64,000 nt of DNA, taken from assembly GCA_902619105.1 (NCBI GenBank), contig CACNCV010000002.1, forward strand, positions 17,092 to 81,091. Reading direction: 5' to 3'. The position numbers and the translations under genes are program-made. This document shows positions 1 to 64,000 of this stretch, one piece after another. The notes under the pieces were generated by a model. It made no database searches. It was not told where the DNA came from and saw only the letters and a list, made by a program, of their open reading frames with translations. This DNA is from an uncultured Pelagibacteraceae bacterium. GTDB taxonomy: Bacteria > Pseudomonadota > Alphaproteobacteria > Pelagibacterales > AG-422-B15. Every line of letters begins with the position of its first letter. The first letter of the stretch is position 1.

Positions 1-29
1 TACTTTTATTAAAAATTATAAAAAAACTT

Positions 30-488
30 ATGTTCGTAAATAAATTAGACTTTACAGAAATAAAAAGATTAATCCCTCATCGAGAACCATTTTTACTTAT
101 TGATGAGCTTATTAATATCGAAAAACTTAACAAAGCAACAGGCATAAAACAATTTACAATTAATGAGAAATTTTTTGATGGTCATTTTCCTGGCCATCCT
201 GTGGTTCCAGGAGTGATATTAATTGAAATGATGGCACAAACTGCAGCTGCATTGATTGCCTTCAGCTTAAGAGATGAAACATTTAATAAAATCGTATATT
301 TAATGAATGTAGAGAATTCTAAATTCAGAAAGCCTGTTTTTCCAAACGAAAAGATTATGGCTAGTGTAAAAGCACTCAGATCGAAAGGTAGGGTTTGGAG
401 ATTTGAAGGTGAATCATTTAACGAAAATGGAGATACAGTTTGTAGTTCTAAATGGAGCGCCATGATTATGGATAGAAATAATGAATAA
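30..488 (+). CDS. fabZ: 3-hydroxyacyl-ACP dehydratase
   Basis: LIPHREPFLLID and HFPGHPVVPGVILIEMMAQ motifs; directly upstream of lpxA. Confidence 0.96.
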   Translation: MFVNKLDFTEIKRLIPHREPFLLIDELINIEKLNKATGIKQFTINEKFFDGHFPGHPVVPGVILIEMMAQTAAALIAFSLRDETFNKIVYLMNVENSKFRKPVFPNEKIMASVKALRSKGRVWRFEGESFNENGDTVCSSKWSAMIMDRNNE

Positions 489-1260
489 AATTCATAAAAC
501 TGCAATAGTTTCTAGTAGTGCTATTATAGGAAGCAATGTGATTGTAGGACCGTACTCTATAATAGGAGACAATGTTAAAATAGGAAATGATAATATAATA
601 CATTCTTCAGTTAGTATAAGTGGAAATACTGATATTGACCAAAATAATCAGTTTTTCCCATTCTGCTCAATAGGATCAGTGCCGCAAGACTTAAAATATA
701 GTGGCGAAAAAAGTCAGCTTATAATTGGTAAAAATAATACCTTTAGAGAATACTGCAATGCAAATTTAGGAACTAAAGGAGACAATATGAAAACAATTAT
801 CGGTGATGATTCCTTGTTTATGGTTGGCGTACACATTGCTCATGATTGTATTATAGAAAACAATGTTATCTTTGCAAATCAAGTAACGCTTGGAGGTCAC
901 GTTTATGTCGAAAGTAATGCAGTAATTGGAGGTATTTCAGCAGTACATCAGTTTTGTAGGATTGGCAATTTAGCAATGATAGGCGGAATGTCAGCTGTTG
1001 AAAATGATGTAATACCTTATAGTCTCGCAGTTGGTAATCGAGCAAAAGTAACAGGTGTTAATATTGTTGGTCTAAGAAGAGCTAATTATTCAAAGGAGCA
1101 AATAAGAGAGTATTTAAGTACAATAGATAAGATTTTTACAGGTAATTCAATAGATATAGAAAAAAATAAATTTTCAAATACCAAAAGTCCATTGATCAAA
1201 AATTTAATTTCATTTTTAGACAAAGATAGCTCTAGGGGTTTATGTAAATATGATAGATAA
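481..1260 (+). CDS. lpxA: UDP-N-acetylglucosamine acyltransferase
   Basis: Hexapeptide repeats; PQDLKY, HIAHDC and VHQFCRIG motifs. Confidence 0.96.
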   Translation: MNKIHKTAIVSSSAIIGSNVIVGPYSIIGDNVKIGNDNIIHSSVSISGNTDIDQNNQFFPFCSIGSVPQDLKYSGEKSQLIIGKNNTFREYCNANLGTKGDNMKTIIGDDSLFMVGVHIAHDCIIENNVIFANQVTLGGHVYVESNAVIGGISAVHQFCRIGNLAMIGGMSAVENDVIPYSLAVGNRAKVTGVNIVGLRRANYSKEQIREYLSTIDKIFTGNSIDIEKNKFSNTKSPLIKNLISFLDKDSSRGLCKYDR

Positions 1261-2068
1261 TCGTCCTATCGCTATTATTGGCGGATACGACTCAATCGCT
1301 AAATCATTTTATACTAAAATAAAAGAAATAAACAAGAAATCTATATTTATAAACATTCAAAACAAAAAATCCAAAAATAATAGGGTTTATAATTTTGAAA
1401 TTTATCAATTAAAAAAAATATTTAATATTTTAAAAAAAAATGAAATCAATGATTTACTTTTTTTAGGAAAAATAAATCGACCAAATCTATCTAATTTTAA
1501 ACTTGATGGTGTAATTGATAAATACTTACCAAAACTGGCTCACTCTTATAAAAAAGGTGATGGAAATATATTATCACTTTGTTTAGATATATTTAAAGAA
1601 AATGGTTTTAAAATCTTATCGCCGAGGGATATTTCTGAATCATACTTTTTAATAAAATATGAATTAACTGATAAAATTTCTATAGAAGATAAGTATGATA
1701 TAAATAAATCACAAAATTTACTCAACGATCTTTCTAAATATGACAATGCTCAATCAATTGTAATTGTAAATGGATATATTATTGCCATTGAAGCCGTTGA
1801 AGGTACGGACAGTTTATTGAAGAGGGCAGCTGCTCTTCGAAAAAAGCTAAACCAAATCGATAACAAATCAGGATTACTAATAAAAATACCAAAAAAAAAT
1901 CAAAGCAGACTTGTAGACCTTCCTGTAGTCGGTCCAAATACATTAAAACTTATTAAAATGGCTAATTTAAATGGGATAGCTATTGATCATAAACTAACAA
2001 TTGTTCACAATAAAAAGAAGTTTTTACAATTTGCTAAAAATAACGATTTAAAAATTTATAGTATTTAA
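1250..2068 (+). CDS. lpxI: UDP-2,3-diacylglucosamine pyrophosphatase LpxI (DUF1009)
   Basis: IEAVEGTD and DLPVVGPNT motifs; canonical position after lpxA. Confidence 0.88.
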   Translation: MIDNRPIAIIGGYDSIAKSFYTKIKEINKKSIFINIQNKKSKNNRVYNFEIYQLKKIFNILKKNEINDLLFLGKINRPNLSNFKLDGVIDKYLPKLAHSYKKGDGNILSLCLDIFKENGFKILSPRDISESYFLIKYELTDKISIEDKYDINKSQNLLNDLSKYDNAQSIVIVNGYIIAIEAVEGTDSLLKRAAALRKKLNQIDNKSGLLIKIPKKNQSRLVDLPVVGPNTLKLIKMANLNGIAIDHKLTIVHNKKKFLQFAKNNDLKIYSI

Positions 2069-2072
2069 AAAA

Positions 2073-3395
2073 TTACCTGGTATTTTTTTTCGATCTTTTA
2101 ACACCATATTTTTGAAATTTATTCCCTGTATAAAGTTGTCTTGGTCTTCCTATTTTTTGAATTGGATCCTCAATCATCTCAGTCCATTGAGCAGTCCACC
2201 CTGCAGTACGAGAAATAGCAAAGATGACTGTAAACATTTCTGGTGGAAATCCAATTGCCCTAAGAATAATGCCAGAGTAAAAATCTACATTTGGATATAA
2301 TTTTTTCTTTATAAAATATTCATCTTTTAGGGCAATTTTTTCTAAATCTTTTGCAAGATTAAGAATAGGATCATTTTTGATTCCAACATGTTTTAATACT
2401 TTATCACATATTTTTTTTAAAATCTTAGCTCTTGGGTCGTAGTTTTTGTATACTCTGTGACCAAAACCCATCAACTTAAAAGGGTCTTTTTTGTTTTTTG
2501 CTTTGTTTATATAATTTTTTATATTTTTAGATGATCCAATTGTTTCAAGCATTTCCAATGCGGCTTGGTTAGCCCCTCCATGAGCTGGCCCCCACAGTGA
2601 CGATACTCCTGCTGCTATACATGCAAATGGATTGGCTCCAGAGGATCCCGCCAGACGAACAGTTGAAGTTGAGGCATTTTGTTCATGATCAGCATGTAAT
2701 ATTAGAATTGTGTCCATAGCTTTAGCAAGGATAGGGGAAATTTTATATTCTTCTGCCGTATTGCTAAAACACATATGTAAAAAATTTTCCGAAAAAGATA
2801 AGTTATTTTTTGGTGAAACAAATGCTTGTCCTATTGAGTATTTATAGGCCATTGCACCAATAGTTGATGATTTAGCGATTATTCTTCTAGTTGCTTCTTG
2901 TCTTTGATGTCGATCATTTATGTCTAAAGAATCTTGATAAAAGGAAGATAAAGCACCCATAACGCCTACCATCATTGCCATTGGATGCGCATCGCGTCTG
3001 AATCCTTGAAAAAAATTTATAATTTGTTCATGTAAAAGTGTATGTCGAGTTATAAGTTTTTTGTATTTTTTTAATTGTTCCTTATTAGGTAAATCACCAT
3101 AAATTAATAAATTTACAACCTCTATAAAGTCACTCTTGTTAGCTAATTCTTCTATATCATATCCACGATATCTTAAAATTCCCTTATCTCCATCAATGTA
3201 TGTAATTTTTGACTCACACGACGCCGTTGAAGTAAATCCTGGATCATAAGTGAATATTTTTGCTTGTGAGTGCAGTTTAGAAATATCTATAACAGACTCG
3301 CCTTCAGTAGAATTATATATTGGTAATTTGTAAGTATTGTTATTAATAGTAAGCTTTGCTGTTTTTATTTTAGAATTACTTTTATTTCTAGGCAT
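2073..3395 (-). CDS. gltA: Citrate synthase (type II)
   Basis: [25 protein letters not shown] and PNVDFYSG motifs. Confidence 0.97.
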
Positions 3396-3442
3396 TCACG
3401 TATTAATTAAACTATTTGTCAAATTATTAAAGAAAAATATGA

Positions 3443-4120
3443 TTAATATTTTCTCAGAAGACCTATTAATTTACCCTGAATTTTGACACGTTGAGCAGAT
3501 AAGATTCGTGTTTCATAAATAGGGTTAGCGCTTTCAAGTGCAATGCTTTGACCTTTTTTTCTAATTCTTTTTAATGTTGCTTCATTGTCATCAATTAAGG
3601 CAACGACAATTTCACCATTATCGGCTATATTAGTTTTTTTAATTAAAACAGTATCCCCATTGTGAATGCCTTCGTTTATCATTGAGTCACCCTCAACTGT
3701 TAATGCATAACTTTCACCAATTGGCATCATTTCTTTTGGAACATCAACAGATGTATCATTTTGTTGAATTGCTTCAATTGGAGTACCTGCAGCGATTTTA
3801 CCTAGGAGCGGAAGAGTGCTTAATTTATGACTATCCTCATTTGCATTACTCATGAAATTACCAACAACAAGGTTATTTTTATTTTTTTCAGAAACCTTTA
3901 TGTTTGATATGCCATCTTTAATTACTTCAAGTGCCCTTGCTTTATGAGCTAATCTTTTTACAAATCCTCGTTCTTCAAGCGCTAAAATCAATCTGTGTAT
4001 TCCTGATTTTGATTTTAAATTAAGAGCAGACTTCATCTCTTCGTAAGAAGGGGTAACGCCATTTTTACTCTGGAATTTCTGTATATAATTTAATAGTTCT
4101 TTTTGCTTTTTTGTTAACAT
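3443..4120 (-). CDS. lexA: SOS repressor LexA
   Basis: MLTKKQ start (ATG at 4120 preferred over the ORF-track 4150); winged HTH, AAG cleavage site, GDSM Ser and ATLKR Lys. Confidence 0.96.
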   Translation of the reverse strand: MLTKKQKELLNYIQKFQSKNGVTPSYEEMKSALNLKSKSGIHRLILALEERGFVKRLAHKARALEVIKDGISNIKVSEKNKNNLVVGNFMSNANEDSHKLSTLPLLGKIAAGTPIEAIQQNDTSVDVPKEMMPIGESYALTVEGDSMINEGIHNGDTVLIKKTNIADNGEIVVALIDDNEATLKRIRKKGQSIALESANPIYETRILSAQRVKIQGKLIGLLRKY

Positions 4121-4140
4121 TGATTCGATCCTATAATAAT

Positions 4141-4166
4141 GTTCTATCAATGTTCTCTTATAGTTT
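4141..4166. promoter_or_regulatory. Alphaproteobacterial LexA (SOS) box GTTC-N7-GTTC with a third in-phase GTTT half-site
   Basis: gttc tatcaat gttc tcttata gttt, starting 21 nt upstream of the lexA ATG. Confidence 0.85.
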
Positions 4167-4218
4167 CAATAAAAAAAAATTAAATATTTTCAATGGTTAA
4201 TTGAGATTATGTAATTTT

Positions 4219-5007
4219 TTAATTTAATAATTCTGCAATACGGTTTGGCAAATTATCTGATTTCATTAAAAATTCACCAATTAAATAGTTGCTTATACCC
4301 GTGGTTGCATGAATTTTTGATATGTCGCTTTTACTATGAAAGCCACTTTCAGAGATGACGAGTTTGTCACAATTATCTAAATGTTGGGACAAATTTATTG
4401 AGGTATCTAGGTTAGTCACAAAATTATTTAGGTTTCGATTATTTATACCTATCATATTTGAATTCATAGTTTTTGCTCTTTGCAGTTCATCATAATCGTG
4501 TACTTCAATAATGCTATCCATCTTAAGTTCACTTGCTATGTCAGCAAATCTATCTGCATCATCTTGACTTAACATTGATAATATGATCAGGATACAATCA
4601 GCCCCAATTAATTTGCTTTCATATATTTGGTAATCGTCAACTATAAAATCTTTTCTTAGTATAGGTAGTTGCACTTCTTTTCTAATTTCAATTAAATCAT
4701 CAATTTTTCCATTAAAATATTTTTCGTCTGTCAAAACTGAGATGCACGAAATATTATTGTCTTCATACGCCTTTGCAAAATCGATTAAATTTATATTCTC
4801 TTTAGTAAATTTACCTAAAGAGGGACTGGCTTTTTTTATTTCTCCTATAATAGATATTTGACTCTTTTGATGATTTAATTTTTCAAAGAAAGGAAAGTTA
4901 ATATTGTTTATATTCAATTTACTTTCAATTTTAGATTGAGGAGTTATTTCTTTTTGATTTGAAACAAAATCAATTTTGTACTCATATATTTCTTTTAATA
5001 TTGACAT
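4219..5007 (-). CDS. trpC: Indole-3-glycerol phosphate synthase
   Basis: EIKKASPS, LRKDF, GINNRNL and SESG motifs. Confidence 0.96.
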   Translation of the reverse strand: MSILKEIYEYKIDFVSNQKEITPQSKIESKLNINNINFPFFEKLNHQKSQISIIGEIKKASPSLGKFTKENINLIDFAKAYEDNNISCISVLTDEKYFNGKIDDLIEIRKEVQLPILRKDFIVDDYQIYESKLIGADCILIILSMLSQDDADRFADIASELKMDSIIEVHDYDELQRAKTMNSNMIGINNRNLNNFVTNLDTSINLSQHLDNCDKLVISESGFHSKSDISKIHATTGISNYLIGEFLMKSDNLPNRIAELLN

Positions 5008-6020
5008 TATAAATTTGTAAATTCAGATAACTGTTCAATAATTCTCAAAGGTTCTCCACTTCCAATAATCAATTGAACTTCTTTATAAGCTTTTATAATA
5101 TTTTTTTCATTGAAATCTTCAGATTGATTTAAAAGAATACCGAATGTAGCATTTGCACAAACAGTATTATAAAAAGTATCTTTTTTACCTTTAAATATTT
5201 CAATTATACGATCAGCGTTAAATATTGCGTCACTTCCTTTAATTTCATCATCTATCATTTTTGGACAATCAAGCATTTCGGGATCAAACCGCATAATTCC
5301 ATTCTTATTTGTGAAAATTAAATTAATACCACTGAGAGATATTTCATCGTTCCCATCATGGCCAGCAATTAAGCAAATATTTTTATCTTCTTTTTCAAAA
5401 ACGTCCTTATAAATATCAAAAACTTCTTTAGAATAAACGCCAACTATTTGATTTCTAACATTTGCAGGATTTAACAAAGGACCCAAAATATTAAATATGG
5501 TACGGAGCCCAAGTAATTGTCTCACTTGAGCAACGTGTTTCATGGCAGGATGATGATTTGGGGCAAACATAAAACATATTCCTATATTTCTGAGACAATC
5601 TTCTAATTTAGAAGTTTCCATATCGACATTTATGTTTAATGCTTTTAAAACATCAGCTGAACCACATTTTGATGTTAGTGCTCGATTTCCATGTTTAGCT
5701 ATTGGTATACCAGAGGCCGCCAAAACAAAAGCTGTTGCAGTTGAAATATTTAAGCTATTTTTTCCATCACCCCCTGTACCGCATGTGTCCATTGTATTTA
5801 AAGGTGCATTGATTGAGAGCATTTTTTTTCTCATTACTTCTAAAGCAGCAATTACATGATGTGATTTAACTCCTGACTTTTGGAGCAATGAAATAAATGA
5901 GCTTATTTGTATCTCACTTATTTCACCATTCATGATTTGCATAAAGGCTTCTTTAGTGGATTTTAAATCTAAATTATCTTCGTAAGCTAATTGAATGAAT
6001 TCTTTGAAATCAACAGTCAT
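5007..6020 (-). CDS. trpD: Anthranilate phosphoribosyltransferase
   Basis: DTCGTGGDG and KHGNR motifs; start at 6020 gives an ATGA overlap with the trpG stop. Confidence 0.95.
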   Translation of the reverse strand: MTVDFKEFIQLAYEDNLDLKSTKEAFMQIMNGEISEIQISSFISLLQKSGVKSHHVIAALEVMRKKMLSINAPLNTMDTCGTGGDGKNSLNISTATAFVLAASGIPIAKHGNRALTSKCGSADVLKALNINVDMETSKLEDCLRNIGICFMFAPNHHPAMKHVAQVRQLLGLRTIFNILGPLLNPANVRNQIVGVYSKEVFDIYKDVFEKEDKNICLIAGHDGNDEISLSGINLIFTNKNGIMRFDPEMLDCPKMIDDEIKGSDAIFNADRIIEIFKGKKDTFYNTVCANATFGILLNQSEDFNEKNIIKAYKEVQLIIGSGEPLRIIEQLSEFTNL

Positions 6021-6592
6021 AAATTTAAAAAATTCTTCATTATTTTTTTGCCAAATGGTACTGAGGCTATACTTTCTGGATGAAATTGAACTCCATAGCA
6101 AGGGTAATTTTCATGTTCAATTCCCATTATTACATTTTTTTTATTGTCAATAGTCTCAGAAATTACTCTAAAATCTTTAGGCAGTGTTCCATTTTTAATT
6201 ACTAAACTATGATATCTAGTTGCTTCAAATGATGTTGGGAGTCCTTTGAATATTTTTGAACCAAGGTTTGAAACTTTTGAAGTTTTACCGTGCATAATTT
6301 TACTTGCTTTAATTATCTTTGCACCGAATGCTTGTCCAATGGACTGATGCCCCAAACATACACCAAGTATGGGCATTTTATCATAAAATTTTTTAACAAG
6401 ATCTAAACAAATACCTGCTTCATTAGGAGTGCAAGGACCAGGTGATATTATAATTTTTTTGGGATTAAGTTTTGCTATTTTTTTTAATGATATTTTATCA
6501 TTTCTATATACTTGAACGTTATGTCCTAGTTCTTCAACGTAGTGTACTAAATTATAAGTAAAACTATCATAATTATCTATTAGCAATATCAT
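6017..6592 (-). CDS. trpG: Anthranilate synthase component II (glutamine amidotransferase)
   Basis: IDNYDSFTYNL, SPGP, GVCLGHQ and QFHPES motifs. Confidence 0.95.
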   Translation of the reverse strand: MILLIDNYDSFTYNLVHYVEELGHNVQVYRNDKISLKKIAKLNPKKIIISPGPCTPNEAGICLDLVKKFYDKMPILGVCLGHQSIGQAFGAKIIKASKIMHGKTSKVSNLGSKIFKGLPTSFEATRYHSLVIKNGTLPKDFRVISETIDNKKNVIMGIEHENYPCYGVQFHPESIASVPFGKKIMKNFLNL

Positions 6593-8061
6593 AGGTTATT
6601 TCCAAGTACGATTTCAGCAGCATTTAATACTGCTTTAGCTTTATTTACAGTCTCCATATATTCGAGTTCTGGATCACTATCATAAACTACACCGCCTCCA
6701 GCCTGAACATATAATTTATTTTTAGTAATTATCCCTGTTCTTAAAACGATGCAAGTATCCATATCTCCATCAGGAGAGATATAACCAATTCCACCCGCGT
6801 AAATACCGCGGACATCAGTCTCTAATTCATCTATAATTTGCATTGCTCTTATTTTTGGTGCACCCGATACTGTTCCAGCTGGAAATCCTGCCATTAATGC
6901 TTCAATTGTACTGATATTTTTTTTAAGTTTTCCAGTTACATTAGAAACCAAGTGCATTACATGAGAATATTTTTCAATTATAAATTTGGCGGTTACGCTT
7001 ACAGTTGATTTTTTTGCTACTTTACCGACATCATTTCGACCAAGATCTAACAACATTAAGTGTTCCGATGTTTCTTTTTCATCTGAAAGTAAGTCCAATT
7101 CGTACTTTCGGTCCTGTTTTAAGTTTTTGCCTCTTGGCCTTGTGCCTGCGATAGGTCGCAAAGTTATTAAATCAGATCTAAGTCTGACTAGAATCTCTGG
7201 ACTTGAGCCAACAATTTGAAAATTAGGCAAATTAAAGTAGTACATAAAAGGTGAGGGGTTAGTCAATCTCAGTACTTTGTAGAGCGAGCTGCCTTTACTT
7301 TTAAAATTAGTTTCAAATCTTTGACTTGGAACTACCTGAAATATGTCGCCAGCTTTAATATATTTTTTTGCTTTTTTAATATTATTAATGAATTTTGACT
7401 TAGTTATATTTGATTTAATTTTAAGCTTTTTCTTTTTATTGAGATTAATTGTATGATTGTTTACTTTTTTATAAAGGTTATTTTCTATATCATTTAATTC
7501 GTTAAGAACTTGTTCATATTCCTGAGCTTTTTTTACACCAGATAAGAAATGCTTTAATATATATAATGAATTAGAAACATTATCATATACAATTAATATC
7601 TGAGGAATAAAAAGTATAAGTTCAGGAGACATTAAAGTGTTCTTTTTTTTGAACTTAGATATCTCCTCGATATTATAAATATTTTCATATGATATATAAC
7701 CAAAAAAAGCACCTGCCATAGGCGGCAGTATTTTGTCCTTTAAAAATTTATATTTACTTATTGTTTTATCGATTTTTAAAAATGCATTTTTATTTGTCGA
7801 AGAAAGTTTTTTTTCTTTAGCTTTTTTTCTATTGTTTATTTGAATTGTTTTAATTGTATTGTAACCACATATTGAATATCTTCCCTTTTCCTTGCCTTTT
7901 TCAACAGATTCATAGAGGAAGCTGAAATTATTGTTTTCTACAATATTAATAAACTCAGGAATAGGATCAGATTTAAATTTTTTTATTTTTTTGAAAAATA
8001 TAAAATTATTTTTATTTTTAAAGGATGTTAAATATTGATTTTTAGTATGAGAAAAATTCAT
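6589..8061 (-). CDS. trpE: Anthranilate synthase component I
   Basis: GDIFQVV, NPSPFM, SSPEILV, PIAGTRPRG, EHLMLLDLGRND and GTVSGAPK motifs. Confidence 0.95.
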   Translation of the reverse strand: MNFSHTKNQYLTSFKNKNNFIFFKKIKKFKSDPIPEFINIVENNNFSFLYESVEKGKEKGRYSICGYNTIKTIQINNRKKAKEKKLSSTNKNAFLKIDKTISKYKFLKDKILPPMAGAFFGYISYENIYNIEEISKFKKKNTLMSPELILFIPQILIVYDNVSNSLYILKHFLSGVKKAQEYEQVLNELNDIENNLYKKVNNHTINLNKKKKLKIKSNITKSKFINNIKKAKKYIKAGDIFQVVPSQRFETNFKSKGSSLYKVLRLTNPSPFMYYFNLPNFQIVGSSPEILVRLRSDLITLRPIAGTRPRGKNLKQDRKYELDLLSDEKETSEHLMLLDLGRNDVGKVAKKSTVSVTAKFIIEKYSHVMHLVSNVTGKLKKNISTIEALMAGFPAGTVSGAPKIRAMQIIDELETDVRGIYAGGIGYISPDGDMDTCIVLRTGIITKNKLYVQAGGGVVYDSDPELEYMETVNKAKAVLNAAEIVLGNNL

Positions 8062-9905
8062 TACATGAACAGTTTATCTATATTTTGATCATAAATTTCA
8101 TAAGATGAATTTTGAATAATTTCTGATGCAATTATATTAACTAGTGATGAATTAAAATTATTATTTATATTTATTTTAACAGAATTATAAAAATCATCAG
8201 AAATTTGATTTCCTGGCATAGTAATTTCAGTAACAACACCAATTCCAATTCCTCCATCAGAGGTTAGAATTTTAAATGGTTGATCAAGTTTATTATTAAA
8301 TGCATTGACAACTGTTTCATTCTGAAAGTCTGAGTTTGTACGATTTATCTTCTCAAGTTTTAGCAAATTAAAATCATTATTAAGCACATATTCAGAAAAA
8401 GAGACTTCTTTTTGTATCTTAATTGAATTTAATATGTCATCAGAAAGTTTATCTAGTTTTTTATCTTTTTGTTCGGCTACATAGTCAATTATAACTTTTT
8501 CTCTAATTTTTTCTAAATCAGGTACGTAAGGTTTTTGTTTTTCTTTGAGTGTATAAATATAGGCGATATTTTCTTTTATTATTATTTCTGAAATAAATCC
8601 GACCGGAGTATTTTTATCCAAAAATGAATTTTCTTCCCCTAATTTTAGTACAAATTGTTCAAAATCAACATTTTCAGATACTTTTATGTTCACGCTATTA
8701 TCAACTATCTCATCAAACGTATAATCATTAATTAGCAATTCATCTAAAATATTAATGGCCTCATCAAATTCTAGATATGCAGCCTCTAAAGCTAGGTATT
8801 CTAGAATTTCATTTTTAACAGTTTCAAAATCTATCACTTTTTCATCATTTACTTCGTTTACCTTAAATAAATAAAACCCTAAATCATCATAGCTAATGGG
8901 TTCGCTCAAGGTATTAACATCTAATTTAAAAATAAACTCTGAAATATTTTTTGAGAAAGTACCACCAGTAAATTTATCTATATTTGAAAGCTTAAAATCA
9001 TTTATTTTAATGTACTCATTAAAATCATTAATATTTTTATCTACAACTGCATCGTAAAAATCATAAGCTTCTGATTCATTACTAAATCTTATAAATTGAA
9101 TATTTCTGCTTTCTTTCTCAGTATATTGATCAATATTGTTGTTGTAGTATTCCTGAGCTTCAATGGTATTAATATTCTCTTCTCTTTTAAAGTCATTAAT
9201 GTTTACTTCAATAAAGTCTATAATAGTTTTCTCAGGAATTAGATAATTCGATTTATTATCCAAATAGTAATCATTGATTAAATTATTGTTTGTATCAATT
9301 TTAACTTCATTTTTATTCAATAAAAAATAACTAATTGTTCTTTTTTCACCTTCATAGTCATATAGTTTATTAATAATTGCATCATTTATGTAATTATCAG
9401 CATTAAAACTTTCAAAAATAATACCTTGAAAAATACTGTTTTCTATTTCACTCAGAAAAGCTTCTTCAGATTGAAAATTATTTAAAATAAAATTTTTGTA
9501 CTTAATACTAGAAAATATTTCATTGCTGTCTTTGAATTCATCTAAATTAGATATCACTGATTTTAAAGACTCTTCATTTAAATATATGCCTCTTTTTTTA
9601 GCATAATCATTAACCATTCTAGAATAAATGAGATCTTGTAGCAGTAGATTGTGAAATTTCAGCTCATAAGCTTCTTTGAGGCTTAAATTTGAATTGGTAT
9701 TTTGATTATAGTCTCTTACAGTTTGTTGAAACTTTATATAAAATTCATCAAGAGATATTTTTTCATTGCCTACTTTTGCAGCAAGTTGACTGTTGCCAGA
9801 AGAAAGTATGTCTCCAACGCCCCACAGAGCAAAACTTAAAACCATTATAGCAAGAAGTATTTTGCCAAAAATCGATGAAACTAAATTTCTTATTATGTCT
9901 AACAT
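8061..9905 (-). CDS. ppiD: PpiD/SurA N-terminal domain periplasmic chaperone
   Basis: N-terminal TM with SFALWG; about 614 aa; typical position upstream of trpE. Confidence 0.8.
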   Translation of the reverse strand: MLDIIRNLVSSIFGKILLAIMVLSFALWGVGDILSSGNSQLAAKVGNEKISLDEFYIKFQQTVRDYNQNTNSNLSLKEAYELKFHNLLLQDLIYSRMVNDYAKKRGIYLNEESLKSVISNLDEFKDSNEIFSSIKYKNFILNNFQSEEAFLSEIENSIFQGIIFESFNADNYINDAIINKLYDYEGEKRTISYFLLNKNEVKIDTNNNLINDYYLDNKSNYLIPEKTIIDFIEVNINDFKREENINTIEAQEYYNNNIDQYTEKESRNIQFIRFSNESEAYDFYDAVVDKNINDFNEYIKINDFKLSNIDKFTGGTFSKNISEFIFKLDVNTLSEPISYDDLGFYLFKVNEVNDEKVIDFETVKNEILEYLALEAAYLEFDEAINILDELLINDYTFDEIVDNSVNIKVSENVDFEQFVLKLGEENSFLDKNTPVGFISEIIIKENIAYIYTLKEKQKPYVPDLEKIREKVIIDYVAEQKDKKLDKLSDDILNSIKIQKEVSFSEYVLNNDFNLLKLEKINRTNSDFQNETVVNAFNNKLDQPFKILTSDGGIGIGVVTEITMPGNQISDDFYNSVKININNNFNSSLVNIIASEIIQNSSYEIYDQNIDKLFM

Positions 9906-9954
9906 TTTTTTCTATGATGGTATAAATTAGAGTTTATAAAAGGAATAATCACGA

Positions 9955-10695
9955 ATGAAAAGGGTTAAATATACTATCGCTAATTGGAAGATGAATGGCT
10001 TAAATGGAGCTGTAAAGGTAGTTAATTCCATTGACAGGCATATTAAAAAAACGAGACATAAAAAATCTAAAGTTGTCATTTGCCCCCCCTTCACATTGTT
10101 GACTAATTTCATTAACGCAAAAACTGGAATTGATTTTGGGGGCCAAGACTGCCATCACTTAAATGAAGGTGCATTTACTGGATGTATCAGTGCTCAAATG
10201 CTTAAATCTTCAGGGTGCAAATACGTCATATTAGGCCATTCCGAACGAAGGGAGTATCAAAAAGAAACATCAAAAGAACTTAATTTGAAAATTGATATTG
10301 CAAACAAGTATAATTTAAAAATTATTTACTGCATAGGCGAGAAGTTAAGTGAAATAAAGATTAGAAAAAAAATTCTAAACAGTCAGCTTAACTCACTTCC
10401 AAAAAATATAAATATAAAAAATCTTATTATTGCTTACGAACCTGTCTGGGCCATCGGGACAGGTAAAACCCCAACAATTGGTGAAATCAATAGTATACAT
10501 TTGGATATTAGAAATTTACTCTCAAAAAAAATTGGTAAATCTAAAAGTCAAAATATCTCAATATTATATGGAGGGTCAGTCAATCCTTCCAATGCCAGTG
10601 ATATTTTAAATTTAGATCAAGTAGACGGGGCTTTAGTGGGTGGCGCATCTTTAAAATCAAAAGATTTTAGTAAAATAATTGATTCTTACTCATAA
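9955..10695 (+). CDS. tpiA: Triosephosphate isomerase
   Basis: NWKMN, GHSERR, YEPVWAIGTG, YGGSV and LVGGASL motifs. Confidence 0.97.
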   Translation: MKRVKYTIANWKMNGLNGAVKVVNSIDRHIKKTRHKKSKVVICPPFTLLTNFINAKTGIDFGGQDCHHLNEGAFTGCISAQMLKSSGCKYVILGHSERREYQKETSKELNLKIDIANKYNLKIIYCIGEKLSEIKIRKKILNSQLNSLPKNINIKNLIIAYEPVWAIGTGKTPTIGEINSIHLDIRNLLSKKIGKSKSQNISILYGGSVNPSNASDILNLDQVDGALVGGASLKSKDFSKIIDSYS

Positions 10696-10715
10696 TTAGA
10701 TATATAACTCACTTT

Positions 10716-11027
10716 ATGGAAACAACTTTATTAATAATCCACACTTTACTTGCAGTTGTATTAATTATTGTTGTACTCGTTCAAAGAGCAGAGGGCGGTG
10801 CGCTTGGCATAGGGGGCGGTAGTGACGGCATGTCTCCTCGAGGAAGTGCTGACATATTAACAAGAACAACCGCAATTGTTGCTGTATTATTTGTTATTAC
10901 AAGTATAAGCCTAACTGTTTTAAGTTTAAAATCGTCGGATAGAACTCTTAATTTTGAAGATACAGGCACAGAGGAATTGAATGAAGGGTCAATAGAAGAT
11001 TTACCTGAATTACCACAACTAGATTAA
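10716..11027 (+). CDS. secG: Preprotein translocase subunit SecG
   Basis: Two TM helices around VLVQRAEGGALG; tpiA-secG-pyrG synteny. Confidence 0.93.
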   Translation: METTLLIIHTLLAVVLIIVVLVQRAEGGALGIGGGSDGMSPRGSADILTRTTAIVAVLFVITSISLTVLSLKSSDRTLNFEDTGTEELNEGSIEDLPELPQLD

Positions 11028-11068
11028 TACTTTGATTTAATTAAGACTCTGTAGTATAAAATACTTCC

Positions 11069-12694
11069 ATGACGCGATTTATATTTGTAACAGGCGGCGT
11101 GGTATCATCTCTTGGTAAAGGTTTAGCTTCAGCCTCTTTAGCATCATTACTTCAACATCATGGTTATAAAGTAAGAATTAGAAAATTAGATCCTTACCTA
11201 AATGTTGATCCAGGAACAATGAGTCCATATCAGCATGGTGAAGTTTATGTTACAGATGATGGCGCTGAAACTGATTTAGACCTAGGTCATTATGAAAGAT
11301 TCACTGGTGTAGTTTCTAAGAAGTCTGACAATATCACCTCAGGGAGAGTGTATCAAAAAATTATAACAAAAGAGAGAAAAGGTGAGTACCTGGGCGCTAC
11401 AGTGCAAGTTATTCCACATGTTACAAATGAAATTAAAGAATTTATTTCAAACGATCTTGAGCAAGAAGATTTTGTGATATGTGAGATAGGCGGAACAATT
11501 GGGGATATTGAAAGCTTACCTTTTATAGAAGCTATAAGACAATTCCATAATGATAATGGACATGGCAATTCATTATTTATTCATGTTACTTTGGTTCCAT
11601 ACATTGCAAGTTCTGGTGAATTAAAAACAAAACCTACTCAACATTCAGTAAAAGAATTGAGGAGTTTGGGTATACAACCAAATATTTTATTGTGTAGATC
11701 TGACAGAATAATACCTGAGGGAGAAAGAAAAAAAATTGGCTTATTCTGCAATGTTAAACATAACTGCGTAATTCAAGCAATAAATGCAAATTCAATATAC
11801 GAAGTTCCGATTAATTTTTATAATGAAGGATTAGATAAGAGAGTTTTAGAATATTTCAATTTAGATGCAAATAAAACTATAGATCTTAAAATGTGGTCTC
11901 AAGTTTCTAAACATGTTCTGGAACCTGAAGGAAAGGTCGTAATTGGAATAGTAGGCAAATATACAGGACTTGCTGATGCTTATAAATCACTGAATGAAGC
12001 ATTATCTCATGGTGGAATTTTTAATAATGTAAAAGTTGAATTAAAATGGTTTGAATCTGAAGAATTAAATAGCTCCAATACGTCAAGCTTATTAGCAAAT
12101 TGTAATGGCATTTTAGTTCCTGGGGGATTTGGTGAACGAGGTTCAGAAGGAAAAATTGCAGCAATTAAGTATGCAAGAGAAAACAAAATACCATATTTTG
12201 GAATATGTTTTGGAATGCAACTTGCAGTCATAGAGATGGCAAGAAATATATTAGGCATGCAGGATGCAAATTCGAGCGAATTTTCTAATTGCAATAATTC
12301 AATTGTCGGCCTAATGACAGAGTGGACAACCTCAGATAATACGACTGAGAAGAGATCTAAAAATGATGACCTTGGCGGAACGATGAGACTTGGATCATAT
12401 GAGGCAAAATTAAGAAAAGGCAGTAAAATATATAATATATATAAAGACGAAATTATTAATGAAAGACATCGTCACAGATATGAAGTTAACAATAAATTTG
12501 CTGAAGAATTTGAAAATAAAGGTGTTATCTTTTCTGGTTATTCACCTGATGGATTACTGCCCGAAACTGTTGAATTGAAAGATCATCCCTGGTTTATTGG
12601 AGTGCAATATCATCCTGAATTAAAATCAAAACCATTTGAACCACATCCTTTATTTAAGTCATTTATAGATGCAGCAAAAAAGATACAAAGATGA
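11069..12694 (+). CDS. pyrG: CTP synthase
   Basis: [29 protein letters not shown] and QYHPE motifs. Confidence 0.98.
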
Positions 12695-13518
12695 ATAAAG
12701 TAGTAAAATTGAATAATTTTGAATTTTCTAATTATGATAAATTAAATCTAATAGCTGGACCATGTGTACTTGAATCTCATAGTCATGCTAAAAAAATGGT
12801 TGAGGCGCTCTTAGAAATTACTACAAAATTAAAAATAAATTTTGTTTATAAGACTTCCTTTGACAAGGCAAACCGTACAAGTTTACATTCTGAGAGAGGT
12901 TTAGGAATTGATGCTTCATTAGAAATATTTAAATCTCTAAAAGACGAATATAAAATAAATATTTTAACAGATGTACACAATGTATCTGACTGTGAGAAAG
13001 TAAAAGATTATGTTGATATACTTCAAATTCCAGCTTTTTTATGCAGGCAGACAGATTTATTAATTGCTGCAGCAAAAACTGATTTAATAGTAAATATTAA
13101 AAAAGGTCAGTTTTTAGCTCCATTGGACATGATTAATGTCTCTAAAAAAATTGAAGAGAGCGGCAATAAGAAAATACTTTTGACTGAAAGAGGGGCTTCA
13201 TTTGGTTATAATAATCTAGTTTCTGATATGAGGTCACTCGAAATTATGAAAAGTGAGATAGGCTACCCTGTAATTTTTGACGCAACTCACTCCGTGCAAT
13301 CACCCGGAGGAATGGGCGACAAAAGTGGTGGAGATAGAAAGTATGTGCCGGCTCTATCAAAAGCAGCTGTGGCAGTTGGTGTCGCAGGGGTATTTATGGA
13401 AACTCATAACGATCCAGACAACGCTCCTTCAGATGGACCTAATATGGTCAAAATAGATGATATGAAAGATTTGATAAAAAAACTCATTGAAATTGACAAT
13501 TTAATCAAAGAAAAATAA
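12691..13518 (+). CDS. kdsA: KDO-8-phosphate synthase
   Basis: [21 protein letters not shown] and SDGPN motifs. Confidence 0.97.
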
Positions 13519-13543
13519 GTAACTAAATATAATAAATATATTT

Positions 13544-14812
13544 ATGCATTTTATTAAAAATATAGTTTCTAGACAAATATTTGACAGCAGAGGAAACCCT
13601 ACTGTTGAAACAGATGTTTTTCTATCAAATGGTGTCTTTGGTAGAGCTGCTGTTCCATCTGGTGCATCAACAGGTAAAAATGAGGCTTTTGAACTAAGAG
13701 ATAATAAAAAATCATATCATGGAAAATCTGTTTTAAGAGCTGTAGATAATGTCAATACCATAATTTTTGATACACTTTCAGGTTATGACGTTCTTGAACA
13801 GGAAGAAATTGACGAGACTTTAATAGAGTTAGATGGAACTTCAAATAAAAAAAGGTTAGGGGCTAATGCGATATTAAGTGTTTCACTTGCTTGTGCTGAT
13901 GCAGCTTCAAAATATTTAAATATTCCTCTTTATAAATATTTGGGTGGATCCAGGGCCTTTAGGATGCCTACGCCTATGCTTAATATTATAAACGGAGGAG
14001 CCCATGCAAACAATAATTTATCATTTCAAGAATTCATGGTTATACCTGTAAAATGCAAAACGTTTACAGAGTCTATTAGAAAAGCATCCGAAGTTTTTCA
14101 CACGCTTAAACAAATTTTAGAGAAAAAAAATATCTCAACTGCTGTTGGAGATGAAGGTGGTTTTGCGCCAAATTTAAAAAATGAAGACCACGCCTGTGCA
14201 CTTATAAAAGAAGCAATCACAAAAACAGGATATAAATTAGGAAAGGATTTCTTTTTGTCATTGGATGTAGCGGCATCAGAATTTTATGTAAAGAAAAAAT
14301 ATAAAATTTTGTCAGAGAAAAGAACATTTTCTAGCGATCAATTTTCTAATTATTTAATAAAATTATGTAAAAAATATTCTATTATTTCTCTTGAAGATCC
14401 ATTTGCAGAAGATGATTGGGAAGCATGGCAAAAATTTAATCGCAATTATGGTTCTGAAATACAAATTGTTGGAGATGATATTTTTACAACAAATATAAAT
14501 TTAATTTCAAAGGGCATTAAATTGAATGCTGCAAATGCAGTTTTGATAAAAATTAATCAAATTGGAACGTTAACAGAAACCATAAAGGCAATAGAACTTG
14601 CTCAAATGAATGGTTTAGAAACTATTATATCACATCGATCAGGAGAGACCGAAAATACATTCATTGCTGATCTGTCAGTGGCAACTAATTCTGGTCAAAT
14701 TAAAACTGGTTCAATGTCTCGGACGGACAGAATTTCTAAATTCAACCAATTAATAAGAATTGAGGAAAATTTAAACTCTGAAAAATCATTAAAAATCAAT
14801 AAGTTCTACTAA
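13544..14812 (+). CDS. eno: Enolase
   Basis: DSRGNPT, PSGASTG, GDEGGF and SHRSGETE motifs. Confidence 0.97.
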   Translation: MHFIKNIVSRQIFDSRGNPTVETDVFLSNGVFGRAAVPSGASTGKNEAFELRDNKKSYHGKSVLRAVDNVNTIIFDTLSGYDVLEQEEIDETLIELDGTSNKKRLGANAILSVSLACADAASKYLNIPLYKYLGGSRAFRMPTPMLNIINGGAHANNNLSFQEFMVIPVKCKTFTESIRKASEVFHTLKQILEKKNISTAVGDEGGFAPNLKNEDHACALIKEAITKTGYKLGKDFFLSLDVAASEFYVKKKYKILSEKRTFSSDQFSNYLIKLCKKYSIISLEDPFAEDDWEAWQKFNRNYGSEIQIVGDDIFTTNINLISKGIKLNAANAVLIKINQIGTLTETIKAIELAQMNGLETIISHRSGETENTFIADLSVATNSGQIKTGSMSRTDRISKFNQLIRIEENLNSEKSLKINKFY

Positions 14813-14929
14813 TTATATAATAGTTAAAGAGAACAAAAAGAGTCCAAATACCTTTTTTTATTATTTTTTTCCGTCAATTTTATTCATTCAAATTGTACTG
14901 ATTCGTCAAATATGATTCTCTAATTCAAC

Positions 14930-15244
14930 ATGAATAAGTTTGTTGCATTAATTATGACCTTTAAGGATTATTGTTCTTATTTTTTTCTTCCTTTAATTTT
15001 AATATATTTATTATTTAATATTTTTGACGGAAATAACGGACTCTTGTCTCATTCAAGATTAAATGCAGAAATTTTAAGTCTTGAGACAAAAGTAAAAAAT
15101 ATGAAAAGCAGCAATAGTTTATACGAGGTTAAAATCTCATCTTTGCAAAAACATGACAAAAATACCGATCTAGTTGATGAACAAATAAGAAATGTTCTAG
15201 GGTATGGAAAAAATAACGAATTCATTGTATTTTTTGATAATTAG
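14930..15244 (+). CDS. ftsB: Septum formation initiator FtsB/DivIC
   Basis: TM followed by coiled coil; GNNGL and LGY motifs; follows eno. Confidence 0.82.
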   Translation: MNKFVALIMTFKDYCSYFFLPLILIYLLFNIFDGNNGLLSHSRLNAEILSLETKVKNMKSSNSLYEVKISSLQKHDKNTDLVDEQIRNVLGYGKNNEFIVFFDN

Positions 15245-15293
15245 TATCCACTTGAAATTACTTTGATTTACATCTATTTATGATAAAGAATCA

Positions 15294-16217
15294 ATGCAAA
15301 ATAAGATATCTAAAGCTCTTTTAAGAAAGAAATTTTCTATAATTGACAATCCAATCAAACCTAAATGGATAAAGGTCAAAATCCAAACAGATAAAATTAA
15401 TGAAATCAAGAAAACTCTAAAGTCCAATCGAATTGTAACCGTATGTGAAGAAGCGATGTGTCCTAATATGTCTAATTGCTGGGCAAAATCCCATGCTACT
15501 TTTATGATACTTGGAGATGTTTGTACAAGGGCGTGCAGTTTCTGTAATATCAGCACTGGAAAACCAAATCAAGTTGATCACACTGAACCAATTAGAGTTG
15601 CAAACTCTGTAAAAAAATTGAAATTATCTCATGTAGTTATTACGTCTGTTGATAGAGATGACCTTAAAGATGGAGGAGCTATGCATTTTTCAAATACAAT
15701 TCATGAAATAAAATTAAAATGCCCTAACACAACTATTGAAATATTAACTCCTGACTTTAAAAATAAGAAAGACTCGATCGAATTGCTATCTAGATGTCAA
15801 ATAGACGTATTTAATCATAACTTAGAAACTGTTAATTCTTTATATAAAATTGTAAGACCAGGCGCCGATTATAAACACTCACTGAGTATTCTTAAAAATA
15901 TTAAGAAACTAAACCCTAAACTGTTTACTAAATCTGGAATAATGATCGGTTTAGGAGAGAAATATTCGGAAATTATAAATTTAATGGATGATCTGAGGAA
16001 TAACAATGTGGATTTTATTACTATTGGTCAATATTTAAGACCTACAAGATACCATCATCCAGTAATTGAATATCATAATCCAGATTACTTTCGCAAACTC
16101 TATGACGATGCTATGAGTAGAGGTTTTAAAATAGCTTCTTCATCACCCTTTACAAGATCATCATTTCACGCAGAAGATGACTTTAAGAAGCTCAAAAATT
16201 TAACGTTAAATGCCTAA
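15294..16217 (+). CDS. lipA: Lipoyl synthase
   Basis: CEEAMCPNMSNC, radical-SAM CTRACSFC and RSSFHA motifs. Confidence 0.97.
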   Translation: MQNKISKALLRKKFSIIDNPIKPKWIKVKIQTDKINEIKKTLKSNRIVTVCEEAMCPNMSNCWAKSHATFMILGDVCTRACSFCNISTGKPNQVDHTEPIRVANSVKKLKLSHVVITSVDRDDLKDGGAMHFSNTIHEIKLKCPNTTIEILTPDFKNKKDSIELLSRCQIDVFNHNLETVNSLYKIVRPGADYKHSLSILKNIKKLNPKLFTKSGIMIGLGEKYSEIINLMDDLRNNNVDFITIGQYLRPTRYHHPVIEYHNPDYFRKLYDDAMSRGFKIASSSPFTRSSFHAEDDFKKLKNLTLNA

Positions 16218-16653
16218 ACAAGAAGAAAGTAAAGTTGTTAACTACACAAAAGAACAAATGTTTGATTTAGTTGCTGATATTGATCACTATGCTGAATTTC
16301 TTCCTTGGTGTAATAGTTCTAAAATAATTAGTGAAAGTAAAGAAGGTGATATAAAAATTGTAATTGCTGACTTAGAGATTGGTTATGATCAATTTGTATA
16401 TACTTATCGTAGTGAAGTTAAACTTCATGAAGATAAGAATGAAATAAATGTTCGTAACTTAGACGGACCATTTAAATATCTTGAAAATAATTGGAATTTT
16501 ATCACTATAAGTGATTGTGAGTGCGAAATTAAATTTAATATTGACTTTGAATTAAATATTTCTCTTCTTGACTTGTTGATGAAAAAATTTTTTGATCTTG
16601 CTTTTCAAAAAATGGTTGATGCATTTATCGACCGTGCAAATGAAATATATTAA
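16210..16653 (+). CDS. ratA: RatA/PasT (COQ10 START-domain) protein
   Basis: MFDLVADIDHYAEFLPWC and GPFKYLEN motifs. Confidence 0.85.
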   Translation: MPKQEESKVVNYTKEQMFDLVADIDHYAEFLPWCNSSKIISESKEGDIKIVIADLEIGYDQFVYTYRSEVKLHEDKNEINVRNLDGPFKYLENNWNFITISDCECEIKFNIDFELNISLLDLLMKKFFDLAFQKMVDAFIDRANEIY

Positions 16654-17141
16654 ATTTTTTGTAAATTTTTGATAATTTCTTTTAAAATGAACTCAGTGCT
16701 TTTCTCTTGAACTTTTTGCCTTGATTTTTCTCTGAAATTTTTTTTGATTGTCGTAAAATGATATTTATTTTTTATTTTTATGCCCAAACCAAAGTAAATA
16801 CAGCCAACTGGAGTTTTAGAGTTTCCACCAGTTGGACCTGCAACTCCTGTTACAGATATTAATATTTCACTTTTGCTAATTTTTTTTAATCCTTTTACCA
16901 TCGACAATGCAGTTTGATGGCTAACTGCTCCGTATTTACTAATTATTGTATTAGGGACTTTTAAAATACGATTTTTCAAAAAATTTGAATATGAAACTAC
17001 AGAGCCCTCAAAGAAATCAGATGAGCCACTAATACTTGTTAACTTAGAGCTTATCATTCCCCCTGTACAAGACTCAGCGAGGAATATATGAAAGATTTTT
17101 TCCTCTCTTATTTTCTTAATTTTCTTAATATAATTACGCAT
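16650..17141 (-). CDS. cinA: CinA C-terminal domain protein (NMN deamidase family)
   Basis: AESCTGG, GAVS and TGVAGPTGG motifs. Confidence 0.88.
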   Translation of the reverse strand: MRNYIKKIKKIREEKIFHIFLAESCTGGMISSKLTSISGSSDFFEGSVVSYSNFLKNRILKVPNTIISKYGAVSHQTALSMVKGLKKISKSEILISVTGVAGPTGGNSKTPVGCIYFGLGIKIKNKYHFTTIKKNFREKSRQKVQEKSTEFILKEIIKNLQKI

Positions 17142-17599
17142 CAAAAGGATAAAATAATTTTATAGAACATAATGATGATCAATGAATAAATTCCTGCAAT
17201 AATATCATCAATTATCACGCCTTTTGCACCACTCAAATTTTCAGCCCTATTAATTGGATACACTTTAGTTATATCAAAAAATCTAAATGCACAAAATGCC
17301 AATAAAACTTCATATAAATTATAATCTATTAAAAAAAGTAGAGGTATTGATTGTCCAATATATTCATCTATTATAACTTCAGAAGGATCATCCTTAACCT
17401 CACTGATTAAGTAAATATTTATTAATTTGAAAGAAATAGAGAGCGATATTATTAAAATTAAATAAAAAAAATAAATATTTATAAAATTAATAGACATGTA
17501 CCAAATCAAAATTGCAAAAATAGATCCAAGTGTGCCAGGAGCTAATGGTGAATAACCAATGCCAAAAATCGTTACAAAATATTTACTAAATAATTTCAT
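17141..17599 (-). CDS. pgpA: Phosphatidylglycerophosphatase A
   Basis: APGTLGS, DPSEVIIDE, FRFFDITK and DDIIAG motifs; ATGA overlap with ispDF. Confidence 0.92.
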   Translation of the reverse strand: MKLFSKYFVTIFGIGYSPLAPGTLGSIFAILIWYMSINFINIYFFYLILIISLSISFKLINIYLISEVKDDPSEVIIDEYIGQSIPLLFLIDYNLYEVLLAFCAFRFFDITKVYPINRAENLSGAKGVIIDDIIAGIYSLIIIMFYKIILSF

Positions 17600-18723
17600 A
17601 TCTTTAAAATCTTTACTGTAGTCCAACAAGCTATCGCTTTTGATTTACCAATAGTTCCAACATTATCGGCTGTTTTAGCTTTAACGCTGATTACCCCAAT
17701 GTTACATTGCAGCAAACCAGCAATTTTTTTTCTTATTTTAGTTTTATATTTTTCAAGCCTTACTTTTTGGCAAATGATCGTACAATCAAGGTTTTTTATG
17801 ATCATACTGTCGTAATTTATTATTTTCTGAAGATTATTTAATAAGGTTATAGATGATATATTTTTATATTTTTCTAATGGGGGAAAAAATTTTCCAATAT
17901 CACCTTTACTAGTTGCCCCGAGGATTGCATCAATAATTGAGTGTATTACCACATCGCCGTCTGAATGACCAATAGATTGATAATTGCATTTTATCTTTAA
18001 TCCCGCTAATGATAAATATTTTCCTTCTATGAGTCTATGAATATCAAAGCCACTGCCGTATTTGAAATTATAATTTAAAAATTTCTTTAAAAATATAATA
18101 TCTTTTTTTGTTGTAATTTTTATATTCTCTTTACTAGCTTCAATAATTTTAATATTAGCTTGTTTATCATCCTCTAAAATACCTAAATCATCTGTTGGTA
18201 TAAATTTTAAATTTTTAACATTCTTAACAAGTTTCTTTAATTTGAATATTTGTGGTGTTTGGTAAGTCATGTAATTTGTTCTGTCTAACGTTTTATTATT
18301 TTTTCTAATCGTATCTTCAACAATTGAAGCAGGGGCTACACAATCGTATTTTTTACTAGACATACATCTTATGACATCATTTATTAATGAATTAGGTGTA
18401 ATCGGTCTGGCAGCATCATGTATCATCACTGATTCATATTTTTTTATATCAATGCTTTGTAAAGCTTTTGTTAGACTTTCGAACCTTGTTTTTCCACCAA
18501 AAATTAATTCATTTTTTGTAAATTTTAATACTATTTTTTTTTCATTTTTTGTTATTTTTTTGGGTATAGTGATATATATAGAATTTCTATTAAAATGATT
18601 TAAAATATTTTTAAGCGTAAATTCGATTATTGAGGTTCCATGTAACTTATGAAAAAGTTTAGATTTTGATTTTCCAAACCGTTCACTGCTTCCTGATGCT
18701 AAGATTATACATGCAATTTTCAT
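17596..18723 (-). CDS. ispDF: Bifunctional IspD/IspF (MEP pathway)
   Basis: HDAARP and QTPQ (IspD); GFDIH and GHSDGDV (IspF). Confidence 0.93.
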   Translation of the reverse strand: MKIACIILASGSSERFGKSKSKLFHKLHGTSIIEFTLKNILNHFNRNSIYITIPKKITKNEKKIVLKFTKNELIFGGKTRFESLTKALQSIDIKKYESVMIHDAARPITPNSLINDVIRCMSSKKYDCVAPASIVEDTIRKNNKTLDRTNYMTYQTPQIFKLKKLVKNVKNLKFIPTDDLGILEDDKQANIKIIEASKENIKITTKKDIIFLKKFLNYNFKYGSGFDIHRLIEGKYLSLAGLKIKCNYQSIGHSDGDVVIHSIIDAILGATSKGDIGKFFPPLEKYKNISSITLLNNLQKIINYDSMIIKNLDCTIICQKVRLEKYKTKIRKKIAGLLQCNIGVISVKAKTADNVGTIGKSKAIACWTTVKILKI

Positions 18724-18770
18724 ATTAGGTTAGTATAGGTCAAATCTATATATATTAAATATTATATTGA

Positions 18771-20552
18771 ATGAGTAATAATTTATATAATGTAAATTTT
18801 TTAAATTTAAGAAATTTACTCTTAATCTTCGGTGCACTGACTTTTCTTGCTTTATCAATTTTTGCTTTATTAAGACAAAGAATTGAGTCATTTTATGTCT
18901 ATGATTATACTAGTACATATATATTAGGCGCATCAGTTTTAATCATTATATTAATTCTATCAATCGCTTATTTGGTACTTCCAATAATAATTAGAGTTAA
19001 AAGAAAAAAAGTAAGCACACTTAATAGTAAATTTACACTTTATTTTGTTTCAATAGCATTAACACCCGCAATAATTTTGGGAGTTATTGGAATGATGCTT
19101 ATAAATTTAGGTATTAATGATTGGTTTAATTCAAAAATCAATAATGTAATTGATAACTCTGTTTTAGTAGCTGAGAGCTACTTAGAGGAACATAAAGAAA
19201 CTATTAAAGGTGAAGTTTACACAATGTATACTGATATAAACAGTACAAGTGATGTGCTAGGTAAAGATATAAATAGATTAAAATTTGCATTAAGGACACA
19301 AGCATTAATAAGATCAATACCCGAAACATTTGTATTGAGCAGAGAGGGTAAAATTTTAGCTCAAGCATTTGAGCAAAGCAAATTGCTATACTCACCCCCA
19401 GAGAACGCATTTGAGAGGGCGGATAACGGTGAAATGGCTATTATGTCATCGACGCAAGTAAATAAAGTTTATGCATTAGTAAAGCTCGATAATTATAAGG
19501 ACTCATATTTATTTGCAGGTAGATCAATGGATGAAAATGTTTTAATTGCTTTAAATGACACTGTTTCAGCTAAAAATGAATATACGTTTTTAGAAGAAAA
19601 TAGAAACCAGATAAGTCTTACTTTTATTCTTTTATATGTAATAATTTCATTATTTCTCGTGTTATTATCAACTTTCTTTGGACTCAAATTTGCTGAACGA
19701 ATTGTATTTCCAATTTCTAGTGTTATTAAAGCAACTAATAATATAAGTGAAGGTAGATATGACAACAAAATAAAAAAAACCAATGATTACGTTGAATTAA
19801 ATAGACTGGCTGAGTCATTTAATAAAATGAGTGATGATATTGTAAAACAAAGAAAGCAAATATTAATATCAAAAAAACATGAAACCTGGTCAGATATTGC
19901 AAGAAGGATTGCTCATGAAATTAAAAATCCTCTTACTCCGATTCAATTATCTTCGGATAGACTAGAAAAAAAACTAAAAGACTTTTCTATAGAGCAATCT
20001 GAAATAATTGAATGCGTAAGTACTATTAGGCGACAAGTAAATGAAATTGGATATTTAGTTGACGAATTCTCTAACTTCGCAAGACTTCCAATGCCTAAGC
20101 TAAGTGAGGAAAATATTCATCTTATATTAAGAGAAGTGATAAAAGATTATAAAAATAATTACACAAATATTCTTTTTGAGGAAAGTTATTGCAATGACAA
20201 CCTTCATCTGAGGGTTGATCGATCACAGATATTAAGAGCCTTAAAGAATATTATTATTAATTCTATACATTCGATTGAAGAAAATAATAATGGAAAAGGA
20301 GTGATATCAATAAAAACTAAAAGTTGCAAAAAATATTTTAAAATAATACTACAGGATAATGGAAGAGGATTAAAATTTACACGTGATGAACTAATAAAAC
20401 CTTATTTTACTACTAAAAAGAAAATAGGAGGGACAGGACTTGGACTTGCAATAGTAGAAAAAATTCTTTTTGATCATAATGCAGATTTTTCAATAGATAA
20501 TCGTGAAGATAAAATCAGTGGAGCCCTAGTTGAAATTAAATTTGAGAGATAA
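18771..20552 (+). CDS. ntrY: Sensor histidine kinase NtrY
   Basis: Multiple TMs, HAMP, AHEIKNPLTPIQL H-box, GTGLGL. Confidence 0.92.
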   Translation: MSNNLYNVNFLNLRNLLLIFGALTFLALSIFALLRQRIESFYVYDYTSTYILGASVLIIILILSIAYLVLPIIIRVKRKKVSTLNSKFTLYFVSIALTPAIILGVIGMMLINLGINDWFNSKINNVIDNSVLVAESYLEEHKETIKGEVYTMYTDINSTSDVLGKDINRLKFALRTQALIRSIPETFVLSREGKILAQAFEQSKLLYSPPENAFERADNGEMAIMSSTQVNKVYALVKLDNYKDSYLFAGRSMDENVLIALNDTVSAKNEYTFLEENRNQISLTFILLYVIISLFLVLLSTFFGLKFAERIVFPISSVIKATNNISEGRYDNKIKKTNDYVELNRLAESFNKMSDDIVKQRKQILISKKHETWSDIARRIAHEIKNPLTPIQLSSDRLEKKLKDFSIEQSEIIECVSTIRRQVNEIGYLVDEFSNFARLPMPKLSEENIHLILREVIKDYKNNYTNILFEESYCNDNLHLRVDRSQILRALKNIIINSIHSIEENNNGKGVISIKTKSCKKYFKIILQDNGRGLKFTRDELIKPYFTTKKKIGGTGLGLAIVEKILFDHNADFSIDNREDKISGALVEIKFER

Positions 20553-20553
20553 G

Positions 20554-21879
20554 ATGAAAAAAATACTAATTATTGAAGATGAAATTGATATTGCTAATAA
20601 TTTAAAAGCTGTGCTTAAAGATGAAAATTATTATGCAAGTATTGCAAATAATTCAAGTGAGGCATTCGATAGGCTTTCAGATGAAGTTTATGATTTAATA
20701 ATCTTAGATGTATGGCTTGATAATTCAGAATATGACGGTATTAAGATACTAGAAAAAGTAAGAGAAAGTAGTTCAATTCCTGTGATTATAATATCTGGCC
20801 ATGGCAATATTGATATGGCAGTTCAAGCAATTAAAGACGGAGCAAATGAGTTTATAGAAAAGCCTTTTACTTCAGAGAGATTATTGTTGTCTGTAGGAAG
20901 ATCAATTGAACTACATGAAACTAAAAATGAAAATAACTTTTTAAAAAATAAAGATATTTATAATTATAAATTCATTGGAAACTCAAATGCTATTAATAGA
21001 ATAAAGAACTTAATTAAAAAAGTCTCACCTACATCAAGTCGCGTTATGATATATGGTGACTCCGGTACCGGTAAGGACATAGTTGCAAGAGAAATACATA
21101 GATGCTCAAAATATAAAGATGGTCCATTTATTACCATTAATGCCGCATTGATGGAACCGGAAAATATAGAAAAAGATTTTTTTGGATCAGTAGACAATGG
21201 CTCGGATAAAATTGGATATTTTGAGGCTGCGACAAATGGAACAATCTTCATTGATGAGGTTGGAGAAATGCCTCTTCAGACTCAAGCAAAAATATTAAGA
21301 GTTCTAACAGATAAGCAATTCACAAAAGTTGGTGATAAGAAAGTAATAGATTTAAACTGTAGAATTATATGTTCTTCAATTAATAATCTTGAAATTTTGA
21401 TTGATGAAGGTTCATTTAGAAAAGATCTATTTCATCGTTTAAATGTTGTAACTATTAATTTACCAAGGTTAGTAGAACGCTTAGATGATATTGATAATTT
21501 GATTGACTATTTTGTGGAAATTTTTAATCGTGATAATAAAGAAGTCTTAGATCTTAAGCCTATTATTAAAACACGGTATAATAATTATGATTGGCCTGGA
21601 AATATTCGCGAATTGAGGAATATAATTGAAAGATATATTATCGTTGGTGAAAAATTTATAGAGGATGAAAATAATAATACTGATGAATATACTGATCCGA
21701 ACGTTATTTCTTTACCCCTTAAAAATGCTAGAAAAATATTTGAAAAAAACTATTTGCAATCACAAATCAATCGTTTTGATGGAAATATATCAAGAACAGC
21801 TGAATTTATTGGTATGGAAAGATCAGCACTTCACAGAAAATTGAAGCAACTTGGTATTACAGAAGATTACAAGAAATGA
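20554..21879 (+). CDS. ntrX: Response regulator NtrX
   Basis: Receiver domain (LDVWL), AAA+ domain lacking GAFTGA, Fis HTH ERSALHRKLK; start MKKILIIED. Confidence 0.92.
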   Translation: MKKILIIEDEIDIANNLKAVLKDENYYASIANNSSEAFDRLSDEVYDLIILDVWLDNSEYDGIKILEKVRESSSIPVIIISGHGNIDMAVQAIKDGANEFIEKPFTSERLLLSVGRSIELHETKNENNFLKNKDIYNYKFIGNSNAINRIKNLIKKVSPTSSRVMIYGDSGTGKDIVAREIHRCSKYKDGPFITINAALMEPENIEKDFFGSVDNGSDKIGYFEAATNGTIFIDEVGEMPLQTQAKILRVLTDKQFTKVGDKKVIDLNCRIICSSINNLEILIDEGSFRKDLFHRLNVVTINLPRLVERLDDIDNLIDYFVEIFNRDNKEVLDLKPIIKTRYNNYDWPGNIRELRNIIERYIIVGEKFIEDENNNTDEYTDPNVISLPLKNARKIFEKNYLQSQINRFDGNISRTAEFIGMERSALHRKLKQLGITEDYKK

Positions 21880-23267
21880 AAGTAATAATTTGCGGTGCAG
21901 GTAAAGTTGGGAGCAATATAGCAAAACATTTAATCTCCCAAAAAAATGATGTAACTGTAATCGATCAATCATTTGAATTAATAAATGACTTAAGAGAAAA
22001 ATTAGATCTAAAAACAATTATTGGATCCGCATCAAATCCATCCGTACTTAAGAAAGCTGGTGCCGATGAAGCAGACATGATTATTGCTGTTACATTACAA
22101 GATGAGATCAATATGGTCGCTTGTCAAATGGCCCATACTTTTTTCAAAATACCAAGAAAAATTGCTAGACTTAGATCAGAAGATTTTCTAAATCCGATTT
22201 GGAGAGATTTATACAATGCCGATAATATGCCTATAGATTTAATTATAAGTCCTGAGTTGGAAGTAGCAAAATCTATAGAAAGACAACTTAAGGCCCCCGG
22301 TGCGTATGATGTTGTTCCTTTTTTAAATGATGAGATTGAGCTTTTAAGTTTGCCAATCACAGATACTTGTCCATTAATAGATACAAGCTTAAAAAGTATT
22401 CATGAATTATTTCAAGAAAATGTTAATAAGGAAAAAGACCTTCGTGCATCTATACTTGGTATTACAAGGGGCGACAGTTTATTTATACCAAAGAAACAAG
22501 ATTTATTACAATCTGGTGATCTAATTTATATATTAACTGACAAGGATCATGTAAAGAGAACTATGAATGCTTTTGGACTTAATGAAAAACCTATTAAAAA
22601 AATAATAATTATTGGAGGTGGTAACATTGGATTTAATTTAGCAAAAGACCTTGAATTAAATCACTCGGAAATCTCAGTTTGCATTATTGAAAATAATGTG
22701 AATAGAGCTAAATACATTGCTGATCAATTGAACAATACGCTTATATTAAATGGTGATGGTCTTGACCAGAATATTTTAGATGAGGCAAATATTAAGGATA
22801 GCAATATGGTGCTAGCTCTTACTAATGACGATGAAACAAACATTATAATCTCTGCTGTTGCTAAAAAAAACAACTGTGAATCTTTAATATTAGTAAATAA
22901 TTCAGAGTATAATAGATTAAAAGATGTATTAGGCATTAGTAAAGTTGTTGACCCTAGAAAGATTACTGTGTCAAAAATATTAAAACATATTCATAAGGGA
23001 AGAATAGAGTCAGTGTATTCAGTAGGAAATAACCAAGCTGAGCTTATTCATGCTCAGGTGCTTAAGACTTCTAAATTATTAAATAAAAATATTAAAAATG
23101 CTGATTTGCCAGCAGGTATGAGAATAGGACTGATAAAGAAATCAGATAATATTATAATACCGGATAAAAATACTTTAATTGAAGAAAATGATGAGGTACT
23201 TTTTTTATGTATGACAGATGATATTAAACTGTCAGAAGAGTTATTTAAAATTAGAGATGCATATTAA
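21876..23267 (+). CDS. trkA: Trk potassium uptake NAD-binding subunit
   Basis: Two RCK N/C pairs; CGAGKVG and IGGGNIG motifs. Confidence 0.93.
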   Translation: MKVIICGAGKVGSNIAKHLISQKNDVTVIDQSFELINDLREKLDLKTIIGSASNPSVLKKAGADEADMIIAVTLQDEINMVACQMAHTFFKIPRKIARLRSEDFLNPIWRDLYNADNMPIDLIISPELEVAKSIERQLKAPGAYDVVPFLNDEIELLSLPITDTCPLIDTSLKSIHELFQENVNKEKDLRASILGITRGDSLFIPKKQDLLQSGDLIYILTDKDHVKRTMNAFGLNEKPIKKIIIIGGGNIGFNLAKDLELNHSEISVCIIENNVNRAKYIADQLNNTLILNGDGLDQNILDEANIKDSNMVLALTNDDETNIIISAVAKKNNCESLILVNNSEYNRLKDVLGISKVVDPRKITVSKILKHIHKGRIESVYSVGNNQAELIHAQVLKTSKLLNKNIKNADLPAGMRIGLIKKSDNIIIPDKNTLIEENDEVLFLCMTDDIKLSEELFKIRDAY

Positions 23268-24118
23268 TGGGTAGAGTATCATATGTTAATGGTAGTTATT
23301 GCGATCATGAAAAGTCTAAAGTCCACATAGAAGACCGAGGATACCAATTCGCTGACGGCGTATATGAAGTGTTTGCTGTTTTAGGCAAAAGAATAGTTGA
23401 TTACGATGGTCATCTTAAAAGACTATTTAGATCACTTGATGAAATAAAAATTAGTTCTCCAATAGCAAAGGAGTCTTATTTGTATGTCATACGCAATTTG
23501 ATTAGAAAAAATAATATAGTTGATGGGCTTATTTACTTGCAAGTAACAAGAGGAGTAGCAGAAAGAGATTTTAAATTTCCAAAAAAAATTAAACCATCAT
23601 TAGTCATAACTGCAAAAAAATTTTCAATTAACGAATATTATTGTAAATTTAATAAAGGTATTAAAGTAAAGATAACTAGAGATTTAAGATGGAAGAGAGT
23701 AGACATAAAAACTCTTAATCTTTTACCACCTGTATTAGCTAAGCAGTTTGCAGTAGAAAACGGGTGCGATGAGGCTTGGATGATGGATGACAATGGGTAT
23801 ATTACAGAAGGCAGCTCAAGTAATGCATGGATTTTAATAAAAGATACACTTATTACAACTCCAGCAACAAATTCAATTTTAAAAGGAATAACAAGAACCT
23901 CTCTTATTCAAGCTCTAAAAAAGAAGAAAATTAAGCTCTCTGAAGAACGATTTAGTTTAGAAGACATTAAAAAAGCAGATGAGGCTTTTATCACCAGTGC
24001 TACTCAGTTTGTTATGCCTGTTATAAAAATCGACAATATTAAAATTGGCAAAGGAAAAATTGGCAGGTATGCACACATTTTCAAAGACGCTTATATGGAG
24101 GCAATACAATTAAGATAA
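23267..24118 (+). CDS. dat: D-amino acid aminotransferase (class IV PLP enzyme)
   Basis: DRGYQFADGVYEV, IKTLNLL, TEGSSSN and ILKGITR motifs. Confidence 0.88.
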   Translation: MGRVSYVNGSYCDHEKSKVHIEDRGYQFADGVYEVFAVLGKRIVDYDGHLKRLFRSLDEIKISSPIAKESYLYVIRNLIRKNNIVDGLIYLQVTRGVAERDFKFPKKIKPSLVITAKKFSINEYYCKFNKGIKVKITRDLRWKRVDIKTLNLLPPVLAKQFAVENGCDEAWMMDDNGYITEGSSSNAWILIKDTLITTPATNSILKGITRTSLIQALKKKKIKLSEERFSLEDIKKADEAFITSATQFVMPVIKIDNIKIGKGKIGRYAHIFKDAYMEAIQLR

Positions 24119-25182
24119 GAAACAAAGACATTAGTTACGTATTACACCCATCATATAAAGGAGAGCCGTTATATAAATCAAAAGATTTAATTAATGAAAT
24201 CGAAAATTTAGTAAATAACTTAAATATAAATATATCCATCAAACGTATTGCAAAAATTAGAAAAATTAACTCATCAACAATGCTTGGCAAGGGCATAATA
24301 AATGAAATATTTGAAAGTATTGTTTCAAAAAAAATAAATCTCTTAATTGTAAATTCAATTTTAACACCAAGACAACAGAAGAATTTAGAAGATAAGCTCA
24401 AGATAAAAGTTATTGATAGAACAGGTATTATATTGGAAATATTTTCCAAAAGAGCAAAATCTAAGGAAGGTAAATTGCAAGTTGAACTCGCTGATCTTAT
24501 TTACAGAAAATCAAGATTGGTTCGAGCTTGGACGCACCTAGAAAGACAAAGAGGAGGAACTACTTTCATTGGTGGACCTGGAGAACTTCAAATTGAATTA
24601 GATAGAAGATTAATTCAAGAAAAAATAATTAGAATAAGGACTAATCTTAAGAAAGTTAAAAATCGCAGAAGTCAGCAGAGAAAACTAAGAAAAAAATCAA
24701 ATTTTAAAACATTCGCACTAGTCGGTTATACTAATGCTGGAAAATCTAAGTTATTTAATTGCCTTACAAAAAAAAATCAATCAAGTAGAAACATAATGTT
24801 TGAAACTCTTGATACCAAAACTGGCAGAGTTTATTTAGGCAAAAATAATTATATCGGAGTAATAGATACAGTTGGGTTTATAAATAATATTCCTACACAA
24901 TTAATAGAATCATTTAAAGCGACATTAGAAGAATTAATTTATGCAGACGTATTAATTAATGTAATTGATATAACAGATATTGATTATAAACATAAAGAAA
25001 AAGTAACAATTGATATCTTAAAAATGGCAAATGTTAGTGACGCTAAAATAAATAATATGATAACTGTTTATAACAAGATTGATCTTAGTCCATATTCGTT
25101 ACATTCAGATAAGCAAAACTTTATTAGTGCATATACAGGGTATGGAATTGAAAAGTTTAAGGAAAGTTTAATTGATTACTGA
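24109..25182 (+). CDS. hflX: GTPase HflX (probable non-canonical ATT start)
   Basis: GPGELQIELDRR, GYTNAGKS, FETLD, DTVGF and NKID motifs. The frame stays open upstream of ATG 24280 through YVLHP; GGAGG lies 7 nt before ATT 24109. Start is uncertain. Confidence 0.92.
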   Translation: MKIRNKDISYVLHPSYKGEPLYKSKDLINEIENLVNNLNINISIKRIAKIRKINSSTMLGKGIINEIFESIVSKKINLLIVNSILTPRQQKNLEDKLKIKVIDRTGIILEIFSKRAKSKEGKLQVELADLIYRKSRLVRAWTHLERQRGGTTFIGGPGELQIELDRRLIQEKIIRIRTNLKKVKNRRSQQRKLRKKSNFKTFALVGYTNAGKSKLFNCLTKKNQSSRNIMFETLDTKTGRVYLGKNNYIGVIDTVGFINNIPTQLIESFKATLEELIYADVLINVIDITDIDYKHKEKVTIDILKMANVSDAKINNMITVYNKIDLSPYSLHSDKQNFISAYTGYGIEKFKESLIDY

Positions 25183-25934
25183 TTAATTTTTCTAATTATA
25201 AGATCTGTATTGTTATTTTTAAGAGAGACTTCACTGAACTCATATGATTGTTTATCATTTAATAAAAATATTAGATCAGATACATATAACTTATTTTCTG
25301 CAATCTTTTCAGGTTTATATCCAGCTATTTTTTGATGCGTGAGTGTACAACTATAACTAAGATCATTTTTAATTGGTTTTGACAAAGTAAGATTATATCT
25401 TCTTTTACCATCGTATACTTTAATAGTTTTATTACAGTTTTTAATGTATTCAAAGTCTGTAATCAGATAAAACATAGATACAGGATCAATTGATTCTTGA
25501 ATCATAATATCGGATACACTGCTTATCTTTGAAACATCGTAACTTGGCTCTATAATTACTTTTTCTATTATTCCATCCAAATACTGAAATAGAATTTCTC
25601 TTTTAAATTCTTCTTTTTCAGTTTTAAAAAAGTATTCTTCAGTAATTATATTGTTACGTTCTAATTTCCCCAAAATATAGCCGCTACTTATTTTGTCGTC
25701 AAAAAAATCAACTATTTTAGTAGGACTTACATAATAGGAGTATTTCATGTTATCATCTATTGAAGTAAAATATGTTTTGATTTTTTGGACTTCTACTTCT
25801 CCTAATAATGGCAGTTTTGCAAACACTGAGTAAGTCTTTACTTCCGCTTTGACTAAATTTGTAGAAATTACCGTAAAAAAAATAGGGACTAAGAAAAAAA
25901 CTATAATCTTTAATATTCTTATATTTAATTTCAT
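25176..25934 (-). CDS. DUF3108-like exported protein
   Basis: Signal peptide; SIDP and VYDGKRRYNL motifs. Confidence 0.65.
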   Translation of the reverse strand: MKLNIRILKIIVFFLVPIFFTVISTNLVKAEVKTYSVFAKLPLLGEVEVQKIKTYFTSIDDNMKYSYYVSPTKIVDFFDDKISSGYILGKLERNNIITEEYFFKTEKEEFKREILFQYLDGIIEKVIIEPSYDVSKISSVSDIMIQESIDPVSMFYLITDFEYIKNCNKTIKVYDGKRRYNLTLSKPIKNDLSYSCTLTHQKIAGYKPEKIAENKLYVSDLIFLLNDKQSYEFSEVSLKNNNTDLIIRKINQ

Positions 25935-25964
25935 TTTTTTTAATAATTATAATATATCATTCTG

Positions 25965-26732
25965 ATGTACTGTATTGCTGGAAAAAATCAATGTTCAATT
26001 GATGCATTAAAATACTTATTGGAAAGACCTGATATCAAAAATGATAGTATATGTGTATGTCCAAACAATGATGATAATGGCACTGATACTTGGCAGCCGT
26101 CTTTATTAAAATTTGCAAATGATAACAATATTATAGTAAAACGATTAAAACAGCTTTATAGTATAAGTGATTTAAACTTTTTCTCTCTAGAATTTGACAG
26201 AATTATTGATATAAATAATTTTAAATCAGATAAATTATTTAATTTTCACTTTAGTTTGTTGCCTAAATATCGTGGATGTCACACAAATTATTTACAAATT
26301 AAAAACGGAGAAGAATTTACTGGTGTTACCTGTCACGAAATAGACAATGGAATAGATAGTGGTAAAATAATTGATCAAATCCAGTATAATCTCAAAAAAA
26401 ATGATACAGCGAGAGATAACTATTTAAAATTAATGTCTACATCAGTAAGTTTATTTATTAAGTTATTTGATTTTTTATCAAAAGGTAATTACAGCACAGA
26501 AAAACAAGTAGAAAAAAATTCTACTTATTATGCTCGAAATGAAATTAATTATAAATTGATTAAAATTAATTTTGATACCACATTGTTAAATATACATAAT
26601 CAAATAAGGGCTCTTATTTTTCCACCTTATCAATTACCAGTAGTGAATGAAAAAAAGATTATAAAAAGTAAACTGTTTGACGATCATATTATTTTAACAG
26701 ATATTAATAATAATGAACAAATTTATCAATAA
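25965..26732 (+). CDS. Sugar N-formyltransferase (Formyl_trans_N family)
   Basis: NFHFSLLPKYRG and HEIDNGIDSG catalytic motifs; in a sugar-nucleotide cluster. Confidence 0.85.
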   Translation: MYCIAGKNQCSIDALKYLLERPDIKNDSICVCPNNDDNGTDTWQPSLLKFANDNNIIVKRLKQLYSISDLNFFSLEFDRIIDINNFKSDKLFNFHFSLLPKYRGCHTNYLQIKNGEEFTGVTCHEIDNGIDSGKIIDQIQYNLKKNDTARDNYLKLMSTSVSLFIKLFDFLSKGNYSTEKQVEKNSTYYARNEINYKLIKINFDTTLLNIHNQIRALIFPPYQLPVVNEKKIIKSKLFDDHIILTDINNNEQIYQ

Positions 26733-27732
26733 TATTGGCATAATTGGCATAGGCTATTGGGGACCGAATCTCTATCGAAACTTTTCAAATAACAAATCCT
26801 TTTCAATTAAATATATATGCGACATTAATAAAAATAATCTTAATAAGCTAAATTTAGAATCTCCCAGTACAATTAGAGTTAATAATTACAAAGAAATTCT
26901 TAAGGACAAAAAAATCAATTCAGTTGTTATAAGTACACCTGTAGCGTCTCACTATAAAATAGCGATGGATTGTTTAAATTCAGGAAAAAATATATTTGTC
27001 GAAAAACCTCTAGCGGACTCTTCCATAAAATGTAGAAAATTAATTGATATAGCAAATAAGAAATCACTATCTATTTTTGTTGACCATACATTTTTATACA
27101 CATCTGCTGTTAATAAAATGAAAGAAATATCGCGTAGAAGAAATTTTGGTAATTTACTTTATTATGACTCTACGAGGATTAACCTTGGTTTGGTCCAAAA
27201 TGATATTAATGTAATATGGGATTTGGCCGTACATGATTTAGCTATACTTAATTACATTTATACAAAAAAACCAGTATTAGTGTCAGCTATAGGTCATAAG
27301 CATTTTTCTTCTAAACCTATTACTTCTGCGTACATAACTATAAAATATGAAGGAAATTTTGTTGCACATATAAATGTAAACTGGTTGTCACCAGTTAAAA
27401 TTAGACAGACAATTTTAGGGGGTTCCAAGAAAATGATATTATACAATGACCTAGAGCCAAGTGATAAAATTACAGTATATAATAAAGGAATAGATATAAT
27501 TAAAAATGAAAAATCTTCGGCTAATTTAATTAAATACAAAGTAGGGGATACACATTTACCGTATCTAAATAATTCTGAAGCATTATCCTCTGCTGTAATT
27601 GAGTTTAATAAATGTATTAAAAATAAAAATTACAGATCTAAATCATCAGCAACAGATGCACTTAAAATAGTTAAGATACTTGAAGCTGCTGATAAATCAA
27701 TGTCTATGAATGGTAAGCCAATAAAAGTTTGA
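26713..27732 (+). CDS. Gfo/Idh/MocA NAD-dependent oxidoreductase (WlbA/GnnA-like)
   Basis: GIGYWGPN, EKP, DHTFLY and WDLAVHD motifs. Confidence 0.88.
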   Translation: MNKFINNIGIIGIGYWGPNLYRNFSNNKSFSIKYICDINKNNLNKLNLESPSTIRVNNYKEILKDKKINSVVISTPVASHYKIAMDCLNSGKNIFVEKPLADSSIKCRKLIDIANKKSLSIFVDHTFLYTSAVNKMKEISRRRNFGNLLYYDSTRINLGLVQNDINVIWDLAVHDLAILNYIYTKKPVLVSAIGHKHFSSKPITSAYITIKYEGNFVAHINVNWLSPVKIRQTILGGSKKMILYNDLEPSDKITVYNKGIDIIKNEKSSANLIKYKVGDTHLPYLNNSEALSSAVIEFNKCIKNKNYRSKSSATDALKIVKILEAADKSMSMNGKPIKV

Positions 27733-27734
27733 TT

Positions 27735-28829
27735 ATGAAAGTTCCTTATTTTGACCTTAAAAGACAATACAAAAATATAAGCAGTGAAATTGAGACTAAT
27801 GTCTTAAAATCATTAAGATCTACTCAATATAGCTTGGGACCAGAGGTTGTAAAATTTGAGAAAAAATATGCAAGTTTCGTTACTACAAATTATTGTACTG
27901 GTGTCAATACAGGTACCAGCGCTCTTCATTTAGCTTTATTGGCTTGTGGTATTGGTGTTGGAGATGAAGTAATTACTGTATCAATGACTTTCGTAGCATC
28001 AGTTATGTCAATTTCTTATACTGGAGCTAAACCCGTATTTGTTGATGTCTTTAATGATACTCAATTATTGAATTTTGAAAAATTAGAAAAAAAAATTACT
28101 AGCAGAACAAAGGCAATTGTTGTTGTACATTTATATGGTCAATGTGCAGAAATGCATGAGATCATTAAAATTGCAAGGAAATATAATCTTAGAGTAATCG
28201 AGGACTCTTCTCAAGCTCATGGAGCTTCATATAAAAAAATAAAAGCAGGTTCTATTGGAGATATTGGAACATTCAGTTTTTATCCAGGAAAGAACTTAGG
28301 AGCATGTGGTGAGGGTGGCGCAATTACAACTAATAATAAAAAATTAGATAAAAAAGTGAAAGAATTAAGAAATTGGTCTCAGCCCAAGAGATATATTCAT
28401 AATGACATTTCTTTTAATTATCGTATGGACACATTACAAGCATCCGCTCTCAATATTAAACTTAAATACATTAAAAAGTGGACGGCTCAACGAAGAAAAA
28501 TAGCCAACCAATATATGAGAAACATTAAAAATGAAAAATTTAAATTCACAGCGGCCATGTCACATAATATTCATGTGTATCATATTTTCAGTATATTTAG
28601 TAAAAATCCATTAAAATTAAAAAATTATCTTAATAAGAACGGTGTAGGCACTGGGTTTCATTATCCGGTGCCAGTACATTTGCAAAAACCATATCATCAC
28701 CTTGGATATAAAAAAGGGTCATTACCTGTAACTGAAAAAATTTCAAAAAATCAGCTTTCGATACCAATCTTTCCAGAGATGAAAAATGAAGAAGTTAATT
28801 ATGTAATAGATTTACTTAATAAGTTCTAA
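27735..28829 (+). CDS. DegT/DnrJ/EryC1/StrS sugar aminotransferase
   Basis: NTGTSALH, VHLYGQ, EDSSQAHG, SFYPGKNLG and NYRMD motifs. Confidence 0.93.
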   Translation: MKVPYFDLKRQYKNISSEIETNVLKSLRSTQYSLGPEVVKFEKKYASFVTTNYCTGVNTGTSALHLALLACGIGVGDEVITVSMTFVASVMSISYTGAKPVFVDVFNDTQLLNFEKLEKKITSRTKAIVVVHLYGQCAEMHEIIKIARKYNLRVIEDSSQAHGASYKKIKAGSIGDIGTFSFYPGKNLGACGEGGAITTNNKKLDKKVKELRNWSQPKRYIHNDISFNYRMDTLQASALNIKLKYIKKWTAQRRKIANQYMRNIKNEKFKFTAAMSHNIHVYHIFSIFSKNPLKLKNYLNKNGVGTGFHYPVPVHLQKPYHHLGYKKGSLPVTEKISKNQLSIPIFPEMKNEEVNYVIDLLNKF

Positions 28830-28830
28830 T

Positions 28831-29898
28831 ATGAAAATATTACATATTTCAAATTTTGGCGATAAACATAATGGACGGTTATATTGGAATCAGTGTTTTA
28901 AAATTTCAAATGGATTTATAAGAAATGGTCATAATGTATATAATTTTAGTGAACGTGATAAATCTAGGTCACATTGGTTAAATAAATTAAGTAATAATAA
29001 AAATTTACAGAAATCTATTCTGCAAACTGTAAGAAATTATAACCCCGATATTGTTCTACTAGGCCACGCTGACAGAATCCATCTAGAAACTATTGAAGAA
29101 ATTAAATCATTAAACAAAGATATAAAAATCGCTGAGTGGAATGTAGACAATTATGAACTTGATAATACTGAGAAAAAACTAAAAGCAAGAACTCAATATC
29201 TTGATGGTATCTTTTCTACAACTGCGGATAAAAAATTATCAAGATGTGTATCCAATAACTTTATAACTTTTTTTCCGAATATTGTGGATTCTACAATCGA
29301 AAATCTAAAAATTTTTAAGGAGCATAATCACAAAAATGATATTTTCTTTGCATTATCTCATGGAGTTGGCACGGGCAAACTAAGAGCAAAAAATTCAAAA
29401 AAAGAAAATAATGATCCGCGAGTTATTTTTGCAAATAGAATCATTAATTCAGAATCTGATATTAAGTGTAATTTTTTTGGATTTAATAATATTGAGCCAG
29501 TTTGGGCAAATGCATTCAATAATCAAATTGAATCATGTTATATGGGCCTATGTATTCAAAGAAAACCACAATTAAAATATTGCCTATCAGATAGAGTTGC
29601 GCAATATGGAGGTAATGGACTAATGTTGTTCTTGGAGTCAGAGACGCAATATGATGAATTTCTAATCAATAGGGAAGAAGCTGTTTTTTTTGATGGATAC
29701 GAAGATCTTATAAAAAAAATTCTTTATTATAAAAAAAATAAATCAGAGTCATTAAAAATAGCCGAAGCTGGTTACAAAAAGTTACATTTACATTGTAATG
29801 AAAAAATAGTAACAAATTATTTTCTTGACTGTCTCTTTGGTAAAAATCTTGAAGAACTAAGACTAAAATACGGCTGGCCAATTCATTTTTATAGTTAG
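28831..29898 (+). CDS. Glycosyltransferase (GT-B, CgeB/Glyco_trans_1_2-like)
   Basis: DIFFALSHG, YCLSDRV and EAVFF C-terminal GT-B signature; polysaccharide context. Confidence 0.7.
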   Translation: MKILHISNFGDKHNGRLYWNQCFKISNGFIRNGHNVYNFSERDKSRSHWLNKLSNNKNLQKSILQTVRNYNPDIVLLGHADRIHLETIEEIKSLNKDIKIAEWNVDNYELDNTEKKLKARTQYLDGIFSTTADKKLSRCVSNNFITFFPNIVDSTIENLKIFKEHNHKNDIFFALSHGVGTGKLRAKNSKKENNDPRVIFANRIINSESDIKCNFFGFNNIEPVWANAFNNQIESCYMGLCIQRKPQLKYCLSDRVAQYGGNGLMLFLESETQYDEFLINREEAVFFDGYEDLIKKILYYKKNKSESLKIAEAGYKKLHLHCNEKIVTNYFLDCLFGKNLEELRLKYGWPIHFYS

Positions 29899-29909
29899 AA
29901 TACAGAGAA

Positions 29910-29935
29910 GTGGAGGAGTCTTATTGCTCCTCCAC
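29910..29935. terminator. Intrinsic terminator hairpin between convergent genes
   Basis: Perfect 9-bp stem gtggaggag/ctcctccac. Confidence 0.75.
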
Positions 29936-29946
29936 ACTATTGATAT

Positions 29947-30330
29947 TTACTTCTTCTTAGTCCAAACAATTGCTAGTTGAAAAGCTAGTATAAATATTTG
30001 AAATATCGTTTGTACTGGTCCACCCAAAATTGTTGGCGAATTAGCGTAATCAGAGAGTCTTTCACCTGATGCAGAGTCCATATCTACTAAGATTGAGGTA
30101 TAAGACTGCAATATTCCTCCACCAATCATATTTGATTGAATAAAAAAGAATGCAACAAAAATGCAAAAAATTGTTGTAAACGCCTTTCCTAATACAGTTG
30201 CTGTAGAGTCCTCATAAATATTTCTTGCCATTCTAAAACCAAGCCATGTAAATAAAATAAAGCCGAGTGTATAGATGGCATTAAATGTAAAACCCAAATA
30301 CATTAAATTTAATGCTTCATATTCGCTCAT
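29947..30330 (-). CDS. Hypothetical small membrane protein (about 3 TM)
   Basis: 127-aa ORF with SD aggaga and its own terminator; no function recognised. Confidence 0.8.
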   Translation of the reverse strand: MSEYEALNLMYLGFTFNAIYTLGFILFTWLGFRMARNIYEDSTATVLGKAFTTIFCIFVAFFFIQSNMIGGGILQSYTSILVDMDSASGERLSDYANSPTILGGPVQTIFQIFILAFQLAIVWTKKK

Positions 30331-30375
30331 ATATAGTTTTCTCCTATAGAATTTAATATGTTGTATATATTAATA

Positions 30376-30403
30376 TTGACACTGTAGGGGGGGTTTATAA
30401 AGT
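30376..30403 (+). promoter_or_regulatory. Putative sigma70 promoter with a G7 tract in the spacer
   Basis: TTGACA (30376-81), 16 nt, TAAAGT; G run at 30387-30393. Confidence 0.4.
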
Positions 30404-30434
30404 TTAAATTAATAATGCTTATTTATATATATTA

Positions 30435-30462
30435 AATTCGTATAATATATATTATGTAAAAT
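30435..30462 (+). other. dif: dif site (XerC/XerD chromosome dimer resolution)
   Basis: AATTCGTATAA-TATATA-TTATGTAAAAT with 11-6-11 architecture, versus E. coli GGTGCGCATAA-TGTATA-TTATGTTAAAT; intergenic; gene strand bias flips here. Confidence 0.8.
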
Positions 30463-30562
30463 ACTTAATATATAACAAAAACAGTAAATTAATAGAATAT
30501 TATTACTTTTTACTTTATTTTAATATTTTACTTTAAAAAAATTAGATAAATAACTGATTATA

Positions 30563-31627
30563 ATGAATTATTTAATATTAAGAAATGATGGCATTGGTGA
30601 TTTGATAGTATCTACGTGCGGTATCAAGCAATTACGTAAAATAGACAAAAAAGCACATATCACCCTAATTTGCTCAGATAGAAATAAGGAATACGCTAAA
30701 ATACTTAAAAAAGATGGTCATATCGATCGTCTCTATAATTTAGACAATATTAATGACTTTAGCCAAACATTAAAGTTAATAAAAATTTTAAGAAAAATAA
30801 ACTTTGAACATACCTTTATACTAAAATCTGACTGGAAAAATTTAACTATCTCTCTTTTTTGCAAATCAAAAAATATTCATGCAATCAACCCAACTAAGAT
30901 TGGCAAATTGACTAACAAAACAATATACAAATACCCCCTATTTCTCTCAAATAAAATTTTTTCATCTACAGAAATAATAAATTCAATAAATATTCAGGGT
31001 GTTGATACCAGAACCAAAATGGGGACTCATTATAGAGAACTTTTTAACAAAGCTCTTAATATGAAAAAAACTAAATTAGAATATATAAAACCTAATTCAA
31101 TTAATAAATTTGAAAGCCAAATTAAAAAGATATTTACATTATTGAAAATTAAAAAACAAAAAACAGTATTATTTCATATAGATGAAAAATGGAGTGATAT
31201 AAACGTATCAAAGAATTTTATGATAAACTTACTTGAAGGGATTACGGTTAATAGAAAAATAAATTTAATTATTACTAATGGAAAATATAGCACTGAGTTA
31301 AATAATGAAATATGGAGTTTTTATAATTTAAAAAAAATTAAAAATAAAAATAGTATTTACAAAAGTCAAAAAAATAAAAAAATATATTTTATAAAAAAAT
31401 GCAACTTGGCAGAATTAATAGGTATTGCTTCAAATGTTGGTCTTATCTTTCATATACATGGATCACTCACGCACATTTCAAGTATTCTTAAAGTTCCTAT
31501 TGTAGACGTAATAAGAAATCATTCGTCGAAATATTTTTATAAATGGAGACCTAACTTTAATGAATATACACAAATAGAAATTAAAAATTTAAAAAATCCG
31601 CAAAAATATATAAAAAAATATTTATAA
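30563..31627 (+). CDS. Glycosyltransferase family 9 (heptosyltransferase-like)
   Basis: N-terminal ILRNDGIGDLIVS and C-terminal HGSLTHISS motifs; very low GC. Confidence 0.8.
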   Translation: MNYLILRNDGIGDLIVSTCGIKQLRKIDKKAHITLICSDRNKEYAKILKKDGHIDRLYNLDNINDFSQTLKLIKILRKINFEHTFILKSDWKNLTISLFCKSKNIHAINPTKIGKLTNKTIYKYPLFLSNKIFSSTEIINSINIQGVDTRTKMGTHYRELFNKALNMKKTKLEYIKPNSINKFESQIKKIFTLLKIKKQKTVLFHIDEKWSDINVSKNFMINLLEGITVNRKINLIITNGKYSTELNNEIWSFYNLKKIKNKNSIYKSQKNKKIYFIKKCNLAELIGIASNVGLIFHIHGSLTHISSILKVPIVDVIRNHSSKYFYKWRPNFNEYTQIEIKNLKNPQKYIKKYL

Positions 31628-32008
31628 TTACTTATGAAGTTTAATTTCAACGATACTTGAACCTGACAAATAATTAATATCTTTTTTTATTTGCGCCCTC
31701 TTGTCATTAAAGATATAGACCTTTCTCGCTAAATCGATAAAGCTATTGTCAAATTTTTTAAGTTTCTCACATCTTCTTTTTCTATTTTCAATATTCCAAA
31801 GTTTCTCATTTATTGATTTTAAAAGAAGGTATTTTTTTCTGATTTTTGAGCTCGTTAAACCCTTCGACTTTACTATTTTTTTTAATTTAGACAATTCATA
31901 TTTTATTAATTTTAAGTCATCCTTATTTTTAATTTTCTTTGTCTTAATATCTAAGATTGATATTTTATCAAAAAGTTCACCTATCGATACTGGTACATTT
32001 ATTATCAT
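31628..32008 (-). CDS. DUF6165-like protein
   Basis: VPVSIGELFDKISILDIK, LWNIE and NDKRAQIK motifs. Confidence 0.75.
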   Translation of the reverse strand: MIINVPVSIGELFDKISILDIKTKKIKNKDDLKLIKYELSKLKKIVKSKGLTSSKIRKKYLLLKSINEKLWNIENRKRRCEKLKKFDNSFIDLARKVYIFNDKRAQIKKDINYLSGSSIVEIKLHK

Positions 32009-32013
32009 GTGAA

Positions 32014-32805
32014 TTAAGCTATAGAGGCAGCATCTACCCTTTTAAATAGTTTAAAAAAATTATCGGAGGTAATCTTTTCAACCTCCACTTCATCAATACT
32101 TAGAATATCACTGATTTGTTTAATTGTATGAATTATAAACGCTGGAATATTAGTCTTTCCACGATTAGGTGTTGGAGCTAAAAACGGTGAATCTGTCTCT
32201 ACTAATATTTTATCTCTGTCTGTTTGGTAAACGATATCCCTTAGATATGATGATTTCTTAAATGTAATAATTCCACTAAATGATATATAAAAACCAATAT
32301 CCATCATCTCTCTTGCAAATCTTTCAGATCCTGTAAAGCAATGAATGACTCCAGTTAGATTAGTATTTTTGTTATATGCGTAAAGTATATTTTTCGTCTC
32401 TTTTTCTGCATCTCTACTATGAACAACTAATGGTAAGTTGTGCTCTAGAGCAATATCTATGTGCTTTTCAAAAGACTTAATTTGGTCTTTCTTTTTGCTA
32501 TGATTATAATAAAAATCTAATCCTGTCTCCCCCACCGCTATAGTTTTTTTATTATTTTTTATAATTTCGTCTATTTTAATGAAAATATTTTTATCTAAAT
32601 TTTCCGTTTCATGGGGATGAATTCCTACACTATTATAAATTTGTTTATATTTATTACTGAGACTTAAAATTTCATTAAACTCTTTTTCTTTTGTAGCTAT
32701 ATTTAATAGAAGACTAATATTACTTGCATCACATATATCGATTATTTCATGGATCGGTTTATCATATCTGCTTGAAATTAAATGACAGTGGCTATCAATA
32801 ATCAT
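32014..32805 (-). CDS. tatD: TatD family nuclease/hydrolase
   Basis: DSHCH, GIHPH, GETGLD and ETDSPFLAP motifs. Confidence 0.93.
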   Translation of the reverse strand: MIIDSHCHLISSRYDKPIHEIIDICDASNISLLLNIATKEKEFNEILSLSNKYKQIYNSVGIHPHETENLDKNIFIKIDEIIKNNKKTIAVGETGLDFYYNHSKKKDQIKSFEKHIDIALEHNLPLVVHSRDAEKETKNILYAYNKNTNLTGVIHCFTGSERFAREMMDIGFYISFSGIITFKKSSYLRDIVYQTDRDKILVETDSPFLAPTPNRGKTNIPAFIIHTIKQISDILSIDEVEVEKITSDNFFKLFKRVDAASIA

Positions 32806-34331
32806 GATTGAACTCGATTAAATAAATGGTTTACCTTCGATAATTTATTACCATTTAAATCAATAACTTTCATATTTTCAAATAATAATTTAATTTCAGA
32901 AATACCCATAATTTGCAAAATCTTTATAGAGGCATCCGGCATGATTGGATGAATAAATATTGCTATATTCTTAATCTGATCGACTGTTACAGCCAGCACA
33001 TTTAAAAATTTTTCATTGTCATTTTTTTCTAATTCCCAGGGTTTATTATCATTAAAATATTTATTTACTTTGCCAATGTGCTCCCAAACTAGCCTAATAT
33101 AGTCATGTATCTTAAATTCATTTACAAGATTTGAGCCCTTCATTAGCAATTCTTCGCAAGATTTGTCTAAAATATTCTCTTCATTACCTTTATTTGTTAT
33201 TTGAGGAATTGTTGAGTCTAGTCTTTTTTCTATCATTGAGAGTGATCTTTGGCAAAGGTTGCCAAGATCATTAACTAAATCACTATTTATTCTATTAATT
33301 AGAGCATTTTTTGAAAAATCCCCATCATTTCCAAATGGAACTTCTCTTAGTAAAAAATACCTAAACTGATCAAGGCCGTAATTATCAATAATTTCAATTG
33401 GATCTATTACATTGCCTAAAGATTTTGATATTTTATTACCTTCGTTTGTCCACCATCCATGAGCAAATATTTTTTTTGGTAGATCTAACTCTGCTGCCAA
33501 TAAAAATGCTGGCCAATATACTGCATGATGTCTTAAGATATCTTTACCAACGATATGAACTACATTGTTCCAGTATTCCTTCATGGCATTTTCGTTTTCA
33601 TTTAGATAATTAATTCCATTTGTGTAACAGGTTAATGCATCTAACCATACGTACATAATATGAGATTCATCTGTTGGTGTATTTATTCCCCATTTAAAAG
33701 ATGTTCTTGATACAGATAGATCATTTAAACCTGACTCTACAAATTTAATAACTTCATTTCTTTTTGAAGCAGGACTTATAAAATTTGGATTACTACTATA
33801 CAAATCTAATAATTTATTAGACCATTCTGAAAGCTTAAAAAAATATGATTTTTCAGTAATCCATTCAACGGGACCACCGGTGATAGTTTTAAAAGAGCCA
33901 TCATTCTGTTTTACTAAATCTTTCTCATTATAAAATGTTTCATCACTTATTGAGTACCATCCAGTATATTCCCCTAAATAAATTTGATTTCTTTCATAAA
34001 GTCGTTTCCATAAATATGATGCTCCATCAATATGTCTTTCTTCAGTGGTTCTTATAAAATCATTATTTGATAAATTTAACGCGACAGTAAGATCTCTAAA
34101 AATCTGTGAGTTTTGATTACAAAGTTCTATAGGTTCTATTTTTTTTGCTTCAGCTGCTTTTTGTATTTTTAGCCCATGTTCATCTGTTCCAGTTTGGAAT
34201 CTCACATCAAATCCTTTAAGAGTCATAAATCTTGCAATAAAATCTGTAGCAACAGAGGTATACGCATGGCCTATATGAGGCTTGTCATTTACATAATAAA
34301 TTGGTGTTGTTATATAGTATTTGTTAGACAT
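32802..34331 (-). CDS. metG: Methionyl-tRNA synthetase
   Basis: HIGH and KISKS signatures; YVWLDAL. Confidence 0.97.
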   Translation of the reverse strand: MSNKYYITTPIYYVNDKPHIGHAYTSVATDFIARFMTLKGFDVRFQTGTDEHGLKIQKAAEAKKIEPIELCNQNSQIFRDLTVALNLSNNDFIRTTEERHIDGASYLWKRLYERNQIYLGEYTGWYSISDETFYNEKDLVKQNDGSFKTITGGPVEWITEKSYFFKLSEWSNKLLDLYSSNPNFISPASKRNEVIKFVESGLNDLSVSRTSFKWGINTPTDESHIMYVWLDALTCYTNGINYLNENENAMKEYWNNVVHIVGKDILRHHAVYWPAFLLAAELDLPKKIFAHGWWTNEGNKISKSLGNVIDPIEIIDNYGLDQFRYFLLREVPFGNDGDFSKNALINRINSDLVNDLGNLCQRSLSMIEKRLDSTIPQITNKGNEENILDKSCEELLMKGSNLVNEFKIHDYIRLVWEHIGKVNKYFNDNKPWELEKNDNEKFLNVLAVTVDQIKNIAIFIHPIMPDASIKILQIMGISEIKLLFENMKVIDLNGNKLSKVNHLFNRVQS

Positions 34332-35268
34332 TTTTTATTTTATAAAAAAGAGAAACAATCAGAGTGGTATAATCTAGATTTAAACTTTTAAAATAATTTC
34401 TGTAAGTTTTAACAATTTCTGAGATTTTAAGCAAATTAAGAACTTCCTTTTCTTTTCCTCGTCTAGCCATGGTCTTTACTTCGTAAGACGTTATTAAGTA
34501 GATATAATCAAAAAAAATAGAAATATCCTCATCTTTAGTAAACATTTTTGAAATAAAATCAGAATAATGTGATGCTGTATTTGATTTAATTAACTTACGA
34601 TCATTCAACAATTCTCTAAAATGATCCTGAATTTCATATAGTTCATGTTTTAAAAAATTTCTAGAAAGACTTAAAGATCCGTTAGTTAGATTGAAGAGGT
34701 CTCTATTAGTGGAAATGTCACTGTTAAAATTTTCAAAAAAAATTTCTTCGTTTAATTTAGAAAAATTTAAGAAATAAGATCTTGATTTAATTGTTTGTAA
34801 AACTTTAGCCTTATTATGATTAATAATTATAAAATGAGAATTTTTATTTGGTTCTTCTATTAATTTAAGCAATGAATTACAGGCCTCTATCGAAAGATCG
34901 TCAATTGTTTTAATTATACATACTCTCTTTTGATCAATTTCATCTTTTGTTTGAAAAAATGTATGCACATTAGATATATCGTCTCTATAGATTTGGTTTT
35001 TAAATCTTTTTTTATCTTCTAAATAAATTTTCGCAATCATATAAACAAATGGTGAATTTTTACGATTTTCATTCGAACAAATATTAAGAAAATCTTCAAA
35101 TGTATGATCAATATTATTTTTAACAATTAATTCTGAAAACGATATCGCTATATCTGATAAAAGTTCGATTTCCCCACCTGATAAAATAATAGATTGAGGT
35201 AAATAATTTTTGTATAGACTGAAAAGGTTTTCCTTTTGTTTGATATAAACTTGATCTAAACTGCTCAT
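34324..35268 (-). CDS. holB: DNA polymerase III delta-prime subunit
   Basis: ACNSLLKLIEEP and TIKSR motifs; tmk-holB-metG synteny. Confidence 0.85.
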   Translation of the reverse strand: MSSLDQVYIKQKENLFSLYKNYLPQSIILSGGEIELLSDIAISFSELIVKNNIDHTFEDFLNICSNENRKNSPFVYMIAKIYLEDKKRFKNQIYRDDISNVHTFFQTKDEIDQKRVCIIKTIDDLSIEACNSLLKLIEEPNKNSHFIIINHNKAKVLQTIKSRSYFLNFSKLNEEIFFENFNSDISTNRDLFNLTNGSLSLSRNFLKHELYEIQDHFRELLNDRKLIKSNTASHYSDFISKMFTKDEDISIFFDYIYLITSYEVKTMARRGKEKEVLNLLKISEIVKTYRNYFKSLNLDYTTLIVSLFYKIKNV

Positions 35269-35891
35269 ATTTTTTTACTTTTCCCTAATATTTTCCATAT
35301 ATTTTCTGAAATATTATTTTTATCCTGATCAGCATCAATAATTTTAATTCTACTTTTGTTTGTTTTGGCAATTTTCAAAAAAGAGGTTCTTACTTTTCTA
35401 TGAAAGCTTATATGCATATTCTCATACCTTAAATCATTGTTACCTTTTCTTTTTGATCTAGCTAGACCTTTCTTAGGATCAATATCAAGGAGAAATGTTA
35501 TACTTGGTACTAGGTTATTAATTAAAATTTTATTTAGTGAATTTATGAGTTTAAGGTCAACTTTTTTACCGTATCCCTGGTATGCCATGGTTGAATCAAT
35601 GTATCTGTCACATAATACCCAGTATCCTTTTTTTAAATTAGGCATTATGACCTTATCTATGTGGTCTTTTCGTGCAGCAAAAAGTAGCATTGTTTCAACT
35701 GTACCAGACCATTTCTGATTCTTATCTTTTACAATTAAATTTCTTATTTTTTCAGCATCTTTAGTCCCACCTGGCTCTCTAGTAATTATGACCTTTCTTT
35801 TTTTTGATAATTTTTTAGCAAGGAGTTTGATCTGAGTTGATTTGCCAGACCCTTCTCCGCCCTCAAAAGATATGAAACGTGAATTAATCAC
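35265..35891 (-). CDS. tmk: Thymidylate kinase
   Basis: FEGGEGSGKSTQ, TREPGGT and CDRY motifs. Confidence 0.96.
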   Translation of the reverse strand: MINSRFISFEGGEGSGKSTQIKLLAKKLSKKRKVIITREPGGTKDAEKIRNLIVKDKNQKWSGTVETMLLFAARKDHIDKVIMPNLKKGYWVLCDRYIDSTMAYQGYGKKVDLKLINSLNKILINNLVPSITFLLDIDPKKGLARSKRKGNNDLRYENMHISFHRKVRTSFLKIAKTNKSRIKIIDADQDKNNISENIWKILGKSKKI

Positions 35892-35894
35892 CTA

Positions 35895-37031
35895 TCAAAC
35901 AAATAAATTAACAATAGATTGATAAATGTAGCTAAAAAACCTAGAAAAAATATTTGTCCTTTTTAGTTCATTTGTAGAATAAATATCAAAATACTCAGAT
36001 GACTCATTAGGTATGTTTACTTTTAATTGTCCAATTTTTGTTCCGGCGGCAACTGGGAAACTTAATTGACTATCCAGCTCAATACTAAAATCCAAACTCT
36101 TATTTTTTGTTTTAGGAACTGTTAAAATTATATCTGACGAAGCGCTAACTGATGACAACGATTCATTTGAACCAGGAACCTTGATTAAGTCAATTTCTTG
36201 AGACTTTTTAAATAGCTCAATATTTTCATATTCTCTAAATGCCCAAGTAATAAGTCTTGATGAGCCCTGAGACCTTTTTTGCTGTGTACTAAAACCGTTT
36301 GTTACAGAAATTACTCTTCGATTTCCTTCAACGGCAGATGCTGCAAGTCCATAACCTGAAATTGATAAATGACCTGTTTTAAGGCCATCTACACCCATCT
36401 TTTTGTATAATAATGGATTTCTATTTTTTTGTTTTATTCCAGACCATTCAAATTCAGTTTCGGCAAATAAATGATAATATTCTGGAAACTCATTGATTAA
36501 ATATTGAGATAAAATTGCTATGTCGTATGCTGTCGAATAATTATCGTTGCTGTGCATACCTGTTGAGTTAGTAAAATTTGTATTCAACATACCAATTTCT
36601 TTAGCTTTGGATGTCATAATGATTGCAAAAGCTTCCTCAGACCCTGCAATATTTTCAGCAATAACTATGCAAGCATCATTTCCAGATTGAACAATAATTC
36701 CTCTCAATAAGTCTTCAACTCTTATTTCTTTATCTACCTCGACAAACATAGATGAGCCTTCTCGCTCTCTCCAAGCTTTTTCTGAAACAAGAAATTTATC
36801 ATCTAAAGATAGAGTTCCGTTAGATAATTTCTCAAATACTATTAATGTTGTCATGATTTTTGTCATTGAGGCTGGATATGTTTTTTTATTCATTTCTTTT
36901 TCAAAAAGAACTTTACCTGTAGTAGCATCAATAATTACTGCTGTTTCAGCTTCAGTATCTATAAATGACGCCTGTACAAAAGGAATTGGAATAAATATTA
37001 GGTAAAAAATTACTAGTCTAAGTAAATGCAT
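35895..37031 (-). CDS. dacA: D-alanyl-D-alanine carboxypeptidase
   Basis: SxxK (ASMTK), SGN and KTG motifs. Confidence 0.93.
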   Translation of the reverse strand: MHLLRLVIFYLIFIPIPFVQASFIDTEAETAVIIDATTGKVLFEKEMNKKTYPASMTKIMTTLIVFEKLSNGTLSLDDKFLVSEKAWREREGSSMFVEVDKEIRVEDLLRGIIVQSGNDACIVIAENIAGSEEAFAIIMTSKAKEIGMLNTNFTNSTGMHSNDNYSTAYDIAILSQYLINEFPEYYHLFAETEFEWSGIKQKNRNPLLYKKMGVDGLKTGHLSISGYGLAASAVEGNRRVISVTNGFSTQQKRSQGSSRLITWAFREYENIELFKKSQEIDLIKVPGSNESLSSVSASSDIILTVPKTKNKSLDFSIELDSQLSFPVAAGTKIGQLKVNIPNESSEYFDIYSTNELKRTNIFSRFFSYIYQSIVNLFV

Positions 37032-37040
37032 ATTATCTTT

Positions 37041-37892
37041 TTATATTAAAAATATTGATAAATCTTCATATTTTTTAAATGTGTCATCTTTGAGATCATT
37101 GATTAACTTATTTACGTCTTCATATGGCCCAATAAGTACTCTAAATATTTGAGTACCTCCATTAGTTGTCATGTTATAGACTTTAGCTTTGAAATTCGAT
37201 AACTCATCTAAAACAATTTTTGCATTTTCTAAAAATGAAAATGTTGCAATATTTAGATATATTTCATTATATTGTCGTTTTTCTATAGTCTTAATATCTG
37301 ACACATTAGTAACTATTTCTGTATTAGAAATTTCAGCATCTATCACAACAACATCTGAGATAGGTGCTTCTACCACCTTCTTCTCTTCTTCAAAAGTTTG
37401 TGTTTCGGAGAGAATGAAGCTTTCGTTTGTATTAATAAGTTCTATCTTCACTAGCCCACCTCCGCTATTCAAATTTAATTCTTTAAATACTCCTGATGAT
37501 AAATTTATTATATGCGTAGATGAATATGCTCCTCTATTGTTGACTCTAACTTTAGTTGTTCTGCCGTTTTCTAAGTTTGTAACCTCAAGTATTGATGGCA
37601 ATGGAAGTGATCTATGAGATCCAGAATGCGCATCATTATGGAAAAATTCCTTATTTGTTGTCAAGTCACCATTGTTTAATTCTATCTCAATTTCAGCAAT
37701 TCCTACTTCTGTATATGATTTATAATCTCTTGGATAAAACCATTTACCATCAACTTGGTAAGGTTCTTCAATATATTTTTCTATTAATGAAATATTTTTG
37801 TTTTTATTGCTATCTTCAATTGCTAATGGAACAATATTAACAGCAGCGCATTGTGACAACAAAAGAATTAATAATAAATAAATATATCTCAT
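37041..37892 (-). CDS. rlpA: RlpA-like septal lipoprotein (DPBB + SPOR)
   Basis: Lipobox-like LSQC; HRSLPLPS and VTNLENGR motifs; C-terminal SPOR domain. Confidence 0.82.
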   Translation of the reverse strand: MRYIYLLLILLLSQCAAVNIVPLAIEDSNKNKNISLIEKYIEEPYQVDGKWFYPRDYKSYTEVGIAEIEIELNNGDLTTNKEFFHNDAHSGSHRSLPLPSILEVTNLENGRTTKVRVNNRGAYSSTHIINLSSGVFKELNLNSGGGLVKIELINTNESFILSETQTFEEEKKVVEAPISDVVVIDAEISNTEIVTNVSDIKTIEKRQYNEIYLNIATFSFLENAKIVLDELSNFKAKVYNMTTNGGTQIFRVLIGPYEDVNKLINDLKDDTFKKYEDLSIFLI

Positions 37893-38923
37893 CAATGATA
37901 TTCTATCATATCAGAAAGAGTGCCAACTGATATTCCAAAAAACAGCGATCTATTCCACTTCATGATCACTTTGAAATTTTCATATACTAAGAATTTTTTT
38001 CCGTCTTCACCTTCAGGAAATACTAAATATGCATCTAAGTTTTTATTTGGAAGTTTTTCTCCATTTGCTTTTAAAACACCTAATTCTGACCATTCAGATA
38101 ATTTTTTTGAAATTTCTATTTTTTTTGCAGAAGTAGTAATAAGGTCCTTGTTTATAGGTTTAGTGGTAATGACTTCCCTGCCCCATGTAAGGTTATTATC
38201 CCATCCTGAGCTGCTTAAATAATTAGCGGAAGATGCAAATACATCTTCTAGCGTGGTCCATATATCTTTTCTTTCATCATTATTGTAATCAATTGCATAA
38301 CTTAAAAAACTTGAAGGCATAAATTGGTTTTGTCCCATTGCGCCTGCCCAAGAACCCATCATATTCTCTGCATCAATATGTCCTTCATTAATAATTTTAA
38401 GTGCATTTATAAGCTCCTCAGTAAAAAAATCTCTTCTACGAAGATCGTGAGATAATGTTGAGAGTGAACGTATTACATTAAATGATCCTGTAAATTTACC
38501 AAAACTTGTTTCTATACCCCATAGTGCTAAAAGAAAGCGTGGTTGAACACCAAATTCATTTGAAACCTTTTCTAGAATATTTTTATTTTCCTTATAGAGC
38601 TTTTTTCCTTTTTTTACTCTACTTGCAGGAGTGGTATTAGATAAATATTTCTCAAGTGTAAGAGTAAATTCAGGTTGAGATCTATCAAGTTCTAATACTC
38701 TTTCATTCTGTGTAATATTTTTGATGCTATTAATTAGTGTTTCTTTTGAGATCCCCTCTTTGAGTGCGAGATTTTCAATATAAATAAGCCAATCTTCAAA
38801 AGATCCTTGTTCATCTGCTTGCAATGAAGATAAATTAATTATAGTAAATACTGTTATTACGGAGAATAAACTAACTAATTTAGAAATATAAATAATTAAA
38901 TTTGATGAAGAAAATAAAGTCAT
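37892..38923 (-). CDS. mltB: Lytic murein transglycosylase B family
   Basis: WGIETSFG, GSWAGAMGQNQFMPSS and WNRS motifs; start codon uncertain. Confidence 0.9.
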   Translation of the reverse strand: MTLFSSSNLIIYISKLVSLFSVITVFTIINLSSLQADEQGSFEDWLIYIENLALKEGISKETLINSIKNITQNERVLELDRSQPEFTLTLEKYLSNTTPASRVKKGKKLYKENKNILEKVSNEFGVQPRFLLALWGIETSFGKFTGSFNVIRSLSTLSHDLRRRDFFTEELINALKIINEGHIDAENMMGSWAGAMGQNQFMPSSFLSYAIDYNNDERKDIWTTLEDVFASSANYLSSSGWDNNLTWGREVITTKPINKDLITTSAKKIEISKKLSEWSELGVLKANGEKLPNKNLDAYLVFPEGEDGKKFLVYENFKVIMKWNRSLFFGISVGTLSDMIEYH

Positions 38924-39876
38924 TGGTTGATTTAATTGGTAATACTCCGATTGTTCAAGCTAAAAATTTAGACACCGGAAAATGTAATCTTTTTCTTAAA
39001 ATGGAAAGCCTTAATCCAGGCTCATCCATAAAGGATAGAGTGGCTCTAAGAATCATTGAGGATGCTGAAGCTCAAGGAAAGTTAAAGAAAGGATCAACAG
39101 TTGTTGAAGCTACAGCTGGTAATACCGGCCTTGGTCTAGCATTGATTGCACTTTTAAAAGGATATAAGTCAAAAGTTGTAATTCTTGATAAGATGAACCA
39201 TAACAAAATACTTCATCTTAAATCCCTCGGCGCAGAAGTTATTTTGGCAAGAAGTGATGTGGGACCTGATAGTCCTGAGCATTATGTAAATGTAGCTAGA
39301 GAAGTTGCAAATAATACTCCTGATTCATTTATGGCCAACCAGTTTACAAATATGTCAAATCCCCAGGCTCATGAATATTCAACTGGTCCAGAAATTCTGG
39401 ATCAAATGAGTAATGATGTTGATGCTGTTGTTTGTGGGGTTGGAACAGGAGGGACAATTTCAGGCTTAGGTAAATTTTTTTCAGAGCATAGTCCAAAAAC
39501 CGAAATGGTTCTTGCAGATCCAAAAGGTTCAATAGTTAAAGATGCTGTTGAAAACAAACCATTAAAAAAAGCAGACTATTCATGGCTTGTTGAGGGTATA
39601 GGTGAAGATTTCATTCCTGATACTTTGGAATTAAAATATATAAAAAAAGCTTATGAAGTTACAAACGAAGAAGCATTTAGCATGATTAGAGAATTGGCTT
39701 TGAAGGAGGGAATTTTGGGAGGCTCATCAAGTGGAACTCTTATTTCAGCGGCAATTAAATATTGCAAGGACCAAGATAAAGAAAAAAATGTAGTTACATT
39801 TGTTTGTGATAATGGTGAAAAATATTTAAATACAGCGTATAATGAAGAATGGTTAAAAGAAAAAAATCTTATATAA
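38905..39876 (+). CDS. Cystathionine beta-synthase (short form, no CBS domains)
   Basis: IGNTP, SIKDR PLP-lysine, EATAGNTG, CBS-type DKM loop and GTGGT; paired with CGL. Confidence 0.8.
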   Translation: MKKIKSLVDLIGNTPIVQAKNLDTGKCNLFLKMESLNPGSSIKDRVALRIIEDAEAQGKLKKGSTVVEATAGNTGLGLALIALLKGYKSKVVILDKMNHNKILHLKSLGAEVILARSDVGPDSPEHYVNVAREVANNTPDSFMANQFTNMSNPQAHEYSTGPEILDQMSNDVDAVVCGVGTGGTISGLGKFFSEHSPKTEMVLADPKGSIVKDAVENKPLKKADYSWLVEGIGEDFIPDTLELKYIKKAYEVTNEEAFSMIRELALKEGILGGSSSGTLISAAIKYCKDQDKEKNVVTFVCDNGEKYLNTAYNEEWLKEKNLI

Positions 39877-41015
39877 AGAAAATAAATCAGCTTGATACTT
39901 TATCAGTGCATGCTGGGGTCAAAACAGATCCATTAACCGGAGCTGTAATGACTCCTATTTATGCAACATCCACTTATGCTCATGATAGACCTGGGGAGCA
40001 TAAAGGATATGAATATTCAAGAAGTCAAAATCCTACAAGAGAAGTTTTAGAAAATTCAATTGCTGAATTAGAAAGTGGACATAAAGCATTTGCATTTGCT
40101 TCAGGGGTTGCTGCTCAAACAGCGGTTTTAGATCTTTTAAAGCCTGGAGATCATGTAATTGCTTTTGATGACCTATATGGTGGTACTTTTAGGTTGTTTA
40201 ATGAAATTAAGAGCAAGTCATCAAATATTGAATTCACATTTGTTGATTTAAATACAAATTTCTCAAAAGAAATTAAAAAGAATACAAAAATGATTTGGAT
40301 TGAAACTCCAACAAATCCACTACTTAAAATTACGGACTTAAAAAGAATAGCCCGTATTGCAAGAAAAAATAAGCTTATAACTGTATGTGATAATACATTT
40401 GCCACACCTTACAATCAAAGACCGCTTGAACATGGAATTGATATTGTTAATCACTCGACAACAAAATATATCAACGGTCACTCTGATGTAATTGGTGGAG
40501 CCTTGGTAATTGGAAAGAATAAAAAACTTGAGAAAAAATTAGCCCTAATACAAAATTCTACGGGCGCCGTTCCAAGTCCTTTTGATTGTTTTCTTACCTT
40601 GAGAGGAATTAAAACACTAGCCATTAGAATGAAAAAACATAATGAAAATGGAATTAAAGTTGCTCGCTTTTTAAGATCACATAAAAAAGCATTAAACGTA
40701 ACGTATCCTGGGTTACCAAATCATAAACAGAAAGATATTGCGCTTAAACAAATGAACGGGTTTGGTGGAATGATCACTTTTATCTATGATGGGAATATGT
40801 CAGAAATATCCAAGTTTATGCGTAAATTAAGAATTTTTACTATAGCTGAGAGTTTGGGGGGAGTTGAGTCTTTAATTGAGTCCCCTGCTTTAATGACACA
40901 TGCATATTTAGACGATAAATCCTTTAATCAAGTGCCCAAAAAGCTAGTCAGATTATCTGTTGGCATAGAAGACAGTGATGATCTTATTGAGGACTTAAAT
41001 CAAGCTTTTAAATAA
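39849..41015 (+). CDS. Cystathionine gamma-lyase/synthase family enzyme
   Basis: YSRSQNPTR, ETPTNP, HSTTKYINGHSD and ESLGGVESL motifs. Confidence 0.88.
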   Translation: MVKRKKSYIKKINQLDTLSVHAGVKTDPLTGAVMTPIYATSTYAHDRPGEHKGYEYSRSQNPTREVLENSIAELESGHKAFAFASGVAAQTAVLDLLKPGDHVIAFDDLYGGTFRLFNEIKSKSSNIEFTFVDLNTNFSKEIKKNTKMIWIETPTNPLLKITDLKRIARIARKNKLITVCDNTFATPYNQRPLEHGIDIVNHSTTKYINGHSDVIGGALVIGKNKKLEKKLALIQNSTGAVPSPFDCFLTLRGIKTLAIRMKKHNENGIKVARFLRSHKKALNVTYPGLPNHKQKDIALKQMNGFGGMITFIYDGNMSEISKFMRKLRIFTIAESLGGVESLIESPALMTHAYLDDKSFNQVPKKLVRLSVGIEDSDDLIEDLNQAFK

Positions 41016-41915
41016 TTAATAGGTACAAATTACTGCATTTATAATAGATGCCATTCTAGATTTTTCATCATCTGATCTACTTGTTATAACAACAGGACTT
41101 TTACCGCCAATTACAAATCCTCCAGCAGTAGCGTTCGCAAAATGTACAAGAGATTTAACTAGTGCATTTCCTGTTTCTATATTTGGAACAAGAATAACAT
41201 TGGCATTTCCTGGAACTTTCCCTAGTGTTCCTTTTATTTTTGCTGACTCTTGTGAAATAGCATTATCTAAAGCAAAAGGTCCTTCAACAGGAGTATCTGA
41301 ATAATTAATTTTTGCCCATTCAACAAGATCATGTGCTTCAATAGAGCTTGGCATTTGCTTTAGTTTCTCTTCGGTTGCTGATAAAACGGCAACATATGGA
41401 TTGAAAGATGGAATTTTTTTTGTGTACTCGAGAACATTTGATAAAATATGTTTTTTTGTCTCCAAATTTGGGGATATATTCAAAGCACCATCAGTAATAA
41501 TAATTGGATTACGCGAATCATTTGAAAAAGTCATGAACCAAATGTGGCTTAAGCGCTTTCCCCTAATTCTTAAATTATATTCTTTTTTTATATACTCACC
41601 CATCAAAACATCAGTATGAAGATGACCTTTAATGATTATATTTTTTTCTAAACCGCCGCTCCTACTCGTTACTTCACAGGCAATTTTTGATGACATTTCT
41701 TCTGAATTACTCTCTATTATTTTATCTTTTGATAATGACCATTCGTGCTTATCAATAAAGGCTGTTATAAAATCCAAATTACCTATAAGTACTGGATTTA
41801 TTAATTTTTGAGTTTCTGCATCCATAATTGTCTTCAGAATCAAATCATTATTAGCATTAGCAACTATACCATTAACAATTCTTTTTTTATCAATATAATC
41901 AATGTTTTGTATCAT
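41016..41915 (-). CDS. Phosphate acetyl/butyryltransferase
   Basis: KGHLHT, TDGALNISP, GPFALDNA, PNIETGN and TSRSD motifs. Confidence 0.85.
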   Translation of the reverse strand: MIQNIDYIDKKRIVNGIVANANNDLILKTIMDAETQKLINPVLIGNLDFITAFIDKHEWSLSKDKIIESNSEEMSSKIACEVTSRSGGLEKNIIIKGHLHTDVLMGEYIKKEYNLRIRGKRLSHIWFMTFSNDSRNPIIITDGALNISPNLETKKHILSNVLEYTKKIPSFNPYVAVLSATEEKLKQMPSSIEAHDLVEWAKINYSDTPVEGPFALDNAISQESAKIKGTLGKVPGNANVILVPNIETGNALVKSLVHFANATAGGFVIGGKSPVVITSRSDDEKSRMASIINAVICTY

Positions 41916-42235
41916 TTTAATAAAGTAAAATTTTAATAAATATGTTAAGTAAAGTAATTGTTTAATAAAATATTATAATATACTGATTTTACTTAAAATT
42001 TTTAAAATAATTAAATAAATAAGCCCCTAATATCAAAATCAAAATAATGAATGAAAATGCATAAAATATAAGTGACAAGTCTTGAAATAATGAAATTAAA
42101 AACTCAATCACTTTATGCAAAAATCAGTGTCAATGCCCAATAAAGTAGATATAAGAATGAGATCGTTACTAGGCCACCTATTATCCAGTCTAACATACGA
42201 TAATTTTAACATAATTTTGCAAATATTACATAAAT

Positions 42236-43426
42236 ATGAATAGAGAATACGATTTAATAATCTATGGGGCATCTGGTTTTACCGGGAGATTGGCTGTTGA
42301 GTACTTAGATGAAAACTATAGCGACCTAAATTGGGCTATAGCAGGACGTAATGAGGATAAATTAGTCAATATATCCAACAATAGTAAGTGTAAACCTGAT
42401 TATTTTATTGCAGACAGTGAAGATAGTGAAAATTTACTAAAAATTGCTTTCAAAACGCGTGTTATTGCATCTTTAGCTGGCCCATTTAACAAGTATAGCG
42501 ATAATTTAGTTGCACAATGCGTTGAAGCTGGAACACATTATTTAGACATTACTGGGGAAAATATTTGGGTGCGTGATCTTATTGATAAGCATCACGAAGA
42601 AGCAGAAAAAAAGCAAATAAAAATCATTCCATCATGTGGATATGACTCTATTCCATCAGATATGGGGTGCTTTTACTTACAAAGAAGTCTCAATCAAGAG
42701 CTACAGAGAATTGATGGTTATCATCGAGGCAATGGAGGTGTAAGTGGTGGCACAATTGAAAGTGCGTTTTCCATGCGTAACTACAAAAGCAAATATTCAA
42801 TGGGACATCCATTTTTACTCAATTCAAAGGAATATATAAAAACTCAAAATATTTCTGAAAATAAGGATAATTTCAAAATAAAATACATCGATGATATTAA
42901 ATTATGGTCAGCGCCTTTTGTTATGGCAATTGCAAACACTAGAGTTGTCAGAAGAAGCTCTGAAATCCATGATAAAAATCAGGCAAGTTATGGAAGTGAA
43001 TTTAAATATCAAGAATATATGATGTTAAAAAAATACAGTTCTGCATTTCTTGTAACAGCCGGACTTGCTGTTTTTGGGCTGATGTTAATAAGCCCAATAA
43101 GTGGTCTCTTTAGAAAATTGTTTACTAAAGCTGGTAATGGACCTGATAAAAAAACAAGAGAAAATGGTTGGTTTGAGAGTATTTTTATTGGAAAAAATAA
43201 AAATAACGAAAAATATAAATTGAGGATTTTTTGCAAAGGTGATCCCGGTTATAAATCAACTGCTAAATTAATATGCGAGTCCGCTCTATGTCTTGCATTA
43301 AATAGTGAAAATCTCCCCAATACCAACGCTGGTGGTGTCTTAACCACTTCAACTGGCCTAGGGTCAACATTAATTGATAGATTAAAAAAAGCTGACGTTT
43401 TATTTGAAGGTCCAAGTAAAATATAG
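42236..43426 (+). CDS. Saccharopine dehydrogenase-like oxidoreductase (trans-acting enoyl reductase family)
   Basis: GASGFTG, YLDITGE, CGYDSIPSD and GDPGY motifs. Confidence 0.85.
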   Translation: MNREYDLIIYGASGFTGRLAVEYLDENYSDLNWAIAGRNEDKLVNISNNSKCKPDYFIADSEDSENLLKIAFKTRVIASLAGPFNKYSDNLVAQCVEAGTHYLDITGENIWVRDLIDKHHEEAEKKQIKIIPSCGYDSIPSDMGCFYLQRSLNQELQRIDGYHRGNGGVSGGTIESAFSMRNYKSKYSMGHPFLLNSKEYIKTQNISENKDNFKIKYIDDIKLWSAPFVMAIANTRVVRRSSEIHDKNQASYGSEFKYQEYMMLKKYSSAFLVTAGLAVFGLMLISPISGLFRKLFTKAGNGPDKKTRENGWFESIFIGKNKNNEKYKLRIFCKGDPGYKSTAKLICESALCLALNSENLPNTNAGGVLTTSTGLGSTLIDRLKKADVLFEGPSKI

Positions 43427-43505
43427 ATTGTTAAGATAACCCAAAATGGGTATTTATAAGCTTTAATTTTAAACCATATTATTAGATAATCTTTCTAAAG
43501 CCCAA

Positions 43506-43532
43506 TGTAGGTGCGGTTTTTCTGCACCTACA
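43506..43532. other. Stable 11-bp stem hairpin
   Basis: tgtaggtgcgg-ttttt-ctgcacctaca, just upstream of the SD of the HTH gene; no clear U-tract. Confidence 0.6.
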
Positions 43533-43558
43533 AATTAACACTTGGAGAAATCACTTAT

Positions 43559-43843
43559 ATGGTACAAAATGAAACTGGAATGTTTGTCATGCCATATAAA
43601 AAACTTGATAACAGCAAATCTGATATGGACGAAGAGCTAGTAAATAAAATTAAGGAAATTTCAAAATTAAGAAAATCTATCTCAATAGATTTAAAAACCA
43701 TCGCTTCAAAAACAAAAATCTCTACAAATCAACTAAAGAACATTGAATCGTTTAAATTCGATCGCTTGCCTCCAAATCCAATGAGATCGGCTTTTATTGA
43801 TCAGTATTGCACTGAAGTAGAAAAGCTTAATAAAATCTCTTAG
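43559..43843 (+). CDS. Stand-alone helix-turn-helix protein (HTH_25/RodZ N-terminal-like)
   Basis: LKTIASKTKISTNQLKNIE...FDRLP...AFIDQY pattern; SD ggag before ATG 43559. Confidence 0.65.
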   Translation: MVQNETGMFVMPYKKLDNSKSDMDEELVNKIKEISKLRKSISIDLKTIASKTKISTNQLKNIESFKFDRLPPNPMRSAFIDQYCTEVEKLNKIS

Positions 43844-44295
43844 ATATAATTTCTCTTAAGAAGCCTGTTGTACAAATAAGCAAAAACAACAATTATAAAA
43901 GCCCCAACAGCAACAGGTAAGAAAACAAAGCTTAAAGTCTGGCCAGTTAATATAACAATTATTGGATTTGCTCCAGCAGGCGGATGAACGGTATTAGTGA
44001 TCATCATCACAAAAACAGCTAAAGCCACTCCTAAGCCTAATGAGATAAACGTATTACCGAGAAGATAAAAAATAATTACCCCAGACAGTGCTGATAGTAT
44101 ATGGCCAAGTATTAAATTTTTAGGTTTTGCAAGCGGGCTATCATAAACAGCCATGACTAAAACCATTGATGCGCCAAAGGGCGGTATAAGCCATATCGAA
44201 CCTTCAATTGAAGAATTTAAATATGCTAAAAATCCTATACACACAAAAGCTCCTAATGAACTAAATAATGCATTGATCAAAGCTTGTTTATTCAT
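43840..44295 (-). CDS. HPP family membrane protein
   Basis: PPFGAS, SPLAKP and VHPPAGA motifs. Confidence 0.9.
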   Translation of the reverse strand: MNKQALINALFSSLGAFVCIGFLAYLNSSIEGSIWLIPPFGASMVLVMAVYDSPLAKPKNLILGHILSALSGVIIFYLLGNTFISLGLGVALAVFVMMITNTVHPPAGANPIIVILTGQTLSFVFLPVAVGAFIIVVFAYLYNRLLKRNYI

Positions 44296-44309
44296 TAATT
44301 TAATTGTCT

Positions 44310-44708
44310 ATGATAAAACTCTATTTGACTACCCTATTTTACTTTTTGATAATCGATACAATCGGTATTCAAACATTTGTTGTACGTATTTATAATAAAA
44401 ATCTTCCAGATAATCTAAAAATTAATCTCGATATAACTTCCGCTGTAATTTTTTATCTAATATTTGTACTCGGGCTAGTTTATTTTGTAGTGGCTCCATT
44501 TAAGAATGCTTCTTTAACAAGTATAATAGTGCCAGCAGCTATGTATGGACTTGCTACTTACGCAACATATGCACTAACTGTAAAAGCGGTGTTTAATGTA
44601 TTTAACTGGACTATTGTTATTTCAGATATTGCATGGGGTATGGCACTCTGTACTGCAATTTCACTACTGACTGTATATACAATCAGCAAGGTTGGATTTC
44701 TAAATTAA
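44310..44708 (+). CDS. DUF2177 family membrane protein
   Basis: YGLATYATYALT and DIAWG motifs. Confidence 0.8.
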   Translation: MIKLYLTTLFYFLIIDTIGIQTFVVRIYNKNLPDNLKINLDITSAVIFYLIFVLGLVYFVVAPFKNASLTSIIVPAAMYGLATYATYALTVKAVFNVFNWTIVISDIAWGMALCTAISLLTVYTISKVGFLN

Positions 44709-44751
44709 TTATTGTTTTAAATAATAAATTCAATAAATTGATCTCTTCAAG

Positions 44752-44844
<93 letters not shown>

Positions 44845-44853
44845 GAATTTTTA

Positions 44854-45162
44854 TTAACCTGCTCTATCAGACCTTTTTTGACCAAGACTAGCATCAACCC
44901 ATGTTTCATCCATCACGCAAGATGCGGCATCACCTAAATCAAAAAATGCCTTCATTGCCTCTCCCGTAGGCTCAGCTCCAATTCCCCAAGAGCCTGTTTC
45001 AGCTTCTACTACGAATGCAACCATATTTGGATTTGGCCAATAGAATTTTGCTGAATGAACTCCATCAGTACTTTTTGCAACCTTACACAAATTCAATGCA
45101 GCTGTTCCCAGTTTATCTCTGCTTGCATTTTCTTGTCTTTCCCATTTGCTTATGTGTAACAT
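44854..45162 (-). CDS. Hypothetical protein (102 aa)
   Basis: Strong SD aaggag; coding-like composition; no family recognised. Confidence 0.75.
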   Translation of the reverse strand: MLHISKWERQENASRDKLGTAALNLCKVAKSTDGVHSAKFYWPNPNMVAFVVEAETGSWGIGAEPTGEAMKAFFDLGDAASCVMDETWVDASLGQKRSDRAG

Positions 45163-45224
45163 GATGTCTCCTTTGTAAAAAAATTATTGATTGAATTTAT
45201 GTTAAGTATGAAATTTGAGTTAGT

Positions 45225-45267
45225 AATTAGTATATTTTAACACTAATACTTATGTATTAATATTTTA
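45225..45267 (+). repeat. 43-bp imperfect direct repeat, copy 1
   Basis: aattagtatattttaacactaatacttatgtattaatatttta; 38/43 identical to 47024-47066. Confidence 0.75.
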
Positions 45268-45279
45268 CGATCTAAATAC

Positions 45280-46950
45280 TTACCTTTGATACATCTGATA
45301 GTTAGGACTTTGCCAGGTTTTTAATTCAATTCGAGGCAGAGGGTTATCACCCAATATGTTATCACTTATTTTTTCAGCAATCATAATTGTTGGTGCATTT
45401 GTATTTCCATTTGTAGCAAAAGGCATAATCGAAGCATCAACGACTCGCAAATTATTGAAGCCATGAACTCTGCCTTGATTATCAACAACTGCATTTTTAT
45501 CTGTTTTTAGCCCCATGCGAGCCGTACAGCACAAGTGCCATTGACTCGTAATGTTGGAATTTAATTTTGCATCAAGTTCGTCATCTGATTTGTAGTTTTC
45601 ACCAGGAAAGATTTCATCACCCTTTATGTTTGAAAAAGCAGGTTGATTAAGTAGTTCGCGCGCCAAACGAATGCCCTTACGTAACAATTCTCTATCACGT
45701 TTGTCTTTGAGATAATTAACAAGAATGCGAGGCGGATCAACAGGATTTTTTGATCGCAATTCGATCTTACCACGACTGTGAGTTCGCATCAAACCGACGT
45801 GAACTTGAAATGCATGTTCTTGAAGCAGTTCCCAACTATTGTCTTTCATGGCAATTGGTGAAATACATAATTGTAAGTCAGGGTACTCAACACCAGGTGC
45901 TGATCTTACACATGCAACAGTATCAAAATGATTGGATGCACACATGCCCTCTTTAGTTAATAGCCATTGGATGCCAGATCCTATACTACTTAATCTCCTT
46001 GTTTTTGGCCAAAGTGAAACAGGTTTTAAGCATTTATATTTCATAATAAAATCAGGATGATCTTGAAGATTTTGTCCAACACCTTGTAAATCAGCTAATG
46101 TAGTAACTCCTATTGAATCTAAATGTTCTTTCGGCCCAATCCCTGAAAGCATAAGTATGTGTGGTGATCCAACTGCACCAGCACTCAGAATTACTTCTTT
46201 TTTTGCCTTTACATTTACTATTTCATTATTTTTATTTTTAAAACATATGCCTTCTGCTGTGTTATCTTTAAAATTTAAATTGCAAACAAGCGCATTTGTT
46301 AAAATTGTTAAATTTTTTCTATTACGTATCGGATCAAGATAACCCTTTGATGCGCTCCATCGCTCACCGTTGAATACTGTCCGATCAAATATACCAAAAC
46401 CTTCTTGGCAAAATCCGCTTATATCATCTGTTTCTTTATATCCCGCTTCTTTTCCTGCATTAATAAAAGCGAGTGAAAGTGGGTCTTTGGGAATGCTTCT
46501 ATGTACCTTTAATGGACCTGAATCACCTCGAAAATCATCCCCTCCTCCACTGTAACACTCCATTTTCTTAAAATACGGCAAGACATCTGCGTATCCCCAT
46601 CCATCGCATCCCATTTGTCTCCAGCCCTCATAATCAAGTGTGTTTCCTCTTATATAGACCATTCCATTTATTGATGATGAGCCACCAAGGGTTTTACCGC
46701 GGTCATGCTGAAGTTGACGACCATTTAGTTCGGGTTCTGGCTCACCTTTAAATGCCCAATTGTGTTTAGTGCTTTTAAGATTCGATAAAACAGCAGCAGG
46801 CATCTTTAAGGTTAAGGATTTGTCTTCCCCGCCCGCTTCAAGAAGAAGGACAGTATTCTTTGAATTTGAGGTCAATCTATTCGCTAATACACAGCCAGCA
46901 GATCCAGCGCCAACAATGATATAGTCATATTCAGTATCGATTTTTACCAT
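45280..46950 (-). CDS. betA: GMC oxidoreductase, choline dehydrogenase-like
   Basis: GAGSAG, GGSSSINGMVYIRG, GQNLQDH, DASIMP and GNTNAPT motifs; substrate not certain. Confidence 0.75.
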   Translation of the reverse strand: MVKIDTEYDYIIVGAGSAGCVLANRLTSNSKNTVLLLEAGGEDKSLTLKMPAAVLSNLKSTKHNWAFKGEPEPELNGRQLQHDRGKTLGGSSSINGMVYIRGNTLDYEGWRQMGCDGWGYADVLPYFKKMECYSGGGDDFRGDSGPLKVHRSIPKDPLSLAFINAGKEAGYKETDDISGFCQEGFGIFDRTVFNGERWSASKGYLDPIRNRKNLTILTNALVCNLNFKDNTAEGICFKNKNNEIVNVKAKKEVILSAGAVGSPHILMLSGIGPKEHLDSIGVTTLADLQGVGQNLQDHPDFIMKYKCLKPVSLWPKTRRLSSIGSGIQWLLTKEGMCASNHFDTVACVRSAPGVEYPDLQLCISPIAMKDNSWELLQEHAFQVHVGLMRTHSRGKIELRSKNPVDPPRILVNYLKDKRDRELLRKGIRLARELLNQPAFSNIKGDEIFPGENYKSDDELDAKLNSNITSQWHLCCTARMGLKTDKNAVVDNQGRVHGFNNLRVVDASIMPFATNGNTNAPTIMIAEKISDNILGDNPLPRIELKTWQSPNYQMYQR

Positions 46951-47023
46951 AATAAATTACTTTTTTTTATACTGCTCAATATTTTTTGACTAGCAGATTA
47001 TTTAATATCAAATCTTATAGAAC

Positions 47024-47066
47024 AATTAATATATTTTATTACTAAAACTTATGTACTAATATTTTA
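47024..47066 (+). repeat. 43-bp imperfect direct repeat, copy 2
   Basis: aattaatatattttattactaaaacttatgtactaatatttta. Confidence 0.75.
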
Positions 47067-47069
47067 TTG

Positions 47070-48017
47070 ATGGCAAAAGAAAATAATTTTTTAGCAATAG
47101 CTTATATTTTAATGGGTATGACTGCATTTGCGTTTCAAGATACTGCAGTAAGATTATTAGCTGTTGATATATCAATACTTCAGGTCATGTTTGCAAGAAG
47201 CGTCATTGCTATTGTTCTTCTTGTACTATTTTTTTATTTTACGGGCCAAAAATTAATTTGGACAACTCATTATCCAAAATTAACAATCTTTAGAACAATA
47301 ATGTTTATATTTGCGTTCGTATTTTATTATATTGGTCTTGCGTACTTGTCTTTTGCAGTTACAACCGCTCTTTTTTTTACGGCACCATTTTTTATTACTA
47401 TATTTTCATCTATTTTTTTAAAAGAAAAAGTTGGAATCATTAGATGGCTAACAATTGTTTATGGTTTTGCAGGTGTAATGCTCATCGTTTCACCAGATTT
47501 CGAGACCATTAATATATTTATGATATTTCCAATACTATGTGCTGCAGGATATTCAGGAAGTATGATTATAATAAAATATACATCAAATGAAGATAATGTT
47601 TACACGCAAACACTTCATGTATACATCGCTACTATAATTTTATGTCCCATAATTACCTATTCTGGATTTTATTTAGATATGGATAATTCTGGAAATGAAA
47701 TTTTGGAATTTTTATTTAGATACTGGTCCTTCAATGACGCAACAACTCTCTTGATGTTATTTTTAGTTGGAGTTTGTGTAATTTTTGGTTTTGTATTTAT
47801 TTTCAATGCATATCGATATGGTAAACCTTATATTGTTGCGCCGTTTGAATATGTATTTTTAATTTGGGCCGTACTATTGGGATGGTTTATATGGAGTGAA
47901 ACTGTTTCATTAAGAACAATAATAGGAATATTAATAATTGTTTCAGCGGGAATATTTATTTTGTATAGAGAGAAAATAAAAGAACAAGAAATAACGACAG
48001 ACCAACCACTAAGATAG
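47070..48017 (+). CDS. DMT/EamA family transporter
   Basis: About 10 TM helices; LKEKVG, APFEY and IFILYRE motifs. Confidence 0.88.
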   Translation: MAKENNFLAIAYILMGMTAFAFQDTAVRLLAVDISILQVMFARSVIAIVLLVLFFYFTGQKLIWTTHYPKLTIFRTIMFIFAFVFYYIGLAYLSFAVTTALFFTAPFFITIFSSIFLKEKVGIIRWLTIVYGFAGVMLIVSPDFETINIFMIFPILCAAGYSGSMIIIKYTSNEDNVYTQTLHVYIATIILCPIITYSGFYLDMDNSGNEILEFLFRYWSFNDATTLLMLFLVGVCVIFGFVFIFNAYRYGKPYIVAPFEYVFLIWAVLLGWFIWSETVSLRTIIGILIIVSAGIFILYREKIKEQEITTDQPLR

Positions 48018-48018
48018 C

Positions 48019-48504
48019 TCAGTCTCTAAAATTAATATATTGAAGAGGTAATTCTAATTTTAGCTCTTTAATTTTCGATATGGCTTCTTGTAAATTGTCT
48101 TTTTTTGCACCACTTATTCTTAGTTCATTTCCTTGAATTTTTGCTTGCACTTTCAATTTTGATTCTTTAATTAATTTTGTAATTTTTTTACCCACTTCTT
48201 GATCAATACCTTCCAATAAATCGTAATTTTGTCTGATTGTATTGCCAGATGCACTTTCAGATGATTTTAGTTTTATTACCTTTGGGTCAACGTTACGTTT
48301 TATTAAATTTGAAATTAGAATATCTAATACCTGTTTAGCCTTCATTTCATCTTCAGATAATAAAATAATCCCTCTCTCAGCTCTCTCTAGCTTTGAAGCA
48401 GAGCCTTTAAAGTCATATCTCTGTCCAATTTCCTTCATTGAATTAGATATAGCATTATCGACCTCCTGCATTTCAACTCTGCTAACAACATCGAAACTAG
48501 GCAC
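48019..48504 (-). CDS. yajQ: YajQ family nucleotide/c-di-GMP-binding protein
   Basis: MPSFDVVS, RYDFKGS, RISGAKKDNLQ and QYINFRD motifs. Confidence 0.95.
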   Translation of the reverse strand: MPSFDVVSRVEMQEVDNAISNSMKEIGQRYDFKGSASKLERAERGIILLSEDEMKAKQVLDILISNLIKRNVDPKVIKLKSSESASGNTIRQNYDLLEGIDQEVGKKITKLIKESKLKVQAKIQGNELRISGAKKDNLQEAISKIKELKLELPLQYINFRD

Positions 48505-49637
48505 TATAATAGAACTCCTTTATTTTCTAATTCTTTGATTTGTTCCTCAGAAAAACCAATATCAAGCATTATGCTTTTGTTATCTTGACCAACTTCAGGC
48601 GCAGGAGATGGCTTATCGGATGGTGTAACACTAAAACGTGGTGCTGGTGATGGTTGGCGTACATCGTTAATATTTACAAAATTATCACGCGCTCTCATAT
48701 GTTTATGATTAGCTGCCTCTTCGATAGAGAGAACTGGTGAATAACAAACATCAGACCCTTCAAAGATTTCATCCCATTCATCCCTTGTTTTAGTTTTAAA
48801 TATTTCAGCTAATTTACTTTTCATATTATCCCACTGATCTAATTGCATTTGATTTTTAAATTCATCACCAAGTTTTAATTTCTCAATTAAGAGTTGGTAA
48901 AATTGAGGTTCTAAAGAGCCTATTGAGACGTGCATGTTGTCTTTTGTCTCATAGACTTGATAAAAGGGCGCGCCACCATCAAATAAATTATTACCTCTAT
49001 TATTTACATTCCATACTCCTGACTGAGATAAACTATGAAATATTGATGTCAGCACTGAAACACCATCTATCATAGCGGCATCAACTACTTGTCCTTTACC
49101 CGTTCTATTCGCTGACAGTAAAGCTGCGCATACACCAAATGCAAGAAACATAGTGCCTCCACCATAATCACCAATTAAATTGAGAGGTATTGATGGTTTA
49201 TTTTCACCCCAAATTGAATATAGAGCACCTGCTAATGCGATATAATTAATATCGTGACCAGCTGCCTTTGCTAGAGGACCATTTTGACCCCAACCAGTAA
49301 TTCTTCCATAAACTAATTTTTCATTTTGTTTTAAACATTCTTCAGGTCCAATCCCTAGTTTTTCAGTTACCCCTGGTCGATAACCTTCTATTAGTGCGTC
49401 TGCATTTTTTATTAATTTAAATAAAACCTCTTTAGACTCGGGATCCTTTAAATTTAAACAAATAGATTTCTTACTTCTTCCTGTAATATCAAATTTTGGT
49501 TGTTGATTAGGCATAACGGTATTTTTTCTATCAACACGAATAACTTCAGCACCAAGATCGGCAAACAACATTCCGCATAATGGTCCTGGTCCAATCCCTG
49601 ACAATTCGATTATCTTATATCCAGATAAAACACCCAT
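48504..49637 (-). CDS. CaiB/BaiF CoA-transferase III (alpha-methylacyl-CoA racemase-like)
   Basis: GIGPGP, ADLGAEV, GHDINYIA and GDYGGG motifs. Confidence 0.9.
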   Translation of the reverse strand: MGVLSGYKIIELSGIGPGPLCGMLFADLGAEVIRVDRKNTVMPNQQPKFDITGRSKKSICLNLKDPESKEVLFKLIKNADALIEGYRPGVTEKLGIGPEECLKQNEKLVYGRITGWGQNGPLAKAAGHDINYIALAGALYSIWGENKPSIPLNLIGDYGGGTMFLAFGVCAALLSANRTGKGQVVDAAMIDGVSVLTSIFHSLSQSGVWNVNNRGNNLFDGGAPFYQVYETKDNMHVSIGSLEPQFYQLLIEKLKLGDEFKNQMQLDQWDNMKSKLAEIFKTKTRDEWDEIFEGSDVCYSPVLSIEEAANHKHMRARDNFVNINDVRQPSPAPRFSVTPSDKPSPAPEVGQDNKSIMLDIGFSEEQIKELENKGVLL

Positions 49638-49644
49638 GTTTCTA

Positions 49645-52011
49645 CTATAATGCCTGCAATTCCTTTGCAAAAGAAAAAGCTTTATATATTCGATCTTTAT
49701 TTGATGTTTTTTGGTAATTATACACCAATGTTTGGTCTGATCTTAACTTTAAGTCATACTTATATTGAGACATAAATTCAACCAGTTGGTCTGTTTTTTC
49801 GAAATGATTATTTTTAAATTTTATAGTTAAACCTTTATTTCCAATATCAAATTTTTCTATTTTCAACTGTTTACATATAATTCTAAGCTCAGTGATGTTA
49901 TACAGATGCTCAACCTCTTTAGGTGCTTCACCAAATCGCTCACTCATTTCTTCCTTAATTTTTCTTAATTCCTCACTCGAACTTAAGTAGGCAAGCTGCC
50001 GGTAATAAAACAGTCTAGTGTTCAAATTTGGCATATACTTTTCAGGTATTAAGACGCTTAAACCAAGATTTATTTGTGGAGACCACTCATTATCAACTGT
50101 CGATGTATCTGATTTTAATTCCAATATCTTATCTTTCAGCAATTTATGGTAAAGTTCGAGACCAACTTCTCTAATATGCCCAGATTGAGCATCGCCTATA
50201 ATGTTTCCTGATCCTCTCATATCTAAATCATGACTCGAAAGATTAAAACTTGAGCCTCTAGAATTAAATTTTTTAAGAAGCATAAGTCTTTTGTAAGCAT
50301 TTTCAGTTATTCCATTGATGTCTTTAACTGTATAAAAACAAAATGCTTCAATATTAGATCTGCCAATTCGTCCTCTTAACTGATAAAGTTGAGATAATCC
50401 AAATTTATCAGAATTATGAATAATCATTGTGTTAGTTTTCTGCAAATCCAGACCCGACTCGACAATTGTGGTACACAGTAATAATTGAAATTCATTATTA
50501 TAAAAATCAATCATCGTATTTTTAAGGTTTTTGGACGGCATTTGACCGTGGGCAATTTGATACTTTACATTTGGAAGTTTACTTTTTAAAAAATCCTCAA
50601 CTTCTTTTAATTCGTTAATTCTTGGGCAGACATAATACACCTGGCCATTACGACTTAATTCATATTCAATTGCAGAGATTATTTTTTCATCATTAAAATC
50701 AATAACTTCAGTATTTATATTTTGCCTATTTAATGGTGCTGTAGAAATAATTGACAAATCCCTGAGACCTACAAGTGACATTTGTAACGTGCGTGGTATT
50801 GGCGTAGCTGTTAAAGCAAGCACATGTACATTTGACCGCAATGACTTAATTTTTTCTTTTTGAGAAACTCCAAAGTGCTGCTCTTCATCAATAATCAGCA
50901 TACCTAATTTTTTAAATTTAATTTTACTGTTAAGAAGTGCATGTGTCCCAACAACTACATCACTTTCTCCACTATTAATTCTTTCAATAATTTTATTGTT
51001 TTCAGAAGTTGAGTTTAATCTTGAGATTTGGTCTATTTTCAATGGAAAGTTTTTGAATCTTTTTGTAAAATTTTCATAGTGTTGACTGCATAGTAGTGTT
51101 GTTGGAACAATAAATGCAACTTGAGCACCGCTCATGGCTACGTTGAATGCTCCTCTTAATGCAACTTCTGTCTTACCAAAGCCAACATCGCCACATATCA
51201 AACGGTCCATTGGAAGTCCACTGTTTAGATCAAACAGTAATTCTGATGTTACATTTGCTTGATCTTCGGTATCCTGAAATTCAAATTCATTTATAAAATT
51301 TGAATAATAAGGTTCTTGAACGGTATATTTTGTCGCTTCTTTTAGAGATCTTTCTGCCGCAACTTTTATTAAATCTTCGGCAATTTCATTTATTTTATTT
51401 TTTGCGCTAGCTTTTCTAAATTGCCAATTTGAACTTCCAAGTTTATCAATTTGTGCGAATTCACTATTCCCACCGTACTTTGACAAAAGTTCAATATTCT
51501 CAACAGGTACATAAAGTTTATCATTATTGAAATATGATATTTCAATGCAATCATGATCGTTTTCTAGGACAGTAACATTTTTTAATCCATTAAATTTTCC
51601 TATTCCATGATCAACATGAACAATTAGATCATCTTGTTCAAAAGTACTTAGATCAGTTAAAAAAGTATCTGCTTTAATTGTTCGTTTGCTTTGATTGAAA
51701 GAGAACTCATTAAAGGGTTTGATTATGAGTCTGAACAGACTTTGTATCGATTTTTGATTTTTAGGATTAAATTCCTCAAATTTTTCGATCTCATCACCAA
51801 ATAAGTTAATACGAACTGGATTCTTGAAGTCTGTTGGAAAAATATCAATAACATCTCCTTTTACAGAGAATTCACCATTTTCACGAATTGAACTTACGCG
51901 TGCATAACCATTGGCAGATAAATAGTTAATTGTTCTTTCATAATCAAATTTTTCATCAATGTTGATATTTAAATTCTCATTAACTTGAGTCTTTAAGCGT
52001 GGTTTCGTCAT
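49645..52011 (-). CDS. mfd: Transcription-repair coupling factor, shortened (788 aa)
   Basis: UvrB-interaction domain, CarD-like RID (VHVDHGIG), CGDVGFGKTEV, DEEQHFG, QLRGRIGRS, C-terminal TRCF. Confidence 0.93.
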   Translation of the reverse strand: MTKPRLKTQVNENLNINIDEKFDYERTINYLSANGYARVSSIRENGEFSVKGDVIDIFPTDFKNPVRINLFGDEIEKFEEFNPKNQKSIQSLFRLIIKPFNEFSFNQSKRTIKADTFLTDLSTFEQDDLIVHVDHGIGKFNGLKNVTVLENDHDCIEISYFNNDKLYVPVENIELLSKYGGNSEFAQIDKLGSSNWQFRKASAKNKINEIAEDLIKVAAERSLKEATKYTVQEPYYSNFINEFEFQDTEDQANVTSELLFDLNSGLPMDRLICGDVGFGKTEVALRGAFNVAMSGAQVAFIVPTTLLCSQHYENFTKRFKNFPLKIDQISRLNSTSENNKIIERINSGESDVVVGTHALLNSKIKFKKLGMLIIDEEQHFGVSQKEKIKSLRSNVHVLALTATPIPRTLQMSLVGLRDLSIISTAPLNRQNINTEVIDFNDEKIISAIEYELSRNGQVYYVCPRINELKEVEDFLKSKLPNVKYQIAHGQMPSKNLKNTMIDFYNNEFQLLLCTTIVESGLDLQKTNTMIIHNSDKFGLSQLYQLRGRIGRSNIEAFCFYTVKDINGITENAYKRLMLLKKFNSRGSSFNLSSHDLDMRGSGNIIGDAQSGHIREVGLELYHKLLKDKILELKSDTSTVDNEWSPQINLGLSVLIPEKYMPNLNTRLFYYRQLAYLSSSEELRKIKEEMSERFGEAPKEVEHLYNITELRIICKQLKIEKFDIGNKGLTIKFKNNHFEKTDQLVEFMSQYKYDLKLRSDQTLVYNYQKTSNKDRIYKAFSFAKELQAL

Positions 52012-52271
52012 TTTTTAAGCATCGTAAAATCTTTGAGTAAATGCATGACGCGATTGTCAATTTCTTTTGGAATTGTCACCTTATCTAGCGCATATCGATA
52101 TATGTCATTATCATCAAGTTCTAATATAGCCTCTAACATTTGAAGCTCACCTTCATTAAACAATTTGATGTATTTCTCAACAAAAGATCCCAAGAGAATA
52201 TCCATTTCCTTTGACCCCCGATGGGAGGATTTGAACTGAAGCTTTTTTTGAAGTGTATGTAAATCGTTCAT
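52008..52271 (-). CDS. sdhE: FAD assembly factor SdhE
   Basis: HRGSKEMDILL motif; sdhE-mfd divergent from recG. Confidence 0.92.
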   Translation of the reverse strand: MNDLHTLQKKLQFKSSHRGSKEMDILLGSFVEKYIKLFNEGELQMLEAILELDDNDIYRYALDKVTIPKEIDNRVMHLLKDFTMLKK

Positions 52272-52304
52272 ATTTTTTTTATCGATCTTTGATACAATAC
52301 ATAT

Positions 52305-54362
52305 ATGAGGCCAAAGATCTTATACAAGCTTTTTTCAAATATAATGACGATTAAAGGGATTGGACCAAAGAACGCTAAAATAATTGAGAGATTATGCGGT
52401 AAATACATTGTTGATTTATTATTCCATAAACCAGCCGCATACATAGACAGAAGAAACAGTCCTAAGATTGTTGATTTGGAAGAAGGAAGTATTGCAACTG
52501 TCGTTGTTAAAATTGATAGTCACACACCGGCTTTTAATAGAAGAATGCCATATCGAGTAAATGTCTCGGATGACAGCGGACAAATGTCGGTCGTTTATTT
52601 TAATCTACGAGGTCCATACATAAAAAAAATCTTACCGATCGGAAGCACTAGGGTTATTAGTGGTAAAATTGAAAAATTTAACGATTTGTATCAAATTACA
52701 CACCCACATCATGTAGTTGATATTAAAAACTTAGATTCTGTTAAAAAGATTGAGTGTGTTTACCCATTAACGGCAGGAATGACATCTAAAATTATCCAAA
52801 AATCAATTAATTCTGCACTTAGTATGGTTGATGAATTGCCTGAATGGATACCTGAGAAAGTTTTAGAAAGAAACAAATGGCCATCATGGAAAGACTCTAT
52901 TTATCAAATGCATAACCCAAAAGATGTGAAAGAAAATGATGATAATAAATATATAGAACGGCTTGTTTTTGATGAGTTGTTCTCTCAACAGTTAACAATT
53001 AGATTAATTAAAAACAAAATTAGTCATAAAAATGGAATTTCACTTCCTAGAAAAAATAAATTATCAAAACAATTAAGAGATCAATTGAAATTTCAACTCA
53101 CTGGTGATCAAGAAACAACTATTGAAGAAATTTCTAACGATCAAGAAGGTTCAAGTAAAATGTTAAGACTTCTACAAGGAGATGTAGGTAGCGGGAAAAC
53201 CATTGTTGCATTATTTGCTATGATGCAATGCATTGAAAATAATAAAAGATCAGTTTTAATGGCACCAACAGAAATTCTTGCTGAGCAGCATTTTAATACA
53301 ATCAAAGAATTTATTAGTGATTTAAACCTAACATGTTCACTAATTACATCCTCTAATAAAAATAATCATAATTTTGAAGCAGACATTATTATTGGAACAC
53401 ATGCATTATTTCAGCAAAAAGTAAACTTTGAAAATATAGGCTTGGTTGTCATTGATGAACAACATAAGTTTGGAGTGCACCAAAGGATTTTATTAAATGA
53501 AAAAGCAGGAAATAGTTGTGACATATTATTGATGACTGCTACTCCCATACCTCGAACGATGGAATTGGCAGCGTATGGAGATATGGATATATCCAAAATT
53601 TCTGAAAAACCTAAAAACAGAAAGGAAATAATTACCAAATCAATCAATATCAATAAAATTGACCAACTAAAAGAAAGCCTTACAAAAATATTAAATAAGA
53701 AACAAAAGATTTACTGGGTCTGCCCTTTAATTGATGAGTCTGAAAAGCTTCAGTTGCAATCAGTCAATTCAAGGGTCAATGACTTAAAAAAATATTACTC
53801 ATCAAACATTGTTGGTTTAGTTCACGGTCAAATGTCTCAAGATGAAAAAAATGATGTCATGTCAAAGTTTAAAGATAATAAAATAGATATTTTAGTCGCA
53901 ACTTCAGTAATAGAAGTAGGAATAGACGACCCTGATGCAACTGTAATGATTATTGAGAATTCTGAGAGGTATGGCCTATCACAACTTCATCAACTTCGAG
54001 GAAGAGTTGGCAGAGGAAATGCACAGTCAACATGCATATTACTTTTTGAAGGGCCACTCACCGATAATGCTAAACGAAGATTAAAAGTGATGAAGGAGAC
54101 AAACGATGGTTTCTTAATCGCCGAAGAAGACCTTGATATTCGAGGTGCTGGGGAAATATTAGGCTCAAAACAAAGTGGTATTCCAAATTTTAGATTATCA
54201 AATCTAGATAAGCATAAGCATATACTCGAGGAAGCGAGAGGTGTTGCCATGGATATCGTTAAAGAAGATCCGGATTTAAAAAAATCTGCAGGCAAAGCAC
54301 AAAGGACACTTTTGCATCTATTTAGAAATCAAGTTGCAATCGATTATTTGAAAACTGGCTAA
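52305..54362 (+). CDS. recG: ATP-dependent DNA helicase RecG
   Basis: QGDVGSGKT, DEQHKFGV, TATPIPRT and QLRGRVGRG motifs. Confidence 0.96.
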   Translation: MRPKILYKLFSNIMTIKGIGPKNAKIIERLCGKYIVDLLFHKPAAYIDRRNSPKIVDLEEGSIATVVVKIDSHTPAFNRRMPYRVNVSDDSGQMSVVYFNLRGPYIKKILPIGSTRVISGKIEKFNDLYQITHPHHVVDIKNLDSVKKIECVYPLTAGMTSKIIQKSINSALSMVDELPEWIPEKVLERNKWPSWKDSIYQMHNPKDVKENDDNKYIERLVFDELFSQQLTIRLIKNKISHKNGISLPRKNKLSKQLRDQLKFQLTGDQETTIEEISNDQEGSSKMLRLLQGDVGSGKTIVALFAMMQCIENNKRSVLMAPTEILAEQHFNTIKEFISDLNLTCSLITSSNKNNHNFEADIIIGTHALFQQKVNFENIGLVVIDEQHKFGVHQRILLNEKAGNSCDILLMTATPIPRTMELAAYGDMDISKISEKPKNRKEIITKSININKIDQLKESLTKILNKKQKIYWVCPLIDESEKLQLQSVNSRVNDLKKYYSSNIVGLVHGQMSQDEKNDVMSKFKDNKIDILVATSVIEVGIDDPDATVMIIENSERYGLSQLHQLRGRVGRGNAQSTCILLFEGPLTDNAKRRLKVMKETNDGFLIAEEDLDIRGAGEILGSKQSGIPNFRLSNLDKHKHILEEARGVAMDIVKEDPDLKKSAGKAQRTLLHLFRNQVAIDYLKTG

Positions 54363-55001
54363 CTACTTCCTTGGTGGAACCACCATACCGGCTGATACAA
54401 CTAATTTAATCGCATCTTCAACAGACATATCGAGTTCAACGATATCATCTTTAGGTATGAAGAGTAAAAACCCTGAGGTAGGATTTGGTGTGGTTGGAAC
54501 AAATACATTGACCATTTCTATTTTTTGTCTTTCCTTAATCTCACCTTTTGTCTCACCAGTCATAAAGCCAATTGCATATATATCTTTTCTTGGATACTCG
54601 ATGAGAACAACTTTTTGATACGCTGAATCTGTATTTGAGAATGTCTCAGTGATCTGTTTGATAGCTTTATAGACATTACCAGCTAATGGAATACGTGTAA
54701 TAAGATTGTCAAAATAACCAAGAATGGCTTTTCCAAATAAGGTTGAAAATATTAGACCAATTAAGATAAAAGATAGAAATGCTATAATTAATTCTAGGCC
54801 AGGAATTTTATAGCCAATGATCTCAGGTAGCAGCCCATTTGGGTTAAATCTGTCTGGAACCAGACCAGCAATAAATTCGACAATAAATATTGTAATGTAA
54901 ATCGTCGCTCCAATTGGCGCCGATATTAAAAGACCTGTAAAAAAGTACCTTTTAATAAAATTAATGACTGGGTTTCCTTTTTTCTTATTTGCATCTGCCA
55001 T
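54363..55001 (-). CDS. DUF502 family membrane protein
   Basis: EYPRK and FVPTTPNPTSGFL motifs. Confidence 0.9.
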   Translation of the reverse strand: MADANKKKGNPVINFIKRYFFTGLLISAPIGATIYITIFIVEFIAGLVPDRFNPNGLLPEIIGYKIPGLELIIAFLSFILIGLIFSTLFGKAILGYFDNLITRIPLAGNVYKAIKQITETFSNTDSAYQKVVLIEYPRKDIYAIGFMTGETKGEIKERQKIEMVNVFVPTTPNPTSGFLLFIPKDDIVELDMSVEDAIKLVVSAGMVVPPRK

Positions 55002-55075
55002 AGGTTTTAAATAGACTGAATCATTAAAAAAATTTTAAAGAGATTATCATATTTTTGGGGTTAATATAATCAATA

Positions 55076-56578
55076 ATGGCTATTTTCAAAGAATATACAA
55101 ATTATGATGGTTTGGGCATAGCCGAATTAATTAGAAATAAAGAAATATCCCCTATTGATCCTCTTGATAGTGCCATTGATCTAATTGAAAAACTGAACCC
55201 TAAATTAAATGCAGTGCATCGTACAATGTATCACTATGCATTCGAGTCAATAAATAGAAACAAAGATTTAAATGGAACTTTTATTGGAGTTCCATTTCTT
55301 ATGAAAGACATGGATAGTTCTTTAGCTAACTATCACATGATGCAAGGCAGCAAGTATTTAAAAAACACTAAAATGCCTTACGACAATCACCTCACAAGAC
55401 AATTTAGAGAAACTGGTGCTGTTATATGTGGAAAATCTGCAACACCTGAATACGGTCTCATGGTTACAACTGAGCCAACTGAATTCGGCCCAACGAGAAA
55501 TCCTTGGGATACCAATAGAACGACAGGTGGTTCAAGTGGTGGTGCAGCTTCAGCTGTTTCAAGTCGAATAGTTCCTATTGCACATGCAAGTGATGGTGGT
55601 GGATCAATTCGAATTCCCGCTGCATCATGCGGTCTGGTTGGATTAAAGCCTAATAGAGCAAGAACATCATTTGCGCCTTCTCACGGTGATAAATGGGGAG
55701 GCCTTACCCACTCCGGTATTGTTTCTCGAACAGTCAGAGACACGGCTCATATGTATGATTGTTTGTTTGGAAACGTTGTGGGTGATCCTTATGGCATTCC
55801 ATACAAAAAAGGTTCTCTTGTTGAAGCTCTGAGTAAAAAAAATAAACTTAAGATTGGGTTTAATCTTAAAAGTCCTGTTGGAATTGAACCCTCCCCTGAT
55901 GCAATTGAAGCAATTAAATTCAATGCCAAATTATGTGAAGACTTAGGTCACGATGTTGAAGAAATGAATTTCAGTTATGACGGACTTCTTGCTGCAAGAG
56001 CATTTACAATAACTATATCCTCTCATGTAACCCAGATGTTTAATGAATTGAAAGATGTTGTTGGAAGAGGATTTAAGAAAAATGAAATTGAAACTGCAAC
56101 TAGACTATTTAATTATTTGGGTAAAAGTTTCAGAGCGAGTGACTACACTTGGGCTCGTTATACTATGCAAAAGATTGCTCGATCGGTAATGGAAGAAACT
56201 GATAAGTATGATGTAGTCTTGACTCCTATCATATCTCAGAAACCTCCTCTGATTGGCGAGATTAGACCAAACAAACAAGCAAGTATTTTAAGTGAAATTA
56301 TCATGACTTTAAAATTGGGTTGGGTATTTCGTATTCAATCAATCAGAGACTCTATTCTTAATAACTTAGCACCTGAGAGTTTATGGTACTCGCCTGATGC
56401 AATGCTTCAGAACATTACTGGACAGCCATCAATTTCATTACCAACATATTGGACTAGTGATAATTTACCTTTGGGCGTACAATTTGCATCAAGATACGCA
56501 GATGAAGAAACATTAATTTCTCTGGCCGCTCAATTAGAAGAAGCATCGCCGTGGATAGATAAAATACCTAACGTATAA
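55076..56578 (+). CDS. Amidase signature family enzyme
   Basis: MKD Lys, GGSSGG and DGGGSIRIPAA motifs. Confidence 0.9.
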   Translation: MAIFKEYTNYDGLGIAELIRNKEISPIDPLDSAIDLIEKLNPKLNAVHRTMYHYAFESINRNKDLNGTFIGVPFLMKDMDSSLANYHMMQGSKYLKNTKMPYDNHLTRQFRETGAVICGKSATPEYGLMVTTEPTEFGPTRNPWDTNRTTGGSSGGAASAVSSRIVPIAHASDGGGSIRIPAASCGLVGLKPNRARTSFAPSHGDKWGGLTHSGIVSRTVRDTAHMYDCLFGNVVGDPYGIPYKKGSLVEALSKKNKLKIGFNLKSPVGIEPSPDAIEAIKFNAKLCEDLGHDVEEMNFSYDGLLAARAFTITISSHVTQMFNELKDVVGRGFKKNEIETATRLFNYLGKSFRASDYTWARYTMQKIARSVMEETDKYDVVLTPIISQKPPLIGEIRPNKQASILSEIIMTLKLGWVFRIQSIRDSILNNLAPESLWYSPDAMLQNITGQPSISLPTYWTSDNLPLGVQFASRYADEETLISLAAQLEEASPWIDKIPNV

Positions 56579-56579
56579 T

Positions 56580-57284
56580 TTAGCTCAGCTGCTTTAGTTT
56601 TTGAAATCCAAATGTAAACATAAACATTGAGACGAGCATGGCGATCACAATAAGTTTTTGCAAGATTACATTGAGTCTAAGTATGTCCATTGAAACAAAT
56701 CTCACAAAGTTTTCTCGATCATTTACTGGATCAATTTGAGGCATATCTCCCATAAAAACGATATAAGCAACAACACTAGCAAGCAGTAAAAAAGCACCAA
56801 TTGTGTATATGTTGCTAGCTTTACTAAAATAAAAAGCGAGCATCAAGAATAATACTCCCGGTAAAGTCAGTCGAAAAGCAGTGAACACGGCAAATACGTG
56901 TGCATTAAAATACAAATCGCCAGGTGTCAAACCAACCATTGCATAAAAAATTGTTGATAGAAATATACAAATTGCACCTAACCAAGCAAAAATATAAGCC
57001 TTCTTATTTTCTCTAAAAAAGAATGGCATAAATAGAAATCCAAAACCTTGGGCAACAAATAAAAACATTGCGCTGTTGAAGAAAAAAGCAGATAAAAAAT
57101 TAATATCGTCAGAAAAAGTTTTGTAGAAACCTAATTCACTAAAAAAATTTCTTGTAAAATCGTAGCCAACTTGCGTGCTATCAAGATGATTACCTCCCGG
57201 AAAGAGTATTATCGCCACAAGATTCGCTAGTATAAAATAAACAATTACAAACCGAGGAATATGAACTGCCCAAAAAGTATTCAT
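56580..57284 (-). CDS. DUF998-like multi-TM membrane protein
   Basis: FPGG...GYDFTRNFFSELG motif; about 5 TMs. Confidence 0.6.
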   Translation of the reverse strand: MNTFWAVHIPRFVIVYFILANLVAIILFPGGNHLDSTQVGYDFTRNFFSELGFYKTFSDDINFLSAFFFNSAMFLFVAQGFGFLFMPFFFRENKKAYIFAWLGAICIFLSTIFYAMVGLTPGDLYFNAHVFAVFTAFRLTLPGVLFLMLAFYFSKASNIYTIGAFLLLASVVAYIVFMGDMPQIDPVNDRENFVRFVSMDILRLNVILQKLIVIAMLVSMFMFTFGFQKLKQLS

Positions 57285-57287
57285 GAT

Positions 57288-57368
57288 TTATGCTGAAAAA
57301 CTGGAGTATAATATAAAAACAACGAACGCAGCCACCATTACGTACATTATTTTATTGTCAAGATTCAT
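57288..57368 (-). CDS. Putative 26-aa single-TM small protein
   Basis: MNLDNKIMYVMVAAFVVFILYSSFSA fills the intergenic gap; stop is 3 nt before the next ATG. Confidence 0.5.
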   Translation of the reverse strand: MNLDNKIMYVMVAAFVVFILYSSFSA

Positions 57369-57391
57369 GAGTGAAATATAATATCGAACAT

Positions 57392-57733
57392 ATGGAAAAT
57401 CCACAAAGATATACAAATTATAATGATTTTTTTCCTTTCTATCTAAGAGAGCATAGTAAGAAAAGTACGAGAGTAATGCATTATTTTGGAACAATTGGCT
57501 ATCAAGTATTGTTCTGGTCACTTTTGCTAACTCAAAATTACTTGTTTTTACCACTAATCTTACTCGCTGGTTATGGACCAGCGTGGATTGGACATTTCTT
57601 TATAGAGAAAAATAAACCGGCTACGTTTAAATATCCTTTATGGTCACTCATTGGTGATCACCATATGGCTTATTTGATGCTTACAGGTAAACTTAAGAAA
57701 AAATTATCTGAAGCTGGTGTATCAGCTACTTAA
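57392..57733 (+). CDS. DUF962/Mpo1-like protein
   Basis: FFPFYLREH, GYGPAWIGHFFIEKNKPATFKYP motifs. Confidence 0.88.
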   Translation: MENPQRYTNYNDFFPFYLREHSKKSTRVMHYFGTIGYQVLFWSLLLTQNYLFLPLILLAGYGPAWIGHFFIEKNKPATFKYPLWSLIGDHHMAYLMLTGKLKKKLSEAGVSAT

Positions 57734-58144
57734 AACATAATACGCAGTTCCAAGAAACAATAACAACAAAGCAGTTTGAGAAAAAATCCATATGGCGCCT
57801 CTTGCTGCAGTGTTATTGAAACAGATATGTACAATGGAATGGATCACTCTAAATAATAAATATAACCATGCGCAAATTAGCAAAAATTTGCTTTCAACTT
57901 CAATAAAAACGATAACTCCGATTAGAAAATAAAAAATAACTGAAAACTCAAATATATTTGAAATATTATTTTTTATAATTTTTAAATATACTGGCGCATC
58001 TTTATAAGGTTCAATAGGAATTCCACTTTCCTCCCACTCCTTGCCTTTACCCATTAAATAAACTGATGCGATTGTATGAATTAATCCAATAACAAAAGTT
58101 AATAAAATAAGCCCAAGCGCTGGAACTAAAATATTAGTTAACAT
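57722..58144 (-). CDS. MAPEG family protein
   Basis: NIFEF and RVIHSIVH motifs; TGATG overlap with the upstream paralog. Confidence 0.8.
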   Translation of the reverse strand: MLTNILVPALGLILLTFVIGLIHTIASVYLMGKGKEWEESGIPIEPYKDAPVYLKIIKNNISNIFEFSVIFYFLIGVIVFIEVESKFLLICAWLYLLFRVIHSIVHICFNNTAARGAIWIFSQTALLLLFLGTAYYVLSS

Positions 58145-58581
58145 CAGATCATTAAAGAGCAGGCTCGATAAGCCATCCATGCTAGGATAATCGTAGACGG
58201 TAACCAAAATAGCGTTCTAACTGGTAATGCAACACCAGGTATGATTTTATTATAAAATATGTGAACAATTGAGTGTAGAACTCTTAACCAAAAGAACCAT
58301 GTTGCTAACAACATAAAATACTCATCAACTGTTCCCGTTACATAAATCATAATGCAAACAGCGTAAAAGAAGATTGGAAATTCGAACAAATTTGTCAAAT
58401 TTCGCTGACTATTTTGAATTAATTCGCTGCCGTTTTCAAATGTGGGTATTTTAAAATCATCTTCTGTATTCTTCTTATCGATGACAATGGCCTTTAGTCT
58501 AAGCACTGTTCCAAAGGCAAAAACAGCCAAAGAAAGCCACAGCATATTGATGACTGGCTCAAAAATTAATTCGGGTTGCAT
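58144..58581 (-). CDS. MAPEG family protein
   Basis: NLFEFP and RVLHSIVH motifs; SD aaggag before ATG 58581. Confidence 0.82.
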   Translation of the reverse strand: MQPELIFEPVINMLWLSLAVFAFGTVLRLKAIVIDKKNTEDDFKIPTFENGSELIQNSQRNLTNLFEFPIFFYAVCIMIYVTGTVDEYFMLLATWFFWLRVLHSIVHIFYNKIIPGVALPVRTLFWLPSTIILAWMAYRACSLMI

Positions 58582-58666
58582 AATAAACTCCTTGATTGAA
58601 ATAAGAATCCAGTAAATTATATATACTAATACAGTTTTAACCATATTTAATGAAAGGAGGTGGTCT

Positions 58667-58765
58667 ATGTCTATAGGTAGTATAGAGGAGCTTTGCTCGA
58701 GTAGTGAAATTCCATGTGATTGTAGATGTGGAAACCTCCACTTTTTGAGTGGAGCTCCGTTTTAA
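58667..58765 (+). CDS. Putative 32-aa Cys-rich small ORF
   Basis: SD GAAAGGAGGTG before ATG; MSIGSIEELCSSSEIPCDCRCGNLHFLSGAPF; followed by a terminator. Confidence 0.45.
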   Translation: MSIGSIEELCSSSEIPCDCRCGNLHFLSGAPF

Positions 58766-58772
58766 CTACATT

Positions 58773-58800
58773 AAGCCCCCATTAATTTGGGGGCTTTTTT
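58773..58800 (+). terminator. Rho-independent terminator
   Basis: aagccccc-attaattt-gggggctt followed by a T-run. Confidence 0.85.
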
Positions 58801-59169
58801 TTAAATCTTTAAATTTGGTTTAAATTTTCTTGTTTTATTTTTGTCATTGATAGCGACGTAAGAAAACTCCCCAACCGCCACTTCAACTTCCTTTTGGTTC
58901 ATTTCAGAGCGCATCGCAGTGATTTTGAATATCATTTTCGACTGCTTTACGGATACAATTGATCCGTAAACATTGATGAATTTACCAACATGCATTGGAT
59001 TTTTATATTTAACTTTAGATTCCACTAATACGGCATTTCCTTTTGAAACAAGCTGAGTCATATAAATGCCTCCATGTGCCATTTGTTTAACGATCCAGGC
59101 TCCATGAGCCGTACCATAAGGATTGCTATCCGGTGGTTGACATATATTTCTAATTAAAAGTTTACTCAT
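58801..59169 (-). CDS. Hotdog-fold acyl-CoA thioesterase-like protein (YciA family)
   Basis: PPDSNPYG...GAW...P.HVG pattern and C-terminal YVAIND; catalytic Asp apparently absent. Confidence 0.7.
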   Translation of the reverse strand: MSKLLIRNICQPPDSNPYGTAHGAWIVKQMAHGGIYMTQLVSKGNAVLVESKVKYKNPMHVGKFINVYGSIVSVKQSKMIFKITAMRSEMNQKEVEVAVGEFSYVAINDKNKTRKFKPNLKI

Positions 59170-59524
59170 TTTTTTTTCTTAAATAACTTATTAGATAAAT
59201 AGCTGATACACAACCAACTATATTTGCAAAACCTTCCATTATTACAAAATCACGAAACGGTATAAAAAAATGTATAAACTCAATAAAAACACTTGTGATC
59301 AGGGCTAAGCTGATACCAAATACAAAGTCATTGTTTTTATTGTTAGCGAGTTGAGCCAAAGCGCCGAGTATGAAAAATGAGATAAAGTGTATTCCATAAT
59401 CAGTAATTAAATTTGCTACCTCTCTTACTGTAGAGTCAACAGGCACAGGTCGCATATATGAGTAATAAAGATAAAATAAATAAAAAAAGAAGATTAGTCG
59501 AAGAGGATTTGCTAAAATGCTCAT
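59162..59524 (-). CDS. VanZ-like membrane protein
   Basis: HFISF, EFIHFFIPFR and ANIVG motifs. Confidence 0.7.
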   Translation of the reverse strand: MSILANPLRLIFFFYLFYLYYSYMRPVPVDSTVREVANLITDYGIHFISFFILGALAQLANNKNNDFVFGISLALITSVFIEFIHFFIPFRDFVIMEGFANIVGCVSAIYLISYLRKKNE

Positions 59525-59550
59525 GATCGTACTATAAGTTTATATATATA

Positions 59551-60228
59551 ATGAGCAATATATTAATCATAGGAGCTAATCGGGGTCTTGGACTTGAGTT
59601 TGTAAAGCAATATAGCAATACAAACCATAATATTATTGCAACCACTCGAAATAAAGATAGCTCAAAAGAGTTAAGTGAGATTAATAATATCAATATCGCT
59701 GAACTTGATTTAACTTCTGATACAAGCGTAAATAGTTTTGTAACAAGTATCGGGTCTCAAAAAATTGATATACTCATTCACAACGCAGGAGTTTTTAGTG
59801 ATGAGCAATTAAAAGAAGATCTTGATACAGATGCCTGGATGAATGAAATGAGAATTAATGCTGTGATACCCATAATTCTTGCAAGAAAATTAAAAAATAA
59901 CTTAAAAATGGGATCTGATAAAAAAGTTGTTTTTATATCCAGTCAAATGGGAAGCATTGATGACAATTACTCTGGTAGATTTTATTTTTATCGCTCATCA
60001 AAATCAGCTCTTAATTCTGCAGCAAGAAGCTTATCAATAGATTGGAAAGAAGATGGTATATCTGTCCTTATTTTGCACCCAGGATGGGTAAAAACAGATA
60101 TGGGTGGCACAAGTGCCAAATTAGAGATACCTGAGAGCATTACCCAGATGATCAATGTTATAAATGAACTAAATCTTGATAACTCTGGCTCATTTTTAAA
60201 TTATAAAGGAAAAAAACTCGAATGGTAA
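59551..60228 (+). CDS. Short-chain dehydrogenase (CsgA-like SDR)
   Basis: GANRGLG, SSQMGSI, YRSSK and HPGWVKTDMG motifs. Confidence 0.92.
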   Translation: MSNILIIGANRGLGLEFVKQYSNTNHNIIATTRNKDSSKELSEINNINIAELDLTSDTSVNSFVTSIGSQKIDILIHNAGVFSDEQLKEDLDTDAWMNEMRINAVIPIILARKLKNNLKMGSDKKVVFISSQMGSIDDNYSGRFYFYRSSKSALNSAARSLSIDWKEDGISVLILHPGWVKTDMGGTSAKLEIPESITQMINVINELNLDNSGSFLNYKGKKLEW

Positions 60229-60848
60229 AAGATCATACTCACGATAAACCTGATTTCTATAATAATCTTGATAAGACTTATGAAAATATTTGGGATCAAC
60301 TCATAGTTGGTAAATCAAAATCAAAATCTGAATTACATCAAGGGTATATTTCAACATTCAATGACTCATTTCCATCTGTTAGAACAGTTGTCCTCAGGCA
60401 TGTTGATAAGAAAAATAATACCATAAGCTTTCATACGGATATCCGATCCAGTAAAATTGATGAAATAAAAAAAAATAACTCTGTAACCATGCTGTTTTAC
60501 GATCATGGCAAAAAGATACAAATTAAAGTGTCGGGAAAAGCTGAAATTAATCATAAAAACGATAAAGCAAAAATGGCCTGGGATAACTCAAGGTCATTTA
60601 GCAAGAAATGTTATGTTGTTGAAAAGGCACCTGGAACCCCCTCAGATGAACCAACTTCAGGGTACTTACCAGAGCATGAAAACGAACTGCCGGACGATGA
60701 TCTTTTACAAAACGGTTACAACAACTTTACTTTAGTGGAAATTCAAATTCACTCGATTGAGTGGCTTTATTTGCATCGTCAAGGTCATCGCCGAGCATTG
60801 TTTACATCCACAAATGGCAGTTTAAACAAAGAATGGCTAACGCCGTAA
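60222..60848 (+). CDS. Pyridoxamine 5'-phosphate oxidase-like FMN-binding protein
   Basis: PSVRTVVLR, FHTDIRSSK and HRRALF motifs. Confidence 0.85.
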   Translation: MVKDHTHDKPDFYNNLDKTYENIWDQLIVGKSKSKSELHQGYISTFNDSFPSVRTVVLRHVDKKNNTISFHTDIRSSKIDEIKKNNSVTMLFYDHGKKIQIKVSGKAEINHKNDKAKMAWDNSRSFSKKCYVVEKAPGTPSDEPTSGYLPEHENELPDDDLLQNGYNNFTLVEIQIHSIEWLYLHRQGHRRALFTSTNGSLNKEWLTP

Positions 60849-60884
60849 TAGTGTCTAAATAAAGCAAGAAAAGGTTAAATAGTT

Positions 60885-61721
60885 TTGAAATATTTGTCAG
60901 AAAATAGATATAAAGGAGAGATAAAAGGTTTGGTATTAGACTGGAGTGGAACTACTGCTGACGCATACGTGATTGCTCCAACTATAGTGTTTGTTGAGGT
61001 TTTTAAGAAACAAAAGGTTGTAATCTCCATGGAAGAGGCAAGAGAACCCATGGGTTTACGAAAAGATTTACATATAAAAGCACTCACAGAGAACGCTGAA
61101 ATAAGAAAGCGCTGGAACATAGTACATGGTAAAGACCCACAAATGTCTGATGTTGAAAATATGTACGCAGATTTTGTTCCACTGCAGCTTAAATGCTTAA
61201 AACAATACTCAAAATTATTACCCGGAACAGCAGAAGTAATTAAACGGGTTCAAAATAGCGGTATAAAAGTTGGTTGCACAACTGGTTTTGTGCGGTCAAT
61301 GGTTAATATTTTAGAGGAAGAATCAGCAAAACAGGGATATGTCCCTGATGCGTCAGTTGCAGGTGATGATGTTAAAAATGGCGTTCGGCCCCTTCCCCAC
61401 ATGTTATATAAAAATTTAGATATAATGAATATAGAATCCATTCAATCAGTTATAAAAGTTGATGATACTGTTTCAGGAATTGGAGAAGCAATTAATGCTG
61501 GTTGTTGGGGTGTTGGTGTAACGCGATATTCGAATTATATGAATATAAATTCATTAGAAGAAGCTGATGAACTGAGTAAAGAAGAAATTGATATGAAACA
61601 AGGATATGCAAAAGATCTGCTTTATAAAGCAGGTGCGCATTACGTAATAGAAACTATTGCAGATATCGAGACCGTTATTGATGATATTAACAAAAGGCTT
61701 TCACGTGGTGAAAGGCCTTAA
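60885..61721 (+). CDS. phnX: Phosphonoacetaldehyde hydrolase (phosphonatase)
   Basis: HAD DWSGT, MGLRK Schiff-base Lys, KVDDT and AGAHYVI motifs; TTG start. Confidence 0.92.
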   Translation: MKYLSENRYKGEIKGLVLDWSGTTADAYVIAPTIVFVEVFKKQKVVISMEEAREPMGLRKDLHIKALTENAEIRKRWNIVHGKDPQMSDVENMYADFVPLQLKCLKQYSKLLPGTAEVIKRVQNSGIKVGCTTGFVRSMVNILEEESAKQGYVPDASVAGDDVKNGVRPLPHMLYKNLDIMNIESIQSVIKVDDTVSGIGEAINAGCWGVGVTRYSNYMNINSLEEADELSKEEIDMKQGYAKDLLYKAGAHYVIETIADIETVIDDINKRLSRGERP

Positions 61722-62233
61722 AAGTTGATTACAAATTTTTCTTGTTCCTCTGTTTCAATTGTACCTGGCCGGCAATTCCTTACATGATTTATGCATTGCT
61801 TTGAATCTAGTCCTAGTGCCTTTAAAATAAGTGAAGCAAACATTCCAGATCTACCTAATCCAGCATAACAATGCAGGTAAACATTTTTATTGAGTTCTAA
61901 CTGAGTAACACAATCTCTGATAATTTGACTATATTCATTTTTTTTAATCTGAGCTGGAATACCATAGTTTTTTATGGGCATGCTGTAGGCCCTAACATTC
62001 TTCTCCTCTAGATCTTTATGGAACTGATTAATTTCAAAATTTCTAATTTCATTAAGTTCTATCAATGAAACAACGAGTGATATATTTAAGTCGATGATAA
62101 TGGTTAAATCTTTTTTATAAGTAAATTTATCAAATCTAGAATTACTGATACCTGGACAACTGGATATAACCAAATTACCAAGATTTTTTTTTGCTTTAAC
62201 AATTTTCGAAAGCTTTATTTTAGTAAAGTTCAA
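61718..62233 (-). CDS. Protein-tyrosine/dual-specificity phosphatase-like protein (CDKN3-type)
   Basis: HCYAGLGRSG P-loop, CPG and RPGTIET motifs; TTG start overlaps the phnZ stop. Confidence 0.82.
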   Translation of the reverse strand: MNFTKIKLSKIVKAKKNLGNLVISSCPGISNSRFDKFTYKKDLTIIIDLNISLVVSLIELNEIRNFEINQFHKDLEEKNVRAYSMPIKNYGIPAQIKKNEYSQIIRDCVTQLELNKNVYLHCYAGLGRSGMFASLILKALGLDSKQCINHVRNCRPGTIETEEQEKFVINF

Positions 62234-62829
62234 ATATAGGACTTTTGAATAAAAGGATGAAAGAATGAAATAGCTTCAGTTTTCTTTCCCCTAATTTTTG
62301 CATTGTCATCATACTTTCGAAGTCTTACTGCATCTTCAAAATATTTATGACTTTCCAGTTTTCGAATAGCATCTTTGTTTAAATATCCGCCTTGAAGTTT
62401 AAAACTTCTTTTGGAGCCATCTGAAAGACCGTCATAATAATCTGATTGAACGGAACATAGATATCTCTTTGCAATAACGTGCATTTTAATTGGGTAAGTA
62501 ACTTCTTCAGGGAAATACTTGGATAAAAAAGATGCAGCAACGTTTTCATGATACTTGTCATTGTTTAAAAAATCATGGCTATTTACATCTTCGCCAGTCA
62601 ACATATGCCCTAAATCGTGAAATAATGAAGCAGTAATAAATTTATCACTTTCATTATTTTCTTTAGCTAAGGTTGCGCACTGAAGAGCATGTTGTAATTG
62701 AGTAATCTCTTCGTCATAAAAACTGCATGAACCTCTTTGATCAATAATTTCACATAAAACATTGGTACGCTCAATAATTGAAGCTGAATTTAATTTATTT
62801 TCTAGAGATTGGATTTTATCTAATTGCAT
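62230..62829 (-). CDS. phnZ: HD-domain di-iron phosphonate oxygenase (PhnZ/TmpB family)
   Basis: YDE..QLQH, HDLGH, HE, HVIAKRYL, S..S...QGG and RLRKYDD motifs. Confidence 0.85.
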   Translation of the reverse strand: MQLDKIQSLENKLNSASIIERTNVLCEIIDQRGSCSFYDEEITQLQHALQCATLAKENNESDKFITASLFHDLGHMLTGEDVNSHDFLNNDKYHENVAASFLSKYFPEEVTYPIKMHVIAKRYLCSVQSDYYDGLSDGSKRSFKLQGGYLNKDAIRKLESHKYFEDAVRLRKYDDNAKIRGKKTEAISFFHPFIQKSYI

Positions 62830-62874
62830 GATTTAAATGATTAATTATATTTTTTTTAATGTCAATAATTTGAG

Positions 62875-62924
62875 CTGTAACATTAGTGTAATAAATTGCA
62901 AAATATCTGTCATAAAAATGCAAC
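62875..62924 (+). promoter_or_regulatory. Tandem Pho boxes (PhoB sites)
   Basis: About 11-bp periodic half-sites ctgtaac, gtgtaat, ttgcaaa, ctgtcat (perfect, 62907-13) and atgcaac, between divergent phnZ and phnC. Confidence 0.75.
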
Positions 62925-62963
62925 TTTGATTTAATTTTTTTGTATTACTTTTCATTCATACTA

Positions 62964-63767
62964 ATGATCAAAGTAGAGAAATTAAATAAGTATTTTGGTG
63001 ACAACCGTGCAGTAAACGATGTCACATTTGAAATTAATAAACCTGAAATGATTGGTATCATTGGCAGATCTGGTGCTGGAAAGTCAACATTACTGAGAAT
63101 AATGAATCGTCTAACCGACGCAACTAGTGGATCTATTTTTATTGAAGGCAGAAATATACTTTCATTAACAAAGAAAGACAAACGAGCATGGCAAAAAGAT
63201 TGTGCCATGATATTTCAGCAATTCAATCTTGTGCCCCGTTTAGATGTTTTAACAAATGTAATTCTTGGAAGATCAAATATTCAAGGTACTTTACGATCAA
63301 GCTTAAAACTTTTCACTAAAGATGAACGCGTTGATGCATTGATGGCTCTGGATAAATTGGGAATGGCTGAAACCGCGCTGCAAAGAGCAGAGACTTTATC
63401 TGGTGGACAGCAACAAAGGGTTGCAATTTGTAGAGCTATGATGCAGCAACCAAAAATGATTTTAGCCGACGAGCCTATTGCATCGCTAGACCCTCTTAAT
63501 GCCCGACTTGTAATGGAATCACTTAGAAATATTCATAGAGAAAAGCAGATTACTGTTCTTGCAAATCTTCATACTCTTGATACCGCTAAAAATTATTGTG
63601 ACAGAGTCATTGGCATGAGACTTGGGGAAATTGTTTTTGATGATGTACCTTCAAGTTTAAAAGATGATGTTGCTAGAGAAATTTATGGCGCTGAAGCTGA
63701 AGAAGCATTTGAACCAACAGTTACTTCAACTTCACTTGGTGACGAACAGTTTGCAGAGGCAGGATAA
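62964..63767 (+). CDS. phnC: Phosphonate ABC transporter ATP-binding protein
   Basis: [25 protein letters not shown] and DEPIASLDP motifs. Confidence 0.95.
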
Positions 63768-63819
63768 TGTTAGCCTTTTCAAAAAAAAACTTAACAACTA
63801 ACAAGGAGATATACTAAAA

Positions 63820-64000
63820 ATGATTAAAAATTTAGTAAGGTCTATTATTGCTTGTTCATTCCTTTTTGTGTCTGCAAATGCATACGCATGGGATGTATCT
63901 GGCTATAAAGGGCCAACAATGGACTTGAGTAAATATCAACCTGAAATGAGACTTGGATTTTTAGGCGATGAATCAGCTCAAGACATTATTAAGAATAATG
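63820..64000 (+). CDS. phnD: Phosphonate ABC transporter substrate-binding protein (5' partial)
   Basis: SD aaggag, signal peptide and RLGFLGDESAQD; follows phnC; runs off the window. Confidence 0.75.
   Translation, partial: MIKNLVRSIIACSFLFVSANAYAWDVSGYKGPTMDLSKYQPEMRLGFLGDESAQDIIKNN

Follow-up and report, generated by a model that had tools for sequence, protein, structure and literature searches.

The window analysed is a 64,000 nt stretch of SAR11 (Pelagibacteraceae) DNA with an overall GC content of 30.4%. A small unit on the + strand lies within a 218-nt gap between two − strand genes, which encode a MAPEG-family protein and a 4HBT thioesterase. The features of the locus are listed here by position, strand and type.

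58144–58644, − strand: ORF of the MAPEG-family gene, with a probable start near 58581, behind AAGGAG.
58589–58625, both strands: conserved divergent control region CTCCTTGATTGAAATAAGAATC...ATTATAT, near-invariant among 26 unique copies and L091–L093.
58645, + strand: RNA 5' end (A58645), from contig starts and adapter-abutted ends.
58653–58662, + strand: Shine-Dalgarno (SD) sequence AAAGGAGGTG, from the sequence.
58653–58666, + strand: extended SD AAAGGAGGUGGUCU, with 13–14 nt of complementarity to the assumed 16S 3' tail and a 6-nt distance to the AUG.
58667–58765, + strand: 32-codon ORF, predicted peptide MSIGSIEELCSSSEIPCDCRCGNLHFLSGAPF, with ATG at 58667 and TAA at 58763–58765.
58677–58769, + strand: rod-like hairpin enclosing codons 4 to stop, from the minimum-free-energy fold.
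58677–81 with 58765–69, + strand: helix P1 of the minimum-free-energy fold.
58684–58701 with 58744–58762, + strand: helix P2, including 15 bp that are G-U-rich (58687–58701/58744–58758).
58703–06 with 58739–42, + strand: helix P3 of the minimum-free-energy fold.
58710–17 with 58726–33, + strand: helix P4, the 8-bp apical stem of the minimum-free-energy fold.
58723–58759, + strand: near-invariant 3' arm UAGAU..UGGAAACCUCCACUUUUUGAGUGGAGCUCCG, from the alignment and from loci found through thioesterase homologues.
58734–58739, + strand: anti-SD-like motif ACCTCC, from the sequence.
58736–58754, + strand: alternative local hairpin CUCCACU/AGUGGAG within the 3' arm, from the RNAalifold consensus.
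58773–58804, + strand: intrinsic terminator with a 9-bp stem, a 6-nt loop and U8 (stem at 58773–58796, then eight T).
58801–59169, − strand: 4HBT thioesterase gene, convergent to the small unit.

A sequence-only reading of the window had proposed a stand-alone unit here. The SD, the ORF, the + strand hairpin and the terminator are all found where that reading placed them, and the unit does stand alone, with its own SD, ORF and terminator and a + strand-specific rod-like fold. The locus had also been described as a GC-rich island. The GC content is indeed raised, but the difference is modest (41% vs 30.4% for the window). The window contains tandem MAPEG paralogues, at 57722–58207 and 58144–58644.

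A set of 97 related loci was compared. Forty are GTDB loci recovered through the thioesterase protein, all from Pelagibacteraceae or Pelagibacterales. Fifty are metagenome loci from a scan with the pattern GAAAGGAGGTG-N75-105-TGAGTGGAGCTCC, which fixes parts of both conserved blocks. The remaining seven came from thioesterase homologues without any DNA pattern. The unit is present in 96 of the 97 loci, with one copy in each, and the conserved blocks are each single copy in all 94 records checked. All 40 GTDB loci carry it, at 70–100% nucleotide identity. Of the seven thioesterase-homologue loci, six have the unit, or just its 3' part on truncated contigs, and they add the variants ...EPTTFEGLPNHLDIGNLHFVSGAPN and ...EPMNCVGFPNQLDIGNLHFMSGAPN. 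The loci found through protein (the 40 from GTDB and six of the seven from homologues) agree with those derived from the pattern. The unit is absent from the seventh homologue locus, L095, where the gene context differs. This low-coverage contig represents either a different locus or a chimeric assembly and is treated as uninformative. At positions 1005–1260 it shows a 209-residue thioesterase-like product, then an apparent CrcB-type gene in place of the unit.

The gene order MAPEG (−), unit (+), thioesterase (−) and VanZ-like (−) is found wherever the contig extends. The unit is still kept where the identity of its neighbours drops to 43% (MAPEG), 40–50% (VanZ-like) and 59–69% (thioesterase). 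Within the unit two nucleotide blocks are near-invariant. The first runs from the SD through codon 6, and the second is UAGAU..UGGAAACCUYCACUUUWUGAGUGGAGCUCCG. The more distant surroundings vary. The number of DUF998 genes upstream is one to three, depending on the lineage; about 1.4 kb of other DNA lies between the Mpo1-like gene and the MAPEG genes in L017, L047 and L049; and lineages of the L042, L047 and L060 types do not have the short-chain dehydrogenase gene found at 59551–60228 in the window. A profile search of the thioesterase family found no relatives more distant than about 54–59% identity, and the survey of the unit thus covers this SAR11 group. A scan of viral contigs for the unit gave no match. 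An exhaustive representative search with the 32-residue peptide gave one true relative, P0015, which is of the L017 type and has an N-terminal extension. Two Cys-repeat proteins from the same search are irrelevant.

The unit is transcribed. It is covered by contigs in about 15 marine metatranscriptome runs, with a consistent 5' end. Depth, exact 3' ends and strand were judged from the ends of assembled contigs and from adapter remnants. RNA contigs start at 58640–58650 in seven runs, and 58543–58623 is uncovered. In X31 the Read-2 adapter directly abuts 58644/58645, and in X49, from the distant lineage L046, it is found at the homologous nucleotide (CAU/AUUU, with the slash at the junction). 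X50 has a 132-nt insert bearing both adapters, with the Read-1 adapter on the antisense side. The adapter orientation fits a + strand RNA. These data indicate a discrete + strand RNA of ~155 nt that extends from A58645 to the terminator. Position 58645 may mark a transcription start, or it may be a site of processing, as the CAU/AUUU sequence also fits an RNase E-type motif. The contig depth of the unit is similar to or above that of neighbouring genes, contig depth being a poor measure of expression. RNA contigs, which are unstranded, often cross the terminator into the thioesterase gene. Positions 58855, 58861 and 58873 are common population variants in the 3' part of that gene. Several metatranscriptome contigs stop just before these variants, and contig ends there are for this reason not read as RNA ends.

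The control region has, on its − strand, the AAGGAG SD of the MAPEG gene and a perfect TATAAT (58616–58621), which would suit that divergent gene. The + strand has TTGAAA-N18-TATATA. The promoter assignments in 58589–58625 are putative and are drawn from sequence only. No sigma-70 promoter confidently fits a start at 58645, and TTGAAA-N18-TATATA predicts a start near 58631. The region also holds a GANTC site (GAATC at 58604–58608); GANTC is the CcrM methylation motif. At the other end of the unit, the terminator helix covaries cleanly: it is 99.5% paired in the alignment, and in three of its pairs both partners are changed between lineages. The U tract of the terminator and the thioesterase stop codon (58801–58803) overlap. 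The terminator is thus probably bidirectional, and the same hairpin probably terminates both convergent transcripts.

The SD had been read as a near-perfect complement of the 16S 3' end, and this is borne out over 13–14 nt when the 3' tail of the host 16S rRNA is taken, as we assume, to be the usual bacterial GAUCACCUCCUUU. The duplex between the SD leader and this assumed tail has a delta G of -16.6 kcal/mol. The median best duplex among 69 ORFs of the window is -2.4 kcal/mol, with any start in the first 40 codons allowed, and the strongest plausible true starts reach about -9 kcal/mol. By duplex with the assumed tail it is the only very strong SD within the 64-kb region. Some lineages have AAAGGAGGUGAUC, which is fully complementary to the assumed tail. 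The SD does not vary among the 44 loci obtained by way of the thioesterase protein; for the 50 metagenome loci, its first 11 bases were fixed by the scan pattern itself. The SD–AUG interval is the sole site of a 1-nt indel (GGTCTATG vs GGTCCGATG or GGTCCAATG). Some 10 nt separate the AUG at 58667 from the base of the rod, and initiation would thus need to open only the weak P1 helix. Another ATG, at 58650 inside the SD, is out of frame in the window and opens an 8-codon mini-ORF (58650–58676). Where an extra base precedes the main ATG (L017, L056 and L060 type), the upstream ATG is brought into frame, which gives the 39-residue public call (MKGGGPMSISS..., P0015). This ATG is not conserved and is TTG in several lineages.

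Translation of the ORF is likely, judging from the SD and from the maintenance of the frame. All 26 unique variants keep the frame open, the length is 32 or 33 codons across lineages, and the TAA stop is invariant. The frame table comprises 25 variants (L094 is the 26th), and in these the other two frames have one to five stops each. Indels inside the ORF are of 3 nt, or consist of a frame-restoring +2/+1 pair, which is found ~25 nt apart in the clade containing L038. When the variable segment is shuffled, the frame stays open in 39–80% of trials per lineage, and the openness of this segment is weakly significant (combined p about 0.04 from five fairly independent lineages). Variants of 33 residues are already in public records as 'hypothetical protein'. 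Five peptide variants compared with Pfam and NCBIfam gave no match at E <= 10. The predicted peptide is of 3.5 kDa, and several clade variants have neither Lys nor Arg and would escape tryptic proteomics.

Two stretches of the peptide are conserved, N-terminal MS.xS and C-terminal GNLHF[LMV]SGAP. Codon 28 is TTG, ATG or GTA (L, M or V) and is always hydrophobic. GNLHF[LMV]SGAP is conserved as peptide, and the nucleotides that encode it are equally conserved; at the conserved ends, selection on the peptide is inseparable from selection on the nucleotides. The middle of the peptide is different. Substitutions on the short edges of a minimum spanning tree are 8 synonymous vs 29 non-synonymous, compared with an expected synonymous fraction of 0.20 (p = 0.46), and changes at codon positions 1, 2 and 3 are 9:15:13, without third-position bias. 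The lack of a synonymous excess implies that the middle residues are not under amino-acid selection. Many of the replacements in the middle codons are radical, with cysteines included. By these comparisons the middle of the peptide would be a spacer. The UAGAU segment is conserved in two clades that divide it differently into codons, as U AGA U and as UA GAU. Its preservation in two frames implies a constraint at the nucleotide (RNA) level.

A non-synonymous to synonymous ratio of about 1 without third-position bias, conservation at the nucleotide level, and the strong, strand-specific and conserved fold described below would all suit a purely non-coding structured sRNA, where the ORF and the 'SD' are incidental or the SD is a binding site for the 16S tail. 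However, the ORF is open in all variants and the other two frames are stopped in every tabulated variant. The +2/+1 indel pair restores the frame, 1-nt indels fall outside the ORF, the SD–AUG spacing is canonical and the TAA is invariant. A non-coding RNA is therefore considered rather unlikely.

The peptide of the window had been proposed to be a Cys-rich metal-binding micropeptide, as it has the pattern C-x6-C-D-C-R-C. This C-x6-CDCRC pattern is confined to the lineage of the window. In sister lineages the sequence is YPYDRRY, NQNHVDI, FPVYNRY etc., and only one Cys, partly conserved, is left. One of the clustered Cys is already Y in close relatives with 93% thioesterase identity. With the four clustered Cys in a single lineage and Y, R, N, V or I elsewhere, metal binding is refuted for the family and is barely conceivable even as a lineage-specific novelty. 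A type I toxin was also considered. Type I toxin mRNAs encode a short hydrophobic membrane peptide. The peptide variants here are all polar or acidic, without a hydrophobic stretch of transmembrane length, and this candidate was rejected.

Secondary structure modeling of positions 58640–58802 gives a minimum-free-energy fold of -61 kcal/mol. Dinucleotide shuffles of the same segment fold at -37.1 +/- 3.8 kcal/mol (z -6.3), and none of 200 is as good. The opposite strand folds worse, at -43.6 kcal/mol (z -4.7), a difference to be expected if the structure belongs to a + strand RNA rich in G-U pairs. The hairpin is plus-strand-specific (-61 vs -43.6 kcal/mol), as had been claimed. The pairing first proposed between 58687–706 and 58739–58 is reproduced at 19 of 20 named positions in the model, which also displays the 8-bp apical stem (58710–17/58726–33) and the outer pairs (58677–58681/58765–58769). 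The rod spans about 93 nt. Its internal loops are small, without a central bubble, and its apical loop is GAUUGUAG.

The same rod is the minimum-free-energy structure in every lineage folded. About half of the bases in the 5' arm differ between clades, and the 3' arm is almost invariant, synonymous sites included. Dinucleotide shuffling of the 5' arm only gives z values of -2.3 to -4.0 in seven lineages, with 0–5 of 300 shuffles as good. Projection of the window's rod onto a sequence-only alignment gives 77% paired cells, compared with 37–50% when the partners are slid by 1–3 columns. Because the 3' arm is invariant, most changes in the rod are one-sided, i.e., G-C to G-U and A-U to G-U. A few changes are compensatory, among them the replacement of A-U by G-C in the UAU or UGU segment and of apical CCAU/AUGG by CCAA/UUGG.

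RNAalifold, applied to the sequence-only alignment, chooses the CUCCACU/AGUGGAG hairpin over the rod. This is because pairings of the 5' arm shift register between clades. The register shift also makes strict covariation statistics for the rod weak, and shuffling per lineage was used instead. The closing pair of the alternative hairpin (A-U, U-A, G-U) covaries, as does the terminator helix. Relative to the rod, the alternative folds carry a penalty of +5 to +11 kcal/mol when they are forced, and this holds in every lineage. The sequence-only reading had suggested that the SD could be sequestered by pairing with ACCUCC. This is not upheld, as in most lineages the ACCUYC motif already has its pairing partners within the rod and the forced alternatives carry the energy cost just given.

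The unit matches no known RNA family in Rfam, as the first reading had anticipated. No family reaches the gathering score, and at E <= 10 there are only terminator-like partial matches to unrelated sRNAs. The only match in the window that reaches the gathering score is a tRNA-Ser (anticodon TGA, with a long variable arm) at 44752–44841. ARAGORN likewise found this tRNA-Ser and no tmRNA in the window. 6S RNA is a rod of about 180 nt with a large central bubble, the domain IV of bacterial small SRP RNA has conserved loops with a GNRA tetraloop, and tmRNA has a tRNA-like domain and a tag reading frame. 6S RNA (RF00013 and relatives) gave no covariance-model match at the gathering score or at E <= 10. 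A divergent 6S-like RNA, one of the candidates named at first, is rejected on this result and on the ~93 nt rod without a central bubble. Small SRP RNA also had no Rfam match, and the apical loop is GAUUGUAG. No tmRNA, the two-piece alphaproteobacterial form included, was found by ARAGORN or Rfam. A riboswitch reading was also rejected. The unit is like 6S and 4.5S SRP RNA in the overall rod-like hairpin of a small stable RNA. It differs from them in having no covariance-model match, about half the 6S length, no central bubble or SRP domain IV motifs, and in carrying an SD and an ORF. A divergent housekeeping RNA (6S, SRP, tmRNA) or a functionless terminator-associated inverted repeat would account for the rod-like shape, but the Rfam and ARAGORN searches are negative, the rod is too short and without the defining loops, and conservation is far above that of the neighbouring genes. 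These possibilities are very improbable, and taken jointly with the metal-binding micropeptide they still amount to only a slight chance.

RNAIII/hld, SgrS/SgrT and SR1/SR1P are dual-function small RNAs. The unit is like these in being a small, independently terminated and highly structured transcript with a short ORF. As in a dual-function sRNA, the transcript is independent and has its own ends (58645 in two lineages, the terminator, and discrete contigs). It is unlike them in that no sequence relationship was found, and the pairing and coding regions, which are largely separate in these RNAs, coincide here. The suggestion that the unit is a dual-function RNA or a novel sRNA is still a live reading.

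Stand-alone sORFs are already a known feature of SAR11. The sORF-1, sORF-2 and sORF-3 motifs of HIMB5 are stand-alone small-ORF motifs (Stav et al. 2019, PMC6429828). Their peptides are Ser/Lys-rich, have a PPDT motif, or are Lys-rich (PMC6429828, Table S1), and sORF-2 combines an ORF with hairpins (PMC6429828). As in the HIMB5 motifs, which have hundreds of metagenomic variants, there is a short conserved ORF with a ribosome-binding site and its own terminator, no co-directional regulated gene, and a restriction to SAR11 (PMC6429828). The unit differs in sequence, peptide and flanking genes, its ORF lies within one long rod, and its SD is extreme. Membership in sORF-1, sORF-2 or sORF-3 was rejected, as the published peptide descriptions and gene contexts do not fit (PMC6429828). 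Neither the SAR11 motifs of Meyer et al. 2009 (PMC2704228) nor the other HIMB5 motifs (PMC6429828) include the unit. No description of this unit, its rod, its extreme SD or its dual-constraint pattern was found in the literature compared (PMC2704228, PMC6429828), and it is regarded as a new example of stand-alone sORFs or dual-function small RNAs.

The unit also resembles leader-peptide attenuators and ribosome-arrest peptides (trpL, TnaC, SecM) in its short ORF, unconstrained middle, conserved C-terminus, competing hairpins and nearby intrinsic terminator. It is unlike them in that there is no same-strand downstream gene, the terminator is outside the alternative folds, and there are no runs of regulatory codons. 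A leader-peptide attenuator was rejected. The convergent thioesterase gene is next in every locus that extends far enough, with no co-directional gene, and the alternative folds use the rod and the SD, with the terminator stem uninvolved. A leader- or arrest-peptide-like sensor acting in cis may be envisaged instead, in which ribosome pausing on ...HFxSGAPx-stop would control read-through of the terminator. Read-through into the convergent thioesterase-VanZ operon would then give antisense RNA or transcriptional interference. Conservation of the last 11 residues next to an unconstrained spacer is a pattern also known from arrest peptides. Many upstream-ORF regulators are present in SAR11 (PMC6429828), and some RNA contigs cross into the thioesterase gene, though they are unstranded. 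On the other hand, a co-directional downstream gene is found in no locus, the terminator has no alternative pairing to the rod, and contig ends also coincide with polymorphic sites. The distance from stop to terminator is 7 to 13 nt, varying by lineage, so that masking of the terminator by a ribosome on the stop codon would be unreliable. We regard this cis-acting sensor as improbable.

The best explanation, held with roughly even confidence, is that the locus is a SAR11-wide stand-alone small gene, both translated and a structured RNA, under peptide and RNA-structure constraint. The unit is transcribed, and both its fold and its frame are kept. According to this small-gene explanation, the exceptionally strong single-stranded SD would recruit the 30S subunit, and the ribosome would initiate at AUG 58667, ~10 nt before the base of the 93-nt rod. 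It would then have to unzip the rod to make the 32–33-residue peptide. The peptide is conserved in its first few residues and in the C-terminal GNLHF(L/M/V)SGAP, with the middle as a presumed spacer. The rod would most likely set RNA stability and translation rate. The 5' arm, which encodes the unconstrained spacer, may drift as long as complementarity is kept. The 3' arm may be frozen because coding of the conserved C-terminus and pairing with the 5' arm are both required. Against the small-gene explanation stand the lack of a synonymous excess in the middle codons, the weak significance of the open variable segment, the conservation of UAGAU in two frames, and the negative protein-family searches with the peptide.

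A second explanation for the unit is a dual-function, translation-gated regulatory RNA, which is a less likely, tentative possibility. The nearly invariant 30-nt 3' arm, with ACCUCCAC inside it, would be a hidden trans-acting seed or a protein-binding site, and translation of the 5' arm would unmask it, tying the activity of the RNA to ribosome availability. Even synonymous sites that could vary under both known folds are invariant in the 3' arm, UAGAU is conserved regardless of frame, and the middle codons evolve neutrally. The alternative local hairpin with its one covarying closing pair and an exceptional SD in a genome whose genes mostly have weak ones also point in this direction. However, peptide coding, rod pairing and limited evolutionary time could jointly explain the invariance of the 3' arm, and the ACCUYC motif is paired in most lineages. 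There is also no homology to known sRNAs in Rfam. A more speculative reading, which we think unlikely, is a stand-alone translation sensor, where the unit reports ribosome or anti-SD availability and the output is release of the hidden RNA seed or ribosome arrest. This could be based on the near-perfect 13–14-nt complement of the 16S tail, the ribosome-unzipped rod, the frozen 3' arm and the C-terminal nascent-peptide motif. If true, it would be a regulatory principle not described for SAR11.

SAR11 is the most abundant marine bacterium and dominates the surface ocean. Its extremely streamlined genomes encode few regulators and contain little non-coding DNA. In such a genome, a 155-nt unit that is kept better than the neighbouring enzymes very likely matters to the cell. 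The unit adds an uncharacterised small gene or RNA to SAR11 and offers a clear natural example of peptide and RNA-structure constraints that overlap. If the RNA is regulatory, it would be relevant to the question of how SAR11 regulates its genes with such a small set of protein regulators.

What the first reader, a model, noticed from the sequence alone, without database searches (positions are those of the whole stretch)
61718..62829. PhnZ translationally coupled to a PTP-fold protein with Asn at the general-acid position
The phnZ stop and PTP start overlap (TTGA), forming a two-gene unit divergent from phnCD under Pho boxes. The PTP keeps the HCxxGxGR nucleophile loop, but PIxD reads PIKN (aac, checked). 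PhnZ's known partners are PhnY/PhnY*/TmpA hydroxylases; I know of no PTP-like partner. It could be a new step in phosphonate catabolism, such as handling phosphonate esters, acyl- or oxo-phosphonates, or reduced P, or it could be a substrate-trapping or regulatory subunit. This is the best candidate for an undescribed system here.
Basis: partly seen in the sequence, partly recalled or inferred. Interest (0 to 1): 0.72.

Follow-up and report, generated by a model that had tools for sequence, protein, structure and literature searches.

The report
SAR11 phosphonate-island cysteine phosphatase lacking general acid
A small cysteine phosphatase gene overlaps a phosphonate-cleaving oxygenase gene in an abundant ocean bacterium; relatives sit beside phosphonate and phosphate uptake genes in many bacteria, so it looks like an undescribed helper of phosphorus scavenging, not a dedicated partner of that oxygenase.

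Summary
A 199-aa PhnZ-family HD oxygenase gene (62230-62829, -) and a 171-aa KAP/CDKN3-like cysteine phosphatase gene (61718-62233, -) overlap by TTGA. The phosphatase keeps H121-C122-x5-R128-S129 and has Asn89 (aac) where the family has Asp.

It is not decaying. All 22 SAR11 copies are intact, start with TTG and keep N89, C122 and R128; dN/dS is 0.33. The AlphaFold2 model has pLDDT 94.9.

- Relatives no more than 52% identical to each other sit next to phosphonate importers (phnS2T2U2, phnCDE), C-P lyase, TmpAB and PhnA genes. One is divergent from phoR-pstSCA. The recurrent partner is phosphorus uptake, not PhnZ.
- All phosphonate-linked relatives outside SAR11 keep Asp.
- Asn is shared with SAR11-like relatives that have no PhnZ, and it recurs in unrelated contexts.
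- One SAR11 variant deleted the phosphatase and phnX but kept phnZ intact.

Most likely (about 0.38) it is a cytoplasmic phosphorus-starvation accessory hydrolase, limited by Asn89 to substrates with good leaving groups. The rivals are a transporter or Pho regulator, an arsenic-related role, and a dedicated PhnZ partner (about 0.07). No paper I found describes the link. Its biochemistry is untested.

The parts
62230..62829 (-). PhnZ-family HD-domain (mixed-valent di-iron) oxygenase, 199 aa, with no hydroxylase partner in the locus
   Evidence: NCBIfam hits are PhnZ1 model 188 bits, TIGR03276 177 bits and TmpB 154 bits, all below cut-off. PDB sequence hits are TmpB 6npa at E 5e-31 and PhnZ 4mlm at E 5e-24. 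The metal ligands H47, H71, D72, H94, H117 and D174/175 are aligned and present.
61718..62233 (-). KAP/CDKN3-like cysteine phosphatase (DSP fold), 171 aa, TTG start, Asn at the general-acid position
   Evidence: Pfam PTP-SAK 47.8 bits and CDKN3 24.2 bits are both above cut-off. The AlphaFold2 model has pLDDT 94.9. The best fold match is KAP 1fpz at TM 0.80.
62230..62233 (-). TTGA overlap of the phnZ stop (TGA) and the PTP start (TTG)
   Evidence: TTG is conserved in 22 of 22 SAR11 copies.
61967..61969 (-). Codon aac = Asn89, at the position of the family's general-acid Asp (P-I-x-D)
   Evidence: It is invariant in 22 SAR11 copies.
61847..61873 (-). P-loop H121-C122-Y-A-G-L-G-R128-S129 (nucleophile Cys, phosphate-binding Arg, Ser that aids turnover)
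   Evidence: H121, C122, G125, G127 and R128 are invariant in alignments A1 and A2.
61698..61714 (-). Terminator-like hairpin followed by a T-run, directly after the PTP stop codon and inside the 3' end of the convergent phnX
   Evidence: This is a consensus scan only.
62837..62865 (-). Sigma-70-like promoter candidate for phnZ-PTP (TTGACA, 17-nt spacer, AATCAT)
   Evidence: This is a consensus match only; the number of such sites in the region is not above the shuffled expectation.
62875..62924 (+). Two Pho-box-like direct-repeat sites (62875-62892 and 62907-62924), oriented towards phnC
   Evidence: They are 2 of only 3 matches in the 64-kb window, against 1.17 expected.
62940..63767 (+). 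phnC (phosphonate ABC transporter ATPase), divergent from phnZ; the true start is probably the ATG at 62964
   Evidence: TIGR02315 321 bits, above the 266 cut-off; sequence read.
63821..64000 (+). 5' part of phnD (substrate-binding protein), cut off by the end of the window
   Evidence: tblastn against the SAR116 PhnD. The full phnD-phnE-phnE-phnF-phnGHI series is seen in syntenic locus L011.
60885..61721 (+). phnX (phosphonoacetaldehyde hydrolase), convergent with the PTP gene and overlapping its 3' end by 4 nt
   Evidence: TIGR01422 281.8 bits, above the 220 cut-off.

Best explanation
The gene encodes a functional cytoplasmic cysteine phosphatase of the KAP/CDKN3-like DSP family. It belongs to clades that are accessory genes of phosphorus-acquisition loci.

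In this HTCC7211-type SAR11 phosphonate island it is co-transcribed with, and translationally coupled to, an orphan PhnZ-family oxygenase. The pair lies opposite phnCDE and the C-P lyase genes and is convergent with phnX.

Inferred mechanism: Cys122 attacks a phosphoryl group held by the R128 P-loop, forming a phosphocysteine that water then hydrolyses with help from Ser129. Asn89 replaces the general acid, and the surrounding loop has lost its acidic residues. I therefore expect the SAR11 enzyme to be limited to substrates whose leaving group needs no protonation, such as phosphoanhydrides (PPi, polyP, nucleotides) or acyl phosphates. Its role would be to release phosphate from P-O compounds that the C-P enzymes cannot use.

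Shown: the fold, the intact nucleophile loop, purifying selection, operon structure, and recurrent linkage to phosphonate importers and, in one lineage, to phoR-pst. Inferred: the catalytic activity, the substrate class and Pho regulation.
For: Fold and motifs.

Selection: dN/dS is 0.33 for the PTP, against 0.13 for PhnZ, 0.20 for PhnX and 0.29 for PhnC. N89, C122, R128 and the TTG start are invariant in 22 copies.

Ser129 is retained after the P-loop Arg.

Context:
- The same synteny holds in 21 SAR11 genomes, with phnDEE-phnF-phnGHI beyond phnC.
- In SAR116, the PTP lies among TmpA/TmpB, a metallophosphoesterase, a glycosyltransferase, phnCDE, ppx and ppk2.
- In several lineages with GC from 0.30 to 0.64, the PTP lies within about 440 bp of a PhnS2/PhnU2-type transporter gene, in the L025 group directly after phnU2 in the same orientation. 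Cluster P0177 alone has 175 member sequences.
- L042 lies next to phnCDE. L049 lies between phnE and phnF-phnGH. L067 is in a PhnA cluster.
- L041 is divergent from phoR-pstSCA.

These linked PTPs are at most 52% identical to one another. Fourteen of 80 loci chosen only by PTP similarity are linked, against a 2-5% expectation that is my own rough assumption.

PTP-superfamily enzymes that naturally lack the general acid are described (PMC9038691, abstract).
Against: - No biochemical data exist for any member of the family.
- Most phosphorus-linked relatives keep Asp, so the SAR11 substrate may differ from theirs.
- The closest Asp-type group (P0157, 41% identity) and several Asn-type groups lie in contexts with no phosphorus genes.
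- The SAR11-like Asn relatives share TauE/TypA on one side, so their link to pst or a PHO4-like gene may be an effect of island position. The PHO4-like label is below the Pfam threshold.
- No Pho box was found upstream of the PTP genes in other loci.
- The boxes in this window face phnC.
- The neighbour-joining tree has no support values.
Confidence: 0.38

Rival explanations
1. Regulatory switch. The protein does little net catalysis. It senses phosphate or a phospho-donor through its P-loop, or through a long-lived phosphocysteine favoured by the loss of Asp. It then gates the neighbouring ABC or Pit transporters, or resets PhoR/PhoB. This would resemble PRL phosphatases binding CNNM Mg transporters, or PhoU acting on Pst.
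For: PRL phosphatases are among the best fold matches, including PRL-CNNM complexes and a trapped PRL phosphocysteine entry. The most consistent neighbours are transporter genes rather than any single catabolic enzyme. In the L025 group the PTP is flanked by a Pit-like transporter and a TIGR00153 family gene that I labelled PhoU-like without testing that label. L041 is divergent from phoR. Asn89 and the degenerating P-I-x-N loop in L040 and L041 (E-I-K-N, A-I-I-N) fit a lost need for acid catalysis.
Against: Ser129 is retained after the P-loop Arg. From my own knowledge, PRLs have Ala there, which slows turnover. Most transporter-linked relatives keep the full catalytic set including Asp. No fusion to transporter or regulator domains was seen; the fusions found are to ADP-ribosylglycohydrolase or TPR.
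Confidence: 0.25
2. Arsenic-related guard. The enzyme handles arsenate or organoarsenical analogues that enter through phosphate and phosphonate transporters. It would act either by thiol-dependent reduction at the CX5R loop or by hydrolysing arseno- or phospho-adducts.
For: A distant Asp-type subfamily of the same Pfam family sits inside ars operons (arsC-arsR-arsC-acr3-arsH-[PTP]-gapdh-arsJ, or -arsO-arsN1) in 5 of 6 plasmid loci inspected. The 1a.3 SAR11 ecotype that HTCC7211 belongs to lives at high As:P, and dimethylarsenate raised phnD transcripts about 2-fold in HTCC7211 (PMC6426599). From my own knowledge, CX5R reductases such as Acr2 work without a general acid.
Against: The ars-linked proteins are only 19-22% identical to the query and lack its I-E-T-x-E-Q motif. 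SAR11 already has an LMW-PTP-type ArsC plus an aquaporin. No ars gene lies near any of the phosphorus-linked PTPs examined.
Confidence: 0.14
3. One reading: a dedicated catalytic or substrate-trapping partner of PhnZ that adds a new step to phosphonate catabolism (phosphonate esters, acyl- or oxo-phosphonates).
For: There is a translational-coupling overlap, conserved in 22 SAR11 copies. A PhnZ-family gene lies within 3-5.5 kb of the PTP in SAR116 and in the L025 group. PTP active sites bind phosphonates as phosphate mimics (my own knowledge).
Against: Outside SAR11 the two genes are never adjacent; other genes separate them. Many PTP-linked clusters have no PhnZ at all: L042, L049, L067, L073 and L124. 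Variant L119 keeps an intact phnZ after deleting the PTP. The Asn predates or is independent of the PhnZ pairing. The nearest PhnZ relatives outside SAR11 pair with a PhyH dioxygenase, not a PTP.
Confidence: 0.07
4. A generic housekeeping or signalling phosphatase unrelated to phosphorus scavenging, which merely hitch-hikes in variable genomic islands.
For: The family is very large (3169 representatives at E<=1e-3), and many members lie in unrelated contexts. SAR11 phosphorus genes lie in variable regions, and a deletion and a recombination boundary both occur at this very locus.
Against: Adjacency to phosphonate or phosphate transport genes recurs in about 13 lineages that are at most 52% identical, spanning GC 0.30-0.64, often within 0-25 bp of the permease gene.
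Confidence: 0.08

Closest known systems
KAP / CDKN3 (human kinase-associated phosphatase; PDB 1fpz, 1fq1)
   Same: It is the best structural match (TM 0.80) and the second-best sequence-profile match. The length is similar, and it shares the N-terminal strand with the ..PG motif, the P-I-x-D loop position, the HCxxGxGR loop and the C-terminal R-x-G-x-I-x-T-x-x-Q motif.
   Different: Sequence identity is only 18-20%. KAP keeps the Asp and dephosphorylates pThr160 of CDK2, and no such substrate exists in bacteria. The query has Asn89 and sits in a phosphonate island.
Archaeal and atypical small PTPs (SsoPTP, Tk-PTP, DUSP23/VHZ; PDB 2i6i, 5z5a, 4erc) and the unpublished-looking entry 25xa
   Same: They share the minimal single-domain DSP fold, with profile E-values of 1e-20 to 4e-31.
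   Different: The ones shown in alignment (25xa, ShufPTP) keep the general-acid Asp; that SsoPTP, Tk-PTP and VHZ also do is from my own knowledge. As far as I know, none is genomically tied to phosphorus uptake.
PRL phosphatases (PTP4A) bound to CNNM Mg transporters
   Same: They are high-ranking fold matches. They give a precedent for a PTP-fold protein that works mainly by binding and regulating a transporter through a long-lived phosphocysteine (entries 5k22 and 9mex).
   Different: From my own knowledge, PRLs have Ala after the P-loop Arg and a C-terminal prenylation motif. The query keeps Ser129 and has no such tail. No transporter contact has been shown.
PTP-superfamily enzymes that naturally lack the general acid (PFA-DSP/Siw14 inositol-pyrophosphatases; RNA 5'-triphosphatases BVP and Mce1, PDB 1yn9)
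   Same: They have a CX5R nucleophile loop without a catalytic Asp, and they act on phosphoanhydrides whose leaving group needs no protonation (PMC9038691 abstract). BVP appears among the fold matches.
   Different: They belong to different subfamilies, and the fold match is lower-ranking (rank 47; sequence not compared directly). The comparison is by working principle, not by membership.
PhnY*/PhnZ, PhnY*/PhnZ1 and TmpA/TmpB oxidative C-P cleavage pairs
   Same: The upstream gene belongs to the same HD di-iron oxygenase family, with all metal ligands present.
   Different: No 2-oxoglutarate hydroxylase lies in the 64-kb window or in the 10 kb beyond it. Scores are below the equivalog cut-offs. 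The residue aligned with PhnZ Tyr24 is Phe, with Tyr one position later.
UgpQ-type accessory hydrolases encoded at the end of phosphorus-uptake ABC operons
   Same: The operon logic is the same: in the PhnS2T2U2 clusters a small cytoplasmic hydrolase gene follows the permease gene.
   Different: The fold and chemistry are unrelated. This is an analogy only.

Membership tests
Cys-based PTP superfamily, KAP/CDKN3-like DSP branch (Pfam PF22784 PTP-SAK, PF05706 CDKN3) | Score above the curated Pfam cut-offs | tested here: met
   PF22784 scores 47.8 against 27. PF05706 scores 24.2 against 20.7. PF00102 scores 35.4 against 20.9. PF00782 DSPc scores 31.5, below its 33.5 cut-off.
Cys-based PTP superfamily, KAP/CDKN3-like DSP branch | HCX5R(S/T) phosphate-binding loop with a nucleophilic Cys | tested here: met
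   The loop is H121-C122-YAGLG-R128-S129. H, C, G, G and R are invariant in 46- and 60-sequence alignments.
Cys-based PTP superfamily, KAP/CDKN3-like DSP branch | PTP/DSP alpha-beta fold | tested here: met
   The AlphaFold2 model has pLDDT 94.9 and pTM 0.90. Foldseek gives KAP at TM 0.80 and E 5e-10, with 277 PDB matches at E<=1e-3 and PTP-fold proteins filling the top 50 listed.
Cys-based PTP superfamily, KAP/CDKN3-like DSP branch | General-acid Asp in the P-I-x-D loop, about 33 residues before the Cys | tested here: not met
   The residue is Asn89 (aac), invariant in 22 SAR11 copies. Asp occupies this column in 138 of 165 family domains.
Cys-based PTP superfamily, KAP/CDKN3-like DSP branch | Phosphatase activity | not testable with these tools
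   This needs an enzyme assay.
Pseudophosphatase (STYX-like, catalytically dead) | Loss of the nucleophilic Cys or the P-loop Arg | tested here: not met
   C122 and R128 are retained and invariant.
PhnZ, (R)-2-amino-1-hydroxyethylphosphonate dioxygenase (for the upstream gene) | HD-domain di-iron ligand set (His, His-Asp, His, His, Asp) | tested here: met
   H47, H71-D72, H94, H117 and D174/175 align with the conserved H, HD, H, H and D columns of PhnZ 4mlm and TmpB 6npa; that these are the metal ligands is from my own knowledge.
PhnZ, (R)-2-amino-1-hydroxyethylphosphonate dioxygenase | Score above the NCBIfam/TIGRFAM equivalog cut-off | tested here: not met
   TIGR03276 scores 177.3 against 214.6. 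NF052439 (PhnZ1) scores 187.8 against 300. NF049941 (TmpB) scores 153.9 against 300.
PhnZ, (R)-2-amino-1-hydroxyethylphosphonate dioxygenase | Adjacent Fe/2-oxoglutarate hydroxylase (PhnY*, TmpA) that makes the 1-hydroxy substrate | tested here: not met
   No TmpA-like or FAD-oxidoreductase match was found in the 64-kb window, and none lies in the 10 kb beyond phnC. Relatives P0271 and P0277 do have an overlapping PhyH gene.
PhnZ, (R)-2-amino-1-hydroxyethylphosphonate dioxygenase | Substrate-contact residues Tyr24 and Glu27 (PhnZ numbering) | tested here: inconclusive
   The Glu is aligned and present. The Tyr24 column holds Phe, with Tyr at the next position. The roles of these residues are from my own knowledge of the PhnZ structure papers.
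Pho regulon member | Pho box correctly placed for the promoter of the gene | tested here: inconclusive
   Two Pho-box-like sites lie in the 134-bp phnZ-phnC spacer, but both are oriented for phnC. None was found upstream of PTP genes in other loci.
Arsenate reductase (Acr2 or LMW-PTP ArsC type) | Thiol-dependent As(V) reduction; resolving cysteine(s) near the CX5R loop | not tested
   The only evidence is contextual: a distant subfamily lies in ars operons.

The most novel reading that the evidence does not exclude
Three divergent clades of a KAP-like cysteine phosphatase family are a previously unnoticed, dedicated component of bacterial phosphonate and phosphate uptake systems. The component could be a phosphocysteine or phosphate-sensing switch that gates the ABC importers (a bacterial counterpart of PRL-CNNM). 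Alternatively it could be an enzyme that clears phosphate- or arsenate-type analogues co-imported with phosphonates. In either case the SAR11 Asn form would be a mechanistically distinct variant in one of the ocean's most abundant organisms.
Probability: 0.25. Interest if true: 0.8.

Novelty: new variant of a known kind. Interest (0 to 1): 0.55.

Why it matters
Phosphonate use by SAR11 and other marine alphaproteobacteria is a major term in the ocean phosphorus cycle and in aerobic methane production. The 2-AEP importer AepXVW is reported as one of the most expressed phosphorus-uptake systems in the sea (PMC8316502).

A conserved gene of unknown function sits in or beside several kinds of phosphonate cluster: PhnS2T2U2, PhnCDE with C-P lyase, TmpAB, PhnA, and PhnZ/PhnX. 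This means the accepted pathway maps are missing a component.

The SAR11 protein cluster alone holds 236 member sequences in public metagenomes. The PhnS2T2U2-linked cluster P0177 holds 175.

Knowing whether the protein is a scavenging hydrolase, a transporter regulator or an arsenic guard would change how phn gene counts are read in ocean surveys. The question is directly testable, because high-GC relatives (GC 0.44-0.64) of a kind likely to be culturable carry the same arrangement.

Tried and rejected
1. Word-based homologue search with the single protein found only SAR11 copies. Distant relatives needed the exhaustive representative search and a profile.
2. Decay or pseudogene: rejected. 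All 22 copies are intact and dN/dS is 0.33.
3. D-to-N as a PhnZ-specific adaptation: rejected.
4. A hidden hydroxylase or phnW in the window: none found by tblastn.
5. Pho boxes upstream of PTP genes in eight other regions: none found.
6. Literature searches found nothing describing the gene. The queries were PhnZ or aminoethylphosphonate plus tyrosine phosphatase, Pho regulon or aepX plus dual-specificity phosphatase, and ars operon plus phosphatase. The Carini 2014 HTCC7211 starvation arrays did not turn up in my searches of the library.
7. I labelled a membrane protein next to L040 and L025 as PHO4-like. Pfam gives only 19 bits, below threshold, so that context is weak.
It ran after I rebuilt the alignment.
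9. No multimer prediction or model coordinates were available. A PhnZ-PTP complex and Cys-Cys distances could not be examined.
Full report
WHAT IS THERE

The window has about 30% GC and is SAR11 (Pelagibacteraceae). Twenty-one single-cell or metagenome genomes of that family carry the same locus with 93-100% protein identity.

The genes in the region, in window order, are as follows:
- An SDR at 59551-60228 (+).
- A PNPOx-like protein at 60222-60848 (+).
- phnX at 60885-61721 (+), scoring 282 bits on TIGR01422 (cut-off 220).
- The PTP-like gene at 61718-62233 (-).
- The PhnZ-like gene at 62230-62829 (-).
- phnC from 62940 (+), more likely starting at the ATG at 62964.
- The start of phnD at 63821.

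In syntenic loci the series continues with phnE, phnE, an MFS gene, phnF and phnGHI. This is the HTCC7211-type island, reported to hold phnCDEE2, phnGHIJKLMN and phnZX (PMC3448164).

CHECKING THE OBSERVATION

The phnZ stop codon and the PTP start codon overlap as TTGA. TTG is the only possible start, it is conserved in all 22 copies, and homologues align from residue 2-3.

The P-loop H121-C122-YAGLG-R128-S129 is intact. Codon 89 is aac (Asn) in the motif P-I-K-N. The family has Asp at that column in 138 of 165 aligned domains.

A terminator-like hairpin follows the PTP stop codon. The two genes therefore look like a two-gene transcript.

Two Pho-box-like sites lie in the 134-bp spacer between phnZ and phnC. 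They are 2 of only 3 matches in 64 kb, against 1.17 expected. Both face phnC.

IS THE PTP ALIVE?

Yes. All 22 copies are intact. N89, C122 and R128 are invariant. The dN/dS ratio is 0.33, compared with 0.13 for PhnZ, 0.20 for PhnX and 0.29 for PhnC. Divergence among the copies is low, so these ratios are rough.

The AlphaFold2 model is confident, with pLDDT 94.9. Its best PDB match is KAP/CDKN3 at TM 0.80. PRLs, DUSP23/VHZ and archaeal PTPs follow. The N-terminus shows no long hydrophobic stretch of the kind a signal peptide has, as judged by eye.

THE FAMILY AND THE ASN

The exhaustive search finds 3169 representative proteins at E<=1e-3, but nothing above about 41% identity outside SAR11.

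Asn at the acid position recurs in about a tenth of the family. It occurs in contexts with no phosphorus genes, such as L037, L038, L085, L118 and L122.

In a rough neighbour-joining tree the window protein groups with two SAR11-like Asn proteins:
- L040 is 45% identical, reads E-I-K-N, and follows a membrane protein with only a sub-threshold PHO4 match.
- L041/L043 is 38% identical, reads A-I-I-N, and is divergent from phoR-pstSCA.

Those two share TauE and TypA on their other side. The D-to-N change therefore belongs to a lineage, not to the PhnZ pairing. In that lineage the whole acid loop is drifting.

CONTEXT IS THE KEY RESULT

I fetched loci by PTP similarity alone and then asked what lay nearby. 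Phosphorus-acquisition genes turned up repeatedly.

- SAR116 (L023, L024). The PTP lies among GDPD, TmpA and TmpB (both above cut-off), a metallophosphoesterase with a glycosyltransferase, phnCDE, ppx and ppk2.
- The L025 group (L025-L030, L080, L083, L089). The PTP follows phnS2-phnT2-phnU2, all above cut-off, by 0-22 bp. It is convergent with a Pit-like transporter and a TIGR00153 gene. phnW and an aminophosphonate-oxidoreductase/Phn-HD pair lie about 5 kb away.
- Other PhnS2/PhnU2-linked lineages: L054, L108, L046, L058, L067 (GC 0.59, with PhnA), L073 and L124. L124 belongs to cluster P0177, which has 175 members.
- L042 lies next to phnCDE.
- L049 lies between phnE and phnF-phnG-phnH.

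These PTPs are at most 52% identical to each other. Fourteen of the 80 metagenome loci are linked, against a background that I assume, roughly, to be 2-5%. All of those outside SAR11 are Asp-type.

The closest Asp-type group (P0157, 41% identity) is not phosphorus-linked. The association therefore belongs to particular clades, not to the whole family.

PHNZ IS NOT THE OBLIGATE PARTNER

Outside SAR11 the PTP is never adjacent to the HD oxygenase, and many linked clusters have no HD oxygenase at all.

Variant L119 has a PhnZ-like protein 91% identical to the window's. It runs phnC<->phnZ straight into PNPOx-SDR and keeps only the first 60 nt or so of the PTP gene. The PTP and phnX were deleted together while phnZ stayed intact.

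In L039 the 3' end of the PTP gene is 95% identical at the nucleotide level to the window. The adjacent phnX is only 71% identical and is followed by phnW. A recombination boundary therefore lies at the PTP/phnX junction.

The PhnZ-like protein has all its metal ligands but scores below every equivalog cut-off. Its nearest relatives outside SAR11 are 44-46% identical. They keep an overlapping PhyH-family dioxygenase, which the SAR11 locus lacks. It is an orphan that presumably takes ready-made 1-hydroxy-phosphonates.

HOW IT MOST LIKELY WORKS

I commit, at about 0.38, to a catalytic role. The protein would be a cytoplasmic phosphorus-scavenging accessory hydrolase that works through a Cys122 phosphocysteine intermediate.

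Without the acid it should favour phosphoanhydrides or acyl phosphates. PTP-superfamily members that naturally lack the acid are an established group (PMC9038691). Retention of Ser129 argues for real turnover.

The rivals are as follows:
- A phosphate or phosphocysteine switch acting on the neighbouring transporters or on PhoR/PhoB, in the manner of PRL-CNNM or PhoU (0.25).
- An arsenic-related role (0.14). A distant Asp-type subfamily lies inside ars operons in 5 of 6 plasmid loci inspected, and SAR11 1a.3 lives at high As:P.
- A hitch-hiking generic phosphatase (0.08).

NOVELTY

The fold and family are known. The recurrent tie to phosphonate and phosphate uptake loci, and the Asn lineage in SAR11, are not described in any paper I could find. 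That includes a 2023 review of phosphonate degradation and the AepXVW study.

I rate it a new variant of a known kind, with interest 0.55.

Noticed in passing
L119 2036-2231 (compare window 62173-62233): A SAR11 variant keeps only the first 60 nt or so of the PTP gene after an intact phnZ-like gene, then runs into PNPOx-SDR. The PTP and phnX were lost in one deletion.
   Followed up: yes
L039 1-1257 (compare window 60888-61958): The 3' end of the PTP gene is 94.8% identical at nucleotide level to the window, but the adjacent phnX is only 71% identical and is followed by phnW. A recombination boundary lies at the PTP/phnX junction.
   Followed up: partly
window 59551-61721: phnX has no phnW anywhere in the 64-kb window. 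An overlapping SDR/PNPOx-like gene pair lies directly upstream on the same strand. A PNPOx-like amine oxidase or the SDR might supply phosphonoacetaldehyde in place of PhnW. This is an idea only.
   Followed up: no
L125 7007-7510; L127 4480-4983; L128 4498-4998; L129 4444-4953; L130 4453-4941: A distant Asp-type subfamily (P-loop HCKGGSGRTG, 19-22% identical to the query) is embedded in plasmid ars operons. It lies between arsH (or acr3) and the ArsJ-associated GAPDH, arsO or a second arsC. I found no paper that names it.
   Followed up: partly
proteins P0041, P0092, P0148, P0143, P0129, P0133, P0073, P0078: Eight of ten multidomain relatives are fusions of the PTP domain to an ADP-ribosylglycohydrolase (PF03747). 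This probably explains the 'ADP-ribosyl-[dinitrogen reductase] hydrolase' names that one source gives to stand-alone members.
   Followed up: partly
L120 5223-6636; L121 5226-6597: The nearest relatives of the PhnZ-like protein outside SAR11 form a three-gene set: a PhyH dioxygenase, the HD oxygenase (overlapping it) and an alpha/beta hydrolase (Abhydrolase_11).
   Followed up: no
L040 1903-2658; L043 464-1276; L122 1149-1898: Asn-type PTPs from three divergent lineages are convergent with a TauE/SafE anion-exporter gene. In L040 and L043 this is followed by typA.
   Followed up: no
L025 2999-5062: A putative aminophosphonate oxidoreductase (TIGR03329, 572 bits, just under cut-off) is divergent from a Phn-HD oxygenase and lies next to phnW. 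This could be an FAD-dependent alternative to the PhnY*-type hydroxylase.
   Followed up: no
window 62940-62966: The mechanical ORF for phnC starts at TTG 62940. The conserved N-terminus [12 protein letters not shown] begins at the ATG at 62964, so the spacer to phnZ is about 134 bp.
   Followed up: partly
L108 822-1811; L124 10537-11517; L043 4372-5352: Agmatinase/arginase-family genes recur near the PhnS2T2U2-PTP units and near the SAR11-like Asn-type PTP. The meaning is unknown.
   Followed up: no
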